A DNA stretch of 63,379 nucleotides, the filler included. It is 9 parts of 9 records of this genome, joined end to end, with 100 filler letters (N's around TTAATTAATTAA, not from the genome) between each part and the next. Parts side by side here need not be neighbours in the genome. Positions count along the whole stretch, not along the records: positions 57,882 to 63,379 come from SRR31147125_26626; 8 more parts are not named here. One strand, written 5' to 3'. Each line of letters starts with the position of its first letter. The stretch's first letter is position 1. Positions 1 through 63,379 of the stretch are shown one piece after another. Both the position numbers and the translations under genes were made by a program. Below the pieces are notes generated by a model. That model saw only the letters and a list, made by a program, of their open reading frames with translations, made no database searches and was not told where the DNA came from.

Positions 1-30
1 TCCACTGTCTACTTGACAGGGGGCAGTTCA
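1..30. mobile_element. Terminal inverted repeat of an IS3-family element at the contig edge
   Basis: Reverse complement reads TGAACTGCCCCCTGTCAAGTAGACAGTGGA, the TGAACTG...TAGACA pattern of IS3/IS150-group ends. The contig breaks here, as expected at a repeated IS. Confidence 0.6.
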
Positions 31-328
31 TAACGAGATCCAGTTTTTGTTGGTTTTAGTGATAAAGTATCAAAAAAACCATACTTACTCTTATATAATG
101 AAGTATAAGTTTCTTATATAGTTAAAGGATATTGTACTTTCAACTGTGGAGTGATAAAGGGTAATGAAAAAATTTTAAAAGGATTGGTGAAAAACATATC
201 ATTAATCTAAATTTGCTGTAAAAAAAGACCTATTGAATTATCAATTTGTAAAAACTAATTTTCTTTATAGGCCTTTTTAAAGTGTAATACGGTATTTGTA
301 AAACACTATTCTATTAATTTGATAATTA

Positions 329-1183
329 TTAGTAAATATATATAGAATCAATGAAAACAACACCTGATATTGTATCAGTTGGTTGATTAAGTTGAACAAA
401 GTTAAAATCAAAATCAATATAACTAGTGTGAATATCAACTAAATCACTTGTAAACACGCCATTATATCCAAAATTATATTGATAACCATTAAATATTCCT
501 GTATCATTGTAAAATAAAATTTCTTCAGCGAGATTTAAGTTATTTGAGTTGATAGGTTGCACATAAAATAAACCATTTCTTTTATTAGTTTCTCCAGCAA
601 ACAAAGCTTTTGTTTTTTCCACACGGAAATAATTATTAGCAACACTTCTTATAGCGCTAATATAAGCATCACTATTTCCTAAATAACTATTGCCATAAAT
701 AAAGTTGGATCTATTTTCTTTGGAACGCAAACTAAAAATAGGTGAAGAAGTATATCCTTGTTCATAGACTATCCAGACTCCAGAATCATCATTTTGTAAT
801 TCATTAAATTCTTCTATTGCAATCATTCCATCAACTTTATAATATCCTGGACGGTCTATATAATCAATGTAAACATATAATTCTTGATCTTCTATATCAT
901 AATATCCACCAAAATAAGGATCTTTCATATAGATTTTAACAATAGAAGAATTGTATGTATGATTAATATAAGGATCGTTTATATAGTTATCATTATATTG
1001 AAATGATAGATAAGTGTCCAACAAGGCTAAATCAGAATCTTGTGGCGGCCCCTCAAACTCAAATGCAGCATTTATATAAAGTCTTTGAAATGACAAAGAT
1101 ATTAGTAAAACAAGTATAATCATTATTTTTTTCTTAATATTTAGCATAACTTTCTCCTTAATTTTATTTTCTTGTGTAATCAT
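329..1183 (-). CDS. Hypothetical secreted or membrane-anchored protein
   Basis: 284-aa ORF with a basic then hydrophobic N-terminus (KKKIMIILVLLISLSF); no recognised domain; start uncertain. Confidence 0.6.
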   Translation of the reverse strand: MITQENKIKEKVMLNIKKKIMIILVLLISLSFQRLYINAAFEFEGPPQDSDLALLDTYLSFQYNDNYINDPYINHTYNSSIVKIYMKDPYFGGYYDIEDQELYVYIDYIDRPGYYKVDGMIAIEEFNELQNDDSGVWIVYEQGYTSSPIFSLRSKENRSNFIYGNSYLGNSDAYISAIRSVANNYFRVEKTKALFAGETNKRNGLFYVQPINSNNLNLAEEILFYNDTGIFNGYQYNFGYNGVFTSDLVDIHTSYIDFDFNFVQLNQPTDTISGVVFIDSIYIY

Positions 1184-1650
1184 AGTTTAAGCTCATATAT
1201 TGAAATATACATAGCTTAAATCATCAACTAACTTTCTATGAATATTTCAATTTGAATTAAAATATCATAGACCATGATTAATGCATTTTTCCTGATCGAT
1301 TTATAATATCACATACTAACCACCCCCCCCCCCCGGATTGTCTTATTTTATAGTCATTTTACCATATATAATTAAAATATCAAATGTCTCCATGTTTGAC
1401 ATTATTGTATACCCATTTTGTTCACATATCTTGCTAATAGATTGTGGCTATTTATTTATTTAATAACATGTTCAAGCATAAGAGTTATTTCTCTAGTAAT
1501 TAAAAGCAATAGAATTTAATGGAATAAAAAATATTCTTTATTTAATATCCAATTTGCAGTAAATTAATTAATGCAAATATGAATAATCATTGACACAAGT
1601 CTATTATTGTATTAATATGATATTAAATATTTTATTAACGGAGGAATAAT

Positions 1651-4623
1651 GTGAAAAAAATAAATAAACTATTTATAACAATGTTTTCAATTGCTGCTTT
1701 ATTAGTTTTAGTTGCTTGTGGTGACAAAACTTTTACAGTTACTTTTGAAACATTTGATGGTTCTATAGTTTCAAGCCAAGAAGTTGCAGAAAATGATTTG
1801 GTTGTCGAACCTGAAAACCCTACGAAAGAAGGGTATGTCTTTGATTATTGGTATGTTGATAACACAGATAATCCATATGACTTTTCATCTCCTGTGGATG
1901 ATGATTTGACAATTAGTGCATTGTTTGTTTCTAACGATGATTTATTAATAGTTAGTTTTGATTCAGCCGGCGGTAGTGATGTTTCATCGATTGCGACCAT
2001 AGAAGGCCATAGCATCGGCGAACCTGAAAAGCCTACAAGAGAAAATTATGTATTTATGCATTGGAGTGTAGAAGGTGATACTGATTATATTGCTTTTGAT
2101 TTTTCAAATTCAATAAATAATAATTTAACACTAGTAGCTAATTGGAAACTAAAAGAATTCACAGTTACTTTTGATAGTCGTGGTGGTAGTAATGTTGAAT
2201 CTGTGAATGTTGTAGCTTTTGGAGTCGTTGAGGAACCTAGTGCTCCAGAGATGTCGGGTTCAGTTTTTGGTTATTGGTATCTTGATGATGAAAATACACC
2301 ATTTGACTTTACATCAGAAATAACTTCAGACATCACATTAAGCGCACATTATTACACTGATGAAGAAATCATGGCTTTTCTAGATGAAGATGCATTAGAT
2401 CTTGAAAACAACATATTTAACAGCAGTTATGAGTTAAACATTCCAGAAGAAGGACGTATTCACGGAAGTGATATTTTATGGTATTCCCAATCAGAATACA
2501 TTTCTGATAGTGGCGTATTAAGAACTGTTTCACAAGAAACATTTGCTGATGTTAATTTTGTACTTATAAATAATAATAAACAACTTAAGCTTACCTTAAC
2601 ATTTGCTTTACCAATTAACAGTGAAGTTGAAATTTCAAATTCAAGAGATGTAGATTTTTACAACTTAACTACTGAATATGATGTTGCTGATAGTTCGATT
2701 ACATTATACTATGAAGAAAACGGTAGTGTTCCATATGTGAAAGTCGATGATTTTCTCAATATGTTAAACGGATTTATTGATCCTGAACTTATGCCAAATA
2801 GTGAAACAACTGACGGCATTATGGTTTTATCTTATGATTATTATGATGATGAAGAAGATCATACATATAATTTGATTTTAGAGATTAATGCAAATGATAA
2901 TACAATTACAACAAATGATCCTGCTTTTTATTGGGCTTATGTTTATTCAACAGAAACAAATTATGGTAGACATATTGTTTATGACAATGATAATCCCAAC
3001 GCATATTACGAAGAAGGACAAAATATATCATATAATTTAAATGAATATTTTTTAGATATGGCCATATACGAAGGTGATGTGGTATTACCGTATTATTTAG
3101 TAAACCAATTGTTTGCGGGTTCATCTTACTATAATGTATATTATAATTCAGATGCTTTATACGGTATTTATTCATTACCATCATCAGATTCAGATGAATA
3201 TACAACAATGAAAACTAGTTCACTAAATGGAGAAAAAATTCCAAGTGATTTATTGGTACACACATATAATATGCTAGCGTTTGATATGGATTATTTTTAT
3301 GGTTTAAAGGATATGATGGGCATAGATACTTATTATGATGTTATCGAAGAATATATGGATGAACTATTAAATCCGCGAGCTGGACAATTAGAAATTGGTA
3401 TTTTTGATTTCTTAATCAAATCAATAGATGAACCACACACAAGCTACGGTTATCCTTCATATTATAATAATGTTTCAAATGAAGGTCCATCAATTAGTGC
3501 ACTTAGTGATTTAGGCGCTCGTACTAGATCGTTTTATACAGATGGTCTTTACGCAGTCGATGATGCGATTTTTGCAAAATGGGAAATACCTTCTTCATAT
3601 AGTGGATGGGGAGCGAATTCTCCACTAAGACCATATTATTGGTTTTTAGATGAATCTAAGACAGCAGCAGTTTTAATTTTAGATGATTTTTATACAGCGG
3701 ATATTACCGAAAGCAATCAATATGATGCTGATATGGTAAGTAGTGTTATAGGAGAAAATACATTGCCGATGATTTCAAATGGAACTAAATATTTCTTTTA
3801 TAATAGTAGTTCGGATACAAATGATTTTCTTGAAATTTTAGTAAAAGGTTTAGACGCAAATAGCCTAAGTAGTTATGATGCTCAACTTATTTCAGCGGGA
3901 TATAGTAAATTATCAGATGATGACGGAAATACTTATTACTCAAATGGAGAAAGTATTGTAAGTATTGATTTTGATACAACATATGAATTGTTCTATGTCG
4001 GCGTATCACGTGAAGATTTAGATGATGGAGTATTGCCGTTTGAAGTAGACATTATGAATACAGTTATTTCTGATAGTGCTGTCTATATGGAAGTCATGTT
4101 AGAGAAAATATCAGGTGAAGCACCTAATTTAGAAGATGTAATTCTAGATTTAACATTTAATACTGGTGGTAATGTAGGTGCGTTATATAGAGTTGTTGGT
4201 TTTGTCACAGATCAACCGTTTGCTGTGAGCAGAATAAACGAAGATACAAACAGTAAATCCACAAGTTATGTGAAAATTGAAGGAGTGCCATCTTATAGTG
4301 ATTTACAGTGGTCATTATTGACGTCTCCTGCAACATTTAGTGCTGCTAATGCTATGGCTACTATTTTCAAAGAAAATGATTTAGGTCTAGTTATTGGTGA
4401 ACAATCTGGTGGCGGTGCAGCTTCTATTACGCCGATTCTATTACCAAACGGTACTGCATTTACAATGAGTTCTAACTCACTTAATGCATATCGAACAGGT
4501 AGTGGTACCGAATTAGATCCTTATGTTTACGTTAATAACGAAATGGGTATAGCCCCTGATGTAGTTGTTTCTATTGAAGATATTTACGATGAAACTATAC
4601 TCTTAGATATCATCAATGAATAG
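1651..4623 (+). CDS. Lipoprotein with three InlB B-repeats (Listeria-Bacteroides repeats) and a C-terminal S41-family peptidase
   Basis: GGAGG RBS before GTG; lipobox LVAC; three repeats TVTF..GGS..PxxPxxxGxxFxxW..DF...; S41 motifs ILDLTFNTGGN, TFSAAN, IGEQSGGG, GIAPD. Confidence 0.85.
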   Translation: MKKINKLFITMFSIAALLVLVACGDKTFTVTFETFDGSIVSSQEVAENDLVVEPENPTKEGYVFDYWYVDNTDNPYDFSSPVDDDLTISALFVSNDDLLIVSFDSAGGSDVSSIATIEGHSIGEPEKPTRENYVFMHWSVEGDTDYIAFDFSNSINNNLTLVANWKLKEFTVTFDSRGGSNVESVNVVAFGVVEEPSAPEMSGSVFGYWYLDDENTPFDFTSEITSDITLSAHYYTDEEIMAFLDEDALDLENNIFNSSYELNIPEEGRIHGSDILWYSQSEYISDSGVLRTVSQETFADVNFVLINNNKQLKLTLTFALPINSEVEISNSRDVDFYNLTTEYDVADSSITLYYEENGSVPYVKVDDFLNMLNGFIDPELMPNSETTDGIMVLSYDYYDDEEDHTYNLILEINANDNTITTNDPAFYWAYVYSTETNYGRHIVYDNDNPNAYYEEGQNISYNLNEYFLDMAIYEGDVVLPYYLVNQLFAGSSYYNVYYNSDALYGIYSLPSSDSDEYTTMKTSSLNGEKIPSDLLVHTYNMLAFDMDYFYGLKDMMGIDTYYDVIEEYMDELLNPRAGQLEIGIFDFLIKSIDEPHTSYGYPSYYNNVSNEGPSISALSDLGARTRSFYTDGLYAVDDAIFAKWEIPSSYSGWGANSPLRPYYWFLDESKTAAVLILDDFYTADITESNQYDADMVSSVIGENTLPMISNGTKYFFYNSSSDTNDFLEILVKGLDANSLSSYDAQLISAGYSKLSDDDGNTYYSNGESIVSIDFDTTYELFYVGVSREDLDDGVLPFEVDIMNTVISDSAVYMEVMLEKISGEAPNLEDVILDLTFNTGGNVGALYRVVGFVTDQPFAVSRINEDTNSKSTSYVKIEGVPSYSDLQWSLLTSPATFSAANAMATIFKENDLGLVIGEQSGGGAASITPILLPNGTAFTMSSNSLNAYRTGSGTELDPYVYVNNEMGIAPDVVVSIEDIYDETILLDIINE

Positions 4624-4776
4624 AAAAATGATGCAATCATTCAGGAAACGTGCAAAAATCAGTAAAAAATCACAAGTAAAACGTTTTCAAGAACTATAAT
4701 TTGTTTAATTGCTAGTATTTATAAAAAAGTTTGGTATAATTTTAGAAAATAGAAATAAAAGGAGAGAGTGAAATAA

Positions 4777-7434
4777 ATGAAAGTAACTAAGAAATTATTG
4801 ATGACTGTTTCTTTCTTGTTCGTGTCTATATTATTAATAGCATGTTCTAGATCGTATACAGTAACATTTGATACTCAAGGTGGTACAGCTGTAGCATCTG
4901 TCGAAGTAGAAAAAGGAAGTACGGTTGCAGAACCGGAATCACCTACTAAAGACAGTGGATCTTCTACTGTATCGTATAGTTTTGTTGGTTGGTATACTGA
5001 CATGGACGGAAATGATGCTTATGATTTCAGTACAGAAGTAGAGTCAGATTTAACACTTTATGCAGTGTGGACTGAACAAATGGTAGTGAGATTTAATACA
5101 AAAGTTTCTGGGCTATCAGTTGAAAATGAGTATTTACCAGCAGAAGGTGGAACAATTGCATCAGCACCTGCTGCACCTACTAGAGATGGATACACATTTG
5201 AAGGTTGGTATGCAAATAAAGCTGGTTATACATGGCTTACTCCAGATCCTGTGTCATTCCCATTAGAAGTAACAGAATCAGTTGAATTGTATGCATATTG
5301 GGAACCAGTTAGTTCAAAAGATGCATCATATACAGATGATGAAACTTATTTTGCTTCAATTGATGCTTCATCAGCTCTTAATTTAAACCCTCTAGTTTAT
5401 GAATGGTCACATGAAGATTCATTTATTGACATGATGTCAACGCCTTTCTATGAAAGTGAAGTTGATTGGGATTTAGCTATTCAGCAAGGTGTTGCAGATT
5501 ATCCAGGAGACTTCTCTAAAATCTATAGTGATAGTAACCCTGAAGGTACATTCTCAATTGAAGCGCTAGATTATAAATATTCACTAATTGGAGCTACAAA
5601 ATTCCCAGTTGATTCAGAAGGAAATGAATATTTAACAGAAGACGGTGGATATAATAGAGAAGCTGCTACAACATTTGCTGATACTGAATGGACAATTTCA
5701 TTAAGAGATGATTTAACATATGAAGATGGTACTGCTATTACTGCAGCTGACTATGAATATTCATTAAAACAATATTTAGATCCAATCCAATTAAATTCAC
5801 GTTCAACATCATTTTATAAAACTGATGATAATACTGTAGGTGCTCCTATTGCTAATGCATATGAGTATTTAACAGGTGCAGCTGATTGGGAAGATGTTGG
5901 TTTTGAAATCGTTGATGATTATACATTTACACTAACATTCCACGAACCTCAATCTCAAGCTGATGCTCTAGGTATCGCGAACAATCTTAGATTAGTTCAA
6001 CCAGAAGCATATGAAGCTTCTTTATCAGAAGCTGGTGATGTATCTACTTATGGTACACCAGAAAGCCCATATGTATCTTATGGTGAATATATCCTAAAAA
6101 CTTGGGATGAAAATCAAAGATTAGTATTTGTTAAAAATTATGATTATGTAAATAAAGGTGTAATTAATTATAAGAGTATCGTATATGAAATCGTTGAAAC
6201 AGTTGCAGCTAGAACTCAATTATTCGAAAACGGTTCATTATCAGTTCTAGGGTTAACAAATGATAACTATGCTGATTATGCTGAAAATGATAATGTCTTT
6301 ACATCATGGGATGGATACCCTCAATACATCATTTTAAACACATACGGTTCTTATGATGGTGAAACTCCAGCAAATAGTGCTTTTGCTGATTTAAGATTCA
6401 GACAAGCGTTATTATATGGTTTTAATAGAAGTTATTTTGCTACAAGTGTATATGCACCAAATACTGCTTCATTAATGCCGATTCCTGTAGATACTAAATC
6501 TTATGTTCAAGATGCGAAATACTACTCACAATCTCCAAATCACTTATCTGTATTAGAAGCGCTAGGTTTAGATGCAGATACAGATGGATATGTACCAAGT
6601 AGAGCTGTTGACTTATTCAATGCAGCATATACTGATTGGGTAGCAGTAGATGGAAACTCTGGTCCTATCACATTGACTTTCTTATCAAATAATAGTGAAA
6701 TTGCTACACAATTAGCAAATTATATCGAAGATTCTTATGAAGCATTATTTGGATCTGATAAAATAAATATCGAAATCGACTTCCAAACAACTGACGGATA
6801 CAATGCTAAGGTTGAAAACTGGGAATTTGATTTATCACTTAACGCAATTGGTTTTGGTGTATCTTATGGTGCACAATGGCAATATCCGGCAATCGCATGG
6901 TTAGGTGGAGATGTTGCATACTACTTAGGATTAGTCTCACCTTATGATTCTACAGCTGATGGTGTTAAGAGTGCTGCACTTGATGTAGAAGTTGAACTAG
7001 ATCTTACTGCAACTTATAACTACTTAGACGCATTAGGTGTAGATGAAATGGAAGCTAGTGATTTAGATGACTGGATTGTATTCTACAATCAATTAAGTGC
7101 ATCACTTGATGAAGAAACTGGTGAAACTAAAGCTGCTGGTATTTGGAAAGGTACAATTGAAGAGTTAGCATTATTCATGTATGGATCTGCTACTCCTTAT
7201 GATGCTACTGCTGCTGAACCATTTAATGGCGCTACTGCAGACACTTGGACAATTATTGCAGCATTCGAAGAATTATTCTATGAATATGTGCCAATGATTC
7301 CAACTGTTACTAGATCATCAGCAACTGCTTATGCATCAAACGTTGTTGTTGAATGGCCAGCTTATTCTACAGCATTTGGTTGGGGTTCTAATAGATATCG
7401 TTACTTAAATACTGACCCTGATTTTGCAGAATAA
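4777..7434 (+). CDS. oppA: Oligopeptide ABC transporter substrate-binding lipoprotein with two N-terminal InlB B-repeats
   Basis: Lipobox LIAC; two B-repeats; SBP family 5 motifs (LRDDLTYEDGTAITAADYEYS, FRQALLYGFNR); first gene of the opp cluster. Confidence 0.85.
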   Translation: MKVTKKLLMTVSFLFVSILLIACSRSYTVTFDTQGGTAVASVEVEKGSTVAEPESPTKDSGSSTVSYSFVGWYTDMDGNDAYDFSTEVESDLTLYAVWTEQMVVRFNTKVSGLSVENEYLPAEGGTIASAPAAPTRDGYTFEGWYANKAGYTWLTPDPVSFPLEVTESVELYAYWEPVSSKDASYTDDETYFASIDASSALNLNPLVYEWSHEDSFIDMMSTPFYESEVDWDLAIQQGVADYPGDFSKIYSDSNPEGTFSIEALDYKYSLIGATKFPVDSEGNEYLTEDGGYNREAATTFADTEWTISLRDDLTYEDGTAITAADYEYSLKQYLDPIQLNSRSTSFYKTDDNTVGAPIANAYEYLTGAADWEDVGFEIVDDYTFTLTFHEPQSQADALGIANNLRLVQPEAYEASLSEAGDVSTYGTPESPYVSYGEYILKTWDENQRLVFVKNYDYVNKGVINYKSIVYEIVETVAARTQLFENGSLSVLGLTNDNYADYAENDNVFTSWDGYPQYIILNTYGSYDGETPANSAFADLRFRQALLYGFNRSYFATSVYAPNTASLMPIPVDTKSYVQDAKYYSQSPNHLSVLEALGLDADTDGYVPSRAVDLFNAAYTDWVAVDGNSGPITLTFLSNNSEIATQLANYIEDSYEALFGSDKINIEIDFQTTDGYNAKVENWEFDLSLNAIGFGVSYGAQWQYPAIAWLGGDVAYYLGLVSPYDSTADGVKSAALDVEVELDLTATYNYLDALGVDEMEASDLDDWIVFYNQLSASLDEETGETKAAGIWKGTIEELALFMYGSATPYDATAAEPFNGATADTWTIIAAFEELFYEYVPMIPTVTRSSATAYASNVVVEWPAYSTAFGWGSNRYRYLNTDPDFAE

Positions 7435-7473
7435 AAATATTTTTACAAATTAATATTGATTGACTGATTAAAC

Positions 7474-7505
7474 TGAGCCTAAGGTTTATATAAATCTTAG
7501 GCTCA
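7474..7505 (+). terminator. Long stem-loop after oppA (terminator or mRNA-stabilising hairpin)
   Basis: TGAGCCTAAGGTTTA-TA-TAAATCTTAGGCTCA, a 15-bp inverted repeat with one G-U pair. Confidence 0.7.
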
Positions 7506-7642
7506 TTTATTCGGCTTTTTAAGAAAAAATATGAAAATAAATTGAAAATTTTCATATATTTGATATAATAAGAAATACAAGAATAAAAAAGACATGTATA
7601 TATATTAAAATATATATAATTTCACAAAAGGAGTGATGTAAA

Positions 7643-8608
7643 TTGTGGAGATACTTACTTAAAAGAATAGGCTTAATGTTTGTTACGTTCTTTATCACAA
7701 TTTTTATAATATTTGTCGTTATTAAACTTATGCCAGATAACCATGTGCCTTCTCCAGGGGCTGATGATACTTGGTATGAAGTATATAGCGAAAGAGAAGG
7801 CTGGAATAAACCTATTCCTGTCCAGTTTTGGTTATGGATAAAAAATATATTTACGACTGGTTCATTTGGATACTCTACTTTATATAGTAGAGATGTTGCA
7901 TCTGTCTATTTTGGTAAAATACCAGCAACTATTCAAATTAATATTATTCCATATTTTCTTTCTATACCGTTTGCTATTGGATTGGGGATCATTGCAGCAT
8001 TAAAGAAGAATAAATTGACAGATCAAATTATATCTGTTGGAATAATGGTTTTTATTTCTGTACCATTTTTTGTTATTGCTTTGATGTCTCAATTTATTTT
8101 CTATTTTGAACTTGGTTGGGCACCTAGCCTTTATGTAGCAACAGCATCACAGTTTGATGAGCTGGGGTTAGCTTATGGATTAAGCACATTTGTGCTACCT
8201 GTGATAGTCTTAACTATTACAGCTATTCCGGGATTTGCTAGAACAGTTCGAGCTGAGTTGACCGAACAAATCACCTCTGAATACATGTTGTTAGCGCGCT
8301 CTAAAGGTTTAACAAAAAATCAAGCAGTATTTAGACATGCCTTGAAAAATGCACTTGTTCCATTCTTACCAGGAGTTTTTATAGGGATAATAGGTATTAT
8401 AAGCGGCGGTATTATTACTGAACAGATTTTTAGAGTAGATGGTACGGGTAGAATTTATCTTGCGGCATTTAATGATCGTGATTATTCAATGATTATGATG
8501 GTTACTGTGTTTTCTCAGTTTATTACATTATTATCTGCAATTATTAATGATATCTCGTATACATTCTTTGATCCAAGAATAAGATTCGGAAGTGGGAAAA
8601 CGTCATGA
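7643..8608 (+). CDS. oppB: Oligopeptide ABC permease OppB
   Basis: TTG start after AAGGAG; MWRYLLKRI, EYMLLARSKGL, RHALKNAL, DPRI. Confidence 0.92.
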   Translation: MWRYLLKRIGLMFVTFFITIFIIFVVIKLMPDNHVPSPGADDTWYEVYSEREGWNKPIPVQFWLWIKNIFTTGSFGYSTLYSRDVASVYFGKIPATIQINIIPYFLSIPFAIGLGIIAALKKNKLTDQIISVGIMVFISVPFFVIALMSQFIFYFELGWAPSLYVATASQFDELGLAYGLSTFVLPVIVLTITAIPGFARTVRAELTEQITSEYMLLARSKGLTKNQAVFRHALKNALVPFLPGVFIGIIGIISGGIITEQIFRVDGTGRIYLAAFNDRDYSMIMMVTVFSQFITLLSAIINDISYTFFDPRIRFGSGKTS

Positions 8609-10032
8609 AACAAGTAGATAAATCGAAATTAGTTTTTGTAAGAGATGCTAACGAACATATTAATGATGTGAAACTTGAAACTAAAGAAATAGGATATTAT
8701 CAAGATTCATGGAATAGATTTAAAAAGAATAAGGCTTCATTAATTGCTTTTATTATAATATGTGTTATGTTGACATTTGTGATTTTTGGACCATTTTTAA
8801 AACCATATAATACAGATGATAATCCAATTGAGGCACCAAGGCTTGCCAATCTTACACCAAGAATCCCATATCTCGAAAATTTAGGTATTTTTGATGGTAC
8901 AAAAGAGATTACGGTTGGTAAAGAGTTTTTAATTTATTTATATAATAGTGATTTTGAAGAAAATGTAATTCTAGATGGTTTTCCAGAAGAATTAATTGAA
9001 GATCCGAATCACCCTGATTATGCAGAAATCAAATCATTAACTGTTACAGTTGATTACTATAAATATATAAACTTCACTAAATCTTTCATGCCTTCAGATT
9101 ACTTTGGCAATTATAATCTAAATATTACAAACAATGCGTCTCCAGGTGATATTAATTATGTAAATCCTTTAGGTTCAGTAACTAGACCTTTAGACTCAGA
9201 AGAGCAATTTTTAGAGTATGTTGAAAAGAATTATATTATAGATGTATTAAGTATTACAGAATCGACAAATGCTGATACTGGTGAAACTGAATATACTTAT
9301 AATGTTAGAATTAATCAATTTCTAGTTACACTTGATCAAGAACCAGAAGATACGTATTTTTGGTTTGGAACGAATGCTGACGGAGAGGATTTATTTAATC
9401 TTATTTGGTATGGCGCTAGAGTATCTTTATTAATGGCCATTGCAGTTGTGTCAATTAATGCGATTATTGGGATATTTATAGGTTCTATAGCAGGGTATTA
9501 TGGTGGGGTTGTTGATTTACTTATGGATAGAGTTGTTGAAATTGTAGCCTCCATACCACTTTTAACTGTTTTAACATTAATGGTTATTAGATTTGGCTCC
9601 GCATTTTGGGTAATTATTATTGCATTTACACTTACTAGATGGATTGGGAATTATGGTACAGCACGTATGCAGTTTTATCGATTTAAAAACAGAGAATACG
9701 TATTAGCTGCCAGAACATTGGGTGCTAAGGATGCACGTATTATGTTTAAGCATATCTTTCCAAATACATTGGGTCTATTGGTAACCAGATTAGCATTATC
9801 AATCCCATTGTTTGTGTTCACAGAAGCTTCGTTCTCATTCTTAGGTATTATTGATTATACTGAAGCAACTAGTGTTGGTATGCTAATCAATGATGGACAA
9901 AACGTGATGGATCAATTCCCTCATTTACTTATATTCCCTTCAATTTATATATCAATCATGATGATTGCATTTAATTTGTTTGGTAATGGGTTGAGAGATG
10001 CATTTAATCCGTCATTAAGAGGTGTTGAATAA
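8605..10032 (+). CDS. oppC: Oligopeptide ABC permease OppC with a large extracytoplasmic insertion
   Basis: DSWNRFKKNK, FWFGTN..GEDLF, REYVLAARTLGA, GNGLRDAFNP; ATGA overlap with oppB. Confidence 0.9.
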   Translation: MKQVDKSKLVFVRDANEHINDVKLETKEIGYYQDSWNRFKKNKASLIAFIIICVMLTFVIFGPFLKPYNTDDNPIEAPRLANLTPRIPYLENLGIFDGTKEITVGKEFLIYLYNSDFEENVILDGFPEELIEDPNHPDYAEIKSLTVTVDYYKYINFTKSFMPSDYFGNYNLNITNNASPGDINYVNPLGSVTRPLDSEEQFLEYVEKNYIIDVLSITESTNADTGETEYTYNVRINQFLVTLDQEPEDTYFWFGTNADGEDLFNLIWYGARVSLLMAIAVVSINAIIGIFIGSIAGYYGGVVDLLMDRVVEIVASIPLLTVLTLMVIRFGSAFWVIIIAFTLTRWIGNYGTARMQFYRFKNREYVLAARTLGAKDARIMFKHIFPNTLGLLVTRLALSIPLFVFTEASFSFLGIIDYTEATSVGMLINDGQNVMDQFPHLLIFPSIYISIMMIAFNLFGNGLRDAFNPSLRGVE

Positions 10033-11066
10033 TGAATGAAAAAATTTTAGAAGTTAAGGACTTAGCGATTTCCTTTAAAACTCAATATGGAATTTTACAA
10101 GCTATTAGAGGTGTTTCTTTTGATTTGTATAAAGGAGAAACGCTTGCGATAGTTGGTGAATCAGGATCAGGAAAAAGTGTTACTTCTCGAGCAATCATGG
10201 GCCTCCTTGCTGGTAATGCAATTTACGAGGGTGGAGAAATCATGTATGCAGGAAGAAACTTGATGGAAATTAATGATGATCTTTTTAATGAAATTAGAGG
10301 ATCGAAAATTTCAATGATTTTTCAAGATCCAATGAGTTCATTAAATCCTATTGTAACAGTTGGTAAACAAATCTCTGAGGCATTAATTCTTAAAAATAAA
10401 ATGCCAAAAGATGTAGCAAAACAAAAAGCTATCGACCTTATGAAATCAGTAGGTATCCCTGAAGCAGAAAAAAGATATAATAGATATCCATTTCAATTTT
10501 CAGGAGGAATGAGACAACGTATAGTTATTTCAATTGCGTTAGCTAATAATGCTGAAATATTGATTTGTGATGAACCAACAACGGCTCTTGATGTAACAAT
10601 TCAAGGTCAAATTTTAGAATTGATTAATGACTTAAAGCGAGATAAAAAATTAACTGTTATCTTTATTACACATGATTTAGGTGTTGTTGCGAACGTTGCT
10701 GATAGAATTGCTGTAATGTATGCAGGGAAAATTGTAGAGTATGGGAAAACTGAAGAAGTTTTTTATGACCCAAGACATCCATATACATGGGCGTTGCTAT
10801 CCTCAATGCCGAATCTTGCAACTTCAAAAAAATTAGATGCAATTTCAGGGACTCCGCCTAATATGATTTATCCACCGAAAGGTGATGCATTTGCGCCAAG
10901 AAATCATTATGCATTAGAAATAGATTTCGAAGAACAACCTCCAATGTTCGAAGTTAGTGAGACACACGCAGCTGCAACATGGTTATTACATCCAGATGCA
11001 CCTAAAGTTGAACTACCGATAGCTGTACAAAATTTAAAGAAAAAAGGTGGTGTAAAGCATGGCTAA
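10032..11066 (+). CDS. oppD: Oligopeptide ABC ATPase OppD
   Basis: Walker A GESGSGKS, FSGGMRQR, CDEPTTALD, HPYTWALL. Confidence 0.95.
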   Translation: MNEKILEVKDLAISFKTQYGILQAIRGVSFDLYKGETLAIVGESGSGKSVTSRAIMGLLAGNAIYEGGEIMYAGRNLMEINDDLFNEIRGSKISMIFQDPMSSLNPIVTVGKQISEALILKNKMPKDVAKQKAIDLMKSVGIPEAEKRYNRYPFQFSGGMRQRIVISIALANNAEILICDEPTTALDVTIQGQILELINDLKRDKKLTVIFITHDLGVVANVADRIAVMYAGKIVEYGKTEEVFYDPRHPYTWALLSSMPNLATSKKLDAISGTPPNMIYPPKGDAFAPRNHYALEIDFEEQPPMFEVSETHAAATWLLHPDAPKVELPIAVQNLKKKGGVKHG

Positions 11067-12422
11067 AAAAGATGAATTTTTAGTAGATTATTCCACGAAG
11101 GTTCTAGAGGTTAATAATTTAAAGAAACACTTTTATGCAGGTGTGGGTAAAAACAAATTAGTAGTACCTGCTGTTGACGGTGTGACTTTTGATGTATATA
11201 AAAAAGAAGTTTTTGGTTTAGTAGGAGAATCAGGTTGTGGTAAAACCACTACCGGAAGAACGATCATTAAACTTTATAATCCTACAGATGGATCAACGTC
11301 GGTTGATGGTTTTCCAATTGCAGCAGGATATCATAGTCATCTAGATAAAATAAGACAAATTAAAGATGAAAGAAAAAATATGATTAGATCACTGAATACT
11401 TTTTTAAAGGAAAAAAGCATACTTTTAAGTGAATTTAATGAGAAAAAAAGTTTGATTGAATTAGAGAAAACTCAAATTAGAAAAAAATTAGATTTGAAAA
11501 TCGATGAAACTAAAAAAGTGTTATCTGACTATAATGAGCAATTATACACACTTATTAGTGATGTGTTAAATGATATTGATAGATACAAATACAATATTGC
11601 CAATAAAATTGAAGATGTTAAGAATAGAATGGAAAACCGCAGCCTTGTCGAACTTAGAAGAAAAAAATTAAGTATGACAAATACATATAAAAGAAAAGTC
11701 GAAGGTATCAAAGATTCTTCAGCACTGAAAAAATCTATGATTAATGAACGTCTTCAATCATTAGAAGAGGAATATAAACAAAATTTATTAGATTTAGAGA
11801 AGTCATATGAGCCTTTAATCGAAGAAGATAGCAAAAATATCTTAAATAAGAGTGAAGGGAAATCTTTGATTAAACAGCTTAAAAGAGAATATAAGACTGA
11901 AATCGCTAAGATGAAAACTGAAGTTGAACAGAAAAAGGCAAATTTGGTTAAACCATCTGAGAAGGAATTAAATGTAAAAATCAAGAAACTTAAAGCTGAA
12001 AGCAAAACTGAAATTGCGAAATTAAATGAGCAAATTGCAAATTTAAAAGCCGAATATAAAGCTAAAATTAGTGAGATTGAAAAAGACGAATCAAGAATAA
12101 CTACTTATCTTAACAATCGTCAGGAAATCAAAGAAATTTTAGAAGAATCTAAAGAAAAGATTAATGAGCAAAAAAATATAATTTCTTCTATTAAAGCAAT
12201 GAACAAATCTGAAGAATCATTAGCAGCATCACGTAGAATGCAAATGATTTTCCAAGATCCAATTTCATCTCTAAACCCTAGAATGACAGTAAAAGAGATT
12301 GTTGGTGAAGGTATTAAATTAACAAAGAAATTTAGTGATGAAGAAATTGAGCGAAAAGTAGCAGAAGTATTAGAATTAGTTGGACTGGCACCAGAATATG
12401 CAACAAGATACCCACATGAATT
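11059..12422 (+). CDS. oppF: Oligopeptide ABC ATPase OppF with a long coiled-coil insertion (3' truncated)
   Basis: GESGCGKTT, then ~300 aa rich in K/E, then MQMIFQDPISSLNPR and RYPHE at the contig end. Confidence 0.9.
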
Positions 12423-12522
12423 NNNNNNNNNNNNNNNNNNNNNNNNNNNNNNNNNNNNNNNNNNNNTTAATTAATTAANNNNNNNNNNNNNNNNNNNNNN
12501 NNNNNNNNNNNNNNNNNNNNNN
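12423..12522. other. Artificial contig linker (first of eight)
   Basis: N-run, TTAATTAATTAA (stops in all frames), N-run. Identical linkers at 18815-18914, 26877-26976, 33910-34009, 39162-39261, 44438-44537, 51394-51493 and 57782-57881. Confidence 0.99.
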
Positions 12523-12685
12523 AAAAAACTTGAAGAGATATCGAAAGATATAGAAAAAGAAGAAGTTGAACTAGAGGAATCTTTTGAACTTTTTGATAAA
12601 GGAATGAAGATTGCTATGGAGTGCGAAAAAGCTTAAAGAGCTTGAGAAAGAAATAAACGTAATAGTTGAAGATAATGACATATAA
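12523..12685 (+). CDS. xseB: Exodeoxyribonuclease VII small subunit (5' truncated, apparent frameshift near 12630)
   Basis: KKLEEISKDIEKEEVELEESFELFDKGMKIAMECEK, then in another frame LKELEKEINVIVED; classic position before ispA. Confidence 0.8.
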
Positions 12686-12718
12686 GTCAGTATAATATTT
12701 TTAATAGAGGTGTTTAAC

Positions 12719-13615
12719 ATGGGAAAAAGAATGTTTTTTACGGATTATGTTGAATATGTTAACCAAAGGTTAGTACAGATATTTGACAATAAGAAAATAG
12801 AAACTAAACTGAACGATGCTATGTGGTATAGCGTAAGTGCTGGAGGCAAAAAAGTAAGACCTGTGCTCTGCTTATTGGCTAACAGTTTATTTGACGGAGA
12901 TATGGATGAAGTTATGGATATGGCCTGTGCAATAGAGCTTATTCATACATACTCGCTTATTCATGATGACTTGCCTGCTCTTGATAATGACAGAATAAGA
13001 AGAGGAAAACCAACAAACCATATTGTACATGGAGAAGCTTTTGCAATTTTGGCTGGAGACGGACTTTTAAACATGGCATATGAAGTGATGCTAAATAATG
13101 CAATGAAATATCCGCAAAATAGTGAAAAGCATATTAAGGCTATTTCTTATTTGGCAAAAGCCGCTGGTGTAACAGGTATGATATCTGGTCAGGTGGCAGA
13201 TATTGTGCATGAAAACGATGAAGAAAGCGAAATTGATATCGATACAGTAGACAAAATACACGTCAATAAAACAGGCAAACTAATTACTGCTTCGCTTGTA
13301 ACAGGTGCTATAATGTCTGGAGCAGAGCAAAGTAATATCAAAAAAGTAGAAAGCTTTGGGAAAAAAATTGGTCTTGCGTTTCAGGTTGTTGATGATATAC
13401 TAGATGTTGTTGGTGATGAAAGCAATATCGGCAAAAGTACAGGGAAAGATGAAGATGCAGGAAAGATGACTTATCCGCATGTTTATGGGCTTAAAAACTC
13501 AATAAAAATAGCAGATGATCTTACTTTACAAGCTAAGGAAATAATGAGCGAATTTGGAGATAAGGCAAAAGATTTGATCCTGCTTGCTGATTATTTCGTC
13601 AAAAGGATAAACTAA
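12719..13615 (+). CDS. ispA: Farnesyl/geranylgeranyl diphosphate synthase
   Basis: GGKKVRP, LIHDDLPALDND..RRGKPT, FQVVDDILD. Confidence 0.93.
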   Translation: MGKRMFFTDYVEYVNQRLVQIFDNKKIETKLNDAMWYSVSAGGKKVRPVLCLLANSLFDGDMDEVMDMACAIELIHTYSLIHDDLPALDNDRIRRGKPTNHIVHGEAFAILAGDGLLNMAYEVMLNNAMKYPQNSEKHIKAISYLAKAAGVTGMISGQVADIVHENDEESEIDIDTVDKIHVNKTGKLITASLVTGAIMSGAEQSNIKKVESFGKKIGLAFQVVDDILDVVGDESNIGKSTGKDEDAGKMTYPHVYGLKNSIKIADDLTLQAKEIMSEFGDKAKDLILLADYFVKRIN

Positions 13616-13714
13616 ACTTGACAATAGTGCCGAAATAAAGATAAAATGAATTATTGTTGAAAATTAATTTGCTTAAAATGCGTTAGAATAAAAATAAAAT
13701 ATGGAGGTGTATAC

Positions 13715-15250
13715 GTGGGATTAATTGGCATAATTATGTCGATTGTTGGAATTATTATTGGCTTATTAGTTGGCTATTTCTATAGAAAAAATATTGCAGA
13801 ATCTAAAGTTGCAAGAGCTGAAGAATCAGTTCGTAAAATGATAAACGATGCTCAAAAAGCAGAAGCTATAAAAAAAGAGACAATATTAGAAGCGAAAGAA
13901 GATATTCTTAAACTAAGAAATGAGCTTGATAAGGAAACAAAAGACAGACGAAATGAAACTCAACGAATGGAAAAACGACTGATTCAACGCGAAGAGGTTT
14001 TAGATAAAAAAATCAATAGTGTTGAACAAAAAGAGGAAAGTGTATCAAGGAAAGAAAAGGAATTAATAAAGGCAAAAGATAATTTAAAAACAACAATAGA
14101 CAAACAAGTGGATCAACTTGAAAAAATTTCTGGCATGACCAGTGTTGAAGCTAAAGATCTTTTGATAGAAAAAATAGAAGCTGAAGCAAAGCGCGACGCT
14201 GCTGTTATGGTTAGAGAAATTGAAAGCCAAGCTAAGCTTGATGCTGACAAGAGAACAAGAATCATCTTAGCAAACTCTATTCAAAAGTGTGCGGCAGATC
14301 ATGTTGCAGAATACACGGTATCTGTAGTGCCTCTACCGAATGACGAGATGAAAGGCAGAATCATTGGTCGTGAAGGTAGAAACATTAGAGCTCTAGAAAC
14401 AGCAACAGGCATCGATTTAATTATTGATGATACTCCAGAAGCTGTAATCCTTTCTGGTTTTGACCCAATAAGAAGAGAGATTGCAAGACTTTCTCTAGAG
14501 AGATTAATTGTAGATGGAAGAATACATCCAGCTAGAATTGAAGAGATGGTTAAAAAAGCAGAAAAAGATGTACAGACTCAGATTCGTGAGGCTGGGGAAC
14601 AAGCTATGTTTGATGTTGGGGTACATAACTTACATCACGAGATAGTAAAGCTACTTGGAAGACTTAAATTTAGAACATCTTATGGTCAAAATGTTTTAAA
14701 ACACTCGATAGAAGTTGCTCATCTTTGTGCAATTATGGCAGCAGAGATTGGCGCTGATATTAAAATTGCGAAGCGTGCAGGACTGCTTCATGATATCGGT
14801 AAAGCAGCAGATCACGAGATTGAAGGTCCGCATATCCAAATAGGAGCGGATTTGGCAAAAAAATATCGTGAGAAAGATAATATTATTCACGCTATTATGG
14901 CTCATCACGGCGATGTTGAGGCAAAAAGTGTTGAAGCTGTATTGGTTCAAGCGGCAGATGCGATTTCTGCAGCAAGACCAGGTGCAAGGCGTGAAACTTT
15001 AGAAAACTATGTAAAACGTTTAGAAGCTTTAGAAGAGATAGCAAACTCATTTAATGGTGTTGAAAAAACATTTGCGATTCAAGCAGGTAGAGAAGTAAGA
15101 ATTATAGTTAAGCCTGATGACATAGATGATGCTGGAACTCACTTGATGGCTAAAGACATAGTTAAGCGAATTGAAAAAGATTTGGATTATCCAGGACAAA
15201 TTAAGGTTAATGTAATAAGAGAAACAAGATCTATTCAATTTGCAAAATAG
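13715..15250 (+). CDS. rny: Ribonuclease Y
   Basis: N-terminal TM, coiled coil, KH domain ([14 protein letters not shown]), HD domain (GLLHDIGK). Confidence 0.97.
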
Positions 15251-15334
15251 TGTACAAGACTTTTATAATAATTCTAGCGGGTGTCAGTTTAGGCATCCGC
15301 TTTATATTTTTATATTAAACAGGAGGTTTTGTTT

Positions 15335-16054
15335 ATGGACAGCTATAAATACTTGTCTTATATATATGATCATTTTAATGCTGAGACAAACCACAAGGAG
15401 TGGGCAGAATATCTTGCTGGCTTTTTTGGGTTTAATGCATTAAGGGTATTGGATATAGGGTGTGGTACCGCAAATATCACTATAGAGCTAAAAAAAGAGG
15501 CTATGATATAAGTGGTGTTGATATTAGTCAGAATATGTTAGAAATAGCACAGGAAAACGCTCGTAAAGCAGGCGTTAAAATTCCGTTTATTCATCAAGAT
15601 ATCTGCTATTTAACTCTGCCTTCAAAAGTCGATGTTATAACAGCTTCTTGTGATGTAATAAACTACGTAGAGCACAGTGAAATTGATGAGCTGTTTTCGT
15701 GTGTTCACAACAATTTAGAAGAAAATGGAAGGTTTATATTTGATATAAGCAGTAAAAATAAACTAGTAAATACCGTCGGTAACAATGTTTTTTTTGAGGA
15801 TGATAGTGATTCGACTTATATATGGAATAATGAACACTTGGATAACAAAGTTTACATGGACTTGATTTTGTTTGTAAAAAGTGGTGAAATGTATAATAAA
15901 CTTGAAGAATCTCATATTCAATACGTTTATGATGTAAAGGATTTAAAAATTGCTTACAAAAAACAAGTTTAAATTCGAAGTATATGATTTTATGAGTAAA
16001 GAAAAATACAATGAAAAGTCTGATAGGATACAGTTTGTTTGTGAAAAGTGGTGA
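15335..16054 (+). CDS. Class I SAM-dependent methyltransferase, split by apparent frameshifts
   Basis: VLDIGCGT (ORF 15329-15511), then GVDISQNML and DVINY (ORF 15460-15972), then ..SDRIQFVCEKW* ending at 16054; breaks at A-runs. Confidence 0.8.
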
Positions 16055-16063
16055 AATTAAATT

Positions 16064-16957
16064 ATGATAGATTATGAAAATGAATTTAAAAAACATCTTA
16101 AAATAGTTATGAAGCGCAAAGGTATAGACGATATTTCTGAAATAGAAGACGATATTGACAAAATATATGATGCTTGGCTAAATGAGCCAAGTAAATCTTT
16201 TTCTAATAAAAAGCCAAATGAGTATTTTGATGATATAAGTGACCCAATAAAGTTAATGGATATTCTAGGCAAATATATATATAATGATATTCAAGTTCCA
16301 GGTCCTCTTCTCACTACAATAGAAAAATACTCTGATAGTATATATCCTATGCTTGTTGTCTCAATAAAAAACTATCATATTGATGATAAGAGCATGTCGA
16401 AGTTTATTATTTATTGTATTGAAATGATATCCGAGATGGATAGACAACATCCTATGGACGAATATATTAGGATTATAAAATCTGCGACAGTAAGCATAGA
16501 CGTTGTTGAAGCTATGGTTGAGGTTGTTCGCACAGATATAAATAATAATAGCCTGCTTTTGGAAGTTAAAAATGCGTACCTTGAAACTGAGCATGAATTT
16601 GCAAAAGACTGTTTGTTGGATTTGATGTGTGAATCATCCAATGATGAAGATGTATATAATTATGTTTTGGATTGTTTTTTAAACGATTATTCGAAATCAT
16701 GGCTATATGCACATATGCTTGCAAAAATAGGGAATCCTGATAGCGAAAGTTACCTTGTCGAAAGGCTAAAATCAGAGGAACTTGACTACTATAATTATTG
16801 TCAAGTGAAAGAGGCTTTAGAAGAGATGGGCGTAGTTGTAGAAGTTGACAGGACCTTTTTTGGAGATCAGGACTTTGAAGCTATGAGCGAAGATTCGAAA
16901 GTTAACGATGACGGTGAATATAGAAGTATGGTAATAAAAAATGATGACGGAGAATGA
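16064..16957 (+). CDS. Hypothetical acidic, helical-repeat-like protein
   Basis: 297-aa ORF within the operon; no firm motif. Confidence 0.65.
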   Translation: MIDYENEFKKHLKIVMKRKGIDDISEIEDDIDKIYDAWLNEPSKSFSNKKPNEYFDDISDPIKLMDILGKYIYNDIQVPGPLLTTIEKYSDSIYPMLVVSIKNYHIDDKSMSKFIIYCIEMISEMDRQHPMDEYIRIIKSATVSIDVVEAMVEVVRTDINNNSLLLEVKNAYLETEHEFAKDCLLDLMCESSNDEDVYNYVLDCFLNDYSKSWLYAHMLAKIGNPDSESYLVERLKSEELDYYNYCQVKEALEEMGVVVEVDRTFFGDQDFEAMSEDSKVNDDGEYRSMVIKNDDGE

Positions 16958-16960
16958 TAG

Positions 16961-17626
16961 ATGAGCAATATAACGTACAAAGATATAAGAAACAACAAAA
17001 ACATTTCTGTATTGATTAAAAAGGCAAATGAATGTCTTGAGGCTATAGGGTATACAGACCATGGACCAAGACATGTAGGATATGTAAGTAAAATAGCTGG
17101 TTCGATTTTGGAACAGTTAGGATATGATTCTAGAAGATGTGAGTTGGCAAAGATTGCGGGATGGGTTCATGATGTTGGAAATATGATAAATAGAAAGCAT
17201 CATGGGTTAACAGCAGGTAATATGCTTTTTCCTATGCTTTTAGAAGCAGGTTTAGACCTTGAAGAGGTTTGCGATATTTGTGCAGCGGTTGGAAACCATG
17301 AAGAAGAAACAGGAAAAACAGTAAGTGATATTTCTGCGGCACTTATTATTGCAGATAAAGTTGATGCTCATAAAGCAAGGGTTAGGCTAAAAAAATATAA
17401 TGTAGACGATATACATGATAGAGTTAATTATTCTATTAAGAGCACAAGCATGAAAATAGATAAAGAAAGTAAAGTAATTGCGTTTGATTATAATATGGAT
17501 AAAACATCTTCGATCACAGAGTTTTTAGAGATATATTTAAAACGAATGAGGATGTGTGAAAGGGCTGCTCAATTTTTAGGCTGTTCTTTTGCCCTTAGCT
17601 TTAATGGCGTTCGTATAAATACGTGA
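16961..17626 (+). CDS. HD-domain phosphohydrolase
   Basis: GYTDHGPRH, WVHDVGN, GNHEE, IIADKVD. Confidence 0.85.
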   Translation: MSNITYKDIRNNKNISVLIKKANECLEAIGYTDHGPRHVGYVSKIAGSILEQLGYDSRRCELAKIAGWVHDVGNMINRKHHGLTAGNMLFPMLLEAGLDLEEVCDICAAVGNHEEETGKTVSDISAALIIADKVDAHKARVRLKKYNVDDIHDRVNYSIKSTSMKIDKESKVIAFDYNMDKTSSITEFLEIYLKRMRMCERAAQFLGCSFALSFNGVRINT

Positions 17627-17698
17627 TTTTACTAAGATACTGAGTAAAATAGTTTATTGGTATCGAAAAATATAGAAGAGAAAGATTATAGAGGTTAT

Positions 17699-18814
17699 AT
17701 GAAATATAGATTTTTGGCTGTTTGTACTTTTGGTTTGGAAGCGATTGTTAAACAGGAGGCAACAGAATTAGGTTTTGAAAATATTGAAGCCTTTGATGCT
17801 AGAGTATACTTTGAAGGCGACGAAAACACACTTATAAAGGCAAACCTATGGCTTAGATGTGCAGATAGAGTTTATATGGTTATTGATGAATTTATGGCCT
17901 ATAGCTTTGAAGAGCTTTTTAGCGGTGTGAAGAATATTGCTTGGTGGGATTATATTGGCAAAAAGTCAGCATTTCCTGTAACAGGTGATTCTGCTAGGTC
18001 AAAGCTTTTTAGTGTAAGTGATATCCAAAGCATAAGTAAAAAGGCAATTGTAGAAAGTCTTAAAGAGAGTTATGGAATATCATATTTTGAAGAAAGTGAA
18101 CAGAAGGTATTGGTTCATATTGCTATACTTAAAGACAAAGTATCTGTTTTAATTAATACAAGCGGTATGGGGCTTAATAGACGTGGATACAGAAGGCTAA
18201 ATGTTGCAGCCCCTATAAGAGAAACATTAGCTGCAGGTCTTTTAAATGTTGCAAGATTAAAGGATCAGCCATTTATAGATCCTATGTGCGGCAGTGGTAC
18301 AATTGCTATTGAAGCTGCTTTAATCAAAAATATAGCACCTGGAATTCAAAGAAGGTTTGCATTTGAAAACTACGAGTTTTTGGATATTTCTAATCTGAAC
18401 GAAATTAGAGATGAGGCAAGAGCAGGTGTTGTAAAAGGCGCGGTAGAAGTTATCGCCTCTGATGTTGATGAAGAAGCTTTTAGAATTTGCAAAAAACATG
18501 CAATGACGGCGGGTGTTTTTGATCATATTACAATTAAAAGATGTGACATAAAATCTACTCTTACAAGTGATTCTAAAGGAATACTGGTATCCAATCCTCC
18601 ATATGCTCAAAGGCTTGGAGACCAAAAAGAGGTAAGACAGCTTTATAAAAGACTGGGTAGATTAACCGTTGATAACGATAAGCTTAAGTGTTTTTTTATC
18701 TCTTCTGATACAGAGTTTGAAAAGGCATACGGAAAAAAAGCAGATAAAAAGAGAAAGCTTTATAATGGAAATATAAAATGTAATCTTTATCAATATTTTA
18801 GAGGCAAGCATTTT
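17699..18814 (+). CDS. THUMP-domain RNA methyltransferase (RlmL/YpsC-like), 3' end at the gap
   Basis: FGLEAIVKQE, NLWLRCADRV, RRGYR, DPMCGSGT, NPPY. Confidence 0.88.
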
Positions 18815-19077
18815 NNNNNNNNNNNNNNNNNNNNNNNNNNNNNNNNNNNNNNNNNNNNTTAATTAATTAANNNNNNNNNNNNNNNNNNNNNNNNNNNNNN
18901 NNNNNNNNNNNNNNCGAAGCCTTGGTAATCGTTTTTAGCTGCCATCGATCTGTCCTCCGGAATGACTCTATGACCCTTACCCCTTAGCAAATAGAACAGC
19001 GGTCATCCTGGAATGAATGACCGCCGTCAATACATCAAACAATAGATGCTCTTCTATCGCCTGTATCCTTAAGCGGA

Positions 19078-20142
19078 TTATGGCCTGATAATGATTTTGC
19101 CGAACAGTCCTTCACCTGAAAGGAACTGCTGGTACGCTTCTGCAGCTTGATCGAAACTGTATGTTGCCCCAACAGCGGCTTTGATTTTCCCTTTGCCCAT
19201 CCAGTAGAGGCCTTGCTCAAGTTCAGCTTTTGTGCCCTGGGTGGAGCCGAGAATATTGGTTCCTTTGAAGAAGACGTGGCGTAGATCGATTTGAGCGTCA
19301 TAGCCAGTCGTTGCGCCGCAGCTGACCAGGGTGCCACCGAATTTCAACAGGGTCAATTGAGCGTTGAAATGGGTTTCGCCGATATGATCGAAGGCGACGT
19401 CAATTCCCGGGACTGTCCCGTTTTCTGTGGCAATCTCTTTGCAGAGACCACGCACCTCTTTAACCCAGTTTTCGTCTCGGTGATTGACGACGTAGTCAGC
19501 GCCCAACTCTTTACACATGTCGGCGTTTTCTGCACTGGCGGTAGCGATAACGGTACAGTTGTAGAGCTTGGCAATCTGGATACCCAGATGCCCGACCCCT
19601 GAGCGACCGCCCATGATCAGGACCAACTGGCCCGGCTTGATCTGTGCCCGGCCGACCAGCATGTGCCAGGCGGTCAGCAGGTTCATGGCAGCCGCGGCAG
19701 CTTCTTCGTAGCTGACCGTATCTGGTACTTTCACCACATTGATTTCCTGCACGCAAACCTGCTCGGCATGGCTACCGGGAGTTGATTGAAACCCCCAGAC
19801 AGCTCGTTTGGCGCAGTCATATTCACGGCCGCTGGTGCAGGCTTCGCAAACTCGGCAGGAGAGGTTGGCGTGAACGGCAACTCGATCACCGACTTTGATG
19901 CTGCGGACTTCATTGCCGACAGCAATAACATCACCGGCTGCGTCGGAGCCTGAAACGTGTGGAAGTTCGACTGGAATCGGATTGCCGCGCATTCCCCAAA
20001 TGTCATTGTAGTTCAGAGCTGTGGCTTTCACCTGGATCAGAACTTCATTCGGTTTTGGTTCGGGGTTTGGGATGTCTTCCACTTTAAGGATCTTGCCGAA
20101 GTCATCATCCGGTGCGTAGTCACGATAAATAAGCGCTTTCAT
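19078..20142 (-). CDS. Zinc-binding MDR-family dehydrogenase/reductase
   Basis: Structural Zn motif CRVCEAC..C, PHVSGSDAAG, GGRSGVG. Confidence 0.88.
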   Translation of the reverse strand: MKALIYRDYAPDDDFGKILKVEDIPNPEPKPNEVLIQVKATALNYNDIWGMRGNPIPVELPHVSGSDAAGDVIAVGNEVRSIKVGDRVAVHANLSCRVCEACTSGREYDCAKRAVWGFQSTPGSHAEQVCVQEINVVKVPDTVSYEEAAAAAMNLLTAWHMLVGRAQIKPGQLVLIMGGRSGVGHLGIQIAKLYNCTVIATASAENADMCKELGADYVVNHRDENWVKEVRGLCKEIATENGTVPGIDVAFDHIGETHFNAQLTLLKFGGTLVSCGATTGYDAQIDLRHVFFKGTNILGSTQGTKAELEQGLYWMGKGKIKAAVGATYSFDQAAEAYQQFLSGEGLFGKIIIRP

Positions 20143-20213
20143 GATTTTACTCCTTTTCGTTCAAATGTGGGAAGGTGTGTGCTGCGGTCTACTGATTCGA
20201 TAGCGTAAACAGT

Positions 20214-20244
20214 AATTATATATTTGTCAAACAAATATATAATT
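20214..20244. promoter_or_regulatory. Putative FadR/GntR operator
   Basis: Perfect 14-bp inverted repeat AATTATATATTTGT-CAA-ACAAATATATAATT between divergent genes, next to a FadR-family regulator. Confidence 0.7.
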
Positions 20245-20386
20245 GTTCCCTTCTCTATCAATGTAAGCTATAATTGAGCAGTCAATAAAACTGATAATCG
20301 CCAAGAGACAACGCTGATCAAGGTCAGCAGGAAACATAAGTGTTTGCTCGCGGCCAATAGAATTCTAGAAGGAGACGCCAGATATC

Positions 20387-21139
20387 ATGGCAATAAATTT
20401 TCAACCACCCGTCACAGAAAGCCTTGCCAAACAGATCGCCGAAAATATCCGCAGCGCGATTGTCGACGGCAGCCTCAAGGTCGATGACCAGCTACCTACC
20501 GAAGAAGTATTGGCGGATAAATACAATGTTTCTCGGCCGACTATTCGCGAAGCGCTCAAACGGCTGGCCGCACAAAACTTGATCCGTAGTCGTCGCGGTC
20601 CGACCGGAGGCACCTTTGTCAATCGACCCAGCCAGGAAGAACTGCGTTCTTCAATGACCGGTGCCGCTATGCTGATGGTCAGTATGGGGGAATTCAGTTT
20701 GTCGGAGATCGCTGAAGCACGTCGTGAGTTGGAGTTGACCTGCGTGCGTCTGGCCGCAGAGCGGCGGGAGGATGAGCATTTGCAGGCGATGGCAGAGGAA
20801 ATAGAGCGGCAAAAAAAATCGGCGACCACAGATGTGGAGTTCTGTGCCTCGGACGTTCGCTTTCATCGGGCTCTGGTTGATGCGACCCGCAACCCGGTGT
20901 TGCAGTTTGTTATGTTTGCTGTCATTGAAGCCTTGCAGCCGGCGACCAACCTGGTTGTTTTTCGGTTTAGAGAACGTGAAAAAATCATCTCACAGCATGA
21001 ACGTCTTTACCAAGCGATCAAAGCCCGGAATCCCGAGGCTGCTGAAGAGACAATGGATGAGCAAATGACCTATCTGTGTGAACAGTATGCCCAAGCTCAG
21101 GAATGGCGCCGGGAACGGGATGAGGATGACCATGAGTGA
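20387..21139 (+). CDS. FadR/GntR-family regulator, DmdR-like
   Basis: wHTH VSRPTIREALKRLAAQNLI..RGPTGGTFV; FCD motif FCASDVRFHRALVD..NPVL; overlaps acuI. Confidence 0.88.
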   Translation: MAINFQPPVTESLAKQIAENIRSAIVDGSLKVDDQLPTEEVLADKYNVSRPTIREALKRLAAQNLIRSRRGPTGGTFVNRPSQEELRSSMTGAAMLMVSMGEFSLSEIAEARRELELTCVRLAAERREDEHLQAMAEEIERQKKSATTDVEFCASDVRFHRALVDATRNPVLQFVMFAVIEALQPATNLVVFRFREREKIISQHERLYQAIKARNPEAAEETMDEQMTYLCEQYAQAQEWRRERDEDDHE

Positions 21140-22124
21140 CAGATTCAAAGCCCTTGTTGTCAGCAAAGGAAACAATCTCGTCTCACATCAGATCCGGCAG
21201 CTCTCGGTTGATGACCTGCCTGAGGGCGATGTCCTCCTTGAGGTCAATTATTCCAGCCTTAATTATAAGGATTGCCTGGCTGTTTTCGGTCGTGGGAAAA
21301 TTGTGCGTGAATACCCGATAGTTCCCGGTGTCGACCTGACTGGCGAGGTTATTTCTTCAGCGTCCCCCAAATTTCAGCCAGGCGATAAGGTGTTGCTGAC
21401 GGGCTGGGGAGTTGGCGAACGTTACTGGGGCGGTTTTACTCAGCAGGCACGCGTTAAATCGGAGTGGTTGATCCCGTTGCCGGAAGGTCTGGAGGGTTTG
21501 CGGGCCATGGCGATTGGCTCGGCCGGGCTTACGTCGATGTTGTGTGTTATGGCCTTAGAAGATCAGGGAGTGACCCCGGATCAAGGTACGATTCTGGTTA
21601 CCGGTGCCAGTGGCGGGGTTGGTGGGGTTGCCGTTGCCCTGCTCGCCGGATTGGGCTTCTCGGTCGCAGCAGTGACTGGCAATCGAGATAATGATGCCTA
21701 TCTCTACCGGCTTGGTGCCAGCGAAATCGTCAACCGATCTGAGCTTGAAAAGCCTGTCCGACCTTTGGAAAGTCAGCGCTGGGCAGGAGCAATAGATACG
21801 GTCGGTGGAAGGGTTCTCGCCCATCTGCTGGCAAAGATGAAATACGGTGGAACCATCGCAGCAACGGGATTGACCGGTGGCTCTGAGCTATCTACGACTG
21901 TCATGCCTTTTATTTTACGTGCAGTAAAAATGATTGGTGTGGAAGTGACGACTTGTCCACTGTCCCTTCGTAAAATAGCCTGGGCCCGATTATCGAAAGA
22001 ACTTCCGGACGATCTTCTGGAACAAATTTACAAGATTATTTCTTTGGATGAGATTCCACAAGTCGCGGAACAGCTTCTTGCCGGCCAGGTTAGCGGACGC
22101 GTGGTTGTTGATCTGAGAAAGTAA
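21132..22124 (+). CDS. acuI: Acryloyl-CoA reductase AcuI (YhdH-type MDR)
   Basis: YSSLNYKD, GWGVGERYWGG, VTGASGGVG, TTVMPFILR; ATG at 21132 overlaps the regulator's 3' end. Confidence 0.82.
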   Translation: MSDRFKALVVSKGNNLVSHQIRQLSVDDLPEGDVLLEVNYSSLNYKDCLAVFGRGKIVREYPIVPGVDLTGEVISSASPKFQPGDKVLLTGWGVGERYWGGFTQQARVKSEWLIPLPEGLEGLRAMAIGSAGLTSMLCVMALEDQGVTPDQGTILVTGASGGVGGVAVALLAGLGFSVAAVTGNRDNDAYLYRLGASEIVNRSELEKPVRPLESQRWAGAIDTVGGRVLAHLLAKMKYGGTIAATGLTGGSELSTTVMPFILRAVKMIGVEVTTCPLSLRKIAWARLSKELPDDLLEQIYKIISLDEIPQVAEQLLAGQVSGRVVVDLRK

Positions 22125-22233
22125 GGGGCTACGGAGTCATATAGACACTGGGAGGACCGACGGGTTTGATGTTTATAGAACAATTTCATTTTGCTGAAAT
22201 TTTTCTACTCCATGAAGCTTGGGAGAGTTTGTG

Positions 22234-23373
22234 ATGTTTGAGATTGTAGAAAAACAGATCAATGTTGACCTTCCTCTCGGTCACCATTTGCACTGTATGA
22301 TTTGTCAGATTCCCAATCATTTGGGTTTGGCCGATTTTTCCTGTCGCTTGGGTGATCCGAAAACGAAGTGGGCCGAGTTGAAATCGATTCTGGAATTGGT
22401 CGCGACGGGCTCAGGTAATTTGAAAAAGTGCCATTTCCTGGCGCTGCCGGAAGCTGCCGTTCCGGCTAATTATGTTGAGGAGACACTGGATTTTATTAAA
22501 GAGAAGTTCCGGCCGAATACCGTCACTTTTTTTGGTGTCGACCATGTCCCGCTGGTCAAATATCGTGAGTACCTGGAACGTTACGCAGACGATAATTCCG
22601 AGGCACTTGCGTCGATTATTGAGGATCTCGAAGATGGTGATATCGATGATATTCCGACGAATTGGAGTGTAACTGCGGTTAAGGAAAGCGATGGTCGCTT
22701 TAGAGTCTTTATTCAGGCCAAAAGCCATCCGTTTGTCGGGGAAGAACACCTCGATTCGCATCATGACCTCTATCGTGGCAAGGTTTTTCCGCTGTTTAAC
22801 TGTCAGCCGAACTGCTTCAATTTCATGAGTCTGATCTGCCTCGACTATGTCTACCGTGATCTGTATCAGTCGAATATCAGCGCGGTTATCGACAAGGCCA
22901 ATCAATTGTTTTTCAACCGGCGCCAACGGCTTGATTTGTTGATGGTCCTGGAGTGCAATCCAAAGCCTGAACATCCGGCCTTTCGCGATGTGGTGAACGG
23001 TTTTTACGGTGAGTACCTGGCTTATACACCGGGAGTTAAAGATACCATCTCGGTATTTTGTAACACTTCTGAAGAGACGAGTGGCCTGCCGAACAAAGAG
23101 GCCTTGAGCTTTGGGCATTCGGCGGTGATTATCCATAAAAGTCACAAAATGTCGCCGGAGGGCAGTCACGAGTATCAGGTCGACGACTTTGGCGGATTGC
23201 CGGTCTGTCGACTCCGTTTCGAGTCAGCAACCCGGTTGTATTATTTTAACCTGCCGATGTTCCACGAGCTTGATCCCAGGACCACTCGTGTCCCGTTAAA
23301 ATTACATGCGATTTTCTCTTGGGACAACAACCGTTGGCAACGAATAGAAGATGTCGATAGCCGTTCTTCCTGA
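22234..23373 (+). CDS. Hypothetical protein with probable carbon-nitrogen hydrolase (nitrilase) fold
   Basis: LALPE, IQAK and LICLD motifs in E-K-C order. Confidence 0.6.
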   Translation: MFEIVEKQINVDLPLGHHLHCMICQIPNHLGLADFSCRLGDPKTKWAELKSILELVATGSGNLKKCHFLALPEAAVPANYVEETLDFIKEKFRPNTVTFFGVDHVPLVKYREYLERYADDNSEALASIIEDLEDGDIDDIPTNWSVTAVKESDGRFRVFIQAKSHPFVGEEHLDSHHDLYRGKVFPLFNCQPNCFNFMSLICLDYVYRDLYQSNISAVIDKANQLFFNRRQRLDLLMVLECNPKPEHPAFRDVVNGFYGEYLAYTPGVKDTISVFCNTSEETSGLPNKEALSFGHSAVIIHKSHKMSPEGSHEYQVDDFGGLPVCRLRFESATRLYYFNLPMFHELDPRTTRVPLKLHAIFSWDNNRWQRIEDVDSRSS

Positions 23374-23597
23374 TGCCGGATCTGCTCAAGGTTGCTGAGC
23401 ACATGGGCCTGACAGGAGCGATCAATGAAGTTTTTGTCGTGGCTCTTTTGATGAATTTGAGTGCTCGCGTGTGACCTGACGAAGACCAAGTGGTAGAATA
23501 GTCGCAGAACCTCTGTTGTTAGAACTGTTTCGTCGGTTGCAAGACGGCACTAGAACAATGGCTGCCCCCTCAAACTCTCGACATGAAAGAGTGAATA

Positions 23598-24602
23598 ATG
23601 GATAACTTCAGTTTTAAGGCTATGGTCGTAACAGAAGTCGAAGACAAAAAATTCGTTCGCGAGATCAAACAAAAGCAGATTGAGGACCTTCCGCCTGGCG
23701 ATGTGCTGATCAATGTTAAATACTCATCGCTGAACTATAAGGATGCTCTCTCTGCTTCCGGAAACAAAGGGGTGACAAAGACGTACCCGCATACGCCTGG
23801 GATTGATGCTGCTGGTGTTGTTGCGGAAAGCAGCGTTCCAGAATTTGAAGTCGGGGATCAGGTTTTGGTTACTGGTTACGATTTGGGAATGAATACCTCC
23901 GGAGGCTATGCTGAGTATATTCGTGTTCCTGCCAACTGGGTTGTCAAGCTACCGGAGAACCTGACGTTACGTGAGAGTATGATTTATGGGACGGCTGGTT
24001 TTACGGCTGCTTTGTCCTGTTTCAAATTGATTAACAGCGGCGTTACTCCAGATCAGGGGCCTGTCCTCGTAACAGGAGCGACTGGAGGTGTTGGCAGTAT
24101 CGCCCTATCGATTTTGGTGAAAAGCGGCTACGATGTCGTTGCGGTTAACGGCATCATTGATGAGGAGGACTACCTTCTTGAGCTAGGAGCAAAAGAGGTG
24201 ATCAATATTGCAGACGCCGATGATCAGAGTGGCCGTCCGCTTTTAAGACCACGCTGGGCAGGGGCCATAGATACGGTTGCCGGAAATATCCTCTCAACGG
24301 CGATCAAAACAACCCAGTATGGTGGGTCTGTAACCTGTTGTGGCAATGTCGGGTCCGCCGAACTCCATTCCTCGATTTTTCCTTTCATCATAAACGGCAT
24401 CACTCTTCTCGGTATCGACTCAGTGAATTGCGCGGTGGATATGCGCATGAAGGTCTGGAATAAGGTCGCCTCTGATTGGAAACTTGATCGTCTTGAAAAG
24501 ATCACGACCGAGTTGCCCACTCTGGAAGCGTTGGAGGAGCGGATTAATCTTATTCTAGAGGGCAAAAGCAGAGGCAGAGCAATTGTCAAAGTTTCGCAAT
24601 AG
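23598..24602 (+). CDS. YhdH/YhfP-family MDR reductase (second AcuI-like paralog)
   Basis: YSSLNYKDALSASGNKGVT, GTAGFTAAL, VTGATGGVG, LLGIDSV. Confidence 0.88.
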   Translation: MDNFSFKAMVVTEVEDKKFVREIKQKQIEDLPPGDVLINVKYSSLNYKDALSASGNKGVTKTYPHTPGIDAAGVVAESSVPEFEVGDQVLVTGYDLGMNTSGGYAEYIRVPANWVVKLPENLTLRESMIYGTAGFTAALSCFKLINSGVTPDQGPVLVTGATGGVGSIALSILVKSGYDVVAVNGIIDEEDYLLELGAKEVINIADADDQSGRPLLRPRWAGAIDTVAGNILSTAIKTTQYGGSVTCCGNVGSAELHSSIFPFIINGITLLGIDSVNCAVDMRMKVWNKVASDWKLDRLEKITTELPTLEALEERINLILEGKSRGRAIVKVSQ

Positions 24603-24834
24603 GTGAAAGACCATTAAAGGAGTTTCGTGGTGGGTCTCTTTATAGTGATCGCTTGCAATGTGTTGAATCACCATGGACTTGCAATGCATAAGGGTCCATC
24701 TACCGATTTGGAATGTCAATATTAGTCTGAAACCTGTCGGTTCGACAGGTTGTTTCGCAAATCAATTGTACCTGCGATCGAAGTGGGTGAGCAGAATCGA
24801 CGAGTGCCGGTGCACTTTTGATCACCGGGCTCTA

Positions 24835-25248
24835 TGTCACGTCCTAAAATAGATTGACAGTTTTTCTCAAGCCACTTCCGCCTCGGAGGTGGCTTTCTTA
24901 TGTACTTCTTTCGGTGTTTTTATATTCAAGCTAAGGTGTGGTCTCAGTCTGTTGTAGATATCGACTGATTCCCGAACCAAACCTGTCAGCTCATGCAAAT
25001 TACGACATTTATAAAGCAAAAATTCTTGTTTCAATATGTCATTGACTCTCTCGGCCAATGCATTCTGATAACAATCGTAACCGCCCGTCATTGATGGCGT
25101 TATACCATGACGTTTCAGTTTTTTCTGGTAGATCGATGAACAATACTGTAACCCTCTGTCTGAATGGTGGAGCAGCGTTTTGTCCGCTTGCCATTTGTGT
25201 TATCCATAAATAAGTCTCCTGGGTGTAAACTTATTTCAGGACGGGACA
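24835..25248 (-). mobile_element. Internally deleted IS3-family element retaining both terminal inverted repeats
   Basis: Ends TGTCACGTCCTAAAATAGATTGACAG and (reverse complement) TGTCCCGTCCTGAAATAAGTTTACAC match at 20/26. The orfA start MDNTNGKRTKR abuts the orfB core HHSDRGLQYC..NALAERVN..YNRLRPHLSL. Confidence 0.88.
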
Positions 25249-25521
25249 GTTCGAGTATGTGGGAAAACTCTAAAAATTACTGGCCCTATTATAAGGGATG
25301 GTCACAGCTAACCAACCTCCATTCGAGTCATGTATTATCACGGCCCTTGACTTGTTGGACACTCATCCGAGTGTTGTTCCAATTCCAAATAGTCAACCAG
25401 TCAAAGTGTCCGGTGGCCTTTTGAGTTGTTTCTGATTTTTTCGTTCAATGATTTTCGGCCCGCTATTTTGAAATTAAAAAGGTTGCAGGATATCCTGTAG
25501 CCGTTTTTTTATATATAAAGG

Positions 25522-26361
25522 ATGGCTATGAACTTTTTTGATTATCTTCCCGGAACAGGCTATGTCTGTGCCCATCGTGGAGCACGATCCATTGCTCCGG
25601 AGAATACTCTTCTGGCACTTGAGGAGTCACGTCGCTGTGGGGCCGATCTGTGGGAAGCGGATGTTCAGATCACAGCCGATGGTGTGCCGGTTATTTTCCA
25701 CGATGACACGCTCGGTCGGACAACCGATATAGCCGAAAAAAATGAATTTCAGGAACGTGAACCTTGGTCTGTATCAGATTTCAGTTTCGAGGAGCTACAG
25801 TCGCTGAATTGCGGTTCGTGGTTTGTGGAACGGGACCCTTACGGGACCATTGCTTCCGGTGAGGTTGATGCGGCGCGGATTGAGACGGCGACCCGGCAGA
25901 GGATCGTCTCTCTGTCAGAGGTTCTGGTTTATTGCCGACAGCATCAATTCCCTTTCAACCTGGAGATTAAAGATCAGCATGGCCGGGTGAGCACCGATGT
26001 TGTTGTCGCGACGGTTCTGAATCAAATACGCCAGACCGAAACGGACGACCTGATTCTGGTATCTTCCTTCAATCATGATTATTTGCGGCAGATGAAGACG
26101 TGTGCTCCCGATATCTTGACCGCCGCACTGGTTGAAGGACGGCATCCGGAGAATTTGATCGGCTATCTGCAGGGCCTGGGTGTTGCGGCTTATCATCCGG
26201 ACTGGCAGATTGCGGACGCGTCACTGATTCGTCAGTTGGCAGATGTCGGTATTCGGACCAACCTCTGGACCGTGAATGACGTCAAAATCGCCCGCAATTT
26301 CATGCTGGCAGGAGCTGGATTTATCTGCACCGACTGGCCGCAAAGGCTCCATTCTGCTTGA
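25522..26361 (+). CDS. Glycerophosphodiester phosphodiesterase
   Basis: AHRGA..PENTL, EADVQITADG, HDDTL, NLEIK, TDWP. Confidence 0.92.
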   Translation: MAMNFFDYLPGTGYVCAHRGARSIAPENTLLALEESRRCGADLWEADVQITADGVPVIFHDDTLGRTTDIAEKNEFQEREPWSVSDFSFEELQSLNCGSWFVERDPYGTIASGEVDAARIETATRQRIVSLSEVLVYCRQHQFPFNLEIKDQHGRVSTDVVVATVLNQIRQTETDDLILVSSFNHDYLRQMKTCAPDILTAALVEGRHPENLIGYLQGLGVAAYHPDWQIADASLIRQLADVGIRTNLWTVNDVKIARNFMLAGAGFICTDWPQRLHSA

Positions 26362-26413
26362 ATAAAAGCAGTATTCATGCTAGAACCACGGACCTGATTT
26401 TAAGGGTGAAAAG

Positions 26414-26876
26414 GTGACGATGAACAGGGAGCTGGAGCAGTTCTTCATGCGGGAAGCGATGGCCGAGGCAGCACGCGCCGAAGAGCTGGAGGAAGTGCCG
26501 ATCGGGGCTGTCGTTGTACACGATGGCCAGATTGTTGGTCGTGGGCATAACCTGCGTGAGAGCAATAACGACCCAACAGCCCATGCCGAAATGATCGCCA
26601 TTAAGCAAGCAGCGGAACAGCTCGACTCATGGCGCTTGCTCGATTGCACGCTTTATGTCACTCTTGAGCCCTGTGTCATGTGTATGGGCGCGATTATTCT
26701 GGCCCGAATTCCGACACTTGTTTTCGGAACACGCGATCCACGCGTTGGAGCTGTCGGTTCCATTTATAACCTCGCCGAAGATGATCGCTTCAACCACAAG
26801 GTTGATGTCCATGAAGGCGTTTTGCAGCAGGAATGCAGCGCTCAGCTGAGTGATTTCTTCAGGCGCCTGCGCGAGC
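26414..26876 (+). CDS. tadA: tRNA adenosine(34) deaminase (3' truncated)
   Basis: EVPIGAVVV, DPTAHAE, TLEPCVMC. Confidence 0.93.
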
Positions 26877-26976
26877 NNNNNNNNNNNNNNNNNNNNNNNN
26901 NNNNNNNNNNNNNNNNNNNNTTAATTAATTAANNNNNNNNNNNNNNNNNNNNNNNNNNNNNNNNNNNNNNNNNNNN

Positions 26977-27479
26977 GGGTGAACAGGTTCCTTCCTCCGA
27001 CGATCGCTGTCCGGCTGGCTGAATTTGTTGACTCTCAATTTCATGCCCGGTTTTCAGCGGCCGGGAAGCTTTATCGCTATACAATTTTAAGAGATGAGGT
27101 CAGGTCGCCTCTGGATCGGCTGTATCGTTGGCAGGTGAAGTACGACCTGGATGTCGCGTTGATGGAAGAGGCGGGCAGTTTGTTTGTCGGGCGGCACGAT
27201 TTTTCAGGATTCAGGACCAGTGGCTGCGCCGCTGGGACGACCCTGAGAGAAATTTATTCGCTCCGCATTGTCGAGCGGGGACACTGCCTCGAAATTGACG
27301 TTCATGGCGGTGGTTTTCTTAAAAATATGGTCCGAATGATGGTCGGAACTCTGGTTGATGTCGGTCGGGGAAAGCGGTCTGTAAACGACATAAAGCTGTT
27401 GCTCGAAAAACCTGAGTCTGTGAAATCAGCATTAACCGCACCGGCGCATGGGCTTTGTCTGCTTGAGGTGTATTATTAA
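26977..27479 (+). CDS. truA: tRNA pseudouridine(38-40) synthase (5' truncated)
   Basis: FHARFSA, GRHDFSGF, FLKNMVR, TAPAHGLCL. Confidence 0.93.
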
Positions 27480-27537
27480 TAGGACTTTTCGTCTTCATCA
27501 GTATGCGAAAAGGCAAGGATTAATGCGTAGAATTTTC

Positions 27538-27566
27538 TTGACAGTTCAGTATGTGTCAGATATGAT
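27538..27566 (+). promoter_or_regulatory. Sigma70 promoter for rplM-rpsI
   Basis: TTGACA, 17-nt spacer, TATGAT. Confidence 0.7.
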
Positions 27567-27626
27567 TCAGCGCTTTGTGAGCCCCACAACCCTTTATAAA
27601 GAGATAAGTTTCTGGAGAGGAATGCG

Positions 27627-28055
27627 ATGAGCACTGAAGTCGCTAAAGAACAGGATATTAAGAGAGATTGGTTTGTTGTCGATCTGGAGGATGTTGTCCT
27701 CGGTCGTGCAGCCACTGAGATAGCACGTGTTTTGCGTGGTAAGCATAAGCCGATTTACACTCCAAGTGTAGACACAGGTGATTTTGTCATCGTTTTGAAC
27801 GCTGATAAAATCAGACTGACCGGTAATAAGCTGGCAGACAAAAAGTACTATCATCACTCAGGGTACGTCGGTGGAATTAAAGAGATTACCGCTGAGAAGC
27901 TTTTAGATAAAAAGCCTGAGATGTTGGTTCAGACTGCTGTTAAGGGAATGCTTCCAAAGAATAAGTTGGGTCGTAAAATGTTTACTAAACTCAAGGTTTA
28001 TGCCGGTGGTGAACATCCACACGCTGCACAAAAACCTCAAGAACTTAAGTTTTAA
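27627..28055 (+). CDS. rplM: 50S ribosomal protein L13
   Basis: [27 protein letters not shown]. Confidence 0.98.
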
Positions 28056-28071
28056 TACGGGAGATAGCTAG

Positions 28072-28464
28072 ATGGCTGAGCAGAAGTTTTACGCAACAGG
28101 TAAAAGAAAAACCTCAATCGCTCGTGTCTGGATGAAGCCCGGCACTGGTGAAATTACAATAAATAAGCGTCCAATCGATGTTTTCTTCGGTCGTGAAACT
28201 TCGAAGATGGTTGTTCGTCAACCACTCGAACTGACTGAGAACATGGGTAAGTTTGACATTTATGTTAACGTGACCGGCGGTGGTATCTCTGGTCAAGCAG
28301 GTGCGATCAAGCATGGCATTACCAAGGCTCTTCTTGATGTTAATCCTGAGTTGCGCGGACTCCTGAAAAAGTCCGGATTCATCACTCGTGATAGCCGCGT
28401 TAAAGAACGTAAGAAATACGGCCGCGCTGGCGCTCGTGCAAGTTTCCAGTTCTCCAAGCGTTAA
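28072..28464 (+). CDS. rpsI: 30S ribosomal protein S9
   Basis: [32 protein letters not shown]. Confidence 0.98.
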
Positions 28465-28498
28465 TTGTTTGTAGGAAGTACTTAGATAAACAACAATT

Positions 28499-28530
28499 AA
28501 GGGAAATCCTGCGGGATTTCCCTTTTTTTG
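28499..28530 (+). terminator. Intrinsic terminator after rpsI
   Basis: AAGGGAAATCC-TGCG-GGATTTCCCTT followed by a T-run. Confidence 0.85.
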
Positions 28531-28567
28531 TCTCATTTAGTTTTAAGAGGCGTTCTAGGAGTCGATC

Positions 28568-29605
28568 ATGTTGAAAGTCGCTGTTGTTGGGGCCAGTGGT
28601 TATACCGGAGTTGAACTGTTAAGACTCCTTGTCAGACATCCGGAGGTTGAGATCTGCAGTGTCACATCCCGGCAGCATGAGGGCGTTCCGATTTCTCAGG
28701 TCTTTCCTTCTCTGGCCGGGTTCTGTGACCTGGTTTGTGAACCAGTGAATGTGCCGGAGATTGCCAGCCGTGCAGACCTTGTTTTTACAGCTCTTCCGCA
28801 TAAATCAGCCATGGAAGTTGTTCCGGATTTTCTGAGTGCCGGGTGCAAGGTGATTGACCTGTCAGCGGATTATCGGTTGAAGGATCAGTCTGTTTACGAA
28901 CACTGGTACCAGGTTCACAGCAGTCCGGAGTTGTTCGACGAAGCGGTTTACGGCCTGCCGGAACTGTATCGTGACCAACTGCCAGGTGCTCGACTTGTTG
29001 CCAATCCTGGTTGTTACCCGACCAGCATCCTCTTGGCTTTGACCCCACTACTGAAAGCTGGATTAATTGATCCGCAAACAGTGATCATCGACAGTAAGTC
29101 CGGGGCCAGCGGTGCCGGAAGGAGCGCTAAACAGGGAAGCCTTTTCTGTGAAGTCAATGAAGGCTTTAAGGCTTATGGCGTTGCCAGTCACAGGCATACC
29201 CCGGAAATCGAACAGGAGCTGGGTAACGCTCATGGGGCACCCATTGCGGTCAGTTTCACACCACACCTGCTTCCTGTTAACCGCGGAATTCTGTCGACCT
29301 GCTATGCGTCACTGACCGATTCCAGAACCTCGGAAGAGTTGATCTCTCTTTATCAGGATGCGTACACTGATGATCGTTTTGTGCGCGTTATGCCTGGAGG
29401 TGAGTTGCCGAACGTTGCCTGTGTTAAAGGGACGAACTTCTGTGATGTCGGTCTTGTCAGTGATCAGCGGACAGGTCGTGTCATCGTTGTATCAGCGATT
29501 GATAATCTGGTAAAAGGGGCGGCTGGACAGGCTGTTCAGAATATGAATCTTGTCTATCGCTACAAAGAATCGACAGGATTAGAAATCGTCCCACTTTTTC
29601 CCTAG
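28568..29605 (+). CDS. argC: N-acetyl-gamma-glutamyl-phosphate reductase
   Basis: [31 protein letters not shown]. Confidence 0.97.
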
Positions 29606-29675
29606 CATTTTTAGCGGTTTATATTTATTGTAGATTGCTAATATCTATTTAAATTCAACTGCTCAGGAAAAAGGT

Positions 29676-31876
29676 ATGTTGGAAGCTGGATTCAAATTGC
29701 TTGACTGCAAAGTCATCAAACCTGTTTCAGATAACAAGGTCTATGAAAGTTATCTGGTTCAGTGTGATGGTGTCTCTTCTGCGAAGATGTTTGTCTCGAC
29801 GACGCAGGGGCAGGATCAGCAAGCGCGGAGCAGGTTCCTTGAGGCAGCGACACAGCTGTTGAATCAGAATTTCCCTGGGGTTGGGACACCGATCAAGGCC
29901 GGGGAACATGAGTCTCTAGCCGTCTGTGTTTATCCGCTCCCCGTCGGTCAGGCTTTGGTCGATTGTCGGCTCGGTCAGCAGCTCTCTGCTCGAGAGGCAC
30001 TGCAGTACGTCAAATCGGTTGTCAGCTGCCTGGTGGCTCCGCATGATGCTGGCTTTGTTCACGGAAGCCTCTCTCCCTCGACGATTTATCTTCACGATGA
30101 CACTGTCTATCTCGATGACTTTTCACTGTCGCAGTTGCTTAAACTCGATTATCAGACGGGAATCAACCCCGTTTATACGAGCCCTGAGCAGGTCCGAGGG
30201 GACAAGCTGGTCACGGCAGTTGATATCTATAGCCTTGGTGCTGTTTTTTATCATTTACTGAGTGGTCAGGCTCCTTACTCCGGGAGCGATAGCTTTTCGA
30301 TCTCAATGAAACATCTGCAAGGTGATTTTCCGACCCTTCCGGAAGGACATTGCTGTGCGGATCTGTTGCTGAATATGACTGCTGCCAGTGCTGATGCGAG
30401 GCCGACAGCGAAGGATGTGATCGAAACGATCAGTCAACTGCTCGCCTCGGATGAGGTCGAGCAAAGCCAGCCTGCGATTGAGCTGCCACAGGAACTGCCG
30501 GCATCTGAAGAAAAACTTGAGGATGACTTTGCCCTGTTCTCGCAAGGGAATGACGATTTTACGGCCCGGATTGAAGCACGCTTGAAAGAACACTCCTATA
30601 ATGTTTCGGAGACGGGTGAACATCCGCCGGAAACGACCGACGCAGAAGAGGTGACGGAGGGGCTTGATCCGGTTCGTTTAGGTCGTAGACGAAAAGGTCT
30701 GCGTTTTGTTCTGGTTCTGATCACAGGCCTGCTGTTGGGGTCTGCGGCGTATCAGTTTTTGAATGAGCCCTCCACTGTGCCGGATGATGACCAGTCGCTG
30801 GTCGCGGCTGATGTTGATGCTCAACTGGATCAGGCCCTTGCGGTCTGGCAGAAGAACGATATCGACAGAGCCGTAGAGTTGTTTGAGCAGTTGAACGCCG
30901 TCTATCCGGAAGATCCACGACCTGCGAATAACCTGGCGGCGATTTATGCGGCTCGGGGGGAATATGATGAAGCGCGTGTCCATCTGGAGTCTGCCCTGAG
31001 GACAAGCGTTGAATATGCGACGATCTATGAAAACCTGGCCGCGATCTACGCCGAAATGGCTCGTGAATCCTATGGTAAGGCTTTGCAGATGGATGCGGAA
31101 CAATCCTCTGTGAATCTGTCAGCGCTGTCAAGTCAAGGGGTCATCCTTATTGCAGCCACAGGGGCTCAAAAAGGCTCCCCAGTTCAGACGGTGGAAGAGA
31201 CGACGCAGCCAGATGCTGCTGTTGAAGTTGCTGCTCTTCCGTCTGTGGCGGCGGGCGAGGGCCCTGCAATGCCTGACTCCGAGGTAGAAGTCTCTACGGC
31301 AGCGGATCCGGAGACGAGAGCAATCGTTGAGGATGCCGTACTTCCGGCGGCCGGGTCAGCTAGTGATTCAGCTCCTTCCGATGGTGAGACAACGCCTCAG
31401 GTGCTTCTCGTCGAGACGGGCGGCGAGCTCCCTGAAACTGTTGCCGCTCACGACAGCGTGCCAATGACAGCCTCTGTGGAATCAGAGCCTATGATCCATC
31501 CTGACGTCAGAGAGAGTTCTGCATCCGTATCGACACAAGGTGCAATCGACTTTCTGAAGCGCTGGGCCGACGCCTGGTCCAGGCAGGACGTGGACCGTTA
31601 CCTGACATTTTACGGGAACTCCTTTATCCCACCGGGGGGCGACAGCGCACTGATTGGGAAAATCAGAGACGCAAGCGTATTGCCCGACCGGCCTCAATCC
31701 GTGTCAGCCTGTCTGACTTCCAGGTGGAAGACCTTGAGGGCAGAACCCGTGTTGAACTGATTCAGGTCTATGAAAGCGATGTTTTTAAAGATCAGACGCG
31801 TAAAGTTTTTGATCTGAAACGTTCAGGGAATCAGTGGTCAATTTTACGTGAACGTTCCTTGGGGAGTGTCCGTTGA
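29676..31876 (+). CDS. Kinase-like domain, TM, TPR, low-complexity linker and SnoaL/NTF2-like C-terminal domain (apparent frameshift in the G-run near 31635)
   Basis: YTSPEQ and DIYSLG kinase motifs; NNLAAIY TPR; WADAWSRQDVDRYLTFY continues in another frame as RTDWENQRRKRI..WSILRER, with TGA at 31876 overlapping the next start. Confidence 0.75.
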
Positions 31877-33222
31877 TCAGCTCACGTATCATCATAGCAC
31901 TTATCATCGTGCCTCTGTTCGGATTGACCGGCGCGAAGGTCGGTGCGCTGTGGACTTCGCAGCAGGATGTCGCTGAGCCCATCGCCATCGATTTGCAGGA
32001 GAGCGGCTCTTCCGCTAATGACGTCGTGATCATTGCGCCGGAGAAACAGCACCTACTCGATCGTCTCAATGATCGATTGACAGTGAACCAGAACGATTTC
32101 GAAGCGAGTTTTCTTAAGGGGTTGCTACTGTTTCAGGCGGGATTGCTTGATGGGGCAATCGAGGAGCTGACTCATCTGACGGAGCGGGCTCCCAAATTTC
32201 AACTGGCGCATCTGGTTCTGGGTGACCTGTTGACGGCTCGTTTCTCTCCTCTCGAAAGCATCGGCTCATCGGCTGTAGCCAGCTCTACGGAAAGCCATCA
32301 ACAACAACGGATCCAGCAGTTGCAGAGCGAGGCGAGAGCTCGTTTGCTCGGCTACCTTTCACGCACTGATAGCAAGATGGTTCCGCAAAACCTGATGTCC
32401 TTCGGGGATTCCATCTCTCATGCTCTTGTTGTCGATAAGAGTAAGAATCGTCTTTACGTCTATCGAAACAGTGGCCCTGGATTGCCTCCTGAGTTGCTTG
32501 ATGATTTTTACATCGTCTTGGGTAAGAAGACTGGCAACAAACAGTTTGAAGGGGATCTGAAAACTCCCAACGGTGTCTACTTTGTCACCTCGTATCTGCC
32601 GGATGACGAGCTTCCTCCGCTCTACGGAAGTGGTGCTTTCCCGGTCAATTACCCGAACGAACTTGATCGCCGACTGAAAAAAACCGGAAGCGGCATCTGG
32701 TTGCACGGGACAGACAAGTCTCTTTACAGCCGCCCGCCACTCGACAGTGAGGGGTGCGTTGTTTTGACCAATGACGAGTTTTCAAGGATCGCCCGTTTTG
32801 TCGATGCTGGGAACACTCCTGTTATCATCGCTGAAGAAGTTCAGTGGATTTCTACCCGTGATTGGCTCGATCAGAACATTGAATTGCAATCTGTTCTGGA
32901 AACATGGCGCTTTCATTGGGAAAATGCAGAGCTGGATGATTATCTTGCCCTCTATTCCGATGATTTCTGGTCTCGTGGTTATGACCATAAACGCTGGAAC
33001 CGTTACAAAACGCAGGTCTTTCAGGGCAAGACCTTTCAGAAAATTGATTTGAGTGAGTTGTCGCTGTTCGGATACCCCCAGACCGAAACCCACGGTCCGA
33101 TCGTTGTCGCTAATTTTGTTCAGCACTACCGTTCGAACAACTTTAACGGTGATATGCGTAAGCGTCTCTACATGGTGAAAGAGGACGATTCCTGGAAGAT
33201 CCTCTATGAAGGTCGCCAGTAA
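31873..33222 (+). CDS. YkuD-type L,D-transpeptidase/carboxypeptidase with N-terminal TPR and C-terminal NTF2-like domain
   Basis: VVDKSKNRL, GDLKTPNGVY, GIWLHG, SEGCV. Confidence 0.88.
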   Translation: MISSRIIIALIIVPLFGLTGAKVGALWTSQQDVAEPIAIDLQESGSSANDVVIIAPEKQHLLDRLNDRLTVNQNDFEASFLKGLLLFQAGLLDGAIEELTHLTERAPKFQLAHLVLGDLLTARFSPLESIGSSAVASSTESHQQQRIQQLQSEARARLLGYLSRTDSKMVPQNLMSFGDSISHALVVDKSKNRLYVYRNSGPGLPPELLDDFYIVLGKKTGNKQFEGDLKTPNGVYFVTSYLPDDELPPLYGSGAFPVNYPNELDRRLKKTGSGIWLHGTDKSLYSRPPLDSEGCVVLTNDEFSRIARFVDAGNTPVIIAEEVQWISTRDWLDQNIELQSVLETWRFHWENAELDDYLALYSDDFWSRGYDHKRWNRYKTQVFQGKTFQKIDLSELSLFGYPQTETHGPIVVANFVQHYRSNNFNGDMRKRLYMVKEDDSWKILYEGRQ

Positions 33223-33225
33223 CCC

Positions 33226-33450
33226 TTAGCGCCCAGAGACCGACGTGTTCAGCCGTTCCAACAATTCCTCAAGATCAATCTCATATGCCCGGGCGACATT
33301 GGTCAGCGGCTCAAACAACATCTCACAACAGATGCAGGTTTTCAGCTGGTTGTCATACGCCTTGAAGACCTGCTCAGCTCCAGGATGACTGGAGACGATA
33401 TCGAGAATATTCATATCTTTTGTAATTTCAGACCCTTCATTATCAGCCAT
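33226..33450 (-). CDS. Small DUF1858/ScdA-N-like protein
   Basis: ITKDMNILDIVSSHPGAEQVF..CICC..ID LEELLERLN pattern. Confidence 0.65.
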   Translation of the reverse strand: MADNEGSEITKDMNILDIVSSHPGAEQVFKAYDNQLKTCICCEMLFEPLTNVARAYEIDLEELLERLNTSVSGR

Positions 33451-33668
33451 CAGGATCCCTTTCGGAGTGATTGATCACGTGACTTGCATCCTCTTGATCG
33501 TGCTTCCAGGATGAGGTTGTTCTAAGGAAATTTCTTTCCTGATGTTCCCCTGTAGATTATGCCGTTTTGCCGCTTGTGTCCAGAGAAGGAGAAGCGCAAA
33601 AGAAATTGACTTTGGCACCTTTCTATGATTTTCTAGAGCGCTGTTTGAGCTTCGTTTGGAACCGGTTA

Positions 33669-33909
33669 ATGCTGTTAAATGATTACGATTTTACTCTTCC
33701 TGAAAGATTGATTGCGCAGACCCCGGCAGAGAGGCGAGATGCTTCCCGACTGATGTGTCTCGAGCGTTCTTCTGGAACTATTTCTTCAGGTGTTTTTCCC
33801 GAAATCGTAGATCGCTTTCGTTCCGGCGATGTCCTTGTCTATAACGACACAAGGGTTATCCCGGCGCGACTTCTCGGCCGCAAGTTAACCGGTGGAAAGG
33901 TCGAAATTT
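33669..33909 (+). CDS. queA: SAM:tRNA ribosyltransferase-isomerase (3' truncated)
   Basis: DYDFTLPERLIAQTP..RDASRL, NDTRVIPARL. Confidence 0.93.
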
Positions 33910-34486
33910 NNNNNNNNNNNNNNNNNNNNNNNNNNNNNNNNNNNNNNNNNNNNTTAATTAATTAANNNNNNNNNNNNNNNNNNNNNNNNNNNNNNNNNNN
34001 NNNNNNNNNGTGGCAGACGGGTCTGCCATGGCCGTTTATATGAAAAAACTCCCGCTCATTGGTTCGAGGATTTTTATTCACCATAAGTGCTGCACGTGTG
34101 ATGCATTTTGCTTGATTTGGGGATTGATTTCTGATTAGAGTGTTTGAGAATCAAGTCTCACACACGGTAGAAAACAATGTTAACATTAGAAAAACTGAAA
34201 TTAATGAATAAAAAAATCTAGAGATTAATACCCCTCATTAATGGGAAAAGTCAAGGAATCGGTATGGATGTTTTAGTTTCCGCTCTGTTTTTAAAGAAGA
34301 GTCATAATCCGTGAGGCAATTATGAATTACAAGGCGCTAAACGTCTACGGCGACACTTGTTTTCTTACTCATTTTAAATGACATGCACAAGTCAAAACAC
34401 TCTGTCGTTAACGGGCGACGGGTTACCGTATCTTAAATGGGAAAGATATTTCGTTCTCATTCCTTAATTCCGGGGGCGTATTTTCA

Positions 34487-37400
34487 ATGAAAAGGCAGTC
34501 AATATCTGAATTATTCCGAATCCTGCTTTACTTTTTCTCCATTTCAGTCGCATTGCTATCCACTTCCGTTGCATCGCCATCCTTTACAAAAGAAGAGAAA
34601 GAATGGCTGGCTGACCCTGAACACCGCGTGATACGCTATGCCGTTCCTTCCAAGTATGTACCCATTTCATTTACGGAAAACGGACATGTCAGCGGTATTG
34701 CAGGGGAATATATCCGGATTCTTCAAAACGAGTTAAACCTCGATTTTCAGTTAATGGACATTCCCTTTTCAAAAGCGCTGGCCTTGGCGCGCGCCAAAGA
34801 TATCGACTTGTTGGCATGTATCTCTCTCACATCCGAACGCTCTGAATTTCTGACCTTTACCGAGACGCCCTATTTGGAACTTCCCATTGTCCTGGTGACC
34901 AATGAAGCGAACGACCGTATTCAAAACACGGAGCATATTGACGGACATCGCGTATGTGTCGATCCCAATCTTGCCGCCTATAGTAAACTGACAAATGAAT
35001 ACAAGCATCTCGACATCGAATTTATTTTTCAAAAGACCACACCGGAAGTGATTCGAGCCGTTCATTTGGGCTATGCCGATGTCTGCTTCGCCTCGTCTGC
35101 CGTGGCCGGTCACCTGATTTCTCAAAATGGCTGGACCAACCTGAAAATTGCAGGGGAAACTGACTGGCCGGACACATTGCTTCGTATGGCGGTCAGAAAT
35201 GATTGGCCGATTTTCGCACAAATACTAAACAAAGTGACAACATCGTTAAATCGTGAAACCAAAGAGGAAATTATTAATCAATGGGTACCGGTGCGGTTCG
35301 AGCATGGCTTGCAGCAACAGGTGATTACCAATGTGATTTTGCCTCTGGTCTGCGTAAGCGTTTTAATCATTCTCATTGTTCTGACTTTTCTACTTGTTTT
35401 GGTCAAAAAAAATCGAAATATCCAGACCATCACCAATGAAGTCAAACAGAGTGAAGAGCGTCTGCGATTCTCTCTGGCTGCCATGGAAGCCTATTACTGG
35501 GTGCATGATTTACCCACCGGGACAATCGTTTACGACTCTCCGCAATTTTTTAAACAGTACGGCTACAGTGAAGATGACATCCCCGTCGACAAAGAAGATT
35601 ACCTGCCCATGATACACCCCGACGACCTGTCACACTTCAGGGCATCCTTTCAGGACCATATTGAAGGGAAATCTCCGATTTATCAGGTTGAATGTCGTAT
35701 TCGCAAAAAGGATGGTTCCTGGGCCTGGATCCTCAATGTGGGCAGGGCTGTGGCGTACGATCAAGAGCAGCATGTCACCCAGGTCGCAGGGCTCAGTCTG
35801 GATATTGAAGAGCGAAAATCCATGGAACACGACTTGCAGAGCAGACTCAATGAACTGGATGAAACCCAATCCGCCATGCTCAAAATGGTGGAAGACCTTG
35901 AGAAAGAAAAGGTAAAAGCGGAAGCCGCCACCCGGGCAAAAAGTGACTTTCTGGCCAATATGAGCCATGAAATTCGAACGCCTATGAATGCCATCATCGG
36001 CATGAGTCAACTGGCACTGAAAACAAAATTGGATGACAGGCAGCGTGATTTCATCGAGAAAGTTTATGTATCAGCTAAAGGCCTGTTGGGCATCATCAAT
36101 GACATTCTCGATTTTTCAAAAATCGAGGCCGGTAAGCTTGATATGGAAGTCATTGCATTTAATTTGAATGACGTTTTGGAGAAACTTGCCGGACTCGTCA
36201 GTGCAAAAGCCCGGGGAAAAGGACTTGACTTGATTTTCGATCTTGATCCCCAGGTGCCGTTGGGACTGATCGGCGATCCCCTGCGATTGGGGCAGATTCT
36301 CTTGAATTTAGCCGACAATGCGGTTAAATTCACTGAAAAGGGAGAAATTGAAGTCAGCATCACCCCCGTTAGAACGGCGGATAATGAGGCACACCTTCGA
36401 TTTATCGTCCGGGATACCGGCATCGGTTTGACCGATGAGCAAAAAGAAAATTTGTTTCAATCTTTTCACCAGGCAGACACTTCCACCACCCGAAAATACG
36501 GAGGGACCGGCCTGGGGTTGACCATCAGCAAGAAACTCTGCCAAATGATGGGGGAGAGATCGGTGTGGAGAGTGAGATCGACAACGGATCTATATTTTGG
36601 TTCACCGCCGTATTCGGCCGATCGGATCACCCTTTGGAATTCGGAAACCCCATGGGCTTTCAAAATGGAACCGGAAACCCTATTGTTTTCAATGGGCTGG
36701 ACAGCATCCGGGGCGCTCGGCTGCTTCTGGTGGAAGATAATGAAATCAATCAGCAACTGGCCGTGGAGTTGCTCAATGAAGAGGGATTTTATGTAGAGGT
36801 GGCGGACAACGGACAAATCGGTGTGGAAAAAGTGAAAGCGTCATCCGGTCGAGCCCTCTTTGATGCCGTACTGATGGATTTGCAGATGCCGGTGATGGAC
36901 GGTCGTACCGCTGCCGGAAAGATCCGGAAGCTTGAGGCAATCCCAAAGGATCTTCCCATCATCGCCATGACGGCCGATGCCATGAGCGGTGTTCGGGAAG
37001 AGGTGCTTGAGATCGGCATGAATGACTATGTCTCCAAACCCATTGACCCCATGGAACTGTTCAAGGCTTTGATCAAATGGATCCCACCCGGAGACCGTCT
37101 CCCCCATGACAAGTATACCGAAACCCTAAACCGTAAGGTACATCATGAGGAGATTTCTTGGCTTCCTCCTCTTCCGGGAATCGATACGAAGAAGGGACTT
37201 GCCTGCGTCGGCGGTAACCGGAAGCTCTATCGAAATCTTCTGATCAAGTTCCATAGTGATCAGCAAAAAATGATGTCGGTTTTGAATCGTGCGATTGAGG
37301 AAAAGGATTCGGATCTGGCCATCCGGTTGGTTCACACGGTAAAAGGGCTTTCCGGTACCATGGGGGCGACTCAACTGCAGACCGTTTCTTCTCAATTGGA

Positions 37401-37764
37401 AACAGCGTTAAATGACTCATTTCATGGGGATCACACCCCATTGATCCAAGAATTTCAAGACGTGTTGAGCCGGATTCTATCTGCCATCGAGCCTATTGGG
37501 GAAGATCAGGTAACCGTGACCTCCGAGGGGCAGGATAAACAAGGAAATAAAGAACAGCTGCTACAATTTTTAAAAAATCTTGAACCCCATGTAAATAAAA
37601 GAAAACCAAAGCCGGCAAAAAACATCCTCAATGAGATGGCGGAATATTCATGGCCGGATGAATATACGACGCAATTGACAGATTTAAAAAAATTAACCGG
37701 TAAATATAGGTATAAAGATGCAAAAGTGATACTGGACGCGCTTTTGATAAAACTAGAAAATTGA
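34487..37764 (+). CDS. Hybrid sensor histidine kinase (periplasmic binding domain, TM, PAS, HisKA, HATPase, REC, Hpt); apparent frameshift near 36552
   Basis: [43 protein letters not shown]; the two ORFs join at the GGGGG run. Confidence 0.88.
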
Positions 37765-37901
37765 TAAAAAAGTGCCTAACCCGGGCAAGCTGGATAAGTT
37801 CCTTAACAAAATAATTTCTTGCCAAAAAAATGCCAAAATTATTTCTAAGGTACTGAAGTCATGATCGACAAACTCACTCAAGAGAAAAGGAAATCAATTT
37901 T

Positions 37902-38291
37902 ATGAAAAATCTTTCGGACTGTATGATCCTTGTGGTGGATGATACCGAAGCCAACGTGGACATACTTGTTGAAGCGCTGGGAGATGAATATGAAGTCATG
38001 GTTGCCATGGATGGAGAGGAAACCCTGGAAGTCATTGAAGAAGAGCGTCCCGATCTGATTCTTCTGGATGTCATGATGCCCGGCATGGATGGATTTGAGG
38101 TGTGCGAACAGATGAAATCCAATTCCGCCACTGCGGATATCCCCATTATCTTTTTAACCGGAAAAACAGACTCGGAAGATAAGGAAAGAGGAATGAAACT
38201 GGGTGCGATTGACTATATTATGAAACCTTTAGATCTTCCGGATGTTCAACTGCGGGTAAAGATGCATTTGGAACAACTCTATTTGAAATAA
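37902..38291 (+). CDS. Single-domain response regulator
   Basis: ILVVDD, LLDVMMP, FLTG, DYIMKP. Confidence 0.9.
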   Translation: MKNLSDCMILVVDDTEANVDILVEALGDEYEVMVAMDGEETLEVIEEERPDLILLDVMMPGMDGFEVCEQMKSNSATADIPIIFLTGKTDSEDKERGMKLGAIDYIMKPLDLPDVQLRVKMHLEQLYLK

Positions 38292-38345
38292 GGAGATATC
38301 AGGCGGTCTGATACAATAGAACAGACCCCTGTTAAGGAGGAAACC

Positions 38346-39161
38346 GTGGTAGATCTGACGGACTTTAAAGTCATGGTAGTAGATGATACCGAGGCCAACA
38401 TCGATATTCTGGTGGAGACACTGGGATCGGACTATGATCTTCGAGTGGCCATGGATGGAGAATCGGCTCTGGAAGATATTGCCGATGAAAAACCGGATCT
38501 GATCCTTTTGGATATCATGATGCCCGGCATGGACGGATACCAGGTGTGCGAGCATCTAAAAAACGATCCCGAGACTCAAAGTATTCCCATCATCTTTTTG
38601 ACGGCCATGACCGAAGAGCAGGATGAAGCAAAAGGACTGGCACTGGGAGCAGTGGATTACGTTACCAAGCCGTTCAGTCCGGAATTGGTGAAATCAAGGG
38701 TTAAAAATCAGCTGGAGCTGAAATGTCATCAGGATCATTTGGCCCAACTGGTAGAAGACCGAACCCGGGAGCTGGCGTTGACCCAGGAAGTGACCATCTA
38801 CAGTTTGGCAAGCTTGGCTGAAACCCGAGATCCGGAGACCGGCGGTCACATTCTCAGAACTCAGCGGTATGTCAAAGTCCTTGCCCAAAAGTTATCGACG
38901 ATTGATGCGTTTCAGGATATTCTTGATCCCAAAACCATTCATTTTATGTATATATCGGCGCCCCTTCACGATATCGGAAAAGTCGGCATTGAAGATCATA
39001 TTCTTTTAAAAGCAGGTAAACTGACGGATGAAGAGTTTGAAGTGATGAAAAGACACACGACCTATGGACGGGACACGCTGCGGGTGGCTGAAGAGAAACT
39101 GGGGGAGAGTTCATTTATGCAGTATGCCCGCGAAATCGCCTATACCCACCATGAAAAATGG
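38346..39161 (+). CDS. REC plus HD-GYP c-di-GMP phosphodiesterase (RpfG-like), 3' truncated
   Basis: REC domain; ETRDPETGGH, PLHDIGK, HHEKW. Confidence 0.9.
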
Positions 39162-39261
39162 NNNNNNNNNNNNNNNNNNNNNNNNNNNNNNNNNNNNNNN
39201 NNNNNTTAATTAATTAANNNNNNNNNNNNNNNNNNNNNNNNNNNNNNNNNNNNNNNNNNNN

Positions 39262-41039
39262 GTCCCATCGGCGTCACCGGTCCCATCGGCGATACTGGTC
39301 CCACCGGGCCAGCCGGGAGCGGCGGACTGACAAATCTTGTGGATGGCAATGTCACCGGCGCTGTCCGGGGCATCAACACACTAAGCGGCTATACAATGGG
39401 CCAGAACGCGGTAGCGACGGGCTTTGATACAACAGCCAGCGGTTATTCCTCCCACGCAGAGGGACGGGAAACGACAGCCAGTGGTTTGTATGCTCATACG
39501 GAAGGCCTCAACACAGCGGCCGGCGATTACGCCCACGCGGAAGGAGCCTCGACAGCAGCCAGTGGTTCCTATTCTCATGCGGAAGGACATGGGTCAATAG
39601 CCAGCGGCAGCATCTCTCATGCGGAGGGCCTCGCGACAACTGCTGAAGGAGCCAGGTCACACGCGGAAGGTCATCTGACGATGGCGTCCGGCGAATCCGC
39701 GCATGCCGAGGGCGATCAAACCACGGCCATAGGAATATACGCCCATGCTGAAGGCTCCAGAACAACGGCTAATGGTTATTATTCGCATGCAGAGGGCACT
39801 TCCTCCGTTACCACCGGAGCCGCCTCCCACGCAGAAGGCAGCGAAACAACAGCCAGCGGTTCCTATTCTCATGCAGAAGGCAGACAAACATTTGCAGGCG
39901 GCGGCGCCCATGCTGAAGGCGTCGGCACATCGGCTAACGGCGAATATTCCCACGCTGAAGGCGGGAACACAACAGCCAATAGCTCATACGCTCATGCAGA
40001 AGGTTCTCAATCTACTGCGGACGCTGCTGCTGCGCATGCGGAAGGTAGAAGCACAATAGCTAGCGGAGAAGGCTCTCATGCAGAAGGCTATGAAACAACA
40101 GCAAGCGGCACAGATTCCCATGCGGAAGGTCGTTTTTCAGTCGCCAGCGCACTTTTTTCTCACGCGGAAGGACATGAGACCAACGCCAGCGGTACAGACT
40201 CACACGCCGAGGGTGATCGTACTAATGCCACGGGCGATAGCTCACACGCGGAAGGCGAATTCACCACCGCAAGCGGCAGCTCTTCCCACGCAGAAGGCAA
40301 CTCAACGGTTGCCAGCGGCAATTATGCCCACGCTGAAGGCAATCAGACTAGGACAAATTCTTTTTCCGGTGCGCATATCATAGGAAAATATGGTGATGCC
40401 GACACCGCATATTCCTGGTTTCTCGCCAACGGAACGGGTTATTTCGCCAGAGGACTTGCGGCTAAAATACTCGGCACGGGAGAGGCGTATATTGACGGCA
40501 CCTGGCACAACGGCGGGGCTGACTACGCCGAACTGTTTGAAACCTCGAACGGCCGCGAGATCGAGCCGGGCTTTTTCGTCACGTTTGACGGCGACAGTGA
40601 TAAAATACGACTTGCCGGCGCCTCAGACGACTATATCCTCGGTGTGGCAAGCGCGACCCCCAGCGTGCTGGCCGGCGGCGGCGAGCTGCGCTGGACAGAC
40701 AAATACCTCACCGACGAGTGGGGCCGTATCCGTTACCATGATGTTGCCATGCCGGCCGAAATGGACGACGAGGGTCATACGCTCGTCCCTGAGCACACGG
40801 AGACCCAGCCTATGCTCAACCCCGAGTGGGACGCCTCGCAGCCATATGCGCCGCGCTCGAGCCGGCCTGAATGGACAGCCGTTGGACTATTGGGCGTGCT
40901 CTTAGTCCGGGACGACGGCACATGCCGGCCGGGCGGTTACTGCCGGGCAACGGACGGCGGAGGCGCCTCGGCGGCCGATACCGGTTATAGAGTTCTCAAA
41001 CGGACGGGTGATCATCAAATAAAGATCCTGTTCCGCTGA
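39262..41039 (+). CDS. Collagen-like, HAEG-repeat fibre protein with C-terminal peptidase G2 intramolecular chaperone domain (5' truncated)
   Basis: The frame is open from the contig start with G-X-Y triplets (PIGVTGPIGDTGPTGPAG); 22 repeats of ~14 aa containing [SA]H[AT]EG; GADYAELFE and PEWTAVGLLG..VRDDGTC. Confidence 0.85.
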
Positions 41040-41225
41040 ATACAAACCTGCCCCCGCCCCACTTTGCACACTGCCGTTAAACGACCAGGTCGAAGGCGCG
41101 GGGCGGGGGTACTAAATGTCGGCTGCACTAGTCCCCTGCTTCCGGGTTAACCGGCTTTTAAGGCGTTGCCCGGTCGCCGCCGCTGTGATACAATAGCCCA
41201 TCATAGAGAAAGCTGGTACTTTAAA

Positions 41226-42431
41226 ATGACATTCAAGCAGATAACGCTGGCGCTCGGCACGCTCACGGTTTTCCGGTCAGCTGCCCAATCGCCTGTTTTA
41301 AAATCCTTTCGGGCACTGTGCCGGGCGATCGACCAGGAGCAGCCGGAGCAGGCGGCCGAGCATTACGCCTCGGTTTACTCTCTTTTAAGCGAAGCACGCT
41401 CACCCGGCCTTGGCGATTACCTGCTCGACCATTTGCGATATAACGAATCCGACTATGCCGAGGCGCTTTTAAAAGGCTTAACCGGCCCCGATACCGACGC
41501 GGCGGCCCTTCGTGATATCAGCATTTTATCGGATGCATCAGCGCTGGGCTGCGCGGAAATTAAGCGTGAACTGAAAAGCCTGTCGTCAGGCCAATTTGAC
41601 GCGCTCATTGAATCCCTGCCGGAATGGAATGCCGGTCCGGACCTCAGCTTGGATAAACTTAAGGTTTTTTACCGGGACAACGGCTGCGGCGCATTGGCCA
41701 GATACCGGGCGTTTTTATGGTCCAACCGTCAGCTGACGCCGGTTGAGTCGCCGGATACACTGTATTACGAGCGGATGGTCGGGTATGACTGGCAGCGCCG
41801 CGCCGTATTGGACAACACAAAAGCGCTGCTTGATGGCAGCGCTGTCAATAATATGCTGTTATACGGCGACAGCGGGACGGGCAAGTCCGCCACCGTCAAG
41901 TCCATGCTCGGGATTACAGGGTTTGAAAAGCTAACGCTCATCGAGGTCTCCAAGCAGTCTCTGGACGAGCTGCCGTCGCTTATCAGCGACCTGGCCTGGC
42001 GTCCGCGTAAATTCATCCTCTTCATAGATGACCTCAGCTTTGAGACGCCTGACGCGGGCTACTCGATGCTCAAGGTTATCCTGGAGGGCGGACTCGTCCG
42101 CCGGCCGGCCAATGTGATGATCTGTGCCACCTCCAACCGCCGGCAGCTGACAAGGCGGCATTTTTCGGATCAAAACGATATGAACGATACGGAAACAGTT
42201 GAGGAGAAAACGTCCCTGGCCGACCGTTTTGGCCTGCGCATCCCGTTCTTCTCGCTCAGCCGGGCCGATTATCTCGATACGGCCGAGGCGCTGGCGCGGC
42301 AGGCCGGCGTTACCTCAGACCGGTACGAGCTGCGGAAGCAGGCGATCCAATGGGAGATGTCACACGGGTCCAGAACGCCGAGAACGGCCCGTCAGTTTGC
42401 CGAGCACCTGGCCGCCGGCCTGCTTCCTTAA
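41226..42431 (+). CDS. DUF815-family AAA+ ATPase
   Basis: GDSGTGKS, FILFIDDLSF, ATSNRR, SLADRFGL. Confidence 0.88.
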   Translation: MTFKQITLALGTLTVFRSAAQSPVLKSFRALCRAIDQEQPEQAAEHYASVYSLLSEARSPGLGDYLLDHLRYNESDYAEALLKGLTGPDTDAAALRDISILSDASALGCAEIKRELKSLSSGQFDALIESLPEWNAGPDLSLDKLKVFYRDNGCGALARYRAFLWSNRQLTPVESPDTLYYERMVGYDWQRRAVLDNTKALLDGSAVNNMLLYGDSGTGKSATVKSMLGITGFEKLTLIEVSKQSLDELPSLISDLAWRPRKFILFIDDLSFETPDAGYSMLKVILEGGLVRRPANVMICATSNRRQLTRRHFSDQNDMNDTETVEEKTSLADRFGLRIPFFSLSRADYLDTAEALARQAGVTSDRYELRKQAIQWEMSHGSRTPRTARQFAEHLAAGLLP

Positions 42432-42445
42432 GGCTTTACCAGACG

Positions 42446-43348
42446 TCATTTAGTAAGCCTGCCCGCCCCAAACCCAATGCTCGACAGACGCGGCACAAGC
42501 ATACCGGTTTGTTCCCTGTAGGCAGCGTATTCCGGCTTACTGTTCAGCTGACGCCGTTCCAGCATCGGAATGCTGACGAATAGGAACATCAGGGTGTTGA
42601 CCACCGGCCCGGCGATAAATAAAAGTCGTGACGGCCCGGAAAACACCATCATCAGATAGACGCCCCACCACATAAGGATCTCACCGAGATAGTTGGGATG
42701 GCGGGAATACTTCCACACGCCGGCGCGGTTGACGCGTCCGGCGTTTTCCGGGTCATTGCGAAAAATGCGCATCTGCCGGTCAGCCGTGTATTGCAGCGGT
42801 ACCGCTCCAAGGCATACAAACGCTCCGGCAGCAATACCGGCATTGAGCGCCGCGCCGCTTTGCACGAACGCGACAGCCGGAAGTAAAACCAGGAAGACCA
42901 CAAGTGTCGGAAACAGGTGGATTCCAAGCAGATTAATCGCAAACCAAAGTCTCGGGTGCGCTGTTTTGAGCCCGGTATAACGCCAATCCTGAACGCGGAG
43001 GCTTTTAAACGTCGTCGTCCAGTGCGCCGTCAACCGTATACCCCAGAAAAGCACGACCGCCGAGATGAGAAAGAATCCAGCCGTAAGCTGTCCCAGATAG
43101 AAGCCTGTTAACAGTACAATGACGATGGGCGCAACGCTCCAATACGGATCATAGATCGTCGCGTTGCCGAAAAGAACGCTCATCAGCCAGACAAACACTG
43201 TGGCAGCGACATCCGATGTAAGCAAACGTATATAGATACCGTAGCCGTCCATATACCGAAAAACAAGCAGCCCTAAGGAGGCTGCAAGTATGTAAATAAC
43301 TAAAATCACGATCAGCCCAAGCTCTCGGGAGGTATAGATGCGGCGCAT
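42446..43348 (-). CDS. DUF1295 membrane protein (steroid 5-alpha-reductase-like)
   Basis: YDPYWS, QDWRY, SRHPNYLGE. Confidence 0.85.
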   Translation of the reverse strand: MRRIYTSRELGLIVILVIYILAASLGLLVFRYMDGYGIYIRLLTSDVAATVFVWLMSVLFGNATIYDPYWSVAPIVIVLLTGFYLGQLTAGFFLISAVVLFWGIRLTAHWTTTFKSLRVQDWRYTGLKTAHPRLWFAINLLGIHLFPTLVVFLVLLPAVAFVQSGAALNAGIAAGAFVCLGAVPLQYTADRQMRIFRNDPENAGRVNRAGVWKYSRHPNYLGEILMWWGVYLMMVFSGPSRLLFIAGPVVNTLMFLFVSIPMLERRQLNSKPEYAAYREQTGMLVPRLSSIGFGAGRLTK

Positions 43349-43394
43349 ACCGTCACCCTTTCTTTTATAATACCTAGTTTGATGCAACGAACTG

Positions 43395-44149
43395 TTAGGC
43401 GCGCGGCTTTTCATCGTCGAGATGATAACGCGGCTTGCCCTTTGCGTTGTTTTTGTACTCGATGGCCTCCGTCGGACACAGGCAGATGCAGGCCATGCAG
43501 TGCGTACAGCTGCCGCCCCATATCGGCCGGCCTTCTTCCAGACAGATATTATTGAGCGGACAGACCTCGGCGCATTTGCCGCATGAAATACATTTATCGG
43601 TGGAATAAAAGCCCTTGTCGTTTACCATGAACTTATAGTAAAGCGTATTGACGGGCCCGCTGATAAGACGGCCGGTTTTTTTCCAGCCGGCAGCGGCTTC
43701 CCCTCTTTAATCATCTGTGCTGCTTCGAGAATCCGCGGACCGGCTTCCTTAATAATCGCGTCGGCTTCCTTCTGGTCCGGCACCTTGAACATGGCAATGT
43801 AATTTTCAGGCATAACAATACCGGCAAGCCCCATGAAGTAGAGCCTCTTTTCGTGGCACAACCTATCGGCAAACCGCACGGCGTTACCCGTACTCGTGCC
43901 GCAGGTCAGGATGAAATAGGCCTGGCGGCTGCCGGCAAGACGTGCGTCCTGTATAAAGCGTTCGACAATTCTCGGGACGCGCCAGGCATACGTCGGGCAA
44001 ACAAAGACGTAAGGCTTATCCGATTTCAGCACAGCCGGCTGTCCGCTTTTAATCAGCTCGTTCATAGAAATGACGTCGTCGCCGATTTTCTCACCGATGA
44101 CCTTGGCGACATAGCGGCTGTTGCCCGTGCCGCTGAAGTATAAAACCAT
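43395..44149 (-). CDS. EFR1-family flavodoxin-ferredoxin (apparent frameshift around 43630-43680)
   Basis: YFSGTGNS and MPENY, then CISCGKCAEVCP and CTHCMACICLCP in the adjacent ORF. Confidence 0.85.
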
Positions 44150-44315
44150 TTGACTGGGCCTCCTTACAGGCGCGTTTCTTTCTATTATAATCGATCAGGG
44201 AGCGTTTTTAAAGCATATAGGACAGATTTTTCCCTGCTTTATCCATAAGACGAGGCTAACTGACAAAGATGATTTCAGTCTGCAGCGGCCTTAGAAAACC
44301 GGCTAATAAAATCAT

Positions 44316-44340
44316 AACCGGACTGCTAAGCAGTCCGGTT
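44316..44340 (-). terminator. Hairpin terminator after rpsU
   Basis: AACCGGACTGCT-A-AGCAGTCCGGTT inverted repeat. Confidence 0.75.
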
Positions 44341-44347
44341 GTTGTTA

Positions 44348-44437
44348 TTAATAGAACTTTTTCTTATTGCTGTTCTTTCTGGCCGCTTCAGACTTCTTGC
44401 GGCGCTTGACGCTGGGGCTCTGGTAATACTCTTTTTT
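44348..44437 (-). CDS. rpsU: 30S ribosomal protein S21, C-terminal part
   Basis: KKEYYQSPSVKRRKKSEAARKN..KKF*. Confidence 0.88.
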   Translation of the reverse strand, partial: KKEYYQSPSVKRRKKSEAARKNSNKKKFY

Positions 44438-44537
44438 NNNNNNNNNNNNNNNNNNNNNNNNNNNNNNNNNNNNNNNNNNNNTTAATTAATTAANNNNNNN
44501 NNNNNNNNNNNNNNNNNNNNNNNNNNNNNNNNNNNNN

Positions 44538-45228
44538 AAGTAAATTCTACAAAAGACAAGTTTTTCTCGATTATTGCCCACGACCTGCGAAGCCCGTTTA
44601 ACGCAATTATGAACTTCAGCAGCGAGCTATTCCAAAGTTACGACGAATATGACTATACGGAGCAAAAAGAAATGATTCGCCTGATTGCAAACAGTTCCGA
44701 ATCAACTTTTTTCTTTTAGAGAACCTGCTAAACTGGGCGCGCTCGCAGAGTAAAACAATTAAATTAAATCCACAAATACAGGAACTGCACTCCTTGGTTG
44801 AAGAAAGCATTTTAGCCTATCTGGGTGGTTCCGAAGCAAAAAAGATAAATGTAAGTGCTTCTATTCCAAAGCAAATAAAAATTAATGCCGACAAGGAAAC
44901 CGTAAAAGTTGTAATTGGGAACCTGTTCAACAATGCCATAAAATTTACTCCTGAAAATGGAACGATTTCGCTAACTGCCGAGGCTGATTATAAAGTGGTG
45001 AAAATTTGTATTGCTGATAATGGTGTTGGAATGAGCCAAAAAATTGTTGATGAACTTTTCAACCTTGATTCGGATACACAGCGTCCGGGCACTGCAAAAG
45101 AAAAAGGAACCGGACTAGGATTAGTGCTTTGCCGAGAATTTATTGAGCTAAACAACGGAAAAATTTGGGTAGAAAGCGAAGAAGGAAAAGGTAGTAGGTT
45201 CTACTTTTCGTTGCCGGTTAGTACGTAA
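44538..45228 (+). CDS. Sensor histidine kinase C-terminus (5' truncated, apparent frameshifts)
   Basis: KDKFFSIIAHDLRSPF; NLFNNAIKFT, DNGVG, GTGLGL. Confidence 0.85.
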
Positions 45229-45595
45229 AAAAGCCCTCCTAAAACAGGAAAGGCTTAAAATATATCTTGTTCTCAATCTTTCGTACTATCATCTTTACCA
45301 ATACTCTACTTAGCTTAATCTTAACTATGAGTCAAAAGAGCAAATAATATTTTGGAATGATTGAGATTAATTATAATCATAACAAACGGACTCCTTTTTC
45401 TTTTGATATAAGCATAACAGATAGGGATATGCTACACTTACAACCATGCGGAATCGATATCGATTAATTGCGAAAACCAACTAAAAACCCGGAAACAATA
45501 AATGTAACCGGGCCTGATCTTTCAGAAACGAAGTCGAATTCCTTTCCTAAAATTCAAAGTTTACGAAAACTTAAAAATCTTTGTACTCAATAGTG

Positions 45596-47221
45596 TCACT
45601 TCTTTTTCTTCTTTTTATACATGTCTATATAATGCTGGTCCAGTTCTTCTGAATCGCCATATTTTATGCGCATATCATCTAATTCCTTGTGCATTCTTTT
45701 TACAACATCGGCATAAGCCGGATCGTTATACACATTATTCATTTCCTGCAAATCCTTTTTACGGTCGTACAATTCCCATTCATCTACATCGTCGTAAAAG
45801 TGAGCCATTTTATAATCGGTAGTAACAATACCGTAATGACGTTTTACCATGTGCGAACCGGGATATTCGTAGTAGTGATAATAAACTGCATCGCGAGTCC
45901 AGCTTTTTGTATCGCCTTTTAACAGCGGAATTAAACTTTCTCCCTGCATGTCGGCTGGTGCATCGATTCCTGCTGCTTCCAAAAAAGTTTGAGCAAAGTC
46001 CAGATTTTGAACCATCTCATCCGATTCTGAACCGGGTTTGATAACGCCGGGCCACTTCACCAGCAATGGGGTTTTAAACGATTCGTTGTAAATAAATCGT
46101 TTGTCGAACCAGCCGTGTTCTCCCAAATAAAATCCCTGGTCTGATGTATAAACAACGATTGTATTTTCATCGAGGTTATTTTCTTTTAAATAATCCAATA
46201 CACGCCCTACATTCTCGTCTACCGAGGCAATACAACCTAAATAATCCTGCATGTACCGCTGGTATTTCCAACGCATATAATCTTCGTCGGTCATTTCTGG
46301 ATATTTGGCTTTAAAGTCTTCGTTAACACCCATATAAACCGAATCCCATGTTGCTTTTTGTTCTGGGGTAAATCGTTTATATTTCATATTAAAAACATGC
46401 TTGCCCCAGTTGCTTGGTTCCTGAATTCCCAGTTCATCAAAAACTTCAGGATAAATTTTATTGTCGGCGCAAGCAGTCATATGTTCACGCAAATTCATTT
46501 CAGCCTGACGTGCAGCCGAGCCTCGCCCTTCATAATTATCGAATAAAGTTTCGGGCTCGGGGAAAGTACGTTTGGTAAACTCTTTAAAATGACGAGGTGC
46601 CGGTAACCACTCGCGGTGAGGTGCTTTATGCAAATACATCAGCATAAATGGTTTTTCTTCATCGCGACGATTTTTGAACCAGTCCAGGGTGAAGTCGGTA
46701 ATTACATCAGTAACATATCCTTCCACCTGGATTTTACCTTTATCGGTAATAAAATCAGGATTGTAATAGTCGCCCTGTCCCGGAAGAATTTTAAACTCAT
46801 CGAAACCTTTTGGGTTATTTCCAAAATGAAGTTTCCCAAACATGGCAGTTTGATAACCTGCATCTTGCAAAATTTGCGGAAAAGTTACATTGGTTGTATC
46901 AAAAGGAAAAACATTATCAATTTTACCCGTTAAATGTGTATGTTTTCCGGTTAAAATAGTTGCCCGCGATGGCGCACAAATTGAATTGGTAACACAGGCA
47001 TTTGTAAACAACATTCCCTCATCGGCAATGCGGTCGATATTTGGTGTTTCAATTAACTTATTGCTGTAGGCACTAATTGCCTGGTAAGCATGGTCGTCGC
47101 TCATTATAAAAATAATGTTCGGTCGCTTTGGTTTTTCAACCTTTTGTGTACACGATGTTACTAAAAATAGCATTCCCACTATGAGGAGAAAATAACAGCC
47201 AGTTAATTTGAGTGATTTCAT
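45596..47221 (-). CDS. Cys-type S1 sulfatase lipoprotein
   Basis: PNIIFIMSDDH, CAPSRA, GKLH, SDQG..GEHG..DKR. Confidence 0.93.
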   Translation of the reverse strand: MKSLKLTGCYFLLIVGMLFLVTSCTQKVEKPKRPNIIFIMSDDHAYQAISAYSNKLIETPNIDRIADEGMLFTNACVTNSICAPSRATILTGKHTHLTGKIDNVFPFDTTNVTFPQILQDAGYQTAMFGKLHFGNNPKGFDEFKILPGQGDYYNPDFITDKGKIQVEGYVTDVITDFTLDWFKNRRDEEKPFMLMYLHKAPHREWLPAPRHFKEFTKRTFPEPETLFDNYEGRGSAARQAEMNLREHMTACADNKIYPEVFDELGIQEPSNWGKHVFNMKYKRFTPEQKATWDSVYMGVNEDFKAKYPEMTDEDYMRWKYQRYMQDYLGCIASVDENVGRVLDYLKENNLDENTIVVYTSDQGFYLGEHGWFDKRFIYNESFKTPLLVKWPGVIKPGSESDEMVQNLDFAQTFLEAAGIDAPADMQGESLIPLLKGDTKSWTRDAVYYHYYEYPGSHMVKRHYGIVTTDYKMAHFYDDVDEWELYDRKKDLQEMNNVYNDPAYADVVKRMHKELDDMRIKYGDSEELDQHYIDMYKKKKKK

Positions 47222-47266
47222 ACGTTCTATATTTTAATATTTTGTGCTTAATCTCTTTTATTCGGG

Positions 47267-48844
47267 TTAATTGCTTGTGTTCCTAATGCCTTTTAGCGAA
47301 ACATAAGGCGCTTTGTAAACCCAATCAGGAACTTCATATTGAGTTCTTAATTTTTTCAATTCTTTCTTTAATTTTTCAACTTCCGGGTTGTAGTTCCGAT
47401 TTCCATACAAGTTATTCACTTCATTCGGGTCATTCTCTAAATCGTAAAACTCCCAAACATCATCGGTATAAAAATGAATGAGTTTGTAGCGATGCGTCCG
47501 CACTCCTTCGTGCCTTCCCACTTTATGCCTGCCGTGGTCGTAGTAATGATAATAAACCGATTTTCTCCAGTCTTCAGGTTCGTTTCCTTCCAAAACAGGT
47601 TTCATCGATTCGCCCTGCATTTCTTCAGGAATTTCAACATTTGCTAAATCTAAAAATGTTGGTCCGTAATCAATATTCTGAATCATTGCATCGGGGCGCG
47701 AACCCGGTTTAATTATTTTTGGGTACCTTATTAAAAACGGCATTTTCATTGCCTCTTCGTACATTAATCTTTTTTCGGCATAACCATGTTCGCCGGTAAA
47801 ATAACTTTGGTCGGAACTATAAACCACCACCGTATTTTCTTTTAACTGCTCATTTTCATCGAGCCACGAAAGAATACGTCCCACATTTTCATCCACGCCA
47901 TCAATAACCCTGATGTAGTCCTTAATAAAGCGCTGATAAGCGTATTTTTTCATCTTGTCGCCTTCTAAAAGTCCGGCTTCTTTCATTTTTTTGAACTCCT
48001 CATTTTGTGGGTCGATAAAAGAATGGTAAGCTTTTAATTGCTCTTCCGACATTCGTTTCAAATAGATGCTTTCCGACGGGTCGTATTCGCCGTATTTTGC
48101 CCGTGGACGATAATTTTTAATATGAAAGTTTACATCGGTTGCGTAATGGCTGCGGGTTTCAAAATCGTCGAATAAAGTAGCAGGCTCAGCAATTGTATCG
48201 TTAATATAACGACTCATAAAACGCAACTCGGGCATGCGCGGAACATGTGGAGCTTTGTACTGCACAAACAACATAAATGGATTTTCATCACCACTGTTTT
48301 TCTCCAGCCATTCCAACGATTCGTCGGTAATAATATCGGTTGAATATCCCTGGTGGGTAACTGTGTCTTTACCATTTACACAAAACTCCGGATTATAATA
48401 AAATCCTTGTTTCCCTGCACCGGTTAATACCTTCGAATAATTAAACTCGTCGCCCGGCAAACTGTTTAAATGCCATTTCCCTATTAAAGCGGTATTGTAA
48501 CCTGCCTTTTTCAACTCGCGTGGAAATAAGGTTTGGCTACCATCCCAGGGAGCGCCATTTCCTGTAATTCCATTTTTATGGCTGTGTTTTCCTGTTAAAA
48601 TAGATGCCCTGCTTGGTCCACAAATGGAATTAGTGCAAAAACTTTGTGTAAAAATTGCCCCCTCATTTGCAAGGCGGTCAATATTTGGTGTGTGATTTAT
48701 GGTACCATCGTAGGCACTAATTGCACGGTTGGCATGATCGTCGGCCATTATAAAAATAAAATTCGGACGAACATTTTCTGTTTCTTTTTCACATGCTGTA
48801 AGAAAGAATGAACCCAAAATCAATATGATAGTAATTATTCGCAT
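47267..48844 (-). CDS. Cys-type S1 sulfatase lipoprotein (paralog)
   Basis: PNFIFIMADDH, CGPSRA, GKWH; lipobox LTAC. Confidence 0.93.
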   Translation of the reverse strand: MRIITIILILGSFFLTACEKETENVRPNFIFIMADDHANRAISAYDGTINHTPNIDRLANEGAIFTQSFCTNSICGPSRASILTGKHSHKNGITGNGAPWDGSQTLFPRELKKAGYNTALIGKWHLNSLPGDEFNYSKVLTGAGKQGFYYNPEFCVNGKDTVTHQGYSTDIITDESLEWLEKNSGDENPFMLFVQYKAPHVPRMPELRFMSRYINDTIAEPATLFDDFETRSHYATDVNFHIKNYRPRAKYGEYDPSESIYLKRMSEEQLKAYHSFIDPQNEEFKKMKEAGLLEGDKMKKYAYQRFIKDYIRVIDGVDENVGRILSWLDENEQLKENTVVVYSSDQSYFTGEHGYAEKRLMYEEAMKMPFLIRYPKIIKPGSRPDAMIQNIDYGPTFLDLANVEIPEEMQGESMKPVLEGNEPEDWRKSVYYHYYDHGRHKVGRHEGVRTHRYKLIHFYTDDVWEFYDLENDPNEVNNLYGNRNYNPEVEKLKKELKKLRTQYEVPDWVYKAPYVSLKGIRNTSN

Positions 48845-51084
48845 TATTTCAGTTTGAATGAATTGCTTAGTACATCGCTTGAATTTCCTCCAACATAAAT
48901 TTCAAAATCGCCCGGTTCTGAACCGTAACTTAAATCGTGCCTGAAAAACTTCAGTTCTACCTCCGATATTTCAAAAGAAACCTGTTTCGATTCGCCTTTT
49001 TCAGGAATATTTTTTTGAATCCTTTTAGCTCTTTTAATGGGCGGGAAACACTTGCAACCATATCGCGGAGATAAAGTTGTACTACCTCTTCCCCATCGAA
49101 ATTGCCGCTATTTTTTATAGTAACTGTTGCTGTAATTTTATCATCAACATTCATTTCTCCTGAACTCAAAGTCAAGTCAGAATACTCAAATGTTGTGTAG
49201 CTCAATCCATAACCAAAAGGAAAAAGCGGCGTATTTGGCACATCGAGGTATTTCGAGGTGAATTTAAAATCTTCAATAATTGGGCGCCCCGTGTTTTTAC
49301 AGTTGTAGTAAATTGGAATTTGCCCTACATTTCGCGGGAAAGTAGCTGTTAGTTTTCCCGATGGATTGTAATCGCCAAATAAAACATCGGCTAATCCGGC
49401 ACCTGCCATAACACCACCGTGCCAGGCTTCTATAATTGCATCAACATTTTCGTTTTCCCACGAAAGTGTTAAAGGTCGTCCGTTGGAAAGAACCAGCACA
49501 ACAGGTTTCCCGGTTGCCAGCATTTCTTTTAGTAATTTTTTCTGACATTCAGGAATGCCAATATCCGAACGGCTGGCTGCTTCGCCCGACCAGGCGCGAG
49601 GTTCGCCCAAAACGGCAACAATTACATCTGCTTCATCAGCAACTTGTTTGGCTTCTTCGAGCAATATTTTTTCGTCCTCTTTAGTTTGAACGATATAATC
49701 TTCTTTTTCTTGTTTCGGTTTAACAGGAAGGTATCGGTAGTAAAAAACGAGCCTTTTGCATAAAGGATTTCTGCTTTTTCGCCGGCAACATTTTTAATTC
49801 CTTCGAGCATGGTAACCACTTTGTCGGTTCTTCTTGTTCCTGCCCACGTTCCCAGCATATCTTCTTTGCTGTTGGCAAGCGGACCTACCACGGCAATTTT
49901 ACCTTTCTTTTGAAGTGGAAGTATATTTTTTTCATTTTTCAGAAGCACAATTGAACGTTTTGCAATCCCGCGTGCAACAGCTAAATGTTTTTCTGAAAGA
50001 ATTATTTCTTTTGCTTTTTCGGCGTTAAAATAACGGTAAGGGTCTTCGAAAAGCCCAAGTTTATATTTGGCTTCCAAAACCCTGCGGCAAGCCAGGTCAA
50101 TTTCAGCTTGTGAAACTTTACCTTCTTCCAGCGATTTACTTAATGTTCCAATAAATCCTTGTCCTACCATATCCATATCAACACCGGCTTTTAATGCCAT
50201 AACCGACACTTCTTCGATGTTGCCCATTCCATGATGAATCATTTCGTTGATAGCAGTAAAATCGGTAACCACAAAACCGTTAAATCCCCACTGCTCGCGC
50301 AGTAAGTCGTTCATTAACCATTTATTGCCGGTTGCCGGTATTCCATCTACCAAATTGAATGATGTCATTGCACTTCCAGCCCCTTCATCAAAGGCGGCTT
50401 TGTACGGAGGTAAGTAATCCTTAACATGGTCCAGCGGCTCATATCAACGGTGTTGTAATCGCGACCAGCTTCTGATGCGCCATACAATGCAAAATGTTTT
50501 ACACAAGCCATTATTGTATTTTGTTTCGAAAGGTCGTTGCCCTGGTAACCGCGCACATAAGCTTTTGCAATTTGCGAACCTAATAAGGTATCTTCGCCTG
50601 CGCCTTCGGCAATTCGTCCCCAACGTGGGTCGCGACAAACATCTACCATTGGCGAATAGGTCCAGCAAATACCCGAAACAGCCGACTCTTCGGCAGCAAT
50701 ACGGGCATGTTTTTCAATGCGCCCCAAATCCCACATACATGCCATTGCCAGCGGAATTGGGAAAGTTGTCGTGTGTCCGTGAATCACGTCTTTACCCGCA
50801 ATTAAAGGAATTCCCATGCGCGATTCATTCACTGCAATTTCCTGGTTTTCCAGACCATGCGAGGCTCCAATTAGTCCTTTGCGTATTAGCTCCGGCTTAC
50901 CACCTCCTTCAGTAATTACAGGCAAGTTGCCCACACCCGATGAAAGATTTAGTTGCCCCAGTTTTTCATTCAAAGTCATTTCATTTAACAATGAATCAAT
51001 AAAAGCATCCATCTTTGTGTCTTGAGCAACAACAAAGGAACTTGAACCTACAATAAAAAGCAGTAACAGTAAAAATTTTATCAT
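48844..51084 (-). CDS. bglX: GH3 beta-glucosidase, BglX-like, broken by about three apparent frameshifts
   Basis: RDPRWGR, VKHFALYG, VVTDF, NPSGKL, LFPFGYGLSY and EVVQLY spread over ORFs 50365-51084, 49622-50368 and 48957-49664; the terminus VGGNSSDV..KLK* overlaps the sulfatase ATG. Confidence 0.88.
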
Positions 51085-51255
51085 GTTTTTATGTTTATCC
51101 AGTATTGAGGACTGAATTGAATTCGAAACAGATTTGTTAGCGTATAGGGGAATCTATATTAAGTTCTAAATTAGGGACCGGTAGAAATACCGGCCCCTAA
51201 TTATAAACTAACTAACCAAACTAACTATTCGTATACTCTTATAATAGTTAACATA

Positions 51256-51393
51256 TTATTCTCCAACGGTTGTAGGGAACAATCCTGATACAGGAGCTTC
51301 TGCCAATCCGGGATGATTATCAATTTGTGGCTGTGGAGTTGGGAAAAATTCATCTTCACCGGCAGTAAAGTTAGAACCAAGTTCACTTGTTTT
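51256..51393 (-). CDS. C-terminus of a SusD/RagB-family protein
   Basis: ..DEFFPTPQPQIDNHPGL.., upstream of a GH3 and sulfatases. Confidence 0.65.
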   Translation of the reverse strand, partial: KTSELGSNFTAGEDEFFPTPQPQIDNHPGLAEAPVSGLFPTTVGE

Positions 51394-51493
51394 NNNNNNN
51401 NNNNNNNNNNNNNNNNNNNNNNNNNNNNNNNNNNNNNTTAATTAATTAANNNNNNNNNNNNNNNNNNNNNNNNNNNNNNNNNNNNNNNNNNNN

Positions 51494-52357
51494 AAAAAAA
51501 CAGCAAAAATATATTTACGAGACAGATTTAATAAGAACTATGACAGCAATGGTGAAACTCAGCAAGCTGTTGTACTAAAGTTTGTACCCGAGGATGCAAC
51601 GGATTTATCCTTTAACTTTAAGGATAAAACAGAATTTTCAATCGATTTTAAAGAGGAAGATATATATTTCAATTATAAAGCAAATGATGGTGAGATTGCT
51701 TTTTCAGAATATATGCCAAATGACTTTGAACTGAAATCAGATAGTAGTTATTATTTCTTCTTTGCTTTTGATGCTGATGCTAATATTCGCGCTTTGGTTT
51801 ATGAGGAAGATAACTATTTAAACAGAGCAGAATTCGAAACGTCATTATATAAAGATAGCGATAAGATTTTTGATAATGGGTGGAGGATGTCGATACTATT
51901 TGGTAAAGAGCAACAATTTAGTATTTGCGAATATTCAGTTTGGACATTTGAAAATTTTGCAAAATCAAGTGTTGAATCTAAAACTTCGGAATCAAATGAC
52001 GAAGAAAATAACAACGTCGAAGGTAGCGACGAATATGGTCCATATTGGGAAATCGATATGGGAAATGACTTTTATATTATGAGCGATATGGTTTGGCACG
52101 AATTTGATCCGCAAGACTTTAAAATTGGCTCAGGCGATACTTTTAAAGGTTATGTGCTTAAGGACTTTCTGGACATGGCAGGAAACAGCTCTGATGTAGC
52201 AACAGTTGTTTTTAAGGATGGTAGCGAAGCGGAAGCGAATCCAACTTTTGATACTTTTATAGTCTTTGAGAAAAATGGTGAGTTCTTGGGTGCTCCATAT
52301 ATGCTATCACTAAATGGATTTTCAGATCAGCCAGTTGTAAAAGTTTCCCCTAAATAA
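51494..52357 (+). CDS. Hypothetical protein (probably 5' truncated)
   Basis: The 214-aa ORF from 51713 has coding-like sequence upstream towards the contig start. Confidence 0.6.
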   Translation, partial: KKTAKIYLRDRFNKNYDSNGETQQAVVLKFVPEDATDLSFNFKDKTEFSIDFKEEDIYFNYKANDGEIAFSEYMPNDFELKSDSSYYFFFAFDADANIRALVYEEDNYLNRAEFETSLYKDSDKIFDNGWRMSILFGKEQQFSICEYSVWTFENFAKSSVESKTSESNDEENNNVEGSDEYGPYWEIDMGNDFYIMSDMVWHEFDPQDFKIGSGDTFKGYVLKDFLDMAGNSSDVATVVFKDGSEAEANPTFDTFIVFEKNGEFLGAPYMLSLNGFSDQPVVKVSPK

Positions 52358-52533
52358 TAACTAAAAAGAATACTAACCAGTGTATCATCAATTTGTTACA
52401 CTGGTTGTATTAATCATTGAGTATATAAAACCTAATTAATGATTAATATAGATAACCAATTATTGTTTGAAAAATAAAGAATTTAACATATAATGTAGTT
52501 AAAGTATATTGGGTCATATTTAAAGGAGTTTTT

Positions 52534-55500
52534 ATGAAAAAAGCGTTTATTCTAATCATTATTGTTTTGTTATTTTGTGGGTGCAATAATGCAAAAACGG
52601 AAGAACCGATTGAGAGTTCTGAGCCACTTACACAGGAGAAAGTTGAAGCAAATGAAGAAGCGAGTGGTGTTATAAATACTTTTAGAACCAAAGAAATCAA
52701 GCCGATTGAAGAAAACCCACATTTCTTTTCTGTTCTTTCAGATGAAGAGATGGTGGATAGAAAAAACGGATTAGGTGGATGGTTTGCTTTTAATGATTTA
52801 ACATATAAAGCATTTGATTTAGGTGGTATGAAAGATAGTTCCAATAGCGCTATATTAGTAAAACATCGCAGCAGTGCTTTAGCTGGTGGTTCAACTGTTA
52901 TACTGTTTTCAAACAAGATGTCCAATAAATGGTTTTGTCCAGCACTTTTAATTGATTCAAATGGCTCAATAGATATTGAGTTACCTCCTGTTGAAAATGA
53001 GCCTAATGGATTTAAAGAGAATATAGGCAAGATTAGGTATGCCTCAAATGAATGGTATTATACATTTATGGCATTGGATGAAAAACATAATTGCTGTGTT
53101 TTAGTTTGGCAGGAAAACAATCCTAAAAACAATGCTTACTATAAATGTAATATAAACAAATATCATAATTCAGATAGTGGTATGTATGGTCGATATATTC
53201 AAGCATCGGTTGATTTCTCTACAAATGAACAGAATTTACATTCGGTAAATGCATATAGAGAAAACTGGGATCTGGCATCATTTGAAGTCTTTGAATTCAA
53301 TAGTGGTGATGATATAACTGCAATCTATAAAAAAAATCTTCATATTAATGAAGAAACCAATAGCAGCGATATAATTGCTGCTATTAATGATTCATCTAAA
53401 CAGGTGATAAATTACACAGGTGATAGTCTAGTAGAAAATATGAACTTTGACTGGGATGTTAATAAATGTAAAGGAAAACTACTATGTGAGGATGGATATG
53501 TATCTGCAAAACTTCAGACAATAACAAACGATATGGCTAGAAAATCTAAAAACCAGTTTGAACAAGCAAGTTATAAATACTCAGGTGAAGAAGAAAAATA
53601 CCAGCTTGCTGTTGAGTTATTTGAGTCTGGTGATTATTATAACGCTTATTTACTTTTTGACAAGCTAAATGGATACGGTGATAGTCAAAGTTATTTAGAT
53701 GAGTGTAAACAAAAACTGCAAACAATTGATATTCAAACTCAAGAGATTGCCAATGCAATTGGAGAAAAGCTGATTGAGCTTGAAATGCCGATTTATGATT
53801 ATCTATACGTGTATCAAGTTGAAAAAATAGAGAGTATTGACTTAACATCATGTAAAATTGAAGATTTAACTTTTATTAAATATTTTACTGGCTTAAAAGA
53901 ATTAAAGCTCGATAGAAATGCTATTTATGATTTAACACCAATAAAAGATTTATATTCTCTTGAGACTTTATCACTTGATAAAAACAATATTGTTGATGTT
54001 AAACCGTTAAGCAATTTAACGAACTTAAAGTATTTAAACTTAGCAAATAATATGATTGAAGACGTATCGGGATTGGAAAATCTATCTTCTCTAAGCACTT
54101 TGGATTTATCTACCAATAATCTAACGGCTATTGTTGGTTTGGAGAAAATTGAAAACCTAGAATCTGTTGATTTAAGCTGTAACTTTATTACTTCGGTAAA
54201 GATATTAAGCGATATGCAAATAAAAGAGCTGAATATTATGAATACTTATATTAACAATTTAGTTGAAGTTTCTAGTTTCACTCAGTTAGAAACCCTAAAA
54301 GCTGGGTTTGTATATAATGGCTATGAAAATAACAGTGATAATAAATACGATCCATTGCCAATTAAATACGAGAAGGACGAATACTATTATGGAGGATTAA
54401 CAGGAGTAGAACACTTATCGAAACTTAACAGCATCAAAAATCTCAATCTTTCTAGTGTAAAGATTGATTCAATAGAGCCATTATTGCAGATGTCTAATCT
54501 AGAGAGTTTATCTTTAAGAGGTTATACAGGAACTAGTGAATTTGAAATATTAAATAACTTTACTAAACTTAAAGAATTAAGTTTGAACGGCTGGGGCAAC
54601 GAGGGAATTGAAGATTTATCTTTCCTATACAATATGCCGAATCTTGAAAAACTTGACTTGATGGGATTCCATGGTGGGGACTATTCGCCAGTTTCCTCTT
54701 TAGTTAATCTGCAAGAACTTCGCACATACAACAATATGTCTGATATTTCATTTATAAAACCGCTTAAAAATTTAAGGCTTTTGACATTTGTTGATTGCTG
54801 GGATATTAGTGATTTTACGCCTTTGCTAGGTTCTGATAATTTGGAATATCTAGAGTTTAGGTACAATTCGCATATAAGTGATTTTAAAACAATTACACAA
54901 ATAGACACGTTAAAGTATTTAAGAGTCGACGCTGGAATAGACACAATAGAAGGCGTTGAGAACCTTCAAAACTTGGAGTATCTTAAATTGGGCAGTATTC
55001 CTATTGATTTGCCAAGAGAAAATAGAGAAAATCACATTAAATCGCACTTTGAGGAAATGAGCAATATAAAATACCTGGAGGCAGGTGTCTGGCTTGAAAA
55101 TGGTAATGATTACGCTCAGTATGGATTTGGCACACAGACCCTTAAAGAATCAATCGAAGAGCCAGCGGATGAAGGTATAGAGATTGAGGCGTCGGACTAT
55201 TATATTTTGCCAACAGAAGAACATGCGAATTCATTGCCATATTATAATGCGAAGCAAAACCTTGTAATCTCATTTGAGAACTATAATCAGATACAACCAA
55301 TTAATTTGAAAATACCTCACAATGTAAGGAATCTTTATCTTATTGGCTATGATAACTTAAAGATAGTGTTGGATTGTGAAGACCATAAAGGGCTTGAAAG
55401 AATTGCGGTATCAGAATATAACTTTTATGATTTTAACGGATCTAGAGGAGAGGGTGGTAGATTCACTGTAAGTGAAAATTTAGATGGCCTTAAAGGCTGT

Positions 55501-55707
55501 ACTAATTTGAAAGAAATTTATATGGAATATGCTGGATTATCCGATATAAGCGGACTTGAGGATTGTGATAAGCTTGAAGTTTTACATCTTCAAGGTAATA
55601 GAATTAGGGATATTTCGGTTCTTGCAGATAAGGAAAACTTAAAGGAGGTTCAGCTATTGGGTAATGGAACTAAGAATAAGGACATATTGAATGATATATT
55701 GAATTAA
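52534..55707 (+). CDS. Leucine-rich repeat (internalin-like) lipoprotein
   Basis: Lipobox-like FCGC; many LxxLxLxxNxIxDl repeats; TPR-like segment YQLAVELFESGDYYNAY. Confidence 0.85.
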   Translation: MKKAFILIIIVLLFCGCNNAKTEEPIESSEPLTQEKVEANEEASGVINTFRTKEIKPIEENPHFFSVLSDEEMVDRKNGLGGWFAFNDLTYKAFDLGGMKDSSNSAILVKHRSSALAGGSTVILFSNKMSNKWFCPALLIDSNGSIDIELPPVENEPNGFKENIGKIRYASNEWYYTFMALDEKHNCCVLVWQENNPKNNAYYKCNINKYHNSDSGMYGRYIQASVDFSTNEQNLHSVNAYRENWDLASFEVFEFNSGDDITAIYKKNLHINEETNSSDIIAAINDSSKQVINYTGDSLVENMNFDWDVNKCKGKLLCEDGYVSAKLQTITNDMARKSKNQFEQASYKYSGEEEKYQLAVELFESGDYYNAYLLFDKLNGYGDSQSYLDECKQKLQTIDIQTQEIANAIGEKLIELEMPIYDYLYVYQVEKIESIDLTSCKIEDLTFIKYFTGLKELKLDRNAIYDLTPIKDLYSLETLSLDKNNIVDVKPLSNLTNLKYLNLANNMIEDVSGLENLSSLSTLDLSTNNLTAIVGLEKIENLESVDLSCNFITSVKILSDMQIKELNIMNTYINNLVEVSSFTQLETLKAGFVYNGYENNSDNKYDPLPIKYEKDEYYYGGLTGVEHLSKLNSIKNLNLSSVKIDSIEPLLQMSNLESLSLRGYTGTSEFEILNNFTKLKELSLNGWGNEGIEDLSFLYNMPNLEKLDLMGFHGGDYSPVSSLVNLQELRTYNNMSDISFIKPLKNLRLLTFVDCWDISDFTPLLGSDNLEYLEFRYNSHISDFKTITQIDTLKYLRVDAGIDTIEGVENLQNLEYLKLGSIPIDLPRENRENHIKSHFEEMSNIKYLEAGVWLENGNDYAQYGFGTQTLKESIEEPADEGIEIEASDYYILPTEEHANSLPYYNAKQNLVISFENYNQIQPINLKIPHNVRNLYLIGYDNLKIVLDCEDHKGLERIAVSEYNFYDFNGSRGEGGRFTVSENLDGLKGCTNLKEIYMEYAGLSDISGLEDCDKLEVLHLQGNRIRDISVLADKENLKEVQLLGNGTKNKDILNDILN

Positions 55708-55965
55708 AAATGACTTTTATAACGTAGAACTCTATTGGTTTAGAGTTCTTTATAGTATGAAAGTGTGCCGTCTGTTATTTTACTTGTAAGATCATTATAT
55801 AGTGCCTTGTCAGAGCTTATGATTTATTTCTATCTATGTTAATCCAATGTATAATGACTTTTTAAATTGGTTCTATATAAATGACTTTGTTTTGGCTCTA
55901 CACAGAACCGTTTAATAAGATTATACTATGATTATCATTTTTTACAACAATTACAAGGAGATAGT

Positions 55966-56975
55966 ATGATTAAAAAAATTGAATTAGGCAATACAGGTGA
56001 AATGTTAAGCCAATATACATTAGGGACTATGTTAATGGAAGTAGGATGAATGAAGTGGATTCATTCAAAGTGCTTGATGATTACGTATTTAACAAAGGTG
56101 GAAACTTTCTAGATACGGCAAATAGTTATGCATGGTGGCTGGGGAATGAGCAAAACAGTGGGAATGAAAGTGAATTACTTGTAGGGAATTGGTTACAAAA
56201 GCACCAAAATAGAAAAGAAATCTTCCTTGCAACCAAGGTAGGGGCTAATTGGTTTGATAATAAGGTGATTTTTAATGAGGATGGTACACCAAAGTTTGAC
56301 CAATGGCTTGAGAATATAGAAGGTGCTACAGAATTAGCAATTCGAGCTGGGCTAGAAGGAAGTCTTAAGCGATTGCAAACGGAATATATAGATTTATATT
56401 ATATACATGTGGATGACCGAAACACTCCACTTGAAGAGACACTTAGAACTTTAGATGCATTGGTTAAAGAAGGTAAGATTCGTCATATTGGCTATAGTAA
56501 TGTGCAAACATGGCGTATCGAGCGGATTTTTAATATGTGCGAAAAACATGGATTTGTAAAACCTGTATTAATTCAGCAAGAATATTCCTATATAAATCCT
56601 GCAAAGTACTCGAAGCATGACTTTGCAAATCATGCTAAAGAAGATTTTTTCGATTGGTTGGAAAATACTAATGGTGTTAATATGACTGCGTATTCCCCGC
56701 TTCTAAAGGGTATATTTGTTAACAAAGCGAGAAGAGAAGAATGGTTAAACACTGACGACTATGATTCCGCATATACAAGAAAGAGGTTGGCTATATTGCT
56801 TGATATTGCGGAAGAGATGAATGTTTCTCCAAATGCTCTGGCGTTATCATGGATGGCAAAGCATAAAAAAGGTATATTCCCTATATTGGGATTCTCAAAG
56901 GTGGAACAATATATGGAAAACATAGCGTGTATAGATATTGAAATTTCGGATTCTGATATGGAGAAACTTAGATAA
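55966..56975 (+). CDS. Aldo/keto reductase (apparent frameshift near 56038)
   Basis: MIKKIELGNTG..LGTMLM, then FLDTANSY, LATKVG, SLKRLQTEYIDLYYIH, YSPL. Confidence 0.88.
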
Positions 56976-57553
56976 AAAACTGCTTAATAAGGTAGAAGTT
57001 TTATAGTACAAAGAGGCTATTTTGATAAACATACCGAGTAAGAGTAGCTAACAAAGTACAAAGTGAATTTTATGTAAACGTAGAACACGATAAGCATTAC
57101 ATTTTTTGTAGTGCTTTTTATTTATGAGCAGCAATGTTTTTGGAGAGTTTTTCTTAGTATTTATATAAAGTAACTGACAATATGTTTAGTATAGTTAAAA
57201 TAGTATCACTAAAAGCATATTTATGAAATAGATGTAAATTGATATTAGTCAAATAATGTACATAAGTTGTATAATTTTTGTAAAGATACAAGTGAAAATA
57301 TTGTATTTATTTATCAATGGGTATATAATAACAAAGTTTTTAATAAAATATTGGAGCTTAGGGTGTATTTGTCTTTCAAAGGAAAAATTGCATGGTCTGT
57401 TTAATTAAAGATAAAACAATTCAATTGTACTGTACAAAAGCAATAGGATAATGCTTTATATATTTGCAACATTAACTGAAATATCATCATAAATATTATT
57501 TTTATGCTAAATTATGTAACGCTATTTATATTAATATTAGAGGAATTAAAATC

Positions 57554-57781
57554 ATGAAAAAAGATTCATCACTAAAAAGAATGATACCTTTAATCTGTGG
57601 GTTAATTGGAATTTTGATATTTATTTTATTATACGGAGTTGGGACATTAGATGTAACAAATGACCAATGGATTTTAAATGGATATGACGAACCTGATATT
57701 ACTCAGCGCTATGCTGGATGGGTTGATTATAAAGATCAGCCTTGGGATTTACCATTGGGGGAAACCCAACTTTCGGGATAT
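57554..57781 (+). CDS. Membrane protein N-terminus (DUF6311-like), 3' truncated
   Basis: TM segment followed by LDVTNDQWI..DITQRYAGW..WDLPLG. Confidence 0.5.
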
Positions 57782-57881
57782 NNNNNNNNNNNNNNNNNNN
57801 NNNNNNNNNNNNNNNNNNNNNNNNNTTAATTAATTAANNNNNNNNNNNNNNNNNNNNNNNNNNNNNNNNNNNNNNNNNNNN

Positions 57882-57915
57882 TTTATTACCAACATGGTTG
57901 GTTATAGACTGATAC
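57882..57915 (-). CRISPR. First (leader-proximal) direct repeat of a type VI CRISPR array, cut off by the contig end
   Basis: Minus strand GTATCAGTCTATAACCAACCATGTTGGTAATAAA: 34 nt visible, stem ACCAAC/GTTGGT. Adding AC would give a 36-nt repeat ending AAAAC, as in Cas13 repeats. It lies 190 nt downstream of cas13 on the same strand. Only one copy is visible. Confidence 0.65.
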
Positions 57916-58104
57916 CCTATTTTATACCTTTTAGCCCTTTAAAATCAATATCTATTTTTGCCAATCTGTCGACCTCTGTCAAATTCTTATATTTCTAAAT
58001 AAAATTTCAAGCGTTATTTTCTAAACTGAGTAATTAGTAAGTCTCTAGCATCTGTCGACCCATAGGGATTTTTACGCTATCTAGGGTCGACAGATAATTT
58101 TAAA
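57916..58104 (-). promoter_or_regulatory. Putative CRISPR leader
   Basis: AT-rich non-coding stretch between the cas13 stop and the repeat; 12-bp inverted repeat at 58050-58061/58084-58095 and a third ATCTGTCGACC copy at 57964-57974. Confidence 0.65.
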
Positions 58105-60762
58105 TTATTTTACCTCTTCCATCTCTTTTCTCTTACGCTCGTTTCCTTTTATTATTTCATTGACTATTCTTTTCTCATTTTCTAATAGTCCTATTTTTTC
58201 AAGTAAAAACTTATTTATAACTTCATAACTTTTCATTTTATAAGCAACGTAGTAGCTGTTTGGATTATCGCTATCTTTAAGTATTTTTTGTATATTAGTA
58301 CTTTTATTTTTATCTGCTTCGTCATTACTTTCTAACCTTTTTCTTAATTGAGTAATTTTCATAGAGAAGTCATTTAGAATATCAAAATCCAAAACCCGAT
58401 TTTTTTCGAATTCTGTTTTAATAAATTCAAATATTTCTTTTCTTGTACCAGAAACAGCTTTTCCCATCCCATTTTTAACTTTTTTATTTTCATTTTTATA
58501 CATAAATCCATATAGTAATTCATCATAATTCAAATGAGCTATTGAATTTCTAAGTCCCAAAGGAATCCAGTTTATATTCAAAATATTTTTTATTGCATTT
58601 AAGAAGCTAAAATATTCTATAATTTTTATTTCAATAATCTTTTTAGTTTTTTTATCTCTTTTAACATTCTCTCTTAATTTTTCATCTTGAATTATTTCTT
58701 CTAATATTCTATTTTTCCCACTTTTATTATCATATGTCAATAGACAATTCATCTCAAAATCATTTAACAACTTAAATAGTATAGAGTAATATTTAAAGAT
58801 TGAAGACAATAACCTTGTTTCAAACTCTTCTTGATTATGAGAAATTTGCAACTCTTTAAATAGTTGCTTATTTTCCTTAACAAAAGTTTTTGATAAAGAA
58901 TAATCTAAAATATTAATTTTTCTCATATTTCTTTCAACTATCTTAACTTTTAAAGAAAATCCAATTTCTTGCTCATTTGTTGTCTCATCAATAAAATCCG
59001 TATCAATATGCTTAATGTCATAATTATATTTCTTAATGAATCCTAAAAAATCACCTTTTAACTCTTTAGGAATAAATGTTAATATTAGTAAAATAAACTT
59101 TATACCAAATTCATCTTTCAATAACTCCTCTAGTGATGTTTCCTCTTTATTTTTAAGCTCTTCAATTAAATCTATCTCTTCATTACCTTCATATGAGCAT
59201 TCTAGAAATTTCTTTAAATCATTAAAATAATAACTCTTTTTATCGTCTTTTAAATTCTTAGAAAAATTCTGTTTAAAAAATTCAAAATCTTTGTATTCGC
59301 TAATTATGAATCCAAATGCTAATCTAAATTTAGTTTCAAAATAATTTATTTTGTTTTGCTTAACTACTTCTTTCATCGTCTCTTTTTGACTCTGAATATC
59401 TTTATTTATTTTATTAATCTTCTGTCCATTTTCACTTGAATCTTTTAGTAGCCCTTGTAACTCTGTTATCATTTTTTTATGTTTTACATATTCGTTCTTA
59501 TATTTTCTACATTGGTGAATATCAAAATAATAAAATTCATGTTCATCAATATTTTTTTCCATGTTATTTTCTTTCAGATGTTCTTTTAAGGTAGAATTTT
59601 CGATTCCATCTACAACTAAAAAATCATTAATAAATTTGTTAAATCCTTCTCTATTTATTGCCAAAGAATTATAGAGTTTATGAATAGCTTGTAACTTATA
59701 ATCTTTTCCAAATAATTTTATAGTTTCATCTTCAATATGCTCTATATTTTTAGATATATTTAAATCCTTCACATTTTTTACTACTAAATCTAAAAACTCT
59801 ATCTCATTAAGTTTGTCATATAAAGAGCTATTTTCATTATTTTTAGAAAATATTTTATTTATAAACTCATAATCATAGTGCATTAAAGCATGCCTTAACT
59901 CACTAAATATCTCAACTATTTTTTCAATATCTAACTCTAGCTTTTTATTATTAGATAAATAATTTTTTAAGATTTCTTCATTTACGTTTTGATTAAAACT
60001 TTCTCTAAAGAAATTTATAGTTTTTGCTTTATCTTTCTCATTCAATTTGCTTACATTTAATTTCCATAATTCATTTTGCTTTTTTCCAACTTTTCTAAAA
60101 TACTTATCAATAAAAGAATAAAAAAACATTAAGTTAGAACGATAACTTAAAAATCGTTTAATTTTATAAATTTCCTGACTATCGATCTTATCGCGATTCA
60201 CTCCCGATATCCTATGATATAAATCAATTGTCTCATCAGTTAACAAATTTCTTTCTGTTTGGGTTATTTTTTTATATTCGTCCTTAACTAACTTATATAA
60301 CTCTACTATCACAGTTTTTTTAGTAATTTTATCAGACCTATACTTATAATCCTCTGATTTAGGAATATATTCTTCTTTTGCAACAAGCTCTCCATTATTG
60401 TTTTTGTATTTATAAAATTTCCCTTCTTTTTTTATCAAAGTTACTATATACTTATCTTTTTTACTTTGACTTTCATAGGTTACTTTATATTTTTGAGGTG
60501 GTACCTTAACTGATAAATATAAGTCATTATTAATTTTGAATAATTCGCTAGTACATTCTTTCTTTTTATTATTAACTACTACCTTTTTTAACATAATTTT
60601 ATCGCCTTGAACTACACTTTCAGTTATATCTATTTTAATTAACTTAGCTAATTTTATATTTCTAATTTTGATTTGTTTTACTTTCTCTGTATCAAAGTTA
60701 GAAACAATGATTTTTGGTATCGAATTTCTATTTGATGGATTTTTTACTTTATTTTCACTCAT
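58105..60762 (-). CDS. cas13c: Compact type VI CRISPR effector, Cas13c-like, 885 aa
   Basis: AAGGAG RBS 8 nt before the ATG at 60762; HEPN motifs RHALMH (R290-H295) and RNSIAH (R738-H743); blocks NRNSIPKIIVSNFD, IYKIKRFLSYRSN, GFNKFINDF..DG.EN, ELKGDFLGFIKK..YDIK and FKYY..FKLLND match Fusobacterium Cas13c as I recall it. Confidence 0.9.
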   Translation of the reverse strand: MSENKVKNPSNRNSIPKIIVSNFDTEKVKQIKIRNIKLAKLIKIDITESVVQGDKIMLKKVVVNNKKKECTSELFKINNDLYLSVKVPPQKYKVTYESQSKKDKYIVTLIKKEGKFYKYKNNNGELVAKEEYIPKSEDYKYRSDKITKKTVIVELYKLVKDEYKKITQTERNLLTDETIDLYHRISGVNRDKIDSQEIYKIKRFLSYRSNLMFFYSFIDKYFRKVGKKQNELWKLNVSKLNEKDKAKTINFFRESFNQNVNEEILKNYLSNNKKLELDIEKIVEIFSELRHALMHYDYEFINKIFSKNNENSSLYDKLNEIEFLDLVVKNVKDLNISKNIEHIEDETIKLFGKDYKLQAIHKLYNSLAINREGFNKFINDFLVVDGIENSTLKEHLKENNMEKNIDEHEFYYFDIHQCRKYKNEYVKHKKMITELQGLLKDSSENGQKINKINKDIQSQKETMKEVVKQNKINYFETKFRLAFGFIISEYKDFEFFKQNFSKNLKDDKKSYYFNDLKKFLECSYEGNEEIDLIEELKNKEETSLEELLKDEFGIKFILLILTFIPKELKGDFLGFIKKYNYDIKHIDTDFIDETTNEQEIGFSLKVKIVERNMRKINILDYSLSKTFVKENKQLFKELQISHNQEEFETRLLSSIFKYYSILFKLLNDFEMNCLLTYDNKSGKNRILEEIIQDEKLRENVKRDKKTKKIIEIKIIEYFSFLNAIKNILNINWIPLGLRNSIAHLNYDELLYGFMYKNENKKVKNGMGKAVSGTRKEIFEFIKTEFEKNRVLDFDILNDFSMKITQLRKRLESNDEADKNKSTNIQKILKDSDNPNSYYVAYKMKSYEVINKFLLEKIGLLENEKRIVNEIIKGNERKRKEMEEVK

Positions 60763-60802
60763 ATGCAAGACTCCTTTTAAAATTATCAGCATTCCAATAC
60801 TA

Positions 60803-60833
60803 AGTATACCACAAACATATACATTAGTTTCAA
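60803..60833 (-). promoter_or_regulatory. Candidate cas13 promoter
   Basis: Minus strand TTGAAA, 19-nt spacer, TATACT, with an extended -10 TG motif. Confidence 0.45.
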
Positions 60834-61010
60834 TACCTACCTATATTTCTAAATTTAATGGAGGGGCAGATTCCATATCTGCCCTAGCCAAAACGATCTA
60901 TTTACTCTATGCAAACTATATTAACACCCACCTTTTTGGAAATTCCCCATATAGATGCTATAATTAATATTGAAAACAACATTAATATAGTTAATAACTG
61001 GAGGGATAAT

Positions 61011-61865
61011 ATGCCAAATAAACATTTCGTAAAAAATTCCATAGGAATTTTAAAGGAAGTATTACTTTGCACACCACACCATATAGAGCTACATCCAATT
61101 GATGTAATATCACAGAAGTGGTTAGACGAAGAGCCTGAATTAGATAGAGAGCTGTGTCTAAAGGAACACTCCGCTCTAAAGAAAGCCTATGAAGACAACG
61201 GTGTCAAGGTGGACATAATAGACCCTCAGGAACATCTACCTAGTCAGGTATACGCTAGAGATTTTGGTGCATGTATCAGAGAAGGGGTTATTATTGGGAA
61301 GTTCAAAGAGAGTATTCGAAATAAGGAAACCAAAGAGTATAAAAAGAAAATAGAGGAGATTGGTATACCTATAGTTGCAGAGTGTACAGAAGGGGTTTTC
61401 GAAGGTGGAGACTTCTGGTTCTTAGATGACCACACTTTAGCCATAGGTATCATCGCCAGAACTGATTATACAGGCATTAGAAACATTGGTAAACAGCTTA
61501 AACAATATGGTTACTCTATCATCCCAGTTGAGTGTGACGAAGAATATCTTCATCTTGATATGGTGTTCAATATAGTTGCTGATAAAATCGCTGTAATATG
61601 CAGTGAGGCTCTCCCCGATAAGTTCATTGATGAACTTAATAGAAGAGGTTTCACCCTTATTGATGTGCCAAGAGAGGGCGTATTCAAGCACTACTGTAAC
61701 CTACAAGCACTAGGTAATGGTAAGGTTATCTCTACCAAAGCAAATAAAATAGTTAATGCTGAGATGAAAAAACTCGGACTAGAAGTAATTGAGGTAGATT
61801 TATCTGAAATTCTAAAAAGTGGTGGAGGACCTCACTGTATGACCTTCCCTTTAAAGAGAATATAA
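61011..61865 (+). CDS. Amidinotransferase / dimethylarginine dimethylaminohydrolase family protein
   Basis: GGAGG RBS; VYARD, FEGGD, YLHLD, GGGPHCMT. Confidence 0.88.
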   Translation: MPNKHFVKNSIGILKEVLLCTPHHIELHPIDVISQKWLDEEPELDRELCLKEHSALKKAYEDNGVKVDIIDPQEHLPSQVYARDFGACIREGVIIGKFKESIRNKETKEYKKKIEEIGIPIVAECTEGVFEGGDFWFLDDHTLAIGIIARTDYTGIRNIGKQLKQYGYSIIPVECDEEYLHLDMVFNIVADKIAVICSEALPDKFIDELNRRGFTLIDVPREGVFKHYCNLQALGNGKVISTKANKIVNAEMKKLGLEVIEVDLSEILKSGGGPHCMTFPLKRI

Positions 61866-61940
61866 TAATATTGAGATTTTGTGTATAATAAATAAAATAC
61901 ACAAATGTAATTTCTATTTCTTTCTCTTAAACATACTAAA

Positions 61941-61978
61941 AAAATCCCCTTTATCCAAAAGAGATATAGGGGATTTCA
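61941..61978. terminator. Bidirectional terminator between convergent genes
   Basis: AAATCCCCT..AGGGGATTT hairpin. Confidence 0.6.
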
Positions 61979-61988
61979 TATTTTTAAA

Positions 61989-62387
61989 CTATTTCACAGG
62001 CATAATTAAAGGAAAACCAGCTCTTTGAAGAGCTCCAACTCCACCTTTTAGATTATATACCTCTTTAAATTTTAATTTTTTCATCAAACTAAGTGCATGT
62101 CCACTTCTATTTCCTGATCTACAATATATTACATATTTTTTATCCTTATCAAGAGCGTCCAGTTTATTAGCAAAATCATTTGAATAATAATCTATATTGA
62201 TCGCTCCTTCTACATATCCTCCATTTAGCTCTCCAGGAGTTCTAATATCCAGTATAATTACTTCCTTATCCTTTATCAGCTCCTCAAACTCTTTTACATC
62301 GATATTTTTAAAAATCCCCTTCTGTCCAAAGAAGCCAAAAGCAGAAAATGATATTCCAATCAGAAAAAGCATTACTATGTTTTTCAT
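61989..62387 (-). CDS. Rhodanese-domain protein with signal peptide
   Basis: LDIRTPGE, YCRSGNRS, NLKGG. Confidence 0.88.
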   Translation of the reverse strand: MKNIVMLFLIGISFSAFGFFGQKGIFKNIDVKEFEELIKDKEVIILDIRTPGELNGGYVEGAINIDYYSNDFANKLDALDKDKKYVIYCRSGNRSGHALSLMKKLKFKEVYNLKGGVGALQRAGFPLIMPVK

Positions 62388-62535
62388 TTTCTTATCCTTT
62401 CCAAGAATCATATTGAGTAAAAGCTCAATAAATTCTTAATTTAATTTGTTCAGTTTAATTATAGTATAAAATTTATGAAAAATCAGTTCCAATGTAAAAA
62501 TTCATTACTTTTTATGTAAAAAAACAGTTTTTCCC

Positions 62536-62596
62536 TTGACTCATTATTTTTTTTAAAGTATTATATGAGTGTAAATGCATATGCGTATATACTCAT
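62536..62596 (+). promoter_or_regulatory. ars promoter with putative ArsR operator
   Basis: TTGACT, 17-nt spacer, TATTAT, immediately followed by the imperfect palindrome ATGAGTGTAAATGCAT/ATGCGTATATACTCAT (13/16). Confidence 0.75.
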
Positions 62597-62620
62597 GTAC
62601 GCTTTAGGGAGAGTGATCTA

Positions 62621-62971
62621 ATGACAATTGTTGATTTACTTAAAGGTCTAGCTGATGAGACAAGGATTAGAATATTAAACATAGTTAGTTATGGAGAGCA
62701 TTGTGTATGTGATATTGAGGAGATTCTTAATCTTACTCAATCAAATGCATCTAGGCATCTTAACAAGCTAAAGTCTCTTAAACTTATTGATGCGGAAAAG
62801 AAAGCTCAGTGGGTTTATTATACTCTTAATGAAGCCACTTTAGAGGAGTATCCTTTTATCAGTAGTTTAATTAAAGAGAATTTTGATGAAGAGATGTTTA
62901 AGAGTGATTTAGAGAAAAGAGAGATTTATTTAAAAGAGAAGCATAGCTGCAAGCTTGGGGAAAGTAAGTAA
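62621..62971 (+). CDS. arsR: ArsR/SmtB repressor
   Basis: LADETRIRIL, EHCVCDI, QSNASRHL. Confidence 0.9.
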   Translation: MTIVDLLKGLADETRIRILNIVSYGEHCVCDIEEILNLTQSNASRHLNKLKSLKLIDAEKKAQWVYYTLNEATLEEYPFISSLIKENFDEEMFKSDLEKREIYLKEKHSCKLGESK

Positions 62972-63106
62972 GCGAGCAATCGTGATTGAAGGTGTATGGG
63001 AACGTTTATTAAAAATATTTAAAATTAGTAGTTATTTTAAATACATATTTTTCTAAAAGATTAGAATAAAACTCTCAATCTTAGGAAAATATCTAGAGGA
63101 GGAAAG

Positions 63107-63379
63107 ATGAGTAAGGAACAAGGAATTAGTTTTTTTGAGAGGTATTTAAGTGTGTGGGTAGCTTTATGTATTGTTGTTGGTGTTGCCATAGGTAAGTTTT
63201 TACCTATTGTTCCAGATTTTTTAGGTCAATTTGAATATGCTAAAGTATCTATTCCAATAGCTATTCTTATTTGGATGATGATATTTCCTATGATGCTAAA
63301 GATTGATTTTACTAGTATCGTTCATAATGCAAAACAGCCAAAAGGTTTAACTGTTACTATTGTTACTAACTGGATTATT
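63107..63379 (+). CDS. acr3: ACR3-family arsenite efflux permease (3' truncated)
   Basis: MSKEQGISFFERYLSVWVALCI..IFPMMLKIDF..NW. Confidence 0.9.
   Translation, partial: MSKEQGISFFERYLSVWVALCIVVGVAIGKFLPIVPDFLGQFEYAKVSIPIAILIWMMIFPMMLKIDFTSIVHNAKQPKGLTVTIVTNWII

What the first reader, a model, noticed from the sequence alone, without database searches (positions are those of the whole stretch)
57882..57915. Cognate CRISPR repeat hidden at the contig edge
Seen: the last 34 nt of the contig read GTATCAGTCTATAACCAACCATGTTGGTAATAAA on the cas13 strand, with an ACCAAC-CAT-GTTGGT hairpin. Knowledge: Cas13a/c repeats are short hairpins ending in AAAC with the spacer on the 3' side, and assemblies often break at arrays. 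Inference: this is repeat 1 of the array, probably 36 nt ending AATAAAAC. Array finders would miss a single truncated copy, so the locus may have escaped array-based mining.
Basis: partly seen in the sequence, partly recalled or inferred. Interest (0 to 1): 0.8.

Follow-up and report, generated by a model that had tools for sequence, protein, structure and literature searches.

The report
First repeat of a Cas13c array
The 34 bases at the contig edge are the cut-off first repeat of a small CRISPR array that follows a compact, divergent Cas13c gene, which is an ordinary layout for this rare RNA-targeting system.

Summary

- **The gene.** About 190 nt upstream on that strand an 895-aa ORF ends. 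It is a clear Cas13c: NCBIfam NF038193 at 478 bits against a cutoff of 150, with two R-x4-H motifs.
- **Beyond the edge.** Another assembly of the probable source run holds a 90-nt contig that joins 57911 back to 57882 with 35 other letters between. That is repeat-spacer-repeat with a 65-nt period. A 31-mer of the motif has depth 170 against about 29 for the contig, suggesting about six copies. The two letters beyond the edge complete ...AATAAAAC, as predicted.
- **Relatives.** 16 of 23 related Cas13c loci carry arrays downstream on the gene's strand. Their periods are 64-69 nt and their repeats have the same build.
- **Independent model.** A covariance model built only from relatives' repeats ranks the edge first in the window, though weakly (17.7 bits, E about 0.33).
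- **Correction.** The conserved repeat is about 31-32 nt, not 36.

Verdict: real, correctly interpreted, and a new member of a known kind.

The parts
57882..57911 (-). First (cas13c-proximal) CRISPR repeat, cut by the contig end. These are 30 of about 32 nt. The hairpin is ACCAAC-CAT-GTTGGT, and the last two letters (A, C) lie beyond the edge.
   Evidence: Sequence. Recurrence with a 65-nt period and depth 170 against 28.9. Top hit of model R1. Alignment with 11 relatives' repeats, 9 invariant columns. Fold.
57912..57915 (-). The second copy does not share it, so it is probably leader flank or a poorly conserved 5' fringe.
   Evidence: table 5c: the letters next to 57911 in the joined copy differ from 57912-57915.
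57916..58104 (-). Gap between the cas13c stop and repeat 1, the putative leader.
   Evidence: Most relatives have gaps of 20 to about 450 nt.
57919..57948 (-). Promoter-like site TTGATT-18-TAAAAT. Its -10 hexamer ends 7 nt before the repeat core.
   Evidence: 9 of 12 matches. A consensus match only.
57954..57982 (-). Promoter-like site TTGACA-17-AAAAAT.
   Evidence: 10 of 12 matches. A consensus match only.
58050..58096 (.). GTCGAC-centred palindrome forming a hairpin of 13 or more base pairs just after the cas13c stop. A third half-copy lies at 57964-57975.
   Evidence: Near-identical pieces on other contigs of run X1 (records 7 and 8).
58105..60792 (-). cas13c ORF of 895 aa. The true start is probably the ATG at 60762 (M11), because homologues align from residues 14-20.
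59878..59895 (-). HEPN motif 1, RHALMH (R300-H305).
   Evidence: R300 and H305 are invariant in 10 of 10 aligned Cas13c proteins.
58534..58551 (-). HEPN motif 2, RNSIAH (R748-H753).
   Evidence: R748, N749 and H753 are invariant in 10 of 10.

Best explanation
The contig edge is the first, leader-proximal repeat of a small type VI-C CRISPR array, probably about six repeats. The array lies about 190 nt downstream of a compact cas13c gene and on the same strand. It continues beyond the edge, and both assemblers stopped there because the repeat is multi-copy.

Inferred mechanism:
- The array is transcribed in the cas13c direction, either from a promoter in the 190-nt gap or by read-through.
- The pre-crRNA is cut upstream of the hairpin.
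- Each mature crRNA then carries a 5' handle of about 30 nt (...CUAUAAC, hairpin, AAUAAAAC) followed by its spacer.
- Cas13c loaded with it binds complementary RNA and cleaves RNA with its two HEPN sites.

Shown here: gene identity, recurrence of the repeat, its family likeness, its position and its strand.

Inferred only: transcription, processing and RNase activity.
For: 1. Gene identity. NCBIfam VI_Cas13c scores 478.4 bits against a cutoff of 150 over residues 18-848. PADLOC Cas13c models match with E as low as 5e-139. RHALMH and RNSIAH sit at columns that are invariant in 10 of 10 proteins.

2. Recurrence (run X1).
- A 90-nt contig at depth 28.7 lies on 57882-57911 twice, with 35 other letters between. 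That gives a 65-nt period.
- 31-nt unitigs on the motif have depths of 50, 100, 170 and 50. The 5501-nt contig that covers the whole stretch has depth 28.9.
- That long contig also stops at 57882.

3. Repeat ending. The last two of the 35 letters (G, T on the + strand) precede 57882. The repeat therefore ends AATAAAAC on the cas strand. AAAC is invariant in the 7 relatives' repeats of alignment A2.

4. Layout in relatives. Arrays lie downstream on the gene's strand in 16 of 23 related loci: 8 of 12 from genomes and 8 of 11 from metagenomes.
- Periods are 64-69 nt.
- Gaps from stop to first repeat are 20-451 nt in 14 of the 16. Here the gap is 189-193 nt.

5. Independent model. Model R1 was built from 7 relatives' repeats without ours. 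Its hairpin is 96.9% paired, and 3 of 5 pairs covary. Its best hit on both strands of the 63-kb window is 57911-57880(-), at 17.7 bits.

6. Repeat likeness. In the 12-row alignment A3, 9 columns are invariant, ours included. The nearest clade (L001, L013-L016) shares TATAACC...GGTAATAAAAC.

7. Leader side. In 7 of the 8 genome-locus arrays the repeat farthest from cas13c is degenerate. By the usual rule (recalled), this places the leader on the cas13c side.

8. crRNA orientation. PMC9554183 (passages) states that Cas13a, Cas13c and Cas13d use crRNAs with a 5' DR.
Against: - Only two copies are physically linked. The rest of the copy number is inferred from k-mer depth in what looks like a metagenome, where other organisms could contribute.
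- Run X1 is probably the sample the contig came from. It is a second assembly of the same reads, not an independent sample.
- Table 5c does not say on which strand its letters are printed. If it were the other strand, the repeat would not end in AAAC, although the 65-nt recurrence would stand.
- The covariance-model hit is not significant by itself. It scores E about 0.33, and the runner-up scores 15.9 bits.
- No copy of the repeat was found in JGI metagenome contigs or IMG/VR (0 and 0). Rfam gave no match.
- The one recovered spacer has no convincing target. It found nothing in phages. In plasmids it found one 25-nt match of 92% identity with E 0.3. It found nothing in the window.
- The 2.6 kb on the other side of the gene holds no cas1 or cas2.
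- Nothing here shows expression or processing.
Confidence: 0.9

Rival explanations
1. A solitary repeat: the remnant of a lost array, or a lone repeat-like leader element, with nothing repeated beyond the edge.
For: The window holds only one copy. No exact copy was found in two public collections.
Against: A 90-nt contig of run X1 carries the motif twice, 65 nt apart. The core 31-mer has about 5.9 times the single-copy depth. Two assemblers also break at the same base, which is how multi-copy sequence behaves.
Confidence: 0.03
2. A non-CRISPR interspersed palindromic element (REP or MITE-like), scattered in the genome, that happens to sit after cas13c and breaks the assembly.
For: The gap does hold a different repeated palindrome, the GTCGAC hairpin (records 7 and 8). 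High k-mer depth alone would also fit a dispersed repeat.
Against: The motif matches the Cas13c repeat build column by column. It is the top hit of a model made from Cas13c repeats only. It sits on the strand and side where 16 of 23 relatives have arrays. Its second copy follows at 65 nt, inside the relatives' range of 64-69 nt.
Confidence: 0.04
3. A real array that is an inactive fossil: no adaptation genes, no expression, and spacers that no longer match anything.
For: The contig holds no cas1 or cas2. The one recovered spacer has no convincing target. The array is small.
Against: The cas13c ORF is intact with both HEPN motifs. Repeat 1 is intact as far as it can be seen. Promoter-like sites precede it. 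One spacer is too few to judge targets. Lack of cas1 and cas2 is reported for several other Cas13 subtypes (PMC9554183 passages) and, by recall, is usual for VI-C.
Confidence: 0.15

Closest known systems
Type VI-C CRISPR-Cas loci with long Cas13c (Fusobacterium, Cetobacterium, Tissierella, Anaerosalibacter; loci L003, L005, L006, L008-L010, L012)
   Same: - A single effector with two R-x4-H motifs.
- The array lies downstream on the same strand.
- The repeat is built as ...CTA(T/A)AC, a hairpin of 4-6 base pairs, then (G)A(A/T)T(A/T)AAAC.
- The conserved core is about 30 nt and the period about 66 nt.
   Different: - The protein is 895 aa against 1061-1111 aa and only 27-29% identical.
- After HEPN2 it has 148 residues against 255-308. 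Between the motifs it has 448 against 486-516.
- The hairpin letters differ (CCAAC/GTTGG against CTCAC/GTGAG).
Compact Cas13c clade from Sulfurovum MAGs and JGI metagenomes (L001, L011, L013-L016; P0002, P0003; PADLOC model PDLC02154)
   Same: - Short Cas13c of 822-857 aa, lacking the C-terminal extension.
- The array lies directly downstream.
- The repeat shares TATAACC...GGTAATAAAAC with ours.
- L013 is likewise cut inside repeat 1.
   Different: - Identity is only 33-42%.
- Their repeat is 36 nt with 30-nt spacers and begins 20-24 nt after the stop.
- Ours has a core of about 31-32 nt with spacers of about 33-34 nt, and a 190-nt gap that holds a palindromic element and promoter-like sites.
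- Our protein has about 55-60 more residues before HEPN1.
Cas13a and Cas13d crRNAs
   Same: The repeat hairpin is followed by ...AAAC, and the spacer lies 3' of it (5' DR handle). PMC9554183 passages group Cas13c with them. The repeat sequences themselves are recalled, not taken from any call.
   Different: - The protein families differ: only Cas13c profiles matched here.
- No solved structure matches this protein by sequence (0 chains at E up to 0.01).

Membership tests
CRISPR array | Near-identical direct repeats at regular spacing, separated by unique spacers. | tested here: met
   two copies are linked in one 90-nt contig with 35 other letters between, giving a 65-nt period. That contig has single-copy depth (28.7), so the spacer is unique.
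CRISPR array | Three or more copies seen directly. | tested here: inconclusive
   Only depth is available: 170 against 28.9, about six copies. The remaining contig pieces were not shown.
CRISPR array | Adjacent to cas genes. | tested here: met
   The repeat lies 189-193 nt downstream of the cas13c stop codon on the same strand.
Type VI-C repeat | Sequence and structure like the repeats beside other cas13c genes: CTATA(A)C flank, short hairpin, AATAAAAC tail. | tested here: met
   Alignment A3 has 9 invariant columns across 12 repeats, ours included. Model R1, built without ours, ranks the edge first of 11 hits with E up to 10, at 17.7 bits and E 0.33.
Type VI-C repeat | Array downstream of cas13c, with the repeat's AAAC end pointing away from the gene. 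| tested here: met
   16 of 23 related loci have this layout. L013 ends inside repeat 1. L002 has two copies in the opposite orientation. Two of the other five (L007, L020) have the gene cut by the contig end, and three (L004, L011, L023) keep 71, 111 and 304 nt after the stop with no repeat seen.
Cas13c (NCBIfam NF038193) | Score above the curated cutoff over the full profile. | tested here: met
   478.4 bits against 150, profile positions 1-861 of 865.
Cas13c (NCBIfam NF038193) | Two HEPN R-x4-H motifs. | tested here: met
   RHALMH at 300-305 and RNSIAH at 748-753. The R and H columns are invariant in 10 of 10.
Cas13c (NCBIfam NF038193) | crRNA-guided RNase activity and pre-crRNA processing with a 5' DR handle. 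| not testable with these tools
   Only literature is available. PMC9554183 passages state a 5' DR for Cas13c. PMC9569848 passages say structural and functional data for Cas13c are lacking.

The most novel reading that the evidence does not exclude
The locus is a working member of a separate, deep branch of compact type VI-C systems. Its effector is about 885 aa, at most 42% identical to any of 1.84 billion cluster representatives, and it lacks the C-terminal extension of canonical Cas13c. Its own handle is 31-32 nt with unusually long spacers of about 33-34 nt, and its array has its own promoter. It would be a new small RNA-guided RNase from the least studied Cas13 subtype, one with no solved structure.
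Probability: 0.45. Interest if true: 0.45.

Novelty: new member of a known kind. Interest (0 to 1): 0.3.

Why it matters
For annotation, the result shows that the guide-RNA scaffold of an effector can be recovered from a single truncated repeat at a contig edge. Here the recovered core is 30 nt from the window plus 2 nt from the run's other assembly. Array-first mining would drop such loci, and a related metagenome contig (L013) is cut in the same way.

For biology, Cas13c is the least characterised classical Cas13 subtype. The family is rare, with 54 relatives at E up to 1e-3 among 1.84 billion representatives. No solved structure was found by sequence. A compact, divergent member with a known repeat can be tested directly. 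Beyond that, the layout is what type VI-C loci normally look like.

Tried and rejected
**Searches for more copies of the repeat**
- No whole genome is held for the window.
- The exact 29-nt repeat pattern found 0 matches in JGI metagenome contigs and 0 in IMG/VR.
- Rfam at E up to 10 on 57882-58200 gave 0 matches.
- No fragment of the repeat lies at any of the other contig edges in the window. Those contigs range from 0.31 to 0.56 GC against 0.276 here, so they may belong to other organisms.

**Searches for related loci**
- The single-protein scan of genome contigs found none. The alignment-based scan then found 12.

**Spacer targets (the 35 letters)**
- Phage records: no match at E up to 1.
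- Plasmids: one 25-nt match of 92% identity with E 0.3 in an Emticicia plasmid, taken as chance.
- The window itself: 0 matches at up to 3 mismatches.
- I did not scan IMG/VR with the spacer alone.

**Other checks**
- Run X2 laid nothing, which is no evidence either way.
- Host lineage: the neighbouring amidinotransferase-like gene gave only 25-30% identical matches. These were in 26 of 151 genomes sampled from the phylum of L010 and 2 of 151 from the phylum of L001. The result is inconclusive.
- This scan holds no earlier findings for this genome or this protein.
- The hairpin as a cas13c terminator was rejected. It lies about 190 nt from the stop, has no T run, and no terminator-like site was found.
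- Cas13e of PMC9554183 was considered because of its size (about 800 aa). It was rejected because that paper describes it as lacking the N-terminal domain and using a 3' DR (passages). I could not compare sequences.
- A paper search for 'cas13c' + 'type vi-c' + 'fusobacterium' returned 0 papers.

Full report
**What the window is.** The 63,379-base window is not one molecule. Eight N44 + TTAATTAATTAA + N44 joints divide it into nine contigs. Their G+C ranges from 0.276 to 0.559, so they need not come from one organism. The finding lies at the first bases of the last contig (57882-63379, G+C 0.276).

**The observation.** The + strand 57882-57915 reads TTTATTACCAACATGGTTGGTTATAGACTGATAC.
- As RNA it folds into the ACCAAC/GUUGGU hairpin at -6.3 kcal/mol, with z -2.11, and 9 of 200 shuffles fold as well or better.
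- The window holds no second copy. The 19-mer at up to 3 mismatches gives 1 match. Each 16-nt half at up to 3 mismatches gives only the site itself.

**The neighbouring gene.** On the minus strand an ORF of 895 aa runs from 60792 to 58105.
- It matches NCBIfam NF038193 (type VI-C Cas13c) at 478.4 bits against a cutoff of 150, over profile positions 1-861 of 865.
- It matches four PADLOC Cas13c models, the best at E 5.3e-139. Pfam has nothing for it above threshold.
- It carries RHALMH (300-305) and RNSIAH (748-753). The R and H columns are invariant in all 10 aligned Cas13c proteins.
- It is a compact form. After the HEPN2 arginine it has 148 residues against 255-308 in the seven proteins of 1061-1111 aa. 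Between the two motifs it has 448 against 486-516.
- It is divergent and the family is rare. The word-indexed search gave 9 relatives, the best 36% identical. The exhaustive search of 1.84 billion representatives gave 54 at E up to 1e-3 and 25 at E up to 1e-30, none above 42% identity.
- No solved structure matches by sequence.
- The other side of the gene holds an amidinotransferase/DDAH-like gene, a rhodanese, an ArsR regulator and the start of an SBF-family transporter. There is no cas1 or cas2.

**What lies beyond the edge.** One public run, X1, holds all sampled words of the stretch and is flagged as the possible source of this DNA. Its Logan contigs were laid on 57882-63379.
- A 5501-nt contig at depth 28.9 covers the whole stretch and also stops at 57882.
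- A 90-nt contig at depth 28.7 lies on 57882-57911 with its last 30 letters. Table 5c reports a joint from 57911 back to 57882 with 35 other letters between. The motif therefore recurs head to tail with a period of 65 nt, and the intervening letters are at single-copy depth.
- Four 31-nt unitigs lie on the motif.
  - The one that runs two letters past the edge has depth 170, about 5.9 times 28.9.
  - The one that keeps the window's C at 57911 has depth 50.
  - The one with another letter at 57911 has depth 100.
  - A fourth, which differs at 57911-57912, has depth 50.
- I read this as about six copies with a conserved core beginning at 57910 or 57911. That gives a repeat of 31-32 nt and spacers of about 33-34 nt.

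Caveats on this evidence:
- X1 is probably the same sample, so this is a second assembly and not a second sample.
- Only two copies are physically linked.
- Depth in a mixed sample can include other organisms.
- Table 5c does not state its strand.

**Relatives.** An alignment of 10 Cas13c proteins (A1) found 12 loci in genome contigs and 11 in metagenome contigs.
- My k-mer-chain scripts found arrays downstream of cas13c, on its strand, in 8 of 12 genome loci (L001, L003, L005, L006, L008, L009, L010, L012). They found the same in 8 of 11 metagenome loci (L014-L019, L021, L022).
- The other seven break down as follows:
  - L013 ends after 24 nt of its clade's first repeat.
  - L002 has two copies in the opposite orientation.
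  - L007 and L020 are cut within the gene.
  - L004, L011 and L023 keep 111, 71 and 304 nt after the stop, with no repeat seen.
- Periods are 64-69 nt, mostly 66. Ours is 65.
- Gaps from the stop to the first repeat are 20-24 nt in the compact clade and 89-451 nt in ten others. My crude stop finder gave 970 and 1142 nt for L009 and L008, which I did not check. Ours is 189-193 nt.
- The far repeat is degenerate in L001, L005, L006, L008, L009, L010 and L012. By the usual rule (recalled), this puts the leader next to cas13c, so the window's copy is repeat 1.

**Likeness of the repeat.** On the cas13c strand all these repeats are built alike: a (G)ACTA(T/A)AC-type flank, a hairpin of 4-6 base pairs, and a tail ending in AAC, mostly AAAC, for example (G)AATAAAAC.
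- In the 12-row alignment A3, 9 columns are invariant with ours included.
- The compact clade's repeat shares TATAACC...GGTAATAAAAC with ours.
- The hairpin is supported by covariation among the seven relatives' repeats of A2. Cells are 96.9% paired, 3 of 5 pairs change on both sides, and the covariation score of 0.600 is reached by 1 of 500 shuffles. Sliding the partners drops pairing to 34-50%.
- A covariance model built from those seven, without ours (R1), was run unfiltered over both strands of the window. Its best hit of 11 at E up to 10 is 57911-57880(-), at 17.7 bits and E about 0.33, with the last two positions falling on N. The next hit is 15.9 bits at 9287-9316.
- The score alone is not significant. 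However, the top hit falls within the 250 nt downstream of cas13c on the correct strand, a target of roughly 0.2% of the positions searched (my estimate).

**The gap.**
- A GTCGAC-centred palindrome at 58050-58096 follows the stop directly. It folds into a hairpin of 13 or more base pairs, with no T run.
- A third half-copy lies at 57964-57975. Near-identical pieces occur on other contigs of run X1 (records 7 and 8), so it looks like a small dispersed palindromic element.
- Two promoter-like sites lie on the cas13c strand: TTGACA-17-AAAAAT (57982-57954, 10 of 12) and TTGATT-18-TAAAAT (57948-57919, 9 of 12). The region holds 7 such sites against 1.7 expected. The second would start transcription at about the first base of the repeat. 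These are consensus matches only.

**Mechanism.**
- *Shown:* a Cas13c gene with intact HEPN motifs, and a family-typical repeat that recurs beyond the edge on the same strand.
- *From the literature:* Cas13a, Cas13c and Cas13d act with a 5' DR (PMC9554183, passages). Cas13c lacks structural and functional data (PMC9569848, passages).
- *Inferred by analogy with Cas13a and Cas13d (recalled):* the pre-crRNA is cut upstream of the hairpin. This leaves a handle of about 30 nt, which would explain why only the last 30-32 nt of Cas13c repeats are conserved in many loci. The spacer then guides RNA binding, and HEPN cleavage follows.

**Targets.** The one recovered spacer gave nothing convincing in phage or plasmid records or in the window. 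One spacer is too few to judge.

**Papers.** Of the 61 papers that hold 'Cas13c', 'direct repeat' and 'crRNA', 15 were listed. I read passages of two. Supplements were closed, and the DR alignments in the supplement of PMC9554183 may bear on the repeat comparison.

**Verdict.** The layout is what type VI-C loci normally show, so this is a new member of a known kind. The mild interest lies in the effector, a compact and deeply divergent Cas13c whose guide scaffold is now known.

Noticed in passing
window 1-63379 (joints at 12423-12522, 18815-18914, 26877-26976, 33910-34009, 39162-39261, 44438-44537, 51394-51493, 57782-57881): The window is nine contigs joined by N44 + TTAATTAATTAA + N44 spacers. 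Their G+C ranges from 0.276 to 0.559, so they probably come from different organisms (a metagenome-type record). Neighbouring contigs are not context for one another.
   Followed up: partly
window 58050-58096 and 57964-57975: A GTCGAC-centred palindrome (GGGTCGACAGAT arms) sits between cas13c and the array, with a third half-copy nearby. Near-identical pieces lie on other contigs of run X1. It may be a small dispersed palindromic element inserted into the leader.
   Followed up: partly
window 60762-60792: The ORF's first ATG is probably not the start. Homologues and profiles align from residues 14-20, and a second ATG (M11, 60762) precedes MSENKVKN.
   Followed up: no
L013 3041-3064: A related compact-Cas13c metagenome contig also ends inside its first repeat (24 nt of the clade's 36-nt repeat). 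The same assembly break hides the array there too.
   Followed up: yes
L002 4659-4754: In this Sarcina MAG contig, the two repeat copies after cas13c are in the opposite orientation to the gene. Read on the other strand they begin AGTCTATA like ours. It is the only such case among the 23 loci.
   Followed up: partly
L015 3357-3530 and L016 2800-3560: In the compact clade, the degenerate last repeat runs into a GGGGGCGATTGC(C/T)ATCGCACC palindromic element. That element recurs on both sides of a 151-aa IS200-like Y1 transposase ORF (Pfam PF01797, E 3.9e-12). This looks like a REP/RAYT-type element abutting the array end.
   Followed up: partly
L009 5872-6040: A second periodic k-mer chain of three copies lies about 4 kb upstream of cas13c in the Tissierellaceae locus. 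I did not examine it.
   Followed up: no
window 60909-63379: The genes on the other side of cas13c are an amidinotransferase/DDAH-like gene, a rhodanese, an ArsR-family regulator and the start of an SBF-family transporter. There are no adaptation genes. The best matches of the first gene in two sampled phyla were only 25-30% identical, so the host lineage stays open.
   Followed up: partly
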